Origin: Escherichia phage ID52 | Sequence record: NC_007825.1 | Direction: 5' to 3' (one strand) | DNA length: 5,538 bases | In this document: piece by piece, positions 1-5,538 of the stretch | Layout: the number at the start of each line of letters is the position of its first letter | How positions within the stretch are numbered: the first letter of the stretch is position 1 | Position numbers and translations under genes: made by a program | Notes under the pieces: generated by a model | Databases searched by the model: none | Seen by the model: the letters and a program-made list of their open reading frames with translations, nothing else | What the model was told of the DNA's origin: nothing

Positions 1-3
1 TGC

Positions 4-33
4 TTGACTAATACTCAATCACCACTCTAATAT
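4..33 (+). promoter_or_regulatory. Candidate sigma70 promoter upstream of gene A (pA-like)
   Basis: TTGACT at 4-9 and TAATAT at 28-33 separated by 18 nt, in the H-A spacer just upstream of A. Position matches the known pA location in phiX174-type phages. Sequence-only prediction. Confidence 0.45.
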
Positions 34-58
34 GCCTCCCATCAAACGGAGGCTTTTC
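34..58 (+). terminator. GC-rich hairpin plus T-run in H-A spacer (TH-like terminator/attenuator); stem includes the gene A Shine-Dalgarno
   Basis: GCCTCC (34-39) pairs perfectly with GGAGGC (48-53) around an 8-nt loop (40-47), followed by TTTT (54-57) and then the A start codon at 59. The 3' arm contains the GGAGG that serves as the A ribosome-binding site. Confidence 0.4.
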
Positions 59-1723
59 ATGTTTAAAACTCATTCTGACTACTTCAATAAACCAAACATC
101 GACGCAATCAAACCACTCGTCGAAACTGCTGGTATGTCTGTTCTTACTCAGTCTCCAAACCTCCGTATCTGGAAACAGTGCAATACTCGTATCAAACTTC
201 TTGAAGAAATCCTTGCTCATTATACGAATGGTATTCGCCGTGATGATAATGGTGACTTCTGGATGAATCCAAACTCTCAACTCGCAACCACTATTGCCTA
301 TCGTGCCCACCAAAAAGGCCACAATCCTAAATTCAAACAATACCCAGAGTCGTTTACTCTGGATGACATTATTACTGGCAAACCAATCCCTCAAACCGCC
401 CCTGACGAATTACAACTCTCCGATGAAATCGGTGAAGACTACCGTCTTACAGTCCTCTCCATAATCGAAGAACTGCAAGAATGTTACGATGTGCTCGGAC
501 AACTTGATATTAATAACACTATAGACCACAAACCCCTTGGTAATACTCACTGGGACTTACTCTATGAAAAACCCGTATACAAACATTGGACTCAACTCGT
601 TTCAAAACGACCCCTTAAAGATATCCGCGCCGATTACAACTATGCAAAGGCGAAGGGTATTAAGGATGAATGCTCAAAAATCTTGGAGGAATCTACTATG
701 AAGTCCCGTCGTGGATTTACCGTCCAAAGATTGATGAATGCTATGCGTACAGCCCATACTCAGGGCTGGTATGTGGTATTCGACACTCTTACCCTAGCCG
801 ATGACCGCTTAAAGGATTTCTATGATAATCCCAATGCTCTTCGTGACTACTTCCGTGGTATTGGTCGTATGGTTCTTACTGCCGAGGGTCGCTCGGTGCA
901 TGAGTCATCTGCCGACTGCTATCAGTATTTTTGTGTGCCAGAGTATGGTACACAGCACGGTCGTCTACATTTCCACGCAGTGCATCTTATGCGCACACTT
1001 CCTTTGGGTTCTCTGGACCCTAACTTCGGTAAGTTGGTACGCACTAATCGGCAAATAAATAGCTTGCAAAACACGTGGCCTTATGGTTACTCTATGCCCA
1101 TCGCAGTCCGGTACTCCCAAGATGCTTTCTCTCGTGCTGGCTGGCTCTGGCCTGTGGATGCAAAGGGTGAACCCCTTAAAGCTACCTCGTATATGGCTGT
1201 AGGCTTCTACGTTGCTAAATACGTTAATAAAAAATCAGATATTGACATGGCCGCAAAAGGCCTAGGGAATAAAGAATGGAACAATTCGCTCAAAACCAAA
1301 ATCAACCTCATACCCAAGAAGGTGTTCAGAATCCGAATGTCCCGCAACTTCGGAATGAAGCTACTCTCAATGGCTCACCTGTCAGCGGAAACTCTGATGG
1401 AACTGACCCAAGTGGGCTACGACGTGACCCCGTTCAACAACATCTTGAAGCAGAACGCCAAGAAAGAGCTCAAATCGAGGCTGGCAAAGAAATCTGTCGC
1501 AGACGTTTTGGAGGCGCAACCTGTGACGACCAATCTGCTAAAATTCATGCGCAATTTGACCCGAACAATCGGAGTGTCCAGCCTACAGAGTTTTATCGCT
1601 TCAATGACCACGAAATTATCAAGTACGGATATTTCTGATGAAACCAAAACTTACGTTGCTGATGCAGGAATTGCTGTTGCTAACTTACGAATTAAATCGA
1701 AGTGGACTGCTGGTGGAAAATGA
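59..1723 (+). CDS. A: Replication initiation protein A (HUH rolling-circle endonuclease)
   Basis: ORF 32..1723; preferred start is ATG 59, preceded by GGAGG (48-52) at 6-nt spacing, giving 554 aa. Strong recalled similarity to phiX174/G4 protein A along the whole length, including HFH (nt 968-976) and [10 protein letters not shown] with catalytic tyrosines (codons 1208-1210 and 1220-1222). Contains the origin sequence at 500-529. Confidence 0.92.
500..529 (+). other. Viral (+) strand rolling-circle origin; protein A nick site between G506 and A507
   Basis: Exact match to the conserved 30-nt Microviridae origin as I recall it, CAACTTGATATTAATAACACTATAGACCAC, located inside gene A and encoding ...[10 protein letters not shown]... 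Confidence 0.88.
698..1723 (+). CDS. A*: Protein A* (in-frame internal restart within A, C-terminal 341 aa)
   Basis: In-frame ATG at 698 (STM-KSRRGF...) at the position homologous to the phiX174 A* start; predicted 341 aa, the same length as phiX174 A*. Whether it is expressed cannot be read from sequence. Confidence 0.65.
1276..1638 (+). CDS. B: Internal scaffolding protein B (overprinted inside A in a different frame)
   Basis: 120-aa [11 protein letters not shown]...[10 protein letters not shown]...[15 protein letters not shown], matching recalled phiX174/G4 protein B, including the [10 protein letters not shown] motif and aromatic C-terminus. Stop TGA 1636-1638 overlaps the K start. Confidence 0.9.
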
Positions 1724-1808
1724 GGAAATTCAATCTCAACTTAAAAAACTCGAGGTCGTCTTACTTCGCAACCTTTCGCCATCATCTCAACGTGCTGGCA
1801 AAGACTGA
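1638..1808 (+). CDS. K: Protein K (small non-essential protein overlapping the end of A and start of C)
   Basis: Hand translation from ATG 1638 gives 56 aa: [56 protein letters not shown], stop TGA 1806-1808. Closely resembles phiX174 K (also 56 aa, ...[20 protein letters not shown]...). Below the length cutoff of the supplied ORF track. Confidence 0.85.
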
Positions 1809-1983
1809 CGCCCTTGACGAGGAGAAATACCTGAATATGCTAGGTGCTCTCCTTAAGGACTGGTTCCGGTACGAGGAACATTTCGTACATGGTAAACAAT
1901 CAATGCTTGACATATTGAAAGAGCGTGGCCTATTATCCACATCGCCAACTGACAATAATGTCCGTACTAACAAAGGAAACTGA
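1720..1983 (+). CDS. C: Protein C (DNA maturation; switch from dsDNA to ssDNA synthesis)
   Basis: ORF 1702..1983; preferred start is ATG 1720 within the ATGA overlap with the A stop (1721-1723), giving 87 aa: [21 protein letters not shown]...[12 protein letters not shown]...ILKERGLL, matching recalled phiX174/G4 protein C. Confidence 0.9.
1907..1936 (+). promoter_or_regulatory. Candidate sigma70 promoter inside gene C driving D-E-J-F-G-H (pD-like)
   Basis: Consensus -35 TTGACA at 1907-1912 and TATTAT at 1931-1936 with an 18-nt spacer, about 50 nt upstream of the D start. Position matches the known pD location inside gene C in phiX174-type phages. Confidence 0.5.
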
Positions 1984-1984
1984 A

Positions 1985-2443
1985 ATGTCTAAATCAAATG
2001 AGTCTGCTGTAGCTTTTCAAACTGCTATTGCTTCTATCAAGCTTATCCAAGCCTCTTCCGTTCTCGACTTGACCGAAGATGACTTCGACTTTTTAACTCG
2101 CGACCGTGTATGGATTGCTACCGACCGCTCACGTGCTCGCCGTGCTATCGAGGCCTGTGTATATGGAACGCTGGACTTTGTCGGGTATCCTCGCTTTCCT
2201 GCTCCTGTTGAGTTTATTGCTGCCGTCATTGCTTATTATGTTCATCCCGTCAACATTCAGACGGCCTGTCTTATCATGGAAGGTGCAGAGTTTACCGAAA
2301 ACATCGTTAATGGTGTCGAACGCCCTGTTAAGGCCTCCGAATTGTTCGCCTTTACTCTTCTCGTTCGTGCCGGAAACAAAGACCTTATTGGTCATGCCGA
2401 AACAAACATCCGTGAACAATTACGCGCTCAAGGAGTTATGTAA
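1985..2443 (+). CDS. D: External scaffolding protein D
   Basis: ATG 1985 preceded by AAGGA (1973-1977); 152 aa: MSKSNESAVAFQTAIASIKLIQAS...VYGTLDFVGYPRFPAPVEFIAAVIAYYVHPVNIQTACLIMEGAEFTEN..., near-identical over long stretches to recalled phiX174 protein D (152 aa). Confidence 0.95.
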   Translation: MSKSNESAVAFQTAIASIKLIQASSVLDLTEDDFDFLTRDRVWIATDRSRARRAIEACVYGTLDFVGYPRFPAPVEFIAAVIAYYVHPVNIQTACLIMEGAEFTENIVNGVERPVKASELFAFTLLVRAGNKDLIGHAETNIREQLRAQGVM

Positions 2444-2474
2444 TGAAAAAATCAATTCGCCGCTCCGGCGGTAA
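2163..2474 (+). CDS. E: Lysis protein E (MraY-inhibiting single-gene lysis protein, overprinted in D)
   Basis: ATG 2163 in a frame different from D; N-terminus MERWTLSGILAFLLLLSLLLPSLLIMFIPSTF matches the conserved transmembrane domain of phiX174 E. The frame stays open to TAA 2472-2474 (103 aa), past the D stop and into J. Confidence 0.8.
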   Translation: MERWTLSGILAFLLLLSLLLPSLLIMFIPSTFRRPVLSWKVQSLPKTSLMVSNALLRPPNCSPLLFSFVPETKTLLVMPKQTSVNNYALKELCNEKINSPLRR

Positions 2475-2520
2475 ATCTAAAGGTGCTCGCCTCTGGTATG
2501 TAGGCGGAACGCAATACTAA
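2443..2520 (+). CDS. J: DNA-binding/packaging protein J (small basic protein)
   Basis: ATG 2443 overlapping the D stop (TAATG), preceded by AGGAG (2431-2435); 25 aa: MKKSIRRSGGKSKGARLWYVGGTQY, highly basic. Matches my recollection of G4 J (25 aa) rather than the 38-aa phiX174 J. Confidence 0.9.
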   Translation: MKKSIRRSGGKSKGARLWYVGGTQY

Positions 2521-2526
2521 TTTTTC

Positions 2527-2542
2527 GGGGGCTACGGCCCCC
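2527..2542 (+). terminator. GC-rich hairpin in J-F spacer (TJ-like terminator / mRNA-stabilising hairpin)
   Basis: GGGGGC (2527-2532) pairs perfectly with GCCCCC (2537-2542) around a 4-nt loop TACG. Sits between the J stop (2520) and the F ribosome-binding site AAGGA (2549-2553). No strong downstream T-run, so any terminator activity would be partial. Confidence 0.4.
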
Positions 2543-2560
2543 CAATTTAAGGATACAAAA

Positions 2561-3844
2561 ATGTCTAACGTTCAAACTTCTGCGGACCGCGTACCTCATG
2601 ACTTATCTCATCTCGTTTTTGAAGCTGGTAAAATCGGCCGCCTCAAAACTATCTCTTGGACACCTGTTGTTGCTGGTGACTCTTTCGAGTGTGATATGGT
2701 TGGTGCTATTCGTCTGTCCCCTCTTCGTCGCGGCCTCGCTGTTGACTCACGTGTTGATATCTTTTCTTTCTACATCCCACACCGTCATATCTATGGTCAG
2801 CAGTGGATTAACTTTATGAAGGATGGCATTAATGCCACCCCTCTCGCTCCTGTTACTTGCTCATCTGGCTGGGACTCTGCTGCGTATCTCGGTACTATTC
2901 CGTCCTCTACGCTCAAAGTGCCTAAATTCTTACATCAAGGCTATCTGAATATTTATAACAACTACTTTAAGCCGCCTTGGTCTGACGACTTAACTTATGC
3001 TAACCCGTCCAATATGCCTGAACAGGATTACAAATGGGGCGTGCGTGTCGCTAACCTTAAATCTATCTGGACCGCACCACTGCCACCGGATACCCGTACA
3101 TCTGAAAACATGACTACTGGTACATCCACTATTGACATTATGGGCCTACAGGCCGCATATGCTAAATTACACACGGAACAGGAACGTGATTATTTCATGA
3201 CCCGTTACCGTGACATTATGAAAGAGTTCGGCGGACACACCTCTTATGATGGTGATAATCGCCCTCTTCTGCTTATGCGCTCTGAGTTCTGGGCTTCTGG
3301 CTATGACGTAGACGGTACTGACCAATCCTCACTCGGTCAATTCTCTGGTCGTGTTCAGCAGACCTTCAATCATAAAGTGCCACGCTTCTATGTTCCTGAA
3401 CATGGCGTAATCATGACTTTGGCTGTTACTCGCTTCCCGCCTACTCATGAGATGGAAATGCACTATCTTGTAGGCAAGGAAAACTTAACCTATACCGATA
3501 TTGCTTGTGACCCTGCGTTGATGGCTAACCTGCCTCCTCGTGAAGTGTCCTTGAAGGAGTTCTTCCACTCCTCGCCTGATTCTGCTAAATTCAAAATCGC
3601 AGAAGGCCAATGGTATCGCACACAGCCTGACCGTGTTGCATTCCCTTATAACGCTCTGGACGGATTCCCGTTCTACTCTGCTCTCCCGTCCACGGAACTA
3701 AAAGACCGTGTACTGGTTAACACTGATAACTATGATGAAATCTTCCAGTCTATGCAGCTTGCACACTGGAACATGCAAACTAAATTTAACATTAATGTCT
3801 ACCGTCACATGCCTACGACTCGTGACTCAATCATGACCTCGTAA
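2561..3844 (+). CDS. F: Major capsid protein F
   Basis: 427-aa ORF, MSNVQTSADRVPHDLSHL...GRLKTISWTPVVAGDSFE...LRLSPLRRGLAVDSRVDIFSFYIPHRH..., strongly matching recalled phiX174/G4 F. AAGGA at 2549-2553, 7 nt upstream of the ATG. Confidence 0.97.
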   Translation: MSNVQTSADRVPHDLSHLVFEAGKIGRLKTISWTPVVAGDSFECDMVGAIRLSPLRRGLAVDSRVDIFSFYIPHRHIYGQQWINFMKDGINATPLAPVTCSSGWDSAAYLGTIPSSTLKVPKFLHQGYLNIYNNYFKPPWSDDLTYANPSNMPEQDYKWGVRVANLKSIWTAPLPPDTRTSENMTTGTSTIDIMGLQAAYAKLHTEQERDYFMTRYRDIMKEFGGHTSYDGDNRPLLLMRSEFWASGYDVDGTDQSSLGQFSGRVQQTFNHKVPRFYVPEHGVIMTLAVTRFPPTHEMEMHYLVGKENLTYTDIACDPALMANLPPREVSLKEFFHSSPDSAKFKIAEGQWYRTQPDRVAFPYNALDGFPFYSALPSTELKDRVLVNTDNYDEIFQSMQLAHWNMQTKFNINVYRHMPTTRDSIMTS

Positions 3845-3980
3845 GGCAACAAAGGCCGCCCCTCTACTGGTCAGATGCCTGCCCAATGTGGGGCGGACCG
3901 TGCCTACGGAGATACCCGAATCTACGATACATGGACGGCGTAGCCGCCGTCCCTACTGCAAAGCCAAAAAGGACTAACAT
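3845..3980 (+). other. F-G intergenic region with stable hairpins; candidate complementary (-) strand origin of the G4 type
   Basis: 136-nt non-coding spacer. Perfect 8-bp GC-rich hairpin GGACGGCG (3933-3940) / CGCCGTCC (3945-3952) with loop TAGC. Second stem CCGCCCC (3856-3862) / GGGGCGG (3890-3896) enclosing a 27-nt loop. Small hairpin CCGT/ACGG (3898-3909). In G4 the primase-dependent complementary-strand origin lies in the F-G spacer. Confidence 0.6.
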
Positions 3981-4514
3981 ATGTTCCAGAAATTCATTTC
4001 TAAGCACAATGCTCCAATTAGCTCTACTCAGGTTACTGTTACTAAAACTCCGGCTGCCACGGCACCTGTTTTAGATGTGCCTGGCTTAAGCCGTTCTACT
4101 ATTCAAATCAATGTAACAACCACAGCCGTTACAACTCATTCAGGCTTGTGCCACGTTGTTCGTATTGATGAAACAAACCCAACAAATCATCATGCTCTAT
4201 CTGTTGCAGGTTCATTGTCGCATGTCTCTGCTGATATGATTGCTTTTGCTATTCGCTTTGAAGTCGCCGACGGCGTTGTTCCTACTGCCGTTCCGGCTTT
4301 ATATGACGTTTATCCTATTGAAATTGTCAATACTGGCAAAGCAATCTCATTTAAAGACGTTGTGACTATTGACTCACATCCCCGCACTGTCGGTAACGAC
4401 GTTTATGCGGGTATTATGCTCTGGTCTAACGCTTGGTCTGCCACCACTACCTCTGGCGTTCTCTCTGTTAATCAGGTAAATCGTGAGGCTACTGTTCTCC
4501 AGCCTTTAAAATAA
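3981..4514 (+). CDS. G: Major spike protein G
   Basis: 177-aa [13 protein letters not shown]...[10 protein letters not shown]...[18 protein letters not shown]...SGVLSVNQV...LQPLK; conserved C-terminal blocks match recalled G4/phiX174 G. AAGGA at 3969-3973, 7 nt upstream of the ATG. Confidence 0.95.
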
Positions 4515-4524
4515 GGATTATCCT

Positions 4525-5538
4525 ATGCTTGGTTCTGTCGTTGGTGGTATCGCCTCCGCTCTTGCTGGAGGCCTTACAGGTAAATTATTTGGCGGCGGTC
4601 AGTCCGCCAATTCCACCGGAGTGCAAGGTAATATTCTTGCCTCTGACAACAATGTTATTGGTGCTAATGATGCTGGTATTAAATCTGCTATTCAGGGTTC
4701 TAGCCTCCCTAACTTTAAAGAGGCTGCCCCCTCTGCTATCTCTGGGATTCTTGCCGATTCTGGCAAGCATGCGCTCTCGTCTCTTACCAATGCTGGTACA
4801 AATAAACTCATGGAAGCTGTCGGCCTTTCTAAGTCTGCCTCTGATAAGGGCAAGGATACAAAAGACTATCTTGCCGCCGCATTCCCCGAGCTCAACGCAT
4901 GGGAGCGCGCAGGTGCTGGTGCTTCTGGTGCAGGCATGCAAGATGCTGGCTTCCAAAATCAGAAAGAGCTAACCAAGATGCAGCTTGACAATCAAAAGGA
5001 AATCGCTAAGATGCAGAACGAAACTCAGAAGGAAATCGCTGGGCTTCAATCTATCACTTCACGCGAAAATACTAAGGATGCTGTCTATGCTCAAAATGAA
5101 ATGCTCGCGTATAACCAAAAAGAGAGTATGTCACGCGTTGGCGCTATTCTCGAAAACACAAGCCTCACCAAACAACAACAAACTTCTGAAATTATGCGGC
5201 AGATGCTTACTCAGGCTCAGACCACGGGTCAGCATTTTACAAATGAGCAAATCAAGGAGCTTACGCGAAAAGTTGGCGCTGATATTGATGCTGTTCGTGC
5301 TAACACTGAACGCACCCATGTAGAAACTGACCGCTCAAAACAGGAGGTTCAAAACTCCCGTTACGCTTCCTCGCAGGTAGGCAAAACCGCTAAGGACGTT
5401 TCCAATGCAATTACTGATACAGCTAGTTCTATTGTTGATTATTTTCGTGGTGTTGATCAAAAAGTGGCAGACGTTTACAACAACTATTTCAAAGATGGCA
5501 AATCGAAAGGAATAGAATCCAATCACCGTTCCAAATAA
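4525..5538 (+). CDS. H: Minor spike / DNA pilot protein H
   Basis: 337-aa ORF, Gly/Ala-rich N-terminus ([10 protein letters not shown]...KLFGGGQ), central [18 protein letters not shown] and [23 protein letters not shown] coiled-coil region, matching recalled phiX174/G4 H. AAGGA at 4513-4517, 7 nt upstream of the ATG. Stop codon is the last 3 nt of the window. Confidence 0.95.

Follow-up and report, generated by a model that had tools for sequence, protein, structure and literature searches.

A complete Gequatrovirus genome of the NC6/vB_1081 lineage with a three-codon insertion in the tail of gene C

The genomes of the Bullavirinae span ~5.4–6.1 kb, with phiX174 (Sinsheimervirus) at 5386 nt and the alpha3-like genomes at ~6.1 kb. 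In phiX174, genes D and J meet in a TAATG junction, and priming of the (-) strand uses a PriA-dependent primosome assembly site instead of direct recognition by DnaG. Phage G4 (V00657.1, 5577 nt), the type member of Gequatrovirus, carries a 43-nt spacer between D and J that is flanked by a direct repeat (AAGGTGTCATGTAA / AAGGAGTTATGTAA), and its record annotates an RNA primer of replication at 3970–3997 and an origin of complementary strand synthesis at 3998. Two G4-like phages with genomes of 5529 nt are of particular relevance here. Shigella phage vB_1081 (PV477269.1) was obtained from sewage in China and has Shigella sonnei as its host, while papers citing Rokyta et al. 2006 (PMC4627924, PMC1472247) describe coliphage NC6 (DQ079907.2) as a natural isolate from that study.

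The stretch of DNA analyzed here (the window, 5538 nt) is almost certainly the complete viral (+) strand of a circular ssDNA phage of E. coli or Shigella (Microviridae, Bullavirinae, Gequatrovirus) in its conventional linear form, belonging to the 5529-nt NC6/vB_1081 lineage within the species group Gequatrovirus G4. In a megablast search, positions 1–5538 aligned to positions 1–5529 of GenBank entries for complete circular genomes of Gequatrovirus G4, the species to which the nearest records are assigned in the NCBI taxonomy. Identity was 98.6% to vB_1081 and 98.2% to NC6, both covering 100% of the window, and ~91–93% to G4 and ID11 (91.25% in a global comparison with V00657). A total of 372 records span at least 80% of the window. 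The size falls within the Bullavirinae range, the window is collinear with records annotated as circular, and both of its ends match those of complete circular records base for base, so that it holds exactly one genome equivalent and nothing more. The preliminary description had called the genome near-complete and had suspected that part of the H-A spacer might be missing. This was mistaken, as the ends are those of complete circular records and the spacer is present in full, with 58 nt identical to those of G4.

The phage is of an already known kind, and what is new lies at the strain level: approximately 70–90 substitutions, most of them synonymous, and a single in-frame insertion of 9 nt relative to its nearest relatives. 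Compared to vB_1081 there are 71 substitutions (51 synonymous, 18 non-synonymous, and 2 intergenic), and compared to NC6 there are 92 (60, 28, and 4, respectively). The predominance of synonymous changes indicates that this is a live genome under purifying selection. The overlapping-gene architecture, which leaves only 245 bases non-coding and has 845 double-coded, offers nothing new. The correct label for this DNA is a whole phage genome of the Gequatrovirus NC6/vB_1081 lineage rather than a bacterial locus, and its significance beyond labeling is very small.

Two other origins for the window as a whole can be weighed against this assignment. If it were phiX174, for example carried over from an Illumina spike-in, or an alpha3-like phage, the eleven-gene architecture and the 30-nt origin would look just as they do, since both are shared. 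However, phiX174-like (Sinsheimervirus), alpha3-like and other non-G4 Bullavirinae reach only 60–80% identity to the window, in contrast to 93–98.6% for 363 G4-like records; the length of 5538 nt is close to 5529–5577 nt, and a G4-type primer/origin region is present in the F-G spacer. This origin can be dismissed outright, and the earlier preference for a G4-like phage over phiX174 is borne out. The other possibility is that a larger bacterial replicon harbors the sequence as a segment derived from a microvirus, either as a prophage-like copy or on a plasmid. Among Microviridae outside Bullavirinae, some are described as proviruses in Bacteroidetes genomes (PMC3091885). Nothing in this analysis spoke for such an arrangement, whereas several results speak against it. 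The window had no match among 5,426 complete E. coli genomes, plasmids included, which gives no indication that it sits within a larger replicon. Searches of the GTDB genomes for junction and insertion patterns returned none, and the window starts and ends where complete circular records do, with exactly one genome equivalent in between. The chance of an integrated or plasmid-borne copy is close to negligible, and these findings support the original view that this is not a bacterial chromosomal locus.

The way in which the presumed circle was opened is also as originally described. The first base of the window is that of the H-A spacer, ahead of A, and its last three are the H stop codon TAA (5536–5538), and the cut at the H-A boundary follows the convention used for G4 (V00657) and all 367 G4-like records. 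No terminal repeat was found in the window. A 300-nt query across the 5538-to-1 junction splits into two places in every G4-like record of the phage collection, which is uninformative because every one of these records is cut at the same conventional point. Exact junction patterns had no match in IMG/VR, the JGI metagenomes, or GTDB, collections that may hold no close G4-like contigs. Circularity is instead seen in an independently assembled relative, Logan DRR845691, found through an exact-protein look-up with gpD. This contig has a 30-nt terminal overlap, 5528 unique nt, and 94.2% identity, and in it the H stop runs directly into the same spacer and then into A, making the H-to-A junction contiguous.

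As noted from the outset, the eleven Bullavirinae genes A, A*, B, K, C, D, E, J, F, G, and H each occur once, in canonical order and on the + strand. All have an intact start and stop without internal stops, at coordinates homologous to those of relatives, and they overlap as is usual for the subfamily, B lying within A, E within D, and K bridging A and C. The expected similarity to Microviridae was found for the proteins as well as for the full-length genome, with all ten distinct proteins exceeding the curated Pfam gathering cut-offs of their expected families. Gene A (59–1723) encodes the HUH rolling-circle replication initiator of 554 aa (Phage_GPA, 4e-60), which has an HFHAVH motif (residue 304) and a two-tyrosine motif, YVAKYVNK (residue 384). 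Its coordinates are those of NC6, ID11, and G4, and it is identical to NC6 and vB_1081 at 549–550/555 positions. The start at ATG 59 is preceded by GGAGG 6 nt upstream and sets the length of the H-A spacer at 58 nt. A mechanical open reading frame begins at ATG 32; this start was rejected, as it abuts a hairpin and has no Shine-Dalgarno sequence, and all relatives annotate ATG 59. A* (698–1723, 341 aa) is an in-frame internal restart of A, whose ATG is preceded by TTGGAGGAATCTACT, with GGAGG upstream, and whose coordinates equal those annotated in NC6, ID11, and G4. The internal scaffolding protein B (1276–1638, 120 aa; Phage_B, 2e-49) lies within A in another frame. Its stop overlaps the start of K (TGATG), which spans the A/C boundary (1638–1808, 56 aa; Protein_K, 1e-16) and is identical to K of NC6 and vB_1081 at 57/57 positions, the stop being counted. 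Similarly, the A stop overlaps the start of C (ATGA), which encodes the DNA maturation and packaging-switch protein (1720–1983, 87 aa; Phage_C, 2e-38, residues 6–72).

In the second half of the genome, the external scaffolding protein D (1985–2443, 152 aa; gpD, 4e-83) is 100% identical to that of NC6, vB_1081, and ID11. The lysis protein E (2163–2474, 103 aa; Microvir_lysis, 7e-15) is embedded in D and crosses the D/J boundary; it is identical to E of NC6 and vB_1081, matches ID11 at 75/104 positions, and has 96 aa in G4 and ID11. J is the DNA-binding core protein (2443–2520, 25 aa; Microvir_J, 2e-16). Because the 43 nt that separate D from J in G4 are missing, its start overlaps the D stop (TAATG), and the window and the NC6 clade retain a single copy of the direct repeat. 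This deletion, common to the NC6 clade, is the main reason that the window is shorter than G4; the length difference is located in the D-J spacer, the J-F spacer, and gene C. The major capsid protein F (2561–3844, 427 aa; Phage_F, 9e-169) is identical to vB_1081 at 426/428 positions. The major spike protein G (3981–4514, 177 aa; Phage_G, 5e-35) agrees with vB_1081 at 178/178, NC6 at 173/178, and ID11 at 160/178 positions, and the minor spike/DNA pilot protein H (4525–5538, 337 aa; Microvir_H, 4e-136) agrees with both NC6 and vB_1081 at 336/338. The 43-nt deletion, the TAATG overlap, and the 103-aa E are the marks of the NC6/vB_1081 lineage. The window shares gene order, coordinates, the TAATG overlap, and the D, E, J, K, and G proteins with vB_1081; it shares its architecture and identical D, E, J, and K proteins with NC6, which has 5 amino-acid differences in G. 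With G4 it shares the eleven genes, at identical coordinates up to gene C, and with phiX174 the gene set and order and the 30-nt (+) origin.

The non-coding and regulatory elements, all given on the + strand, follow the same pattern. The H-A intergenic spacer (1–58) is identical to that of G4 V00657 and NC6 over 1–62 and has one substitution relative to vB_1081. A promoter scan found a sigma-70-like match at 4–33, the position expected for P_A, followed by a GC-rich hairpin (34–53) and TTTT. This hairpin is terminator-like in its placement after H (fold of -11.8 kcal/mol, z = -2.8), and its 3' arm provides the GGAGG Shine-Dalgarno sequence of gene A (48–52). The viral (+) strand origin, a conserved 30-nt gpA recognition and cleavage sequence within gene A, lies at 500–529; the phiX174 30-mer CAACTTGATATTAATAACACTATAGACCAC matches it at 30/30 positions and matched in 0/200 shuffles. 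The best sigma-70-like match in the window (1907–1936, TTGACA-18-TATTAT, 11/12) is probably P_D, given its position ~50 nt upstream of D. Between J and F, the hairpin GGGGGCTACGGCCCCC (2527–2542) differs in sequence from GTGGGACCGCGGTCCCAC of G4 and has similar stability (-14.9 compared to -15.1 kcal/mol). No Rfam family was matched at gathering thresholds.

The F-G intergenic spacer (3845–3980) in all probability carries a complementary (-) strand origin of the G4 type, with hairpins for direct recognition by DnaG and a predicted primer start at CTG. Three hairpins are predicted (3854–3899, 3907–3926, and 3933–3952), along with a primer template at 3931–3957 and a CTG initiation trinucleotide at 3956–3958. 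The spacer aligns with the primer and origin annotated in V00657 and is collinear with G4 in this region; the loop of oric hairpin I reads AAAG in G4 and TAG in the window, an oric variant shared with vB_1081. As ssDNA it folds at -28.3 kcal/mol (z = -3.9), and 0/200 shuffles were equally stable. The presence of a G4-type priming site, together with 60–80% identity, separates the window from phiX174. Based on these conserved parts and on homology to G4 and phiX174, the phage would be expected to follow the textbook G4/phiX174 cycle. Host DnaG primase would recognize the F-G spacer hairpins on SSB-coated ssDNA, and complementary-strand synthesis primed at CTG 3956–3958 would yield the replicative form. 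The gpA nuclease would then nick the origin at 500–529 for rolling-circle replication, until gpC turns replication to packaging into procapsids. F, G, and H would assemble into these with the help of the scaffolds B and D, J would condense the DNA, and gpE would lyse the cell.

The single new feature of the genome is a patch in the C-terminal tail of gene C (1954–1969, + strand), which consists of a 9-nt in-frame insertion (aligned at 1959–1967) and five flanking substitutions. As a result, the tail is altered from ...STDANHKGN to a 12-residue ending, and gpC has 87 aa in the window as opposed to 84 aa in every other G4-like record, including G4. NC6 and vB_1081 lack the insertion, which accounts for the shorter gpC of vB_1081. 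The departure from the form of this lineage is at the strain level and leaves family membership unaffected. The patch sits between the P_D-like promoter and the ribosome-binding site of D, and it creates a new ATG at 1958 in the D frame. None of the 363 G4-like phage records contains it; its exact 28-mer was not found in IMG/VR, the GTDB genomes, or the JGI metagenomes, a degenerate back-translation had no match in IMG/VR, and the exact gpC protein of the window is not on record. Local duplication or template switching was rejected as the source of the insertion, as a 15-mer query, allowing up to 3 mismatches on either strand, had no match other than the patch. The idea of RNA structure in the D leader was rejected too: folding does not reach significance with the insertion (z = 0.40) or in its absence (z = 0.31).

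The insertion falls in the part of gpC that is not conserved, its C-terminal tail, and is most likely tolerated there as a change that is either neutral or mildly modulating. It has been considered that the insertion and its flanking changes are an assembly or sequencing artifact or a laboratory construct, and that the real phage is a plain 5529-nt relative of NC6 and vB_1081. The absence of the patch from the records and contig collections searched is in keeping with this idea, as is the concentration of 14 changed positions in 16 nt, set in a background of 98.6% identity. Yet the insertion is exactly three codons long and keeps both the gene C frame and its stop, it is neither a homopolymer slip nor a local duplication, and the D Shine-Dalgarno sequence and start are unchanged. 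In addition, the patch falls outside the conserved Phage_C domain and in a stretch coded by C alone, with K ending at 1808 and D starting at 1985, where an indel should be tolerated. An artifact or construct is therefore very improbable. It is somewhat less improbable, though still unlikely, that the patch is adaptive, either by retuning D expression or the gpC replication-to-packaging switch or by giving a D protein with a 9-residue N-terminal extension from ATG 1958. In that case, it might represent a short recombinational acquisition from an unsampled Gequatrovirus lineage. Laboratory adaptation of ID12 struck the same few nucleotides, with a 1970 A>G change (PMC4627924).

Should the patch prove functional, it would be a small and tractable example of how a genome with dense gene overlap tolerates indels in the few stretches that are singly coded. 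The window also adds one more natural strain to an experimental-evolution model system, with a unique three-codon indel in the rarely variable gene C and, at residue 47 of H, the ancestral Ala where NC6 has Val.

When the whole window was compared by megablast with 50,697 phage records, it was matched at 100% coverage by Shigella phage vB_1081 (PV477269, 5529 nt; 98.6% identity) and coliphage NC6 (DQ079907, 5529 nt; 98.2%), followed by ID12, WA6, NC10 and ID8 (~93–94%) and the 5577-nt ID11-type genomes (~93%). Global alignment with G4 (V00657) gave 91.25% identity. In total, 363 G4-like records lie at ≥90% identity, whereas the 189 records at 60–80% belong to other Bullavirinae such as Sinsheimervirus, and the preliminary description was thus correct in preferring a G4-like phage to phiX174. 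All close relatives carry a circular annotation and are placed in Microviridae; Bullavirinae; Gequatrovirus; Gequatrovirus G4. Judged by its sequence, the window is a new strain, with no more than 98.6% identity to any sequence in the searched collections, of a phage group that is already known and has been studied intensively. Its architecture and mechanism offer nothing new.

A six-frame ORF list read against the annotated relatives confirmed the eleven Bullavirinae genes in canonical order on one strand: A (59–1723), A* (698–1723), B (1276–1638), K (1638–1808), C (1720–1983), D (1985–2443), E (2163–2474), J (2443–2520), F (2561–3844), G (3981–4514) and H (4525–5538), all on the plus strand. 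Every gene opens with ATG, closes with a proper stop, is free of internal stops and has a purine-rich ribosome-binding site. All 10 distinct proteins exceed by a wide margin the curated Pfam cut-off of the family expected for them (Phage_GPA, Phage_B, Protein_K, Phage_C, gpD, Microvir_lysis, Microvir_J, Phage_F, Phage_G and Microvir_H). The defining features of the Bullavirinae and of the G4-like genus, so far as they can be tested from sequence, are all present. The window ends on the H stop codon (TAA), as originally described, and position 1 is the first base of the H–A spacer. A mechanical ORF placed the start of gene A at ATG 32; this was rejected, since ATG 59 is the annotated start in all relatives. 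ATG 59 is preceded by GGAGG 6 nt upstream, and this start makes the H–A spacer 58 nt long. Antisense to the 5′ portion of gene A, the minus strand carries a 128-aa ORF with a TTG start (8–394); no equivalent is known from annotated Bullavirinae, and the ORF probably exists by chance.

The genome had been called near-complete, possibly with part of the H–A spacer missing, and neither point holds. The genome is complete: window 1–5538 aligns to 1–5529 of the closest records, with identical sequence at both ends, and the spacer (1–58) is present in full, being identical to that of G4. Linearisation at the H–A boundary stands, this start point being the convention for G4 and all 367 G4-like records. 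The length difference between the window (5538 nt) and G4 (5577 nt) is accounted for in the D–J, J–F and F–G spacers and gene C. In the D–J spacer, the window shares with NC6 and vB_1081 a 43-nt deletion between direct repeats. G4 features a near-perfect 14-nt direct repeat here (AAGGTGTCATGTAA / AAGGAGTTATGTAA; V00657 2421–2480), of which the window (2429–2445) and the NC6 clade retain a single copy, resulting in a TAATG D/J overlap and the lengthening of E from 96 to 103 aa. From the sequence, this looks like a repeat-mediated deletion or, alternatively, a duplication in G4. The J–F spacer is 5 bases shorter than in G4 through two deletions (3 nt and 2 nt), two 1-nt differences in the F–G spacer offset each other, and gene C carries a 9-nt insertion. 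Downstream of J, a stable intergenic hairpin (2527–2542) has the stem GGGGGCTACGGCCCCC as opposed to GTGGGACCGCGGTCCCAC in G4, with nearly equal predicted stability (−14.9 vs −15.1 kcal/mol); structure rather than sequence appears to be conserved in these predictions.

The window has no terminal repeat, and the H–A junction is spanned by no G4-like record in the phage collection because all are cut at the same point. Junction patterns found no match in IMG/VR, JGI or GTDB, collections that possibly hold no close G4-like contigs. An exact-protein look-up with gpD led to Logan assembly contig DRR845691 (L013), which is 5558 nt long, cut inside gene G and 94.2% identical to the window. Its 30-nt terminal overlap indicates a circular 5528-nt sequence. 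In L013 the H stop runs directly into TGCTTGACTAATACTCAA and on through the same hairpin into gene A; a relative assembled independently thus shows the 5538-to-1 junction unbroken. Circularity and strandedness of the window molecule are supported only indirectly. No match to the window was found in 5,426 complete E. coli genomes including plasmids; there is thus no hint of embedding in a larger replicon, in agreement with the initial view that this is not a bacterial chromosomal locus. L013 is itself a G4-like genome from a public sequencing run; since its identity to each of the window, NC6 and vB_1081 is only ~94%, it represents a further divergent lineage within the short-genome clade.

At 500–529, inside gene A, the window matches the 30-nt viral-strand (+) origin of phiX174 in 30 of 30 positions, and the gene A protein contains the motifs HFHAVH and YVAKYVNK. 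The F–G spacer (3845–3980) is collinear with the G4 region annotated as ‘RNA primer of replication’ and ‘origin of compl. strand synthesis’ (V00657), and its single strand is predicted to fold into three hairpins (3854–3899, 3907–3926 and 3933–3952; −28.3 kcal/mol, z = −3.9), with the (−) origin primer template at 3931–3957 and the CTG at 3956–3958. Hairpin I (3933–3952) differs from its G4 counterpart solely in the loop, which is a 3-nt TAG in the window, as in NC6 and vB_1081, and a 4-nt AAAG in G4; neither the stems nor the CTG start site is altered. Promoter-like sites occur at the positions expected for P_A (4–33) and P_D (1907–1936, an 11/12 match), and a hairpin with a T-run lies downstream of H (34–53). 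By homology, we infer the standard G4 cycle, in which DnaG would prime on the F–G hairpins, the replicative form would be produced, and gpA would nick the origin to drive rolling-circle replication. gpC would then switch replication to packaging into F/G/H procapsids built with scaffolds B and D, J would condense the DNA, and E would lyse the cell.

The sole indel relative to vB_1081 and NC6 is the 9-nt in-frame insertion in gene C, aligned at 1959–1967 and immediately flanked by five substitutions (1954–1956 and 1968–1969), with a further P-for-S change at 1945. The gpC tail, ...LLSTSSTDANHKGN in relatives, is altered and longer in the window (87 vs 84 aa). The insertion lies outside the conserved Phage_C domain (Pfam, residues 6–72), in one of the few stretches with single-gene coding. 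It is absent from all 363 G4-like records and was not found in IMG/VR, GTDB genomes or JGI metagenomes, and the exact 87-aa protein is not on record. An origin by local duplication or as an inverted copy was rejected, as a 15-mer search of both strands, allowing up to 3 mismatches, recovered nothing but the patch. Owing to the insertion, the presumed P_D leader is 9 nt longer and contains a new ATG at 1958, which lies 9 codons upstream of D in the same frame and lacks a Shine-Dalgarno sequence; the leader is predicted to be unstructured both with and without the insertion. We read the insertion as a tolerated strain-level variant; an effect on regulation or on gpC function is possible but lacks support. 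During laboratory adaptation of ID12, 1970 A>G was fixed a few bases from this patch (PMC4627924).

Substitutions comprise 51 synonymous, 18 non-synonymous and 2 intergenic changes relative to vB_1081, and 60, 28 and 4, respectively, relative to NC6, as is typical of a functional genome on which purifying selection acts. Differences from both relatives cluster in the A/B overlap (1348–1376), where they are mostly silent in A, at third codon positions, and alter B residues 25–34. Such a cluster points to a hypervariable patch in the internal scaffolding protein that is tolerated since it leaves A unaffected. The spike protein G (3981–4514) shows 100% identity with its counterpart in vB_1081, a phage of Shigella sonnei, and differs by 5 residues from that of coliphage NC6 and by 18 from that of ID11, a pattern that could bear on host range. 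Codon 47 of H (4663–4665) encodes Ala in the window and vB_1081 and Val in NC6; A47V is reported to have arisen as an adaptation to heat when G4 was evolved in the laboratory, and natural G4-like phages are polymorphic for it (PMC1472247).

Follow-up and report, generated by a model that had tools for sequence, protein, structure and literature searches.

The spacer between genes H and A of this phage combines a promoter, a putative intrinsic terminator and a ribosome-binding site in a single element. Most probably (a rough probability of 0.8), transcripts from the gene A promoter pA start inside the loop of the terminator hairpin, so that the hairpin acts only on RNA coming from upstream. This restriction is a matter of geometry, because the -10 hexamer touches the stem and pA transcripts would start within the loop. 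By its sequence and position, the element (window 4-61) is orthologous, within the G4 clade, to the composite of pA promoter, TH terminator and gene A ribosome-binding site already known from phiX174; the overlaps of promoter with terminator and of terminator with ribosome-binding site have both been described in print for phiX174. The window is the whole stretch of DNA that was analysed, 5538 bases, and constitutes the complete, circularly permuted genome of a G4-like microvirus (Bullavirinae, Gequatrovirus). For this G4-like phage itself, we infer the start site, the termination and a transcript-specific occlusion of the ribosome site.

The proposed mechanism distinguishes two kinds of RNA. 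Polymerases arriving from gene H would copy both arms of the hairpin, and the 6-bp hairpin followed by four uridines would serve as an intrinsic terminator for a fraction of them, leaving mRNAs that end after H with a 3' hairpin cap. Through the abutment of a sigma-70 -10 hexamer on the 5' arm, pA transcripts would instead begin at C40 or A41 in the loop and escape the terminator. The resulting mRNA would have an 18-19-nt leader with a strong GGAGG Shine-Dalgarno (SD) sequence and no hairpin. Read-through transcripts that escape termination would then be the sole class of RNA in which the hairpin sequesters the ribosome site of gene A.

End-to-end alignment of the window gives 98.6% identity with Shigella phage vB_1081 and 98.2% with coliphage NC6, and about 93% with G4, ID11 and others. 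Gene H corresponds to the ORF at 4525-5538 on the + strand in the list of open reading frames, and the NC6 record likewise annotates H to its last base. Its stop codon TAA fills 5536-5538 and, the genome being circular, base 1 of the window comes directly after it. Gene A, which encodes the replication initiator, occupies 59-1723 on the + strand with its ATG at 59-61, according to the annotation of NC6 and G4 and to its translation. Since the annotation of both NC6 and G4 has gene A begin at 59, bases 1-58 make up the intergenic spacer between H and A. The window is identical to NC6 over bases 1-69 and to G4 over 1-67, and the H-A element itself is without any difference from the window in G4 and the close relatives NC6, ID11 and vB_1081. 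The G4 and NC6 records annotate no promoter, terminator or start-site feature at the element, and the annotation of the G4 record NC_001420.2 holds no transcript 5' or 3' end feature.

An in-frame ATG at 32 was considered as a start of gene A (ORF 32-1723, nine codons longer) and rejected, as it is without an SD sequence and lies upstream of the expected transcription start. This ATG is also found in phiX174 and ID2-like phages and is absent in Lilledu, L016 and the alpha3-like genomes. It is probably a by-product of a -10 hexamer that ends in AT and is followed by the first G of the stem.

The promoter, taken to be the pA orthologue, consists of a -35 hexamer TTGACT (4-9, + strand; five of six consensus matches) and, 18 nucleotides further on, a -10 hexamer TAATAT (28-33, + strand) with A at position 2 and T at position 6, which abuts the hairpin. 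In a consensus scan the site appears as promoter-like with 9 of 12 matches and a spacer of 18, and the scan found no second promoter-like site further upstream within the H-A spacer. An alternative -10, TCTAAT at 26-31 with a spacer of 16, also has five of six consensus matches but is without the critical A at position 2; it would shift the predicted start only 2 nt upstream, so that no more than two arm bases would enter the RNA. Among 19 distinct relatives, a -35 of the form TTGAC(A/T) is retained in 17, and a hexamer with A2 and T6 stands 0-1 nt before the 5' arm in 15 (phiX174 has a gap of this size too; in the window it is 0). The sequence between the hexamers diverges: compared pairwise, the relatives have a mean identity of 0.80 over the two hexamers and of 0.40 over the spacer.

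The strongest promoter-like site of the window lies elsewhere, at 1907-1936 (TTGACA-18-TATTAT, 11 of 12 matches), and is presumably pD. Downstream of it and just upstream of the gene D start, the window has nine bases more than NC6 and G4, at 1959-1969, and the C-terminal tail of protein C is longer and altered there (compared with …TDANHKGN).

The hairpin follows the -10 hexamer directly, all on the + strand. Its 5' arm GCCTCC (34-39), which is homologous to phiX174 3956-3961 and predicted to be absent from pA transcripts, doubles as a G+C-rich promoter discriminator. The 8-nt loop CATCAAAC (40-47) is seen in the sequence and in the fold, and the 3' arm GGAGGC (48-53) holds the gene A Shine-Dalgarno sequence GGAGG (48-52), 6 nt before the ATG. 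A U-rich tract TTTTCATGTTT (54-64) follows, made up of four T (54-57) and then a T-rich stretch that includes the start codon. The preliminary description had read off hexamers, arms, T-run and start codon, and direct reading confirms every coordinate; it had the start codon follow upon the T-run, where the order is right and C58 sits between the two. Its assignment of the 3' arm to the ribosome-binding site also holds, both from the distance to the ATG and from the equivalent site in phiX174, which is sensitive to mutation.

As an RNA, the hairpin folds with -11.3 kcal/mol (z = -3.4; one of 200 shuffles was equally good), which places it in the top 1% of the genome's 26-nt windows. The terminator scan matched it with six pairs, five of them G-C, and a loop of 8, the upper limit of the scan criterion; terminator-like sites as a class are weakly enriched in the window (7 versus 3.8 +/- 2.0 in shuffles). 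The tract contains 4 contiguous T, 5 T within the 8 nt that the scan requires and 8 T in its first 11 bases; phiX174, with T6, and the alpha3-like phages, with T5-6, have longer runs. With only four contiguous T, a 6-bp stem and an 8-nt loop, the site may terminate less efficiently than its phiX174 homologue.

Among the eleven distinct most stable hairpin sites listed for the genome, the H-A hairpin alone has a T-run directly after its stem. Other hairpins were noted along the way. One at 4552-4572, at the start of gene H, has arms GCCTCC...GGAGGC as in the H-A hairpin and -14.1 kcal/mol, and no T-run. Another in the J-F spacer (2527-2543, GGGGGC-TACG-GCCCCC), also without a T-run and not listed by the terminator scan, is probably the counterpart of TJ. 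Two (3879-3897 and 3933-3952) lie in the F-G spacer, a region for which the G4 record annotates primer RNA and the complementary-strand origin. No Rfam family matched anywhere in the window at the gathering threshold.

Where transcription starts decides what the hairpin can do. Escherichia coli RNA polymerase initiates at a distance of 7-8 nt downstream of the -10 hexamer, preferably at a purine that follows a pyrimidine. Counted from the end of the hexamer at 33, this distance spans the 5' arm (34-39) and puts the expected initiation at 40-41, in the loop. The predicted pA start on the + strand is accordingly C40 or, more likely, A41, the seventh and eighth nucleotides after the hexamer. With a start in the loop, the 5' arm is missing from the RNA and the terminator cannot form. 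For phiX174, J02482.1 and NC_001422.1 carry an annotated start at 3962, directly behind the 5' arm GCCTCC (3956-3961); its counterpart in the window is C40/A41. In relatives with a canonical hexamer abutting the stem, the seventh nucleotide after the -10 is likewise the first one past the 6-nt arm and is usually an A. A full-text literature search for the 5' sequence of A mRNA returned nothing relevant. On the basis of geometry and of homology with phiX174, pA transcripts most likely lack the 5' arm. Any start past 39 removes the hairpin from the RNA; the preliminary description had set this limit downstream of 53, which was too strict.

The arm between hexamer and start may have a further role of its own. 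With its C two bases after the -10, the G+C-rich 5' arm resembles the rRNA promoter rrnB P1. Speculatively, the arm as discriminator could shorten the lifetime of open complexes at pA and render them responsive to growth rate or ppGpp.

The homologous composite of phiX174 (nt 3927-3983) is the best characterised point of comparison. As in the window, it lies between the H stop and the A start, its arms GCCTCC/GGAGGC are identical, its -10 abuts the 5' arm, its SD sequence GGAGG is contained in the 3' arm, and a T-run and the ATG follow. The two differ in detail. The -10 of the window is TAATAT, with the canonical A2 and no TG extension, whereas that of phiX174 is TTTCAT with a TRTG extension; the promoter spacer is 18 nt in the window and 17 nt in phiX174. 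The 6-bp stem and 8-nt loop of the window contrast with a stem that can be extended to 8 bp around a 3-nt loop, its T4 with T6, and the C as its first loop base with an A.

In phiX174, TH is reported to take away about 70% of the transcriptional current, for a net 0.29-fold change across pA-TH. The terminator is leaky, so that read-through RNA over gene A exists. A 2026 saturation-mutagenesis preprint on phiX174 maps the -35 to 3927-3932 and the -10 TTTCAT to 3950-3955, with the TRTG extension, and has the 3' stem of TH overlap the gene A ribosome-binding site GGAGG at 3969-3973. Mutating the -35, the -10 or the TRTG extension was detrimental. In the stem, 17 of 27 mutations were detrimental on the 3' side and 3 of 23 on the 5' side. 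Because the 5' stem mutations are mostly neutral, the hairpin, and hence termination and occlusion, adds little measurable fitness to phiX174 under laboratory conditions.

The module is not confined to these two phages. The regions 5' of gene A in the comparative sample came from two sources, phage records with annotation and contigs (viral or metagenomic) encoding relatives of protein A. Metagenome matches were mostly phiX174 spike-in contamination, and the informative natural variants among them were few (L034, L086, L099, L100 and L102). For instance, the 328-kb metagenome contig FUFK010037421.1 (L035-L103) contains dozens of tandem phiX174 genome units and is evidently an assembly artefact from sequencing spike-in. 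The same order of elements, -35 TTGAC(A/T), 15-18 nt, -10, 0-1 nt, a 6-nt 5' arm, a loop, a 3' arm with GGAG or GAGG, a T-run and the ATG of A, was found 5' of gene A in six lineages: G4-like, ID2-like, Lilledu-like, phiX174, alpha3-like and the unclassified L016, whose protein A is 52% identical. It is absent in the more distant relatives Pectobacterium phage Mimer and Vibrio phage PG19.

The stem itself has been maintained through sequence change. Its six outer pairs can form in every one (100%) of 17 distinct sequences. Two of them, at columns 12-30 and 13-29, alternate between U-A and C-G (7 and 8 sequences), converting GCCTCC/GGAGGC into GCCCTC/GAGGGC, and three lineages (L017, L018 and L025) show U.G intermediates at the switching pairs. 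The covariation score is 0.296 versus 0.169 +/- 0.024 in shuffles, a value reached by 0 of 500, and in a control with the 3' partner slid by 1-3 columns, 34-56% of cells were paired versus 86% in the real structure. One alpha3-like metagenomic sequence, L023 (IMGVR_UViG_2974698941, 700-730), has a 29-nt deletion relative to its relatives that took the spacer, the -10 and the outer 5' arm and left the -35, the inner stem bases and the SD sequence (GAGGA). This natural variant, which has neither the hairpin nor pA, is compatible, as a single metagenomic sequence, with a coupling of -10 and 5' arm.

Alpha3-like phages (Alphatrevirus) show how far the module can vary and move. They share with the window a -35 (TTGACA), an 18-nt spacer, a -10 (TATATT) abutting the stem, an SD sequence in the 3' arm, a T5-6 run and the ATG. 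They differ in their arms, GCCCTC/GAGGGC, which represent a compensatory swap, in a stem of about 10 bp with a 5-nt loop, and in the position of the module, about 700 nt past the H stop, with a second, stronger hairpin directly after H. In WA45 (L008:26-60), and at the same place in phiK (L009), this hairpin directly after the H stop has 15 bp and -20.8 kcal/mol (z = -4.7), and its 3' strand contains AGGAG, followed by UUUAUUAUG and an ORF. Alpha3-like phages also have a TTGACA that is as far from the H stop as its counterpart in G4. In that genus, the second hairpin may be the true post-H terminator, not the one before gene A. For the window, the preliminary description had proposed a promoter together with a TH-like terminator for transcripts reading through from H, and this remains plausible given the scan match, the conserved module and the described phiX174 homologue.

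The reading just given treats termination and occlusion as joint properties of one hairpin. A different emphasis makes transcript-selective translation the main selected function and not a by-product of a terminator: protein A would be made only from loop-initiated pA RNA, and read-through RNA from pB and pD would be silenced. Predicted folds speak for such an effect. In RNA with both arms, the SD sequence is fully paired, with a probability of being unpaired of about 0. To open positions -13 to +5 around the AUG, model read-through RNA is predicted to need 11.7-12.0 kcal/mol; RNA starting at 40 or 41 would need between 3.5 kcal/mol, with its 3' end at ATG+35, and 5.6 kcal/mol, with its 3' end at ATG+150. 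Predictions for phiX174, ID2, EMCL318, WA45 and L016 show this contrast too, so that all six lineages agree. Leaky TH would supply the read-through RNA to be silenced, at least in phiX174, and the single deletion in L023 removed -10 and 5' arm together and spared the SD sequence. The neutrality of most 5' stem mutations in phiX174 weighs against selection for occlusion, the conserved T-run is accounted for by termination and not by occlusion, and L023 is but one sequence. On this evidence, translation as the main selected function is possible, though doubtful.

Phage T4 offers the closest mechanistic analogue for an effect of the hairpin on read-through RNA. As reviewed in PMC3014915, the SD sequences of T4 e, soc, 49 and I-TevI lie in a helix on transcripts initiated upstream, which go untranslated, and promoters in or near the 5' strand of the helix give rise to transcripts that lack this strand and are translated. 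By the definition of that review, the window has the T4-type geometry, with the SD sequence in the 3' strand and the promoter placed so that its transcripts would lack the 5' strand; the tight and conserved placement of -10 and 5' arm is the defining feature, and it too favours selective translation. The T4 cases differ in that they share no homology with the element, use late (gp55) promoters and serve temporal control, and their helix is no terminator. In the window, the promoter is of the sigma-70 type, the helix would serve as an intrinsic terminator as well, and an effect on translation is a prediction. Of all that is proposed here, only occlusion as a selected function on read-through RNA would have some novelty, and in kind it would resemble T4 gene e.

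A further step would be that the contact between -10 and 5' arm is itself under selection, so that one hairpin terminates H RNA, is invisible to pA RNA and silences the A ribosome site on read-through RNA that has escaped. This is put forward tentatively and is on balance unlikely. If true, synthesis of the initiator A would be tied to pA alone and insulated from the far stronger pB and pD, as a sigma-70 counterpart of T4 gene e.

The pA mRNA is not necessarily fully open either. A CCTCCGT at 160-166 in gene A (codons Asn-Leu-Arg) is complementary to ACGGAGG at 46-52, which includes the A SD sequence, and loop-initiated RNA of at least 125 nt is predicted to form a long-range 7-bp helix between the SD sequence and CCUCCGU 160-166. 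The complement is kept in most genomes of the G4 genus (G4, ID2, L013, EMCL318 and Lilledu). In NC6 one of its pairs becomes a G.U wobble (CTT codon), and it is absent in phiX174, WA45 and L016. As a mechanism, this pairing was rejected: it is restricted to the G4 genus, is weaker in the closest relative NC6 and needs about 120 nt to be made first. Since the helix would form only long after the ribosome site has been exposed, it is a side observation and no mechanism. By our estimate, one CCTCC per 300 nt is not unlikely by chance.

The preliminary description had gone further and proposed that the hairpin is part of the pA mRNA itself, where it would sequester the A SD sequence and keep protein A low. 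It is true that the 3' arm is the SD sequence and would be fully paired in any RNA with both arms, and both protein A and its mRNA are known to occur in small amounts. The expected position of the start speaks against the proposal: with the -10 ending at 33 and the arm at 34-39, the 5' arm falls between hexamer and expected start, as it does upstream of the phiX174 start at 3962, and this abutment of -10 and stem is conserved among the lineages examined. The phiX174 mutations point the same way, as mostly neutral changes in the 5' stem beside harmful ones in the 3' stem are what a main A mRNA without the 5' arm would lead one to expect. Nor does the scarcity of A mRNA call for the hairpin, being put down largely to mRNA instability (PMC3335065), with the transcriptional current also falling across pA-TH; and the spacer offers no second, upstream promoter-like site. 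Sequestration within pA mRNA is therefore very improbable. What stands of the preliminary description is the overlap of promoter, terminator and ribosome-binding site; the damping of pA transcripts does not stand, and sequestration of the SD sequence is plausible on read-through RNA only.

It is hardly credible that the hairpin acts primarily in single-stranded viral DNA, as a signal for replication, packaging or a host protein, with its likeness to a terminator secondary. The packaged + strand can form the hairpin, and the covariation fits RNA and + strand DNA alike. The DNA-level signals known in these phages, however, are located elsewhere, the complementary-strand origin being in the F-G spacer (NC_001420.2; ori(-) of phiX174), and several relatives keep the stem by T.G (U.G) pairs, a type that RNA tolerates but that is weak in DNA. 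The energy of the hairpin is marginal as single-stranded + strand DNA (-5.6 kcal/mol, z = -2.7), and T-run, SD sequence and hexamers are all explained by transcription and translation.

Motif counts by themselves are weak evidence, and promoter-like sites are not enriched as a class in the window. Even so, a chance co-occurrence of consensus-like motifs without function has negligible probability: promoter-like sites with 9 of 12 matches are no commoner than in shuffles (12 versus 8.2 +/- 3.3), but the position of the module is kept across genera with compensatory stem changes, and the phiX174 homologue has been characterised experimentally. The hairpin and the promoter-like hexamers are real, selected features, and the strongest argument for this is that the same module stands in the same place in six microvirus lineages with compensatory changes in its stem.

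Taken together, the loop-initiated arrangement of promoter, terminator and ribosome-binding site brings with it a correction of mechanism, namely that the hairpin can terminate or occlude only RNA coming from upstream. In a circular genome with leaky terminators, strong late transcription enters gene A, and the abundance of A RNA need not predict that of A protein. For models of phiX174-type gene expression and for refactored genomes, the consequence would be a modest one, in that pA-initiated and read-through A RNA would count as translationally different species. If occlusion on read-through RNA does matter, it would help to explain how these very compact phages keep their replication initiator A scarce.

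Follow-up and report, generated by a model that had tools for sequence, protein, structure and literature searches.

A putative rolling-circle origin kept intact inside the initiator gene of a G4-like microvirus

The DNA analysed here (the window, 5538 bases) is the complete genome of a G4-like microvirus (Microviridae, Bullavirinae, Gequatrovirus). Aligned end to end, it is 98.6% identical to Shigella phage vB_1081 and 98.2% to coliphage NC6, and several hundred further records of the G4/ID11 group are about 93% identical to it. Following the annotation of G4 and NC6, the gene order is A, A*, B, K, C, D, E, J, F, G, H with every gene on the + strand, so the strand as given is the viral strand. 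Near its 3′ end, gene C of the window carries a 9-nt in-frame insertion (TGTCCGTAC, 1959-1967) relative to NC6 and vB_1081, the two closest relatives. The insertion accounts for the genome length of 5538 versus 5529 and gives a C-terminus of the gene C product that differs from the ...TDANHKGN of those two phages. The gene D stop overlaps the gene J start (TAATG, 2441-2445), as in NC6 and phiX174, whereas about 43 nt lie between D and J in G4. As a result of this overlap, the E frame (2163-2474) continues into J and is seven codons longer than that of G4. The features on which the analysis turns all lie in gene A:

59..1723, + strand: gene A, replication initiator (HUH endonuclease), matching Pfam Phage_GPA; A is placed at 59..1723 in G4, NC6 and vB_1081
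500..529, + strand: putative viral-strand (+) origin of rolling-circle replication, CAACTTGATATTAATAACACTATAGACCAC; exact, unique and equal to phiX174 4299-4328
500..509, + strand: left conserved block CAACTTGATA, putative cleavage/recognition sequence, origin positions 1-10; predicted nick at G506/A507 by homology to phiX174 G4305/A4306
510..516, + strand: AT-rich spacer TTAATAA, origin positions 11-17; length fixed at 7 nt, sequence free
517..528, + strand: right conserved block CACTATAGACCA, putative A-protein binding ('key') sequence, origin positions 18-29; position 30 (base 529) is free
698..1723, + strand: A*, from an internal in-frame start (ATG 698-700), annotated in G4 and NC6 at the same coordinates as here
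968..976, + strand: HUH metal-binding motif, CAT TTC CAC = His313-Phe-His315 (from ATG32), equivalent to phiX174 His263/His265
1208..1222, + strand: paired catalytic tyrosines Tyr393 (1208-1210) and Tyr397 (1220-1222) in FYVAKYVNK, equivalent to phiX174 Tyr343/Tyr347

The longest open reading frame of gene A starts at ATG32, and relatives annotate ATG59. ATG59 is closely preceded by a hairpin resembling a terminator, with a T-run (34-53), and before that by a promoter-like site at 4-33 (TTGACT and TAATAT, 18 nt apart), so ATG32 is probably unused. The gene product matches Pfam family PF05840 (Phage_GPA) with E = 4.6e-60 and 203.8 bits against a cut-off of 31.4, and shares 99% identity with its vB_1081 counterpart and 96% with that of G4. 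Published work on phiX174 protein A assigns cleavage to G4305/A4306, with the protein becoming covalently joined through a 5′-phosphotyrosine, catalysis to Tyr343/Tyr347 and the HUH motif to His263/His265. The corresponding H313-F-H315 and Y393-VAK-Y397 (YxxxY) are invariant among the window, phiX174, alpha3 and the uncultured lineage L102, as are Glu304, Arg311 and Thr252/Thr254, the equivalents of phiX174 Glu254, Arg261 and Thr202/204. The original prediction had the origin lying inside the gene of its own nuclease; the host gene does encode a Phage_GPA HUH endonuclease, with the HUH histidines and both tyrosines conserved.

The 30-mer CAACTTGATATTAATAACACTATAGACCAC, which had been claimed to be intact at 500-529, is found there as a single exact copy on the + strand. 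A second site with three or fewer mismatches was found neither on either strand of the window nor in 200 shuffles, and extra copies of the left decamer with up to two mismatches number six against 5.8 expected by chance. The 30-mer is in frame in the ORF at 32..1723 (+), its first base being the first base of a codon, and encodes a ten-residue peptide (codons 157-166 counted from ATG32, or 148-157 from ATG59, in the same frame either way). The origin is thus embedded in the gene A coding sequence, as had been proposed, whichever start is used. The A* start (698) is 169 nt further downstream, and the peptide that the origin encodes is therefore present only in full-length A.

The same 30 of 30 bases occupy positions 4299-4328 of phiX174 (NC_001422). 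RefSeq annotates the phiX174 rep_origin ('origin of viral strand synthesis') at 4306, the eighth base of the 30-mer and the A that directly follows the nick. From this identity and annotation, the nick in the window would fall between base 506, a G, and base 507, an A, and the earlier placement at 506/507 is the correct homologue of phiX174 G4305/A4306. Judged by its sequence, the segment 500-529 is almost certainly the viral-strand (+) origin of rolling-circle replication of this G4-like microvirus. As such it is a textbook feature, described in 1979-1988 and annotated in RefSeq, and is already known. It also serves as a reliable landmark, confirming that the genome is G4-like, complete and correctly oriented, the strand given being the viral one.

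A search with the 30-mer alone against 50,697 phage records returned 573 that cover at least 80% of it, and best-place identity was at least 99% in 564, a number that includes a few short chance matches. The 30-mer is intact in several hundred records of the phiX174 and G4 groups. Among the full-length matches listed, phiX174, G4, ID11, the ID18/WA14 type, Lilleen, GR8 and PJNS002 are identical, and the alpha3 group (WA45, ID21) is 93.3% identical; the other matches are short and partial, in unrelated phages. Full-text literature searches did not find the 30-mer quoted.

To place the origin in the context of its gene, gene A was aligned codon by codon across 18 genomes from four clades (G4-like, phiX174, alpha3-like and L102). 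Across these clades the 30-mer is identical or has two differences, and the gene A flanks diverge at once on both sides of it, in a part of the gene that is otherwise poorly conserved. The best 30-column segment of the alignment starts at 500, with 28/30 invariant columns versus a mean of 7.6, and no invariant run in the gene is longer than 514-529 and 500-509. In an alignment-free comparison, the 30-mer is the second-longest exact run common to the window and phiX174 (A-protein identity 62-68%) and the longest common to the window and L102 (54%).

Among the 125 degenerate codons whose amino acid is invariant, all eight inside the origin are also invariant as codons, versus 12 of 117 (10%) elsewhere in gene A; the associated P of ~1e-8 treats codons as independent, which overstates the case because the sequences are related, and is indicative only. 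The right block contains the rare isoleucine codon ATA (6% of Ile codons in the genome), which is kept in every lineage. In a 2026 preprint, every nucleotide of phiX174 was mutated, and nine detrimental synonymous mutations at A codons Q107-D115 colocalised with ori(+), giving direct experimental support for a DNA-level constraint on exactly these codons. The origin explains the local lack of synonymous change in gene A.

The original prediction described this stretch as constrained both as protein code and as DNA recognition site. The DNA half of that statement is borne out by the synonymous invariance and by the phiX174 scan, but the balance between the two looks lopsided and the DNA seems to dictate the peptide. 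DNA function appears to be the dominant constraint, with the peptide dictated by the DNA site and not the reverse. The stronger idea, that the peptide is in essence carried along by the DNA site and itself contributes little to protein A, is one that we hold to be rather doubtful.

The longest exact run that the window has in common with other clades is 2189-2259 (71 nt with phiX174, 68 nt with alpha3, 65 nt with both). This run falls in the overlap of lysis gene E (2163..2474) with gene D (1985..2443) and spans the hydrophobic N-terminal part of E; its conservation looks like the product of a double coding constraint, stronger than that on the origin. Within gene J, which encodes a small DNA-binding protein, a 30-nt exact run (2478-2507) is common to the window and alpha3. 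The F-G intergenic region (3845-3980) folds as single-stranded DNA to -28.3 kcal/mol (z = -3.9, equalled by 0/200 shuffles), with a long hairpin at ~3854-3900 and a G+C-rich hairpin at 3933-3952. It is probably the G4-type primase-dependent complementary-strand origin, and Rfam has no family for it.

Natural variation was then followed into distant relatives, which were gathered from IMG/VR and GenBank phages by a protein-based search, so that three divergent lineages were unselected for the motif. In each of them, an ungapped mismatch scan picked out a single site clearly better than the rest, and it lay at the corresponding point of gene A. One lineage, L185, was added by a pattern-based scan. 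The origins read as follows, with A identity taken from blastp against the window:

Window, G4, WA14/ID18-like, phiX174 and L102 (A 100-52%): CAACTTGATA + TTAATAA + CACTATAGACCA + C
Pectobacterium phage Mimer (A 38%): CAACTTGATA + TTAATAA + CACTATAGACAA + G
alpha3 group (A 46%): CAACTTGATA + ATAGTAA + CACTATAGACCA + C
L180 (A 46-49%): CAACTTGATA + TATTAGG + CACTATAGACCA + A
L185 (A 35-38%): CGACTTGATA + TAAAATA + CACTATAGACCA + G
L181 and L182 (A 33-35%): CGACTTGATA + ATACATG + CACTATAGACCA + T

Alignment to the phiX174 and G4 origins, which had been suggested as a check, gives 30/30 identity to both, and substitutions among the relatives fall only at positions 2, 11-17, 28 and 30. All 11 lineages, the most distant at 33% A identity, agree at positions 1, 3-10, 18-27 and 29. 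Either A or G stands at position 2 and any of the four bases at position 30, and the sole change at position 28 is C28A in Pectobacterium phage Mimer. The five spacers (TTAATAA, ATAGTAA, TATTAGG, TAAAATA and ATACATG) are all 7 nt long with at least 5/7 A+T. The codon register is the same in 11/11 lineages, the first origin base being the first base of a gene A codon. Spacer substitutions replace the encoded residue by a dissimilar one (I to N; N to S, L, K or T; N to G, Y or C). The Leu, Asp, Thr, Ile and Asp codons on either side do not vary at their synonymous sites in any lineage. In Eel River pequenovirus (A 27.5% identical), no origin motif could be recognised at either fixed or variable spacing, so the motif was followed only to lineages with at least ~33% A identity.

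On sequence grounds, this pattern of variation matches the layout described for phiX174, in which a recognition sequence, an AT-rich spacer and a binding sequence follow one another. Work by van Mansfeld et al. in 1980, Brown et al. in 1983, Fluit, Baas and Jansz in 1984-85 and Goetz et al. in 1988 reportedly divided the phiX174 origin into a decamer for cleavage and recognition, a spacer rich in A+T and a 'key' sequence for binding, and found its last bases dispensable for cleavage. What our comparison adds is modest: variation in uncultured and non-coliphage relatives mirrors the two-block layout with a fixed 7-nt spacer earlier defined by mutagenesis. Changes at position 2 (A to G), at position 30 and in the spacer mark the origins of uncultured lineages, and these lineages may fall into separate classes of origin specificity, each co-evolved with its A protein. 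If so, they would offer a naturally occurring series in which to study the reading of a hairpin-free double-stranded site by an HUH initiator.

Several of the records call for comment in themselves. In L102/L177 (IMGVR_UViG_3300005306_000004), gene A changes frame between two tblastn segments near its 3′ end (~3168-3179), and in Pectobacterium phage Mimer (L192) gpA is annotated as two CDS (2389-4022); these apparent interruptions could be sequencing errors or real features. Two records attributed to phages of Actinobacteria, MZ417522.1 (Mycolicibacterium phage J1, 24,953 nt) and MT947439.1 (Protaetiibacter phage SSC1, 5386 nt), contain a phiX174-type gene A at phiX174-level identity, most likely as contamination from the phiX174 sequencing control.

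Scans for half-sites in IMG/VR gave mostly chance matches, 140 of 175 loci having more than eight mismatches to the full 30-mer. One locus, L047, has the first 18 nt in common with the 30-mer and encodes no microvirus A or F protein, and was discarded as chance. The bipartite pattern, run against metagenome and genome collections, gave one match per scan, and the two are the same Bacteroidales chromosomal locus (L187 8625-8654, - strand; L188 3307-3336, - strand). That site reads CGACTTGATA AACTCGC CACTATAGACCA A, with both blocks perfect at 7-nt spacing. It was rejected as an origin, as no microvirus genes lie nearby and about one chance match is expected for 20 specified bases in ~1e12 bases.

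Could the 30-mer be conserved for a reason other than its use as an origin? If the peptide were needed for the function of protein A, the DNA identity would be a by-product of purifying selection. Within the first ~190 residues of the protein, no long run other than these ten residues is invariant, and L, D, T, I and D are kept in 11/11 lineages. Selection on the peptide does not, however, account for zero synonymous change in 8/8 origin codons while 90% of comparable codons vary, and it leaves the retention of the rare ATA codon unexplained. Moreover, where the spacer does vary, the encoded residues change non-conservatively, and synonymous mutations at these codons are detrimental in phiX174. 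We regard this explanation as highly improbable. That the stretch is some other signal, whether a promoter, a structured element in RNA or DNA or a cue for the translation of A*, is less probable still. TTGATA and TATAGA hexamers are present and the stretch is AT-rich, but the hexamers are just 10 nt apart and no promoter-like site was found over 500-529. Nor does the fold of 470-560 improve on shuffles (z = -0.84), there is no Rfam match, and the A* start is 169 nt downstream.

The third explanation we give a comparably negligible chance, namely that a short patch spread recently among the phage clades by recombination or gene conversion and is under no long-term functional constraint. Horizontal transfer among microvirid coliphages was reportedly documented by Rokyta et al. 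in 2006, and the longer exact run at 2189-2259 is likewise common to several clades. Against this, the boundaries of the patch are equally sharp in every clade, and two invariant blocks around a variable 7-nt spacer persist even at 33-49% A identity. That a 30-nt patch was transferred again and again is implausible, and such transfer would leave the result of the phiX174 mutational scan unaccounted for. Use as the viral-strand origin remains by far the preferred reading of 500-529, and no result of the analysis spoke against it.

A mechanism for this origin can be outlined from phiX174 and G4, its steps being carried over to the window by sequence identity. Protein A would use the right-hand block (517-528) to bind the replicative form, a supercoiled double-stranded DNA, whereupon the 7-nt AT-rich spacer (510-516) would melt and the left-hand block (500-509) would become exposed as a single strand. 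Tyr393 or Tyr397 would then cut G506/A507 with Mg2+ held by the HUH histidines, leaving protein A attached to the 5′ phosphate of A507. The free 3′-OH of G506 would prime synthesis by the host polymerase, which follows the Rep helicase. Once a round is complete, the second tyrosine would cut the regenerated origin, the first linkage would be resolved and the displaced strand would be sealed into a circle. The spacer region is a local G+C minimum (25-30%), and the single-stranded fold of 470-560, no better than shuffles, contains no predicted hairpin; a G+C minimum with no hairpin is consistent with opening by melting. A phiX174-type origin placed on a plasmid is said, from work by Fluit, Baas and Jansz in 1985, to be sufficient in cis for rolling-circle replication and packaging.

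The locus is a classic case of a cis-acting replication signal inside the coding sequence of the enzyme that uses it, and any recoding or redesign of phiX174- or G4-type genomes must respect the 30-mer.

The closest parallel is ori(+) of phiX174, which agrees with the window in 30/30 bases, in strand, in frame and register within gene A, in its position upstream of A* and in being served by an HUH initiator with two tyrosines. The differences lie in the gene A flanks (A 62-68% identical) and in the N-terminal part, which is longer in the G4 group; the origin itself shows none. Within Gequatrovirus (G4, ID11, NC6, vB_1081), the origin has the same sequence at 500-529 in genomes of 93-98.6% identity, and the window stands apart from its nearest relatives by the 9-nt insertion in gene C. 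The alpha3/St-1 group (Alphatrevirus) has both conserved blocks, the 7-nt spacing and the frame in gene A, and differs in its spacer by T11A and A14G, both non-synonymous (I to N and N to S).

In other HUH replicons, namely the pT181/pC194 plasmids, the geminiviruses and circoviruses with their nonanucleotide and the Ff gpII origin, the nick site usually lies in a hairpin or cruciform loop in non-coding DNA. The origin described here, by contrast, has no predicted hairpin, lies inside the coding sequence of its initiator and, by analogy with its relatives, would be opened through an AT-rich spacer and supercoiling. A published review describes those replicons as sharing a + strand nick, a 5′-phosphotyrosine linkage and separate bind and nick sites. 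The same chemistry, with a bind site plus a nick site, would be expected to operate at the origin in the window.

Follow-up and report, generated by a model that had tools for sequence, protein, structure and literature searches.

The sequence studied here is that of Escherichia phage ID52 (NC_007825.1), 5,538 nt read as one strand with positions numbered 5' to 3', and this whole stretch is referred to below as the window. The ORF list yields the complete one-strand gene set of a phiX174/G4-type microvirus, and the organisation is that of a Gequatrovirus, with A(A*,B)-K-C-D(E)-J-F-G-H on one strand of about 5.5 kb. The closest records are those of Shigella phage vB_1081 (98.6% identity over the full length) and coliphage NC6 (98.2%). 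Across the G4-species records identity is 93-98.6% over 100% of the length, the figure for the other members of species Gequatrovirus G4 being 93%. The features that surround gene K are collected in Table 1. The mechanical ORF list begins gene A at the ATG at 32, and all related records annotate 59; no gene start in the genome has stronger Shine-Dalgarno pairing than the ATG at 59 (GGAGG, -9.5 kcal/mol).

Table 1. Genes, junctions and conserved blocks in and around gene K of phage ID52 (window positions).
Feature	Position	Strand	Description
Gene A (A* from 698, same frame)	59..1723	+	overlaps K over its final 86 nt (stop included)
Gene B, internal scaffolding protein	1276..1638	+	lies within A; the K ATG takes its first base from the B stop; Pfam PF02304 Phage_B, E 2e-49
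TGATG	1636..1640	+	B stop 1636-1638 and K start 1638-1640 with one shared base; A read through in another frame
Gene K	1638..1808	+	56 codons plus TGA; ATG 1638-1640, TGA 1806-1808; third frame relative to A and B/C
Conserved block in A/K overlap	1686..1713	+	28 nt; one variable site (1691) across 19 G4- and phiX-like genomes
ATGA	1720..1723	+	C start 1720-1722 overlaps A/A* stop 1721-1723; crossed by K codons 28-29
Gene C, 87 aa	1720..1983	+	overlaps K over its initial 89 nt; Pfam PF12025 Phage_C, E 2e-38
Conserved block in C/K overlap	1759..1784	+	K residues about 41-49, LLRNLSPS; holds nearly all of the drop in synonymous variation of C

A, B/C and K are read in three different frames. The first-pass annotation had placed the K ORF, the B stop and the ATGA of A and C at the positions given in Table 1, and direct reading shows that these coordinates are exact. 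It had also stated that every nucleotide from 1638 to 1808 is coding in two frames. This holds as long as stop codons are counted, since K is paired with A over 1638-1723 (86 nt) and with C over 1720-1808 (89 nt). A further claim was that 1636-1640 and 1720-1723 are both read in three frames at once, and here the outcome depends on the junction. In TGATG, nt 1638 is the only base that belongs to codons of all three frames, namely the B stop, the A Asp codon GAT (1637-1639) and K Met1, and the B codon concerned is a stop. The rest of the motif is read in two frames (1636-1637 in the B stop and A, 1639-1640 in A and K). In ATGA, by contrast, all four bases are covered three times. Gene A ends with Lys AAA (1718-1720) followed by TGA (1721-1723), so nt 1720 is at once position 3 of the A Lys codon, position 1 of C Met1 and position 2 of K Asn28, whereas bases 1721-1723 are shared by the A stop, C and K. 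In other words, if sense codons alone are counted, the second three-frame stretch narrows to nt 1720.

The identity of gene K is clear. It has the position of protein K in the Bullavirinae, with its ATG on the B stop and a third frame that runs across the point where A ends and C starts. Its product matches Pfam PF12283 (Protein_K) over residues 1-52 of 56 (E 1.2e-16; 61.1 bits against a cutoff of 25) and PHROG 1713 (E 5e-32). Eight G4-species records (NC6, G4, ID12, NC10, ID8, NC2, ID11, and WA3) carry depositor annotation of K at 1638..1808, together with B at 1276..1638, A to 1723 and C from 1720; in the WA2 record K is annotated as 1638..1790. The gpK proteins of NC6 (AAZ49360.1), ID12 (AAZ49338.1), ID8 (AAZ49265.1) and ID52 (AAZ49036.1) are identical to the 56-aa K of the window, and NC6, ID12 and ID8 also share its K coordinates, its TGATG and ATGA junctions and its 86-nt and 89-nt overlaps. 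In the panel alignment, which starts at 1608, NC6 DNA matches the window to the K stop at 1808 and the first difference appears at about 1815. However, the two genomes differ elsewhere, for example in gene C, which is 9 nt longer in the window.

Since the late 1970s, textbook accounts of phiX174 and G4 have included gene K and the way it overlaps B, A and C. The overlap in the window is already known, ordinary for this virus group and annotated in identical or near-identical genomes. Its discovery value is small, and its use is that of a positive control in which the coordinates and the interpretation of a first reading proved accurate. The recent automated annotations of vB_1081, Lilleen and Lilleven list only six to nine genes and omit K, B, E, J and A*. 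Nevertheless, the K ORF is intact in the DNA of all three.

What if the K frame is open by chance or for historical reasons, with no selected protein behind it? In this scenario the conservation of the region would reflect nucleotide signals such as the C ribosome-binding site, an internal promoter, or a Rho-dependent terminator or rut site. The chance of an open frame was estimated by keeping the A and C proteins and both junctions fixed and redrawing synonymous codons from the genome's own usage in 200,000 trials. In 5.4% of trials all 56 codons of the K frame remained open, a frequency that lends an accidental origin some credit, and in 2.7% the open frame also had an ATG at 1638. The evidence from the single sequence is moderate. 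The comparative evidence is strong.

Among related Bullavirinae, all 42 loci read, which represent three genera and go down to about 40% K identity, have an intact K ORF with T(G/A)ATG at its start. Such persistence argues against an accident, especially as it includes the alpha3-like phages, in which K identity is about 40% and the A-C junction is different. Within a panel of 19 G4- and phiX-like sequences, the window included, TGATG and ATGA are invariant (19/19), and K is 56 aa long in the 18 other genomes except Lilleen (54 aa). Loci found through the C protein are not biased towards an intact K, and the six obtained in this way have the same K layout. Four of them are IMG/VR contigs already in the panel; the other two, L040 (56 aa) and L041 (54 aa), are new G4-like contigs from metagenomes, and both keep the ATGA. 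They were the only new G4-like loci in the metagenome scan, which otherwise returned mostly phiX174 spike-in sequence. One contig, FUFK010037421.1 (327,964 nt; L042-L105), contains dozens of matches to a phiX174-type C gene, 76% identical to the query and spaced at multiples of 5386 nt, and in the one copy that was read the K region is that of phiX174. The pattern suggests that the phiX174 sequencing spike-in was assembled into one contig as a concatemer, and that this is no real long genome.

Comparison with the two other genera shows which parts of the arrangement are general. Gene K of phiX174 (Sinsheimervirus; positions 51-221) encodes 56 aa and has the same TGATG and ATGA junctions and overlap lengths as the window. 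The proteins are 57-64% identical, with LLxxLSPS and a 20-residue core conserved. In the alpha3-like phages (Alphatrevirus: NC35, WA13, Lilleven and related contigs) K likewise starts on the B stop and reaches from the last part of A into the first part of C. The start motif in these 18 loci is TGATG, or TAATG in two of them, and the protein shares the N-terminal motif TLLMQELxLLxxEL at about 40% identity. However, 26 nt that carry a strong AGGAG separate the A stop from the C start in these phages. They therefore lack the second three-frame point, which is a feature of the G4 and phiX groups and not of the whole subfamily. K is also shorter in the alpha3-like phages (53 aa, except for 60 and 62 aa in two contigs), and its overlap with C is only 50 nt. 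The description of this arrangement as classic microvirus compression thus fits the G4 and phiX174 clades, and it is intact here, but it does not extend to the alpha3-like phages as far as the ATGA junction is concerned.

The protein is not uniformly conserved. Thirteen K positions are invariant across the three genera, and most of these are leucines in the N-terminal half. Within the panel, 19 of the first 28 residues are invariant compared with 8 of the last 28. The C-terminus also varies in length: Lilleen and L041 have 54 aa, and the alpha3-like contigs L037 and L107 have 62 and 60 aa. In WA2 a CTC to CTT change, synonymous in C, creates a TAA at K codon 51 (1788-1790) and leaves a K of 50 aa. 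C1788T would give the window the same truncation, and it is one of ten single-base changes that would put a stop in K while staying synonymous in A or C; stops nearer the K start would take away the conserved core. The last residues of K are dispensable in nature, and its tail is free to vary or be truncated. The selected part of K is therefore roughly residues 1-49.

How is K translated? Its anti-Shine-Dalgarno pairing is the weakest of 11 genes (-3.3 kcal/mol, from GGA only), and that of C is also weak (-4.9 kcal/mol), compared with -8 to -9.5 kcal/mol for A, A* and J. Because both the K and C starts have poor Shine-Dalgarno pairing, termination-reinitiation coupling is suggested. Judging by the geometry and the weak pairing, ribosomes that finish B may reinitiate at the overlapping K AUG (UGAUG), and those that finish A or A* may reinitiate at the C AUG (AUGA). 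One relevant observation comes from decompressed phiX174, which makes less C protein once the A/C/K junction has been pulled apart, and its authors name the altered junction as a possible cause (10.1101/2020.06.10.143693).

The very weak pairing upstream of 1638 could also be taken as a sign that K is real but initiates mainly at its second in-frame ATG (1662-1664, Met9), which would make the first three-frame point non-functional. This ATG is present in the window and in several relatives. However, it is not conserved, codon 9 being Leu or Lys in G4, NC2, ID11, NC10, Lilleen and the phiX-like phages, whereas every genome read has the ATG at the B stop. Main initiation at Met9 is therefore highly unlikely.

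If K is under selection as a protein, synonymous change in A and C should be restricted where they overlap it, and such a reduction was the check that the first-pass annotation had proposed. Synonymous divergence was measured as Nei-Gojobori pS on a codon alignment of the 19 G4- and phiX-like genomes. For A, pS is 0.391 in A-only sequence, 0.284 in the A/B overlap and 0.113 in the 27 codons under K; pairwise pS values of this kind are not phylogenetically independent. The reduction under K is 3.5-fold. None of 379 contiguous A-only windows of 27 codons is as low (minimum 0.224), and neither is any of 20,000 random samples. The check therefore succeeds for the A half. The effect is also present when only the seven divergent genomes are used (0.164 under K compared with 0.523).

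One clue to the source of this constraint is its phase. Third positions of A codons are variable at 26% of sites under K compared with 77% elsewhere (Fisher p 1e-7). First positions of A codons, which are the wobble positions of K, are as variable as usual (41% under K and 35% elsewhere). In the A/K half, the pattern of change follows the codon phase of K, and this is hard to reconcile with an accidentally open frame. The most conserved part of the A/K overlap is the block at 1686-1713, which encodes K ...ELNRSGLL, and pS is 0.032 for 1664-1708. For a K-region query (1500-1990), identity to phiX-like records otherwise reaches only about 76%. The block ends in GGTGGA, a Shine-Dalgarno-like motif for C. 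This motif before the C ATG probably contributes to conservation at the A end. However, the signal remains without those codons: pS of A under K is still 0.127 when the five codons next to the C start are left out, which again speaks against a frame maintained by nucleotide signals.

The outcome for the C half is mixed. Gene C has a pS of 0.30 under K compared with 0.49 downstream, and in sliding windows the value rises from about 0.27 to about 0.6 just past the K stop. Among the seven divergent genomes the difference is weak and not significant (0.488 under K compared with 0.650; p 0.25, pooled null). Nearly all of the reduction lies in the block at 1759-1784, and without it the C/K overlap (0.607 compared with 0.650) is indistinguishable from C-only sequence. 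The predicted reduction is thus present within this block but absent outside it. This is a point in favor of an accidental frame, as the block matches the location of a proposed phiX174 promoter. Taken over both halves, the data indicate purifying selection on a conserved K ORF whose C-terminal third is weakly constrained. As the sequence comparison shows, selection on K falls mainly on residues about 1-49, its N-terminal and central part.

Can nucleotide-level signals explain the conservation? An RNA structure was considered as its cause and rejected: folding of 1600-1830 gives no unusual stability (z +0.49 relative to shuffles), and an Rfam search of the whole window gave no match at E<=1. 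A scan of 1400-2100 found no sigma-70 consensus promoter or intrinsic terminator within 1638-1808. Outside K, the same scan returned two promoter-like sites (1814-1841 and 1907-1936) and, at 2074, a weak terminator-like hairpin. The site at 1907-1936 lies inside gene C (codons about 63-73) and is near-consensus for sigma-70 (TTGACA, 18 nt, TATTAT; 11/12). It is at the place of the phiX174 pD promoter, where synonymous C mutations were detrimental in phiX174 mutagenesis.

Two signals proposed for phiX174 do fall in or near the region. [quoted passage not shown] Because of the homology of the promoter candidate to 1755-1794, part of the conservation of 1759-1784 could be regulatory. More generally, this block and the last A codons coincide with the candidate promoter, T_C and the C ribosome-binding site, and conservation there may therefore be partly unrelated to K. 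The mapping of T_C near the B/K region is a second point on the side of an accidental frame.

The K protein itself is predicted to be small and helical. A single-sequence AlphaFold2 model has helices at 3-22 and 29-46 with a mean pLDDT of 86.6, so that residues about 1-49 are predicted to form a two-helix hairpin. A PDB search with the K profile returned no solved relative at E<=1. The experimental facts all belong to phiX174 (non-essentiality, an effect on burst size, detection by mass spectrometry and tolerance of nonsense mutations), and K of the window is known from its sequence. K of phiX174 modulates burst size according to Gillam 1985, as cited in later papers. Mass spectrometry has detected all 11 phiX174 proteins, among them K (PMC8125068). 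As to its origin, K is regarded as a gene that arose de novo by overprinting (PMC8227390). In saturation mutagenesis of phiX174, K nonsense and missense variants carried no cost in fitness (bioRxiv 10.64898/2026.07.25.740675). If it resembles its phiX174 homologue, K of the window would be a non-essential protein of the kind reported to raise burst size.

This leaves a puzzle: K is conserved throughout a subfamily, but laboratory assays find its loss neutral. Perhaps the nearly invariant blocks at 1686-1713 and 1759-1784 carry a third, non-coding layer in addition to the two coding ones (an internal promoter, a Rho-dependent attenuator of K/C or a signal for C coupling) and K is conditionally required in natural hosts despite its neutrality in the laboratory. 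This combination is a speculative and rather unlikely one, and neither of its parts would be specific to this genome. As for a frame that is open by accident, the neutrality of K nonsense variants in the phiX174 assay is what such a frame would predict, but the phiX174 K protein has been detected by mass spectrometry and the window K matches a curated Pfam family, and with the evidence above this makes the idea extremely improbable.

Very probably, then, the window is a complete G4-like Bullavirinae genome in which 1638-1808 is gene K, encoding a 56-residue overprinted accessory protein with likely stop-start coupling at its junctions. K is read in a frame that neither A nor C uses and runs across the AUGA at which A and A* end and C initiates, and selection on K residues about 1-49 would freeze the wobble positions of the last 27 codons of A. 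The earlier reading of an intact gene K overprinted on the A/C junction is borne out by the Pfam Protein_K match, by the GenBank annotation of relatives and by the A/K constraint.

Overlap in this genome is not limited to gene K. A further three-frame point lies at 2441-2445, where the D stop TAA (2441-2443) shares a base with the J ATG (2443-2445) while E is read through. The overlap between J and the lysis gene E (2163-2474; 103 aa) is 32 nt long. The records of NC6, ID12 and NC10 carry annotation of the same arrangement, and E and J also overlap in ID8, WA3 and WA2. In G4, NC2 and ID11, E is shorter and ends before J. Gene C varies as well, with 87 aa here compared with 84 aa in other G4-species genomes, the result of a 9-nt difference at about 1945-1983. 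The C protein of those genomes ends in ...STSSTDANHKGN, and the C-terminus encoded in the window is different. The C protein of the window is an exact match to gpC of phage ID52.

Follow-up and report, generated by a model that had tools for sequence, protein, structure and literature searches.

The question raised by this locus is from which promoter gene B of Escherichia phage ID52 is transcribed, and whether a pair of hexamers inside gene A could be that promoter. A sequence-only reading had put the pair forward as a low-confidence candidate for pB, the internal sigma-70 promoter of phiX174-type microviruses. The placement is supported by comparison with phiX174, and the homology lifts the confidence from low to high: positions 1064-1100 of ID52 are, with a probability of roughly 85%, the G4-clade counterpart of pB. 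The feature is the already known pB promoter, and the original comparisons of G4 and phiX174 by Godson and colleagues reportedly noted the conservation of the phiX174 promoters. No promoter is annotated at pB in the records of G4, NC6, ID11, ID12, ID8, FL68, PJNS002 and vB_1081, and the searchable literature yielded neither transcript 5' ends nor polymerase-binding data for G4-like phages.

The window, i.e. the whole stretch of DNA analysed, is the complete 5538-nt genome of ID52 (NC_007825.1), a G4-like microvirus (Microviridae, Bullavirinae, Gequatrovirus). Full-length identity is 98.6% with Shigella phage vB_1081 and 98.2% with coliphage NC6; with ID12, ID8, NC2 and ID11 the identity is about 93%. 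The segment 900-1400 shares 95.8% identity with G4 and about 79% with phiX174. The reading frames of ID52 agree with the annotated genes A, A*, B, K, C, D, E, J, F, G and H of G4 and NC6. Three of them surround the site:

59..1723, + strand: gene A, the replication initiator, which contains the pB site (open reading frame 32..1723; the start at 59 follows the annotation of the G4 clade)
from 698: A*, placed by comparing the reading frames with annotated G4 and NC6
1276..1638, + strand: gene B, the internal scaffolding protein, an open reading frame of 120 aa and the first gene that pB would serve

The coordinates of gene B correspond to annotated B in G4, NC6, ID12, ID8, ID11 and FL68. The in-frame ATG of gene A at 32 falls inside the region of the pA -10 and terminator, and the clade records start the gene at 59. 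Further downstream, shortly before gene D begins, ID52 has 9 bases (at about 1958-1966) that NC6 and vB_1081 lack. This insertion falls within the pD leader and the C-terminal end of gene C; the gene C frame of ID52 ends at 1983 and not at 1974, and the insertion explains the genome length of 5538 as against 5529 nt.

The pB promoter of phiX174 is given as 4863..4899 in Table 1 of a modelling paper that compiles literature values (PMC11527146), and both NC_001422 and J02482 carry a 'transcription start site' at 4899. Positions 1030-1130 of ID52 align without gaps to phiX174 4829-4929 (89% identity, offset 3799), and phiX174 4863..4899 falls on ID52 1064..1100 with 34 of the 37 bases identical. 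The earlier proposal that pB is placed as in phiX174 was thereby borne out, the alignment giving an exact, gapless counterpart of 4863-4899. According to the open reading frames and the annotation of G4 and NC6, the site 1064-1100 lies on the + strand inside gene A and upstream of the B start at 1276. Its parts, read from ID52, are these:

1064..1069, + strand: the pB -35 hexamer TTGCAA, 4/6 to TTGACA, in Leu-Gln codons of gene A, equivalent to phiX174 4863-4868
1070..1087, + strand: the pB spacer of 18 nt, the same length as in phiX174
1088..1093, + strand: the pB -10 hexamer TACTCT, 3/6 to TATAAT, in Tyr-Ser codons of gene A, aligned to phiX174 TACAGT at 4887-4892
1100, + strand: the start (A) of B mRNA predicted by homology, aligned to phiX174 A4899
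1101..1275, + strand: the remainder of the predicted 176-nt pB leader (1100-1275), within the coding region of gene A/A*

In the phiX174 sequence itself, TTGCAA (4863-4868) is separated by an 18-nt spacer from TACAGT (4887-4892), and six further bases lead to A4899. ID52 shares with it the location in gene A and the frame, the TTGCAA hexamer, the 18-nt spacer and the stretch ATGCCC before the start, so that A1100 stands 6 nt past the -10. Both phages share the first eight transcribed bases, ATCGCAGT, and the distance of 176 nt from the start site to the B ATG (1100 to 1276 in ID52, 4899 to 5075 in phiX174). In the spacer the two differ by one synonymous change, AAC in ID52 as against AAT. Initiation is mapped for phiX174 pB, whereas in ID52 the start at A1100 is predicted from homology. 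The sequence-only reading had correctly located TTGCAA at 1064-1069, and the pair does lie about 185 nt upstream of B as it had estimated, the -10 ending 183 nt before the ATG at 1276. Its coordinates for the -10, TTACTC at 1087-1092 or TACTCT at 1088-1093, were also accurate; the register that corresponds to phiX174 is TACTCT with an 18-nt spacer, and not TTACTC with 17.

The only difference between the hexamers of the two promoters is in the -10, where ID52 has TACTCT with the Ser codon TCT and phiX174 has TACAGT with the Ser codon AGT. ID52 lacks the A-9 of phiX174, and the match to the consensus falls from 4/6 to 3/6, one match fewer, which makes it plausible that pB of ID52 is somewhat weaker than that of phiX174. 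A stronger form of this view is that the site, although it corresponds to pB in position, has little or no activity in G4-like phages, its bases being conserved only through their coding for a constrained part of protein A; B mRNA would then arise mainly by read-through of transcripts begun at pA, or at some other start. We regard this as unlikely, although the loss of A-9 and a -10 of just 3/6 speak for it. The hexamer had been called a poor match, which is correct as a count; however, the three positions retained, T-12, A-11 and T-7, are the most conserved ones, the first two being supplied by the Tyr codon TAC and the third by the Ser codon TCT. Moreover, the region 1000-1275 offers no better candidate for B. 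The pair at 1064-1093 is the sole one there with T-12, A-11, T-7 and at least 7/12, and the earlier failure to find a better hexamer pair in the same interval was reproduced by a scan for TAnnnT pairs. TATGGT at 1082-1087 was considered as a -10 and rejected, as its -35 would be ATAGCT, which is unusable (5.0 bits), and it would shift the start upstream by 6 nt from the base that is mapped in phiX174 and conserved here.

In terms of consensus strength, the layout of a sigma-70 promoter is present at 1064-1093 (two hexamers, a spacing within 16-19 nt, A-11 and T-7), and TTGCAA-18-TACTCT scores 4/6 plus 3/6, i.e. 7/12. Such a score is no better than chance: 54 equal or better sites (at least 7/12, TAnnnT, spacer of 16-19 nt) occur on the + strand of ID52, compared with 44.6 +/- 8.0 expected from first-order Markov simulations. 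A consensus scan of ID52 with a cut-off of 9/12 did not return the pair at 1064-1093, and at this cut-off the mapped pB of phiX174, which reaches 8/12, is overlooked as well. In a crude position-weight score, which is indicative only, the ID52 site ranked 45th of 5551 + strand positions and lay about 2.2 bits below phiX174 pB, which ranked 18th of 5399. The hexamer pattern by itself is uninformative, and it is homology on which the proposed assignment to pB stands. The second-ranking position in the crude score, TTGACA-16-TAAGAT (10/12), is at 4985-5012 on the + strand inside gene H, where no promoter is known to be placed.

Two further promoters of phiX174 have counterparts in ID52, and a terminator follows the first of them:

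4-33: pA counterpart, TTGACT-18-TAATAT, 9/12, conserved in position with phiX174 pA
34-53: conserved terminator hairpin, GCCTCC...GGAGGC-TTTT, directly after pA
1907-1936: pD counterpart, TTGACA-18-TATTAT, 11/12, aligned to phiX174 TTGACA-18-TACTAT at 320-349

Like pB, pA and pD belong to a constitutive transcription scheme that depends on host sigma-70, and their positions are conserved between phiX174 and ID52. Since these two are present besides the pB site, the phiX174 transcription layout appears to be conserved as a whole. Both are far nearer to the consensus than pB. They also differ from it in their setting: pA is found in the interval separating gene H from gene A, and pD within the portion of gene C that encodes the C terminus, whereas pB alone lies deep inside gene A and is made from a conserved protein motif. 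The hairpin at 34-53 also bears on the possibility that B is served mainly by read-through, as pA overlaps the terminator. In phiX174 the combined pA-terminator element gives a net loss of transcription (Logel and Jaschke). On account of this overlap and of the net loss in phiX174, read-through from pA alone would be expected to give little B mRNA.

Conservation within the G4 clade was assessed in 14 genomes, comprising database records and variants from IMG/VR and metagenomes. Positions 1064-1069 and 1088-1101 are invariant at every base in all 14, and the TTGCAA hexamer is invariant also across all copies of phiX174 examined. Over 70 nt around the promoter G4 (NC_001420), NC6, ID11, PJNS002 and vB_1081 are 100% identical to ID52, and the other Gequatrovirus genomes, ID12, ID8 and FL68, differ from it only at synonymous sites of the spacer or flanks. 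As a background, 64% of the degenerate third positions vary among the 14 genomes in the part of gene A without B overlap. Against this all 4 third positions in the hexamers are constant (P about 0.016, assuming independent sites, with few sites and related genomes), while variation occurs at 4 of the 5 synonymous third positions of the spacer (one-sided Fisher P = 0.04, again from few sites in related genomes). Constrained hexamers next to a free spacer are the pattern that a working promoter would leave, and we take it as supportive rather than decisive; invariant hexamers with varying synonymous sites in the adjoining spacer also argue against a site that has become inactive in this clade.

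A divergent member of the G4 clade from a metagenome (OBLN01002562.1, 5539 bases), whose gene A is about 84% identical, retains the two pB hexamers unaltered but has additional synonymous changes next to them (AGT, GGA, ATT). When viral and metagenome collections were scanned with a degenerate protein-level pattern, no different codon appeared in the -10; the matches were mostly sequencing-control copies of phiX174, and only four further G4-clade variants were among them. One metagenome contig (FUFK010037421.1, 327,964 bases) contained multiple matches within one locus exactly 5386 bases apart. It appears to be a long phiX174 concatemer, most probably an artefact of assembling sequencing-control DNA.

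Across the promoter, phiX174 and the G4 clade encode the same gene A peptide, and the identity of this protein motif accounts for much of the nucleotide conservation, a point in favour of a site that is weak or inactive. So is the size of the synonymous excess: 9 of 11 synonymous codons in the promoter are identical to phiX174, compared with 56% in gene A without B overlap, which is a modest excess. The third-position identity between ID52 and phiX174 is 0.80 over 1040-1099 and mostly 0.2-0.65 elsewhere in gene A without B overlap. Three local peaks stand out in this part of the gene, at 1040-1099, at the origin (470-529) and at 830-949. The 30-base phiX174 origin of viral-strand synthesis, CAACTTGATATTAATAACACTATAGACCAC, was found at ID52 500-529 without a mismatch and coincides with a third-position peak of 0.90. 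Over 830-949 the third-position identity to phiX174 is 0.80-0.85, with runs in which 13 of 13 synonymous codons are identical. The conservation there exceeds that of pB and is comparable to that of the replication origin, and the proteins are nonetheless not identical there, with several residues changed. The block is overlapped by an ORF in another frame (822..1058, 78 aa), and its conservation could be due to recombination between clades, to an RNA or DNA element, or to chance.

The alpha3 clade (alpha3, WA13, NC35; at about 1590-1630) has TTCCGT ... TTCACG at the aligned bases, which contain no promoter-like hexamers, and its protein A differs at this position (F-R-G-M-W-P-Y-G-F-T-Q-P). On these alignments the pB site is common to the phiX174 and G4 clades and not to the whole subfamily. 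That the site is not universal in the subfamily is a further point for its being weak or inactive in G4-like phages. As the alpha3 clade lacks the hexamers at the pB position, its B promoter, if any, must be elsewhere.

A different holoenzyme might also be considered. The bases CTTGCAA at 1063-1069 resemble CTTGAA, the -35 element of sigma-32, but by eye no CCCCATNT-like -10 was seen 13-17 nt from CTTGCAA in ID52. A heat-shock promoter read by sigma-32, as Zhao et al. proposed for PB of phiX174, is in our estimation very unlikely here. In phiX174 gene B mRNA was 85% higher at 42 degrees C, and the phiX clade conserves a sigma-32-like motif that overlaps the sigma-70 site of PB (Zhao et al. 2012, PMC3335065). 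The similarity of that motif to the sigma-32 consensus is, however, low by the authors' own account (PMC3335065).

The remaining candidate, TTGACA at 1242-1247 as the real B promoter of ID52, can practically be dismissed, as the sequence-only reading had rightly done: it is a perfect -35 and together with its best -10 partner, GGGAAT at 17 nt, reaches 9.1 bits in the crude score, more than the site at 1064, but GGGAAT lacks the essential A-11, initiation some 7 nt past 1270 would coincide with the B ATG (1276) or follow it and leave no ribosome-binding site, and phiX174 has TGGACC there, the hexamer not being conserved across clades.

With 1064-1100 as the counterpart of pB, host sigma-70 RNA polymerase would bind TTGCAA, the 18-nt spacer and TACTCT on the double-stranded replicative form and would initiate on the + strand at A1100. 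The resulting mRNA would begin with the 176-nt leader in A/A*, pass through B, K and C and continue into D-J-F-G-H, to be ended by leaky terminators. By this arrangement pB would allow scaffolding and structural proteins to be made in abundance independently of replication protein A, which is scarce, raising the transcripts of B and, with pD, those of the structural genes far above the level of A. For phiX174 a 2.5-fold gain in transcript abundance at pB was obtained by RNA-seq (Logel and Jaschke), and the A:B:D transcript ratio is about 1:6:17 (Zhao et al. 2012, as cited in a later work).

The value of the assignment is in annotation, as the B promoter is unmarked in the G4-clade records examined and was overlooked by the consensus scan. 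A functional promoter within a coding sequence can look like a chance-level match and be recognisable by homology only. The coordinates (-35 at 1064-1069, -10 at 1088-1093, start at 1100) may serve the modelling or re-engineering of expression in G4-type phages. The finding of pB as such raises no new biological question. A mildly interesting point is the switch of Ser codon family in the -10 with T-7 preserved: an interchange of AGT, found in phiX174, and TCT, found in the G4 clade, needs at least two base changes, and both codons keep T-7. It is conceivable, though we hold this tentatively, that selection on the promoter steers the choice of codons in the conserved motif of protein A, or that the G4 clade has set pB weaker. 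In the latter case the ratio of replication to scaffolding transcripts in these phages would be unlike that of phiX174.

Follow-up and report, generated by a model that had tools for sequence, protein, structure and literature searches.

The site at positions 1907-1936 of the Escherichia phage ID52 genome is very probably the constitutive D promoter (pD) of a G4-type microvirus, read by the host sigma-70 RNA polymerase and located in the last third of gene C. In ID52, this assignment rests on the motif, on its orthology to pD of phiX174 and on conservation of the site beyond what the encoded protein needs. Single-base substitutions in the -35 hexamer of close relatives lower D/E transcript levels and postpone lysis; the start site and strength of the ID52 promoter are predicted.

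In the mechanism that we propose, host sigma-70 RNA polymerase would bind TTGACA and TATTAT on the double-stranded replicative form, and transcription would begin ∼5-11 nt downstream of the -10 hexamer, inside the 3' end of C and near G1944. The transcript would carry a short unstructured leader followed by D, E and J, with F, G and H reached by read-through of partial terminators, and it would supplement read-through from upstream promoters. The Leu-Asp and Leu-Leu-Ser codons of C would be held fixed because the promoter site doubles as coding sequence.

Genome context and the promoter motif

The window, by which we mean the whole 5,538-nt stretch of record NC_007825.1 that was analysed, is the complete genome of a G4-type microvirus, because it begins and ends in the same register as the records of its circular relatives. 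A megablast comparison with phage records returned 372 that cover at least 80% of its length. The closest are Shigella phage vB_1081 (98.6%) and coliphage NC6 (98.2%), followed by ID12, WA6, ID8, ID11 and G4 at ∼93%, and the best-matching relatives all belong to Gequatrovirus G4 (Microviridae, Bullavirinae). Its genes follow the order A/A*/B/K/C/D/E/J/F/G/H. Gene C of the relatives is annotated at 1720..1974, and the ID52 gene is three codons longer because of a replacement at 1954-1970 that is described below. D and E of the relatives are annotated at 1976..2434 and 2154..2465, respectively, coordinates that match those of ID52 (Table 1) after a shift of +9.

Table 1. Coordinates of the D promoter and neighboring features in the ID52 window
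Feature	Position	Strand	Basis	Remark
Gene C, 87 aa	1720..1983	+	ORF list and sequence	ATG 1720, TGA 1981-1983; carries the entire promoter
Promoter-like site TTGACG-16-TATGCT, 9/12	1814-1841	+		Inside C, 93 nt upstream of the D promoter; negative control
-35 hexamer TTGACA, 6/6	1907..1912	+	Sequence and consensus scan	Over C codons cTT GAC Ata
Spacer TATTGAAAGAGCGTGGCC, 18 nt	1913..1930	+	Sequence and consensus scan	One above the 17-nt optimum
-10 hexamer TATTAT, 5/6	1931..1936	+	Sequence and consensus scan	Over C codons cTA TTA Tcc (Leu-Leu-Ser)
Predicted start zone	1941..1947	+	Inferred from phiX174 offset	Best guess G1944
17-nt segment AATAATGTCCGTACTAA	1954..1970	+	Alignments	Replaces 8 nt (GCAAACCA in vB_1081); 8 nt in every relative
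Shine-Dalgarno-like AAGGA	1973..1977	+	Sequence	7 nt upstream of the D start codon
Gene D, external scaffolding protein	1985..2443	+	ORF list	First gene on the predicted pD transcript
Gene E, lysis	2163-2474	+	ORF list; ATG 2163 read in sequence	Nested within D

The original prediction described an exact -35 consensus and a -10 hexamer with one mismatch, separated by 18 nt, and a direct reading of the sequence and a consensus scan agree on all three elements. The promoter matches the consensus at 11 of 12 positions and is the sole 11/12 sigma-70 site on either strand of the genome. The -10 hexamer carries both of the bases that we looked for in a sigma-70 promoter, A2 and T6, and the spacer lies at the long end of the 17 ± 1 nt range; the scan found no TG extended -10 element at the 1931-1936 site. 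Reading the sequence also confirms that the promoter lies within the coding sequence of C, where the hexamers are embedded in the codons ATG CTT GAC ATA TTG AAA GAG CGT GGC CTA TTA TCC. Its distance from D, put at about 50 nt in the prediction, is 48 nt, counted between the last base of the -10 hexamer and the D start codon (1985).

We dropped a promoter claim based on the motif score alone: when the window was shuffled 2000 times with its dinucleotides preserved, 227 of the shuffled sequences had at least one match of 11/12 or more on one strand or the other with a spacer of 16-18 nt, so that the match by itself is not significant (p ∼0.11) for a 5.5-kb genome. The scan of ID52 found 12 sites matching at least 9/12 positions where 8.2 were expected, and most matches at this level are therefore noise. 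The above-chance status of 1907-1936 thus comes from conservation and from published mutant data, not from the consensus score.

Correspondence with the D promoter of related phages

To place the site among known promoters, we used a genome alignment of ID52 with vB_1081, NC6, ID12, ID8, ID11, G4, WA14, Lilleput and phiX174, in which both ID52 hexamers fall on invariant or near-invariant columns. The ID52 TTGACA aligns to TTGACA at 320-325 of phiX174 (Sinsheimervirus phiX174) and TATTAT aligns to TACTAT at 344-349, and the spacer between the phiX174 hexamers is also 18 nt. The phiX174 hexamers fall inside the regulatory feature 'Promoter D' annotated at 313-357 of MN385565.1, and an expression model lists phiX174 pD at 320..358, again enclosing both hexamers (PMC11527146). 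The two sites share a position in the last third of C just before D, an identical -35 hexamer, a -10 hexamer over the same Leu-Leu-Ser codons and a downstream D-E-J-F-G-H operon. The ID52 -10 hexamer is one base nearer the consensus (TATTAT versus TACTAT). The phages also differ in the interval from the -10 hexamer to the D start codon, which is 48 nt in ID52 and 40 nt in phiX174, and in the junction of the two genes: C and D do not overlap in ID52, whereas phiX174 C (133-393) overlaps D, which starts at 390.

The original prediction had proposed the site as a candidate for pD, which it called the major late promoter, from its location in phiX174. The alignment supports the positional orthology with pD, but the word 'late' is a misnomer, because phages of the phiX174 type encode cis-acting regulatory sequences only (PMC3003669). 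The prediction had also proposed a comparison with the annotated pD of phiX174 and G4. The site does align with Promoter D of phiX174, but promoter features are absent from the G4-type GenBank records, including the original V00657.

The agreement with ID11 and G4 (Gequatrovirus G4) is closer still, with identical hexamers at 1907-1912 and 1931-1936 in the same gene context. ID52 differs from these phages at two spacer positions (1915, T versus C; 1923, G versus A), at one position just downstream of the -10 hexamer (1945, C versus T) and in the interval from the -10 hexamer to the D start codon, which the 1954-1970 replacement lengthens from the 39 nt of ID11 and G4.

The ID11 promoter has been characterized through experimental evolution, in which mutations 'at sites 1909-1935' were termed 'D-promoter' (PMC4958007). 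A mutation of this class arose in 62 of 68 wells (91%); the commonest were 1910aG (53/68 wells) and 1911cT (27/68), and all four of the mutations assayed, these two among them, delayed lysis (PMC4958007). We examined the hexamer sequence in three deposited ID11 clones, and the evolved clones KX266304 and KX266500 read TTGGCA (1910 A>G), as opposed to TTGACA in ID52 and wild-type ID11. In phiX174, the mutations A323G, C324T, G319T and T321C each significantly lower D-promoter transcripts in three hosts; A323G and C324T are the homologues of the ID11 changes, and T321C and C324T are silent in protein C (PMC3003669). The reduction of D transcripts in the phiX174 mutants has been put at 75-80% (PMC4958007).

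These experiments also bear on the possibility that the site is a real but minor promoter, which only tops up a D-E-J-F-G-H message derived mostly from pA/pB read-through. Such a reading differs from a D promoter of major effect in degree, not in kind. It would fit the suboptimal 18-nt spacer and the phiX174 RNA-seq data, where transcription increases just 2.0-fold at pD over pB read-through and a further candidate promoter lies 157 bp upstream. It would also fit one study in which phiX174 pD gave no detectable signal in reporter plasmids and its activity could be recorded only with fragments made by PCR (PMC11527146), a difference which implies that the activity of phiX174 pD depends on sequence context. 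However, the fitted expression model ranks pD as the strongest promoter (PMC11527146), the phiX174 -35 mutants lose most of the D transcript (PMC3003669, PMC4958007), and the alteration of the site in 91% of the evolved ID11 wells implies a large phenotypic effect (PMC4958007). We regard a minor role as unlikely.

The ID52 site is thus the D promoter already described in phiX174 and already so named in ID11, and it is not new biology. The finding improves annotation, since the D promoter can be assigned with confidence to ID52 and to the G4-type records, in which no promoter is annotated, and it has little importance beyond annotation. It is a clear case in which the choice among synonymous codons inside a gene is dictated by a regulatory signal, and it advances no open question.

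Conservation of the hexamers within gene C

We compared the site across 20 microvirus genomes whose gene C sequences were aligned by codon with the protein as guide: seven G4-type phages, ID2, WA14, Lilleput, Lilleen, three phiX174-type phages, five alpha3-type phages and Pectobacterium phage Mimer. The first five bases of the -35 hexamer, TTGAC, are invariant in all 20 genomes, including the third-codon positions 1908 and 1911. The hexamer ends with A in most genomes, with T in ID2 and with G in alpha3-group phages. At the -10 hexamer, the Leu-Leu-Ser codons read CTA TTA TCC in the G4-type phages and TTA CTA TCY in phiX174 and Lilleput. This reciprocal swap of Leu codons preserves TA..AT and alters just the third base of the hexamer, which is the least critical. 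The G4, ID2, WA14, Lilleput and phiX174 lineages all keep a spacer of 18 nt, although its sequence is variable.

The more distant genomes retain a recognizable version of the same site. In the alpha3 group (Alphatrevirus) and in Mimer, TTGAC lies over the same Leu-Asp codons and is followed by a TA...T hexamer. Counted on the sequences, the spacer is 17 nt in alpha3 and in Mimer. The alpha3 site reads TTGACG and TATCTT, other members of its group carry TACATT over the same codons, and the Mimer site combines TTGACA with a weak TACTCT. The alpha3 group and Mimer also have a longer untranslated gap before D than ID52 does.

The invariance of the hexamers extends to positions where protein C leaves the base free. 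Across the 14 G4/phiX/Lilleput-type genomes, 17 of the 78 third-codon positions of C are invariant overall, and all four that fall in the hexamers (1908, 1911, 1932 and 1935) are among them (hypergeometric P = 0.0017). Restricting the same 4/4 test to the part of C outside the region overlapped by K gives P = 0.0005. When the alpha3 group and Mimer are added to make up the full set of 20, only 3 of 63 third positions remain invariant, and two of these are 1908 and 1911 in the -35 hexamer (P ∼0.0015). The synonymous-site test involves only four positions in related sequences; shared ancestry touches both classes of position equally, because they are compared within a single alignment. The hexamers of 1907-1936 are therefore conserved beyond what protein C requires.

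The promoter-like site at 1814-1841 served as a negative control. Its synonymous positions drift among relatives to give TTGATG, TCGACG and CATGCT, and its score in relatives is 7-8/12. We rejected this site as a rival promoter and attribute it to a chance match, because its synonymous positions vary freely.

The Leu codons CTA and TTA are rarely used in E. coli. The choice of Leu codons at 1930-1938 is set by the promoter and not by translation: CTA TTA is kept because it spells the -10 hexamer.

It is very improbable that the site is conserved for some other reason, such as constraint on protein C, a requirement for particular, rare Leu codons, a reading frame that overlaps the site, or structure at the RNA or DNA level. 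An 11-residue peptide of C is conserved here, so that the protein would hold the first and second codon positions in any case, and mechanically called open reading frames overlap the region at 1782-1973 (-), 1853-1948 (-) and 1925-2443 (+). Protein constraint, however, explains neither the invariant third positions nor the compensating swap of Leu codons, and the synonymous changes T321C and C324T lower D transcripts in phiX174 (PMC3003669). As for the overlapping frames, the phiX174 annotation marks most of the open reading frames listed for the corresponding stretch as having been tested and found non-coding, ORF 20 and the opposite-strand ORF 57 among them. A structural explanation is disfavored by a search of the entire ID52 window against Rfam at gathering thresholds, which returned no RNA family, and by the region downstream, which folds no better than shuffled sequence.

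A chance consensus match in AT-rich coding sequence, with no transcription start at the site, would accord with the shuffle frequency and with the predominance of noise among the sites of 9/12 or better, the 1814 site for example. It is just as improbable, given that the site has as its orthologue a promoter defined by experiment, that synonymous positions are frozen in the hexamers and drift elsewhere in C, and that one-base substitutions in this hexamer, which ID11 shares, undergo strong selection and postpone lysis in that phage. The D promoter shares with generic intragenic sigma-70 promoters of E. coli the two hexamers, the 16-18 nt spacing and the location in coding sequence. It differs in that generic intragenic matches are mostly unconserved noise, whereas the ID52 site is conserved and has mutant support in relatives.

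Predicted transcript leader and other promoter-like sites

The start site of the D transcript has been mapped in phiX174, whereas in ID52 it is only predicted. The bounds given for phiX174 pD (320..358 and 313..357) place the start at G358, 9 nt after TACTAT. We take the phiX174 D message to begin pppGAUGC, which agrees with the phiX174 sequence from G358 to C362. The same 9-nt offset leads to C1945 in ID52, where the nearest purine is G1944, and from these two positions the ID52 start is predicted to lie near G1944, within 1941-1947. Given this offset, the window of about 10 nt downstream of 1936 in which the original prediction expected transcript 5' ends is only just wide enough.

The sequence AAAGGAA before D is kept in all G4-type relatives in the alignment. 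The predicted leader (1944-2010) folds no better than shuffled sequence, as do its counterparts in vB_1081 and phiX174. An unstructured leader would be consistent with an open ribosome-binding site, which would suit efficient translation of an abundant scaffolding protein.

Both the predicted leader and the C-terminal tail of C contain the 1954-1970 segment, and this 17-for-8 replacement accounts for the 9-nt difference in length between ID52 and both vB_1081 and NC6. It adds three residues to C and widens the interval between the -10 hexamer and the D start from 39 to 48 nt, which would extend the leader. The replacement also introduces a new ATG (1958) that shares the reading frame of D and lies 27 nt upstream of the normal start; no Shine-Dalgarno sequence or ribosome-binding site is evident for this ATG. 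The segment is absent from phage records, in which the best full-length match to 1925-1995 is 83%, it has no match in viral_contigs or metagenome_contigs, and there is no copy elsewhere in the ID52 window. A leader seen in no other sequence searched could conceivably retune D/E expression or the timing of lysis, an effect that we consider quite unlikely. If it did so, the replacement would parallel in nature the D-promoter mutations that were selected in the laboratory.

Two other promoter-like sites were noted in the window. The second-best in ID52 lies inside gene H at 4985-5012 (+) and reads TTGACA-16-TAAGAT (10/12). G4, ID2, WA14 and Lilleput (73-91% genome identity) carry the same two hexamers with a variable spacer between them, and the third-codon positions of the site are 4/4 invariant, compared with 37% in H overall (P ∼0.018). 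The site is not conserved in phiX174 or alpha3, and the phiX174 annotation has no promoter inside H. The H site may be an internal promoter restricted to the G4 clade, or it may be no more than conserved coding sequence.

The second is a pA-like site at 4-33 (+), upstream of the start of gene A, in which TTGACT is followed by TCTAAT at 16 nt or by TAATAT at 18 nt; the -35 hexamer is kept in four relatives. Directly 3' of it, at 34-53 (+), is a terminator-like, G+C-rich hairpin with a T-run (GCCTCC...GGAGGC TTTT). The mechanically called open reading frame of gene A spans 32-1723 (+) and begins with the ATG at 32, whereas the G4-type records start A at 59. The earlier ATG, which falls inside the region of the pA-like -10 hexamer and the hairpin, is probably not used. 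Together, the pA-like site and the hairpin resemble the overlapping pA-T_H element of phiX174.

Follow-up and report, generated by a model that had tools for sequence, protein, structure and literature searches.

Organization of the D/E/J junction in phage ID52

The window analysed here is the whole 5,538-nt DNA of Escherichia phage ID52 (species Gequatrovirus ID52; NC_007825.1), a microvirus of the G4 group. The sequence and the list of open reading frames (ORFs) gave the usual Microvirus gene order, with D at 1985–2443, E at 2163–2474, J at 2443–2520 and F from 2561 onwards. The features of the D/E/J junction are listed below.

1985–2443, plus strand: gene D, external scaffolding protein, 152 aa (ORF; Pfam PF02925, 276.7 bits; stop TAA at 2441–2443)
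2163–2474, plus strand: lysis gene E, 103 aa (ORF inside D in a second frame, running on into J; Pfam PF04517)
2181–2249, plus strand: E residues 7–29, N-terminal transmembrane helix including Pro21 (TMHMM prediction in PMC9311611)
2265–2384, plus strand: E residues 35–74, Pfam Microvir_lysis segment (profile match)
2430–2435, plus strand: AAGGAG, Shine-Dalgarno-like sequence for J, 7 nt before the ATG (read from the sequence)
2436–2438, plus strand: E codon 92, TTA (Leu), site of the lost stop (alignment and translations)
2436–2471, plus strand: C-terminal extension of E, LCNEKINSPLRR, 12 residues relative to the 91-aa E of phiX174, ID2 and ID18
2441–2445, plus strand: TAATG, overlap of D stop and J start, with base 2443 read in three frames (sequence)
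2443–2520, plus strand: gene J, DNA-binding core protein, 25 aa (ORF; Pfam PF04726, 60.8 bits, cutoff 30)
2443–2474, plus strand: stretch coding for both E and J, 32 nt
2472–2474, plus strand: TAA stop of E, made up of the final T of J codon 10 (GGT) and the initial AA of codon 11 (AAA)
2478–2480, plus strand: another in-frame TAA, two codons further on, as back-up E stop (absent in ID12, WA6 and NC10)

D, E and J are read in three different frames. The E frame is open from 2106 to 2474 and, counted from the ATG at 2163, which lies inside D in another frame as in microvirus lysis genes E, it encodes 103 aa up to the TAA at 2472–2474. Sequence and ORF list thus agree with the first-pass annotation, made from the letters alone, which had E open to this TAA and overlapping J by 32 nt. 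That annotation had equated the overlap with the first ten codons of J; codons 1–10 are covered, but two bases of codon 11 belong to it as well. J nucleotides 1–29 are covered by E sense codons and nucleotides 30–32 by the E stop. Nucleotide 2443, said to be used by all three genes, was confirmed as position 3 of the D stop, position 2 of E codon 94 (AAT) and position 1 of the J ATG. This triple use is not unusual in kind, because the A/B/K and A/K/C junctions, textbook features of phiX174 and G4, are a standard microvirus arrangement; they resemble D/E/J in having one base in three frames at a stop/start overlap and differ in the genes involved. Further three-frame bases of ID52 lie in TGATG at 1636–1640 (base 1638), with the B stop and the K start inside A, and in ATGA at 1720–1723, with the C start and the A stop inside K.

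The AAGGAG sequence at 2430–2435 also provides E codons 90–91 (Lys-Glu) and part of D codons 149–150. It is kept directly 5′ of J in the aligned relatives, with the exceptions of WA2, WA3, ID8 and alpha3. J was assigned from its profile match and its site between D and F, and its protein is identical to J of G4. Upstream of D, inside gene C, a sigma-70 promoter-like sequence (TTGACA, 18 nt, TATTAT; 11/12 near-consensus) was seen at 1907–1936, the position at which, we presume, the gene D promoter lies in phiX174-type phages.

A single silent base in gene D accounts for the longer E

In phiX174, E ends shortly before D does (E 568–843; D ends at 848), as the first-pass annotation had stated. 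Alignment showed that the penultimate codon of D (Val151) is GTG or GTA in phiX174, ID2, ID18 and WA14, and that the phiX-like E stop consists of bases 2 and 3 of this codon and the A of the final Met codon of D, GTG-A giving TGA and GTA-A giving TAA. The E frame reads AAG GAG TGA in phiX174, ID18 and WA14, and AAG GAG TAA in ID2. In ID52, Val151 is GTT (2435–2437), which is silent in D, and E codon 92 is therefore TTA, not TGA or TAA; base 2437, the third of the Val codon, makes the difference. Phages of the ID52 type have GAG-TTA at this place, and those of the G4 and WA2 types GTG-TYA. Since the stop is lost, reading crosses the D TAA and the J ATG to the next in-frame TAA, in J codons 10–11. 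Past codon 92, E reads TGT AAT GAA AAA ATC AAT TCG CCG CTC CGG CGG, then TAA, and 10 of the 12 extension codons plus the stop overlap J.

During translation, the GTT of D would thus be read in E as Leu (TTA, 2436–2438) in place of a stop, ribosomes on E would pass the D TAA and the J ATG in the third frame and halt at 2472–2474, and the product would be an E of 103 aa with 12 new residues at its C-terminus. A single base, silent in D, accounts for the extension of E. The length of the read-on, 11 sense codons, is unremarkable and not beyond chance: on the plus strand of ID52, 44% of the intervals from one in-frame stop to the next contain 11 or more sense codons. Should the present stop be lost, the back-up TAA would let E grow by only two residues in most genomes.

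E of ID52 is an annotated and experimentally studied lysis protein

E scored 55 bits against Pfam PF04517 (Microvir_lysis; cutoff 25), the match covering residues 35–74 only, and phmmer matched it to PDB chain 8G02_B, lysis protein E of phiX174 (E = 3.8e-28). Its N-terminal transmembrane segment LAFLLLLSLLLPSLLIMFIPSTF, with Pro at position 21, is identical to that of phiX174 E. The phiX174 protein (91 aa) also belongs to the same family and has the same frame relation to the overprinted D, but its TGA lies 5 nt before the D end, it does not overlap J, and its identity over the aligned length is 55%. We counted 57 identical residues of 103 (55.34%) and differences at 34 of the 91 shared positions. 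The published ID52-E is 103 aa long and 55.34% identical to phiX174 E (PMC9311611), and the agreement of the computed with the printed value supports identity with that protein.

In an exact-protein look-up of nine proteins (B, C, D, E, J, K, F, G and H), 9/9 matched entries listed under ID52. E is YP_512455.1/AAZ49034.1 (gpE of ID52), and AAZ49363.1 (gpE of NC6) has the same sequence; the AAZ accessions belong to a batch (AAZ49xxx) deposited together with other G4-group isolates. These isolates reportedly stem from Rokyta et al., J Bacteriol, 2006. The D protein matched gpD of ID52 and of other G4-group phages exactly, while gpB, gpC, gpF, gpG and gpH were found in ID52 only. Gene C of ID52 (1720–1983; annotated gpC, YP_512453.1) encodes 87 aa versus 84, with a 9-nt insertion and local substitutions at 1950–1968, and the C-terminus of the protein is altered (15 residues, letters not shown) compared with ...STSSTDANHKGN in NC6; the insertion was seen in 0/17 other aligned G4-group genomes.

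Expressed from plasmids, the 103-aa ID52-E was lytic and gave a Western blot signal in the membrane fraction (PMC9311611). It lyses E. coli and Salmonella (PMC9311611, PMC11126076), and lysis is abolished by overexpression of mraY as well as by the exchange P21A (PMC11126076). A block of MraY as the route of ID52-E lysis is taken here as reported in this literature on the same protein. The nearest solved structures are the MraY–E–SlyD complexes 8G02 (phiX174 E) and 8G01, and only E residues 1–65 are modelled in 8G02 (bioRxiv 10.64898/2026.07.25.740675). The first-pass statement that only the transmembrane domain of E is required goes back to a classical fusion result and is not supported as put, the resolved part of E in 8G02 reaching well past the membrane helix. 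Its description of the extension as C-terminal relative to phiX174 E was borne out: residues 92–103 lie beyond the Pfam segment and beyond the part resolved in 8G02.

The best DNA matches to 1900–2700 in the searchable phage collection, in which the ID52 DNA record itself is not included, were Shigella phage vB_1081 (96.9%) and NC6 (96.6%); over 2100–2600, vB_1081 is 99.0% identical to ID52. Both carry the ID52-type junction and an identical 103-aa E, and vB_1081 is an independent sewage isolate from China. In GenBank, gpE of NC6 is annotated at 2154–2465 and J at 2434–2511, which gives the same 32-nt overlap and no difference from ID52. ID12, WA6, NC10 and G4_WWN are annotated with the same E coordinates and J start (2434), and WA2, WA3 and ID8 with E at 2154–2471 and a J start at 2440. 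The vB_1081 record (PV477269) lists six genes only; E, J, K, B and A* are missing from it, despite intact ORFs for E and J, an instance of overprinted genes escaping automatic annotation.

The extension might have been an artefact, either of a sequencing or assembly error near 2437–2474 or of an annotation convention without a real protein behind it, and we give this reading practically no credence. A sequencing error, which had been named at the outset as a possible source of the long frame, is excluded because the junction and the E sequence are the same in NC6 and vB_1081; moreover, the same frame and stop recur in ten independently sequenced phages. An annotation convention is countered by the lysis and the membrane-fraction signal obtained with the 103-aa ORF (PMC9311611). 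The artefact reading is effectively refuted. The 103-aa E and its overlap with J are already known from annotation, expression and mutagenesis and are not new.

The position of the E stop is labile among relatives

From GenBank annotations and our own translations, four arrangements of E were defined in Gequatrovirus.

E of 91 aa (ID2, ID18, WA14): ends inside D
E of 103 aa (ID52, NC6, vB_1081, ID12, WA6, NC10, G4_WWN): ends 32 nt into J
E of 105 aa (WA2, WA3, ID8): ends 32 nt into J, D and J lying 6 nt further apart
E of 96 aa (G4, ID11, WA5, NC2, NC13, NC19, ID41): ends in a 43-nt D–J spacer, 10 nt after the D stop

Among 17 distinct phages of the G4/ID52 group, ten have an E/J overlap with the same stop and the remaining seven, G4 included, have the 43-nt D–J insert and an E of 96 aa. 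The first-pass annotation had rated the extension as notable unless an alignment of E stops proved it ordinary for the clade; with the alignment made, and the extended stop shared by 10/17 phages and already studied in ID52 (PMC9311611, PMC11126076), it is largely ordinary. The ID12, WA6, NC10 and G4_WWN proteins (103 aa) and those of WA2, WA3 and ID8 (105 aa) show the same stop loss, the same TAA and the same 32-nt overlap, but their tails end in WW compared with RR in ID52, and they are 80–90% identical or less. The 105-aa proteins further differ by the 6-nt D–J insertion, KYY replacing N. In G4 and ID11 the ancestral stop has likewise been lost and E passes the D stop, but the TGA of the spacer, 10 nt after the D stop, ends E short of J.

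Outside this group, alpha3-like phages have an E of 75–76 aa that ends 50–53 nt before the D end. The lengths other than 103 found in relatives were 75–76, 91, 95, 96 and 105 aa, and these varied ends indicate that the position of the E stop is labile across the subfamily. The 95-aa case is an unannotated E-frame ORF at 362–649 of Escherichia phage Lilleput (MK629525, unclassified), which ends 7 nt beyond the D stop and reaches 8 nt into J. In its membrane segment, LAFLLLLSLFLLLSLTTF, Leu takes the place of Pro21, which is present in all other E proteins and reported to be essential for ID52-E lysis (PMC11126076).

Metagenomic collections were scanned for G4-type J starts (ATGAARAARTCNATHCGNCGNTCNGGNGGNAA); only G4 itself was found in IMG/VR and none in the JGI metagenomes. 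Scanning IMG/VR with the D protein yielded 12 loci, one of them G4-type, and the exact look-up of the D protein returned only NCBI records already in the set, mostly ID11 laboratory isolates.

The overlap is probably the older state in the G4 group

The D–J spacer is absent from all outgroups. Neighbour-joining trees of a 1.4-kb region, rooted on ID18/WA14, placed ID52/NC6/vB_1081 first and then WA6/NC10/ID12, so that overlap-type genomes were basal and paraphyletic. The spacer of G4 (2421–2480) is flanked by a 17-nt direct repeat, AAGGTGTCATGTAAAGA and AAGGAGTTATGTAATGA, whose copies are 43 nt apart and 82% identical. The second copy is the same as the D-end/J-start junction of ID52 (2430–2446), including the AAGGAG ribosome-binding sequence of J, which in G4-type genomes thus belongs to this second copy. 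Elsewhere in the G4 genome, the 29-nt core of the spacer does not recur. Because the outgroups lack the spacer, the overlap types are basal and paraphyletic and the spacer has this repeat structure, we infer, with moderate rather than firm confidence, that the overlap came first in the G4 group. The G4 spacer is probably derived, a later insertion with a duplicated junction that parted D from J. Such an insertion would have given E a new, earlier stop, shortening it from 103 to 96 aa and removing the overlap. Trees of the upstream and downstream flanks disagreed in detail, which indicates recombination and blurs the inference of the ancestral state.

In the J–F intergenic region of ID52, positions 2527–2542 hold a GC-rich hairpin with a tetraloop of the UNCG type (GGGGGC-UACG-GCCCCC), similar to that of phiX174 and ID2 (GGGGC-UUCG-GCCCC), whereas the G4, WA2 and G4_WWN types have a different hairpin, GTGGGACCGCGGTCCCAC. 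Which hairpin allele a genome has does not follow its type of D/J junction, and this suggests a mosaic history.

J shows no detectable constraint from the E frame

The overlap had been expected to add a dual-coding constraint to the basic N-terminus of J. The J protein was identical in 18/18 G4-group genomes, whether E overlaps it or not, and all variable J nucleotides were third codon positions. In the ten overlap genomes, 2/32 overlapped and 5/43 downstream J positions were variable (Fisher p = 0.69); in eight spacer-type sequences, in which E ends short of J, the figures were 2/32 and 4/43 (Fisher p = 1.0). An extra constraint on J from the E frame was thus not detectable in this comparison of ten overlap with eight spacer sequences, the power of which is low, and the expectation was not upheld.

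These data also bear on the idea that the overlap matters for J, either through a coding constraint on its N-terminus or through ribosomes terminating on E that tune J translation. The Shine-Dalgarno sequence and start codon of J do lie inside the E frame, and there are fewer variable sites in J nucleotides 1–32 than in 33–75 (2 versus 5). The same 2/32 is found, however, where there is no overlap, neither Fisher test separates the two parts of J, and the J protein is invariant in both groups. In phiX174, E is translated at a very low level compared with J, so effects of ribosome traffic should be small. We therefore consider a role of the overlap for J very unlikely.

The dependence between the two frames appears to run the other way. 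The two variable sites in the overlap are silent in J, with TCT GGT in most genomes and TCC GGC in ID52, NC6 and vB_1081, and this exchange switches the last two E residues between Trp-Trp and Arg-Arg, a radical change. Because the J protein is invariant while the end of E switches between WW and RR, the tail sequence is apparently dictated by J, with E following. As RNA, the T-to-C changes that turn WW into RR (2459–2472) strengthen a small hairpin from −5.4 to −9.2 kcal/mol. RNA structure was discarded as the reason for the two changes, since the 66-nt context folded no better than shuffled sequence (z = 0.43), and the stronger hairpin is probably a coincidence.

One observation on the stop itself points, weakly, in the opposite direction. 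J codon 10 is GGT, which makes the E stop, in 10/10 overlap genomes compared with 3/7 spacer phages, the other 4/7 having GGC (Fisher p ~0.015, uncorrected). This excess of GGT could hint that the position of the stop is maintained; shared ancestry could equally explain it.

The E tail is most likely a tolerated by-product

Most of what was found agrees with the first-pass view that the extension is tolerated rather than functional. E ends after 91, 95, 96, 103 or 105 aa in the different relatives, and the tip of the tail switches between RR and WW. Since J is invariant, Trp switches to Arg twice, the exchange C93S inside the extension has a minimal effect on lysis (PMC11126076) and the length of E varies, we regard the tail, with high though not complete confidence, as a by-product that is tolerated and not selected. 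This reading draws on comparative data from few independent lineages, with six J haplotypes among the ten overlap genomes.

Alternatively, the 12 residues might be a selected, functional part of E that confers stability without SlyD or a higher potency than that of phiX174 E. ID52-E is indeed reported to lyse cells better than phiX174 E while present in smaller amounts (PMC9311611), its lysis persists in slyD and dnaJ knockouts (PMC11126076), and the authors suspect the C-terminal region, in which the two proteins differ, behind both the potency and the lysis of slyD knockouts (PMC9311611, PMC11126076). The stop is also at the same position in 10/10 overlap genomes. On the other hand, with 34 of 91 shared positions differing from phiX174 E, the tail is one of many candidate causes. 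Its last two residues are swapped by changes that are silent in J, its Cys93 can be replaced with little effect, it lies outside the Pfam-conserved segment and the resolved part of 8G02, and sister phages with an E of 96, 91 or 75–76 aa are viable. A selected function of these residues is hence improbable in our view. The broader proposal, that either the tail or the termination of E inside J is functional, in SlyD independence and potency or in tuning J synthesis, with selection holding the stop at codons 10–11, we think quite improbable as well.

A tolerated tail, read out of J after the loss of the old stop, is the interpretation we prefer. The E/J overlap is the common state in the G4 group, to which the ID52 junction conforms, and J shows no measurable cost of being read in two frames. 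The E protein of ID52 is already in use for making bacterial ghosts. On a small scale, the junction illustrates cleanly how overprinted genes gain and lose length by stop loss and by insertions and deletions.

Follow-up and report, generated by a model that had tools for sequence, protein, structure and literature searches.

We find that the intergenic spacer between genes F and G of this phage (positions 3845-3980, + strand) is the origin of complementary (minus) strand synthesis of a microvirus of the G4 species, a reading to which we assign a probability of about 0.93. The window, by which we mean the whole stretch of DNA that was analysed, is a complete microvirus genome of 5538 bases belonging to this species. 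The spacer is homologous to the origin of phage G4, it folds into the same hairpins, stems I and III of this fold covary among related phages, the trinucleotide CTG at the start site is invariant, and a site of the phiX174 type is absent from the window. By analogy with the biochemistry of G4, primase and SSB would be sufficient for priming, and the exact start and the length of the primer can be predicted. The origin in this genome is already known, being identical to that of a deposited phage, and no new mechanism is involved. One mildly new point concerns the apex of hairpin I, which varies within the pattern GCG-N(1-2)-AGC.

Genome context of the F-G spacer

Over the full length, the window is 98.6% identical to Shigella phage vB_1081 and 98.2% to coliphage NC6, both of which are classified as Gequatrovirus G4, and approximately 91-93% identical to G4, ID11 and their relatives. 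All genes are located on the + strand in the order A, (B, K), C, D, (E), J, F, G, H. Gene F, encoding the major capsid protein (2561-3844, +), is the upstream neighbour of the spacer, and gene G, encoding the major spike protein (3981-4514, +), is the downstream neighbour. The ribosome-binding site of gene G, AAGGA (approximately 3969-3973, +), lies within the 3' end of the spacer. A previous reading of the letters alone, hereafter the sequence-only reading, had described the 136-nt spacer as the only long non-coding stretch of the genome, which is correct: the other gaps comprise 40 nt (J-F), 10 nt (G-H) and at most 58 nt (H-A). The counterpart of the spacer in vB_1081 is 100% identical, and the one in NC6 has a single base difference.

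The viral-strand origin is separate from the F-G spacer and lies inside gene A. The 30-nt recognition sequence of the gene-A protein, for which we used what we take to be the conserved 30-mer, was found at 500-529 (+) as an exact match with no mismatch, with 0 such matches expected by chance. Microviruses package the coding-sense strand. Because the + strand holds all genes as well as the 30-mer of the gene-A origin, it is the viral, packaged strand, the last step of this argument being established knowledge of the Microviridae. The z-scores of the spacer fold, reported below, were equally good for the minus strand; the strand assignment of the origin is therefore based on the gene orientation, the position of the gene-A origin and the known packaging of the coding-sense strand.

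Several other features of the genome were noted in passing. With 5538 nt, the window exceeds vB_1081 and NC6 (5529 nt) by 9 nt. The additional nucleotides fall in a short, locally divergent patch (1954-1971) where gene C ends, immediately ahead of the gene D start; this patch reads ...CTGACAATAATGTCCGTACTAACAAAGG in the window and ...CTGACGCAAA---CC------ACAAAGG in vB_1081 and NC6, making gene C three codons longer. The second most stable single-stranded fold of the genome (4531-4676, -25.2 kcal/mol) is located in the early part of gene H; within it, at 4589-4610, is the perfect 7-bp hairpin TTGGCGG-CGGTCAGT-CCGCCAA. Gene A also holds a perfect 7-bp hairpin, CCAGAGT-CGTTT-ACTCTGG, at 344-362, about 140 nt upstream of the 30-mer at 500-529.

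Correspondence with the annotated G4 origin

The sequence-only reading had proposed that the spacer is a complementary-strand origin of the G4 type, and this proposal was borne out by the alignment with G4 together with the shared hairpins, the covariation and the invariant CTG described in the following sections. The spacer aligned end to end with positions 3884-4019 of the G4 sequence V00657 at approximately 95% identity. The GenBank features of V00657 include an 'RNA primer of replication' at 3970-3997 and an 'origin of compl. strand synthesis' at 3998, which map to 3931-3957 and 3958 of the window, respectively. Like the G4 origin, the element in the window is located in the F-G spacer on the viral strand and has three hairpins. 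The 8-bp stem I and the base of stem III are identical in the two origins, which also share the CTACTG start context and the 3' flank.

The window shows eight small differences from the G4 origin. They are confined to the loops, stem II and the sequence outside the hairpins; stem I, stem III and the CTG are free of differences. The loop of hairpin I is one nucleotide shorter than in G4 (GCGTAGC vs GCGAAAGC). In stem II, a T.G pair of G4 is replaced by T-A in the window, and a G-C pair by a G.A mismatch. Further changes comprise one in loop II, one in loop III, one beside the stop codon of gene F, and an additional A ahead of the gene G ribosome-binding site.

The window lineage and the alpha3-like phages share ATGCC in the apex loop of stem III and ACCCGA in the loop of stem II, where G4 has ATACC and ACTCGA. 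When the origin of ID21, an alpha3-like phage, was used as the query against phages, only NC6 and vB_1081 passed among the G4-like phages.

Fold of the spacer

Folded as single-stranded DNA, the spacer reached -28.3 kcal/mol, as compared with -17.3 +/- 2.8 kcal/mol for shuffled sequences (z -3.9), and none of the 200 shuffles was as good. Among the 136-nt segments of the entire genome, the most stable folds were found over the spacer (-29.7 kcal/mol vs a mean of -12.9 with sd 4.2). The minimum-energy fold contained the same three hairpins, III, II and I, in both the window and G4. The hairpin coordinates given here derive from folding and covariation.

Stem-loop III (3854-3899, +) was obtained in the minimum-energy and centroid folds of both the window and G4, and folds as in G4 with -12.5 kcal/mol. 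Its basal helix is formed by GGCCGCCCC and GGGGCGG(A)CC, in which A3897 is bulged, and its apical part reads TGG.CAG-ATGC-CTG.CCA. The stem CCGCCCC (3856-3862)/GGGGCGG (3890-3896) that had been pointed out from the sequence is indeed present and constitutes the base of this stem-loop. RNAalifold suggested a different pairing in the stem III region, CTGCCC with GGGCGG, which also occurs in the minimum-energy fold of alpha3 and is compatible with the variation. We prefer the classical pairing of stem III for the G4-like phages because the paired changes at the base are left unexplained by the CTGCCC/GGGCGG pairing; for the alpha3-like phages, either pairing may apply.

Stem-loop II (3907-3926, +; CGGAGAT/ATCTACG), the real second hairpin, was missing from the hairpins listed in the sequence-only reading. 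Its stem is weakened by the G.A mismatch (3909/3924), resulting in -3.2 kcal/mol as opposed to -5.2 kcal/mol in G4, and 10 of 200 shuffles folded equally well; the stem II of NC6 carries a further G.T pair. Among the G4-like phages, the apical pair of stem II is C-G, T-A, T.G or C.A. The alpha3-like phages do not conserve the 3' arm, and stem II is kept only in the G4-like phages. Because stem II is weakened in this lineage and its 3' arm is lost in the alpha3-like phages, our comparison suggests that it is the least constrained of the three stems. Either the weak stem II matters little, or the origin of this lineage is slightly impaired.

Stem-loop I (3933-3952, +) is the hairpin that serves as the primer template. 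Reading of the sequence and a repeat finder both confirmed the perfect 8-bp stem described before, consisting of GGACGGCG (3933-3940), the loop TAGC (3941-3944) and CGCCGTCC (3945-3952), and the stem was recovered in the fold. Hairpin I alone had -10.8 kcal/mol (z -5.1), equal to the energy of the G4 hairpin I. It is the only perfect hairpin of at least 8 bp in the genome, where approximately 0.5 are expected per shuffled genome.

Two smaller features from the sequence-only reading did not hold up as functional elements. The letters of the small hairpin CCGT (3898-3901)/ACGG (3906-3909) are present, but as a separate hairpin it was absent from the minimum-energy fold and had no covariation; it competes and overlaps with stems II and III, and its fourth pair is lost in the alpha3-like phages. 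The motif CTACTG, noted on both sides of the hairpins, does occur at 3864-3869, and the second copy is at 3953-3958 instead of 3954-3959. However, its repetition is not a significant signal, as the window contains five copies vs 2.7 expected and 26 of 200 shuffles reached five. The upstream copy is also not kept in the alpha3-like phages.

The two copies correspond to alignment columns 22-27 and 112-117, where the G4-like phages have CTACTG at both places, and each copy is preceded by GCCGCC. The alpha3-like counterparts differ from the two copies in like manner, being CTCCTG at the start site, and mostly CTCCCG, or CTCCTG in phiK and NC28, at the upstream position. The two copies may be a remnant of a duplication or a coincidence, and are statistically weak. 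Similarly, the last codons of gene F, GTCACATGCCTACG (3804-3817), resemble two separate pieces of the origin, namely GTCAGATGCCT at the apex of stem-loop III (3870-3880) and TGCCTACG before stem-loop II (3901-3908). These are short two-copy repeats, possibly due to chance.

Start site and predicted primer

The trinucleotide 5'-CTG-3' for initiation by primase is found at 3956-3958 (+), three nucleotides after stem I, and maps to 3996-3998 of G4. In G4, initiation takes place at the T of the CTG, 3' of the stem-loops (PMC6783573). The annotated G4 primer ends at T3997, which is equivalent to T3957 of the window in the alignment, with one indel in the loop of hairpin I. From this sequence correspondence, the primer start is predicted to be opposite T3957. 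The predicted primer RNA, which would bear a 5' triphosphate, is the computed reverse complement of 3931-3957 (minus strand), 5'-AGUAGGGACGGCGGCUACGCCGUCCAU, with a length of 27 nt by homology to the 28-nt primer of G4.

The start site is followed by a conserved 3' flank, GC(A/T)AAGCC (3958-3965, +), which is kept in all 22 phage origins compared and has one substitution in one plasmid homologue. In G4, the stretch 3' of the hairpins in which this flank lies is free of SSB and bound by primase (PMC6783573).

Conservation and covariation among phages

For the comparison, we collected 22 distinct origins, comprising eight G4-like origins from F-G spacers and 14 alpha3-like origins from G-H spacers, the latter including alpha3, St-1, phiK, ID21, NC28, WA13 and others. 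On the three-hairpin structure, 83.9% of the cells were paired, vs 32-46% when the 3' partners were slid by one to three columns. Stems I and III kept their pairing across both groups through compensatory changes, and four pairs had changes on both sides. Stem I was paired in 22/22 origins, with its fourth pair being C-G in the G4-like and A-T in the alpha3-like phages. At the base of stem III, one pair changed from C-G to T-A in alpha3, WA13 and WA45, and another from G-C to A-T in NC28 and Lilleven, two phages whose flanks place them in different alpha3 subclades. The covariation partly reflects few evolutionary events, and the change in stem I is a single clade split. The CTG of the start site was invariant in all 22 origins.

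The element is approximately 80% identical to its counterparts in the alpha3-like phages, as compared with 69-74% for coding DNA, and no nucleotide similarity is detectable in gene G. Because of this higher identity, we regard the origin as conserved on the other side of gene G. The primase-dependent origins of alpha3, St-1 and phiK (Alphatrevirus) share stem I, the base of stem III and the CTG with the window, as well as the 3' flank GCTAAGCC and a hairpin I apex of the form GCG-NN-AGC. They differ in their location in the G-H spacer, in the 3' arm of stem II, in the pairing of the upper part of stem III and in the start context, which is CTCCTG instead of CTACTG.

A different type of origin occurs within the same genus. 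The F-G spacer of ID2 (NC_007817, 3830-3928) is homologous to that of phiX174 and not to that of G4. The window and ID2 are 84% and 81% similar in the flanking parts, and this similarity is lost exactly over 3848-4467 of the window, which corresponds to the spacer and gene G. Because of this exact coincidence, the origin type and gene G seem to have been exchanged as one cassette within one genus.

The apex of hairpin I

At its apex, hairpin I carries GCGTAGC (3938-3944, +), which matches the mini-hairpin motif (GCGNAGC or GCGNNAGC). According to a review, the G4 sequence GCGAAAGC forms an unusually stable 'mini-hairpin' in a register different from that of the classical hairpin I (PMC13037366). 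For GCGNAGC with N=T, a Tm of 70 C is given (PMC13037366). The conversion of hairpin I into the mini-hairpin by SSB is an unproven proposal of this review, which itself describes recognition by primase as not demonstrated (PMC13037366). Our nearest-neighbour folding of hairpin I returned the 8-bp stem only.

Six apex forms were present among the 22 origins: GCGAAAGC, GCGAAGC, GCGTAGC (the window), GCGTTAGC, GCGTAAGC and GCGCAAGC. They vary only in the identity and number of the N bases, and the AGC of the 'loop' is unchanged in all 22 origins. All six forms fit GCG-N(1-2)-AGC and each is listed among the formers of mini-hairpins (PMC13037366), and three plasmid elements fit the motif as well. 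These three homologues keep GCGAAGC although their long stem is rewritten. From these sequence patterns, we tentatively speculate that selection at the top of hairpin I might act on the GCG-N(1-2)-AGC mini-hairpin and not only on the 8-bp stem, although we consider this rather doubtful. The weight of the apex evidence is modest because many unpaired columns of the element are invariant, too. Such selection, if true, would support the revised mechanism that has been proposed, with SSB melting the lower stem so that the remaining mini-hairpin either excludes SSB or is read by primase.

Related elements on plasmids

A search of plasmids found the homologous element on small Escherichia coli plasmids of 8.0-9.6 kb from livestock faeces (CP057337, NZ_CP062859 and CP057168). 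The elements are located at 1072-1207 on the minus strand of CP057337 (1495-1630 of locus L152), at 853-995 of locus L153 and at 1493-1630 of locus L154. Like the window, they possess a stem-loop III, the AGAGATACCCG block, the GCGAAGC apex and the start region CTCCCTCCTGCTAAGCC; the plasmid start region was also noted as CTCCTGCTAAGCC. Their stem-loop III is alpha3-like, and one plasmid adds compensatory variants (G-C, A-T). Unlike the window, they reside on double-stranded plasmids, where they occupy a gap without genes and face the opposite way to the genes, and their hairpin I stem is rewritten. In CP057337, this gap spans 1.7 kb, and the element is on the opposite strand to all annotated genes. 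The overall fold of the plasmid element was not more stable than that of shuffled sequences (z +0.4). G4-type single-strand initiation (ssi) signals are a known class of plasmid elements, and judging from its sequence, the plasmid element probably acts in a plasmid origin as a priming signal of the G4 type.

Two pattern scans were also run. The pattern TGTNGGGCGGACCGNGCC, used on metagenomes, was too loose, and the loci fetched with it had no blastn match to the spacer. A scan of a genome collection with AGCCGCCNTCCCTNCTGCNAAGCC gave one match, in an Actinomycetota MAG, which lacked hairpin I and is a chance match.

Alternative explanations for the spacer

The spacer might be imagined to be a primosome assembly site of the phiX174 type (n'/PriA), dependent on PriA, PriB, PriC, DnaT, DnaB, DnaC and DnaG. 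The PriA-dependent site of phiX174, which needs the full PriA primosome, lies in its F-G spacer and thus at the same position, and ID2 (Gequatrovirus talmos) from the same genus has a phiX-like F-G spacer with 77% identity over 70 nt (E 3e-11). However, the F-G spacer of phiX174 had no significant similarity anywhere in the window by blastn (best E 2.9), whereas the spacer of the window is 95% identical to the primase-only origin of G4. Because the phiX174 spacer remained without a match while the ID2 spacer, as the positive control, was matched at E 3e-11, we conclude that the window carries the G4-type and not the phiX-type signal. The contrast with the PriA-dependent site of phiX174 drawn in the sequence-only reading is thereby supported, and a phiX-type site in this spacer is extremely improbable. 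Equally improbable is that the hairpins are chance structures without function in a GC-rich non-coding leftover. One perfect 8-bp hairpin is not very rare in a shuffled genome of this kind, and the CTACTG repeat is insignificant. Chance would nevertheless have to account for the most stable fold of the genome, for compensatory changes in the stems, for conservation across genera at a different location and for homology to a GenBank-annotated origin with a mapped primer that was studied biochemically (PMC6783573).

A role of the hairpins mainly at the RNA level, whether in termination, in stabilising the mRNA through a 3' structure behind gene F or in regulating the translation of gene G, deserves slightly more weight and is still unlikely. 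The hairpins directly follow the stop codon of gene F and would form in the mRNA too, the ribosome-binding site of gene G is in the 3' end of the spacer, and microvirus spacers such as that of phiX174 hold weak terminators. Against a terminator, no terminator-like site, that is, a stem followed by a T run, was found on the + strand of the spacer. The search of the spacer against the Rfam families yielded no match with an E of 1 or below, which is what one would expect of a DNA element. Moreover, the element is retained in the alpha3-like phages in the other gene context (G-H), and the plasmid copies are on the strand opposite to all annotated genes, a pattern that fits a DNA signal and not an element of the F mRNA. 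An RNA role may still exist as a second function of what we interpret as a G4-type complementary-strand origin.

Proposed course of priming and comparison with known systems

Based on G4, the complementary-strand origin in the F-G spacer could operate as follows. After infection, the SSB of the host would coat the circular viral plus strand, while hairpins III, II and I would resist SSB, which would be phased and leave short SSB-free stretches on either side. The host DnaG primase, probably as two molecules, would bind the SSB-origin complex directly, and PriA, DnaB and DnaC would be unneeded. Primase would start the RNA primer opposite T3957 of the CTG (3956-3958) and copy hairpin I, producing approximately 27 nt, which DNA polymerase III would extend to give the double-stranded replicative form. 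For the G4 origin, priming with primase and SSB alone has been reported (PMC6783573). On either side of the G4 hairpins, approximately 30 nt remain free of SSB; primase is believed to act as two cooperating molecules, making a primer of up to 28 nt that is then taken over by polymerase III (PMC6783573).

The G4 origin, G4oric, is among the best-studied priming signals and a textbook model of how DnaG primase and SSB start synthesis on single-stranded DNA. The value of the present analysis is in annotation, as the origin, the start at T3957 and the predicted primer can be marked here and on relatives with an unannotated spacer. In addition, the natural variants, namely the weak stem II, the six apex forms and the plasmid homologues with a rewritten hairpin I, point to the parts of the origin that are constrained.

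Among other single-stranded phages, the n' site of phiX174 has the same genomic position and the same job as the origin in the window, which is to start the complementary strand on SSB-coated DNA, but the two are not homologous. The minus-strand origin of the filamentous phages M13 and fd differs from the G4 type in that the host RNA polymerase makes the primer in a rifampicin-sensitive manner, DnaG is not used, and the sequence is unrelated. Nevertheless, it shares with the G4 type the use of a hairpin on SSB-coated single-stranded DNA and the synthesis of one specific RNA primer.
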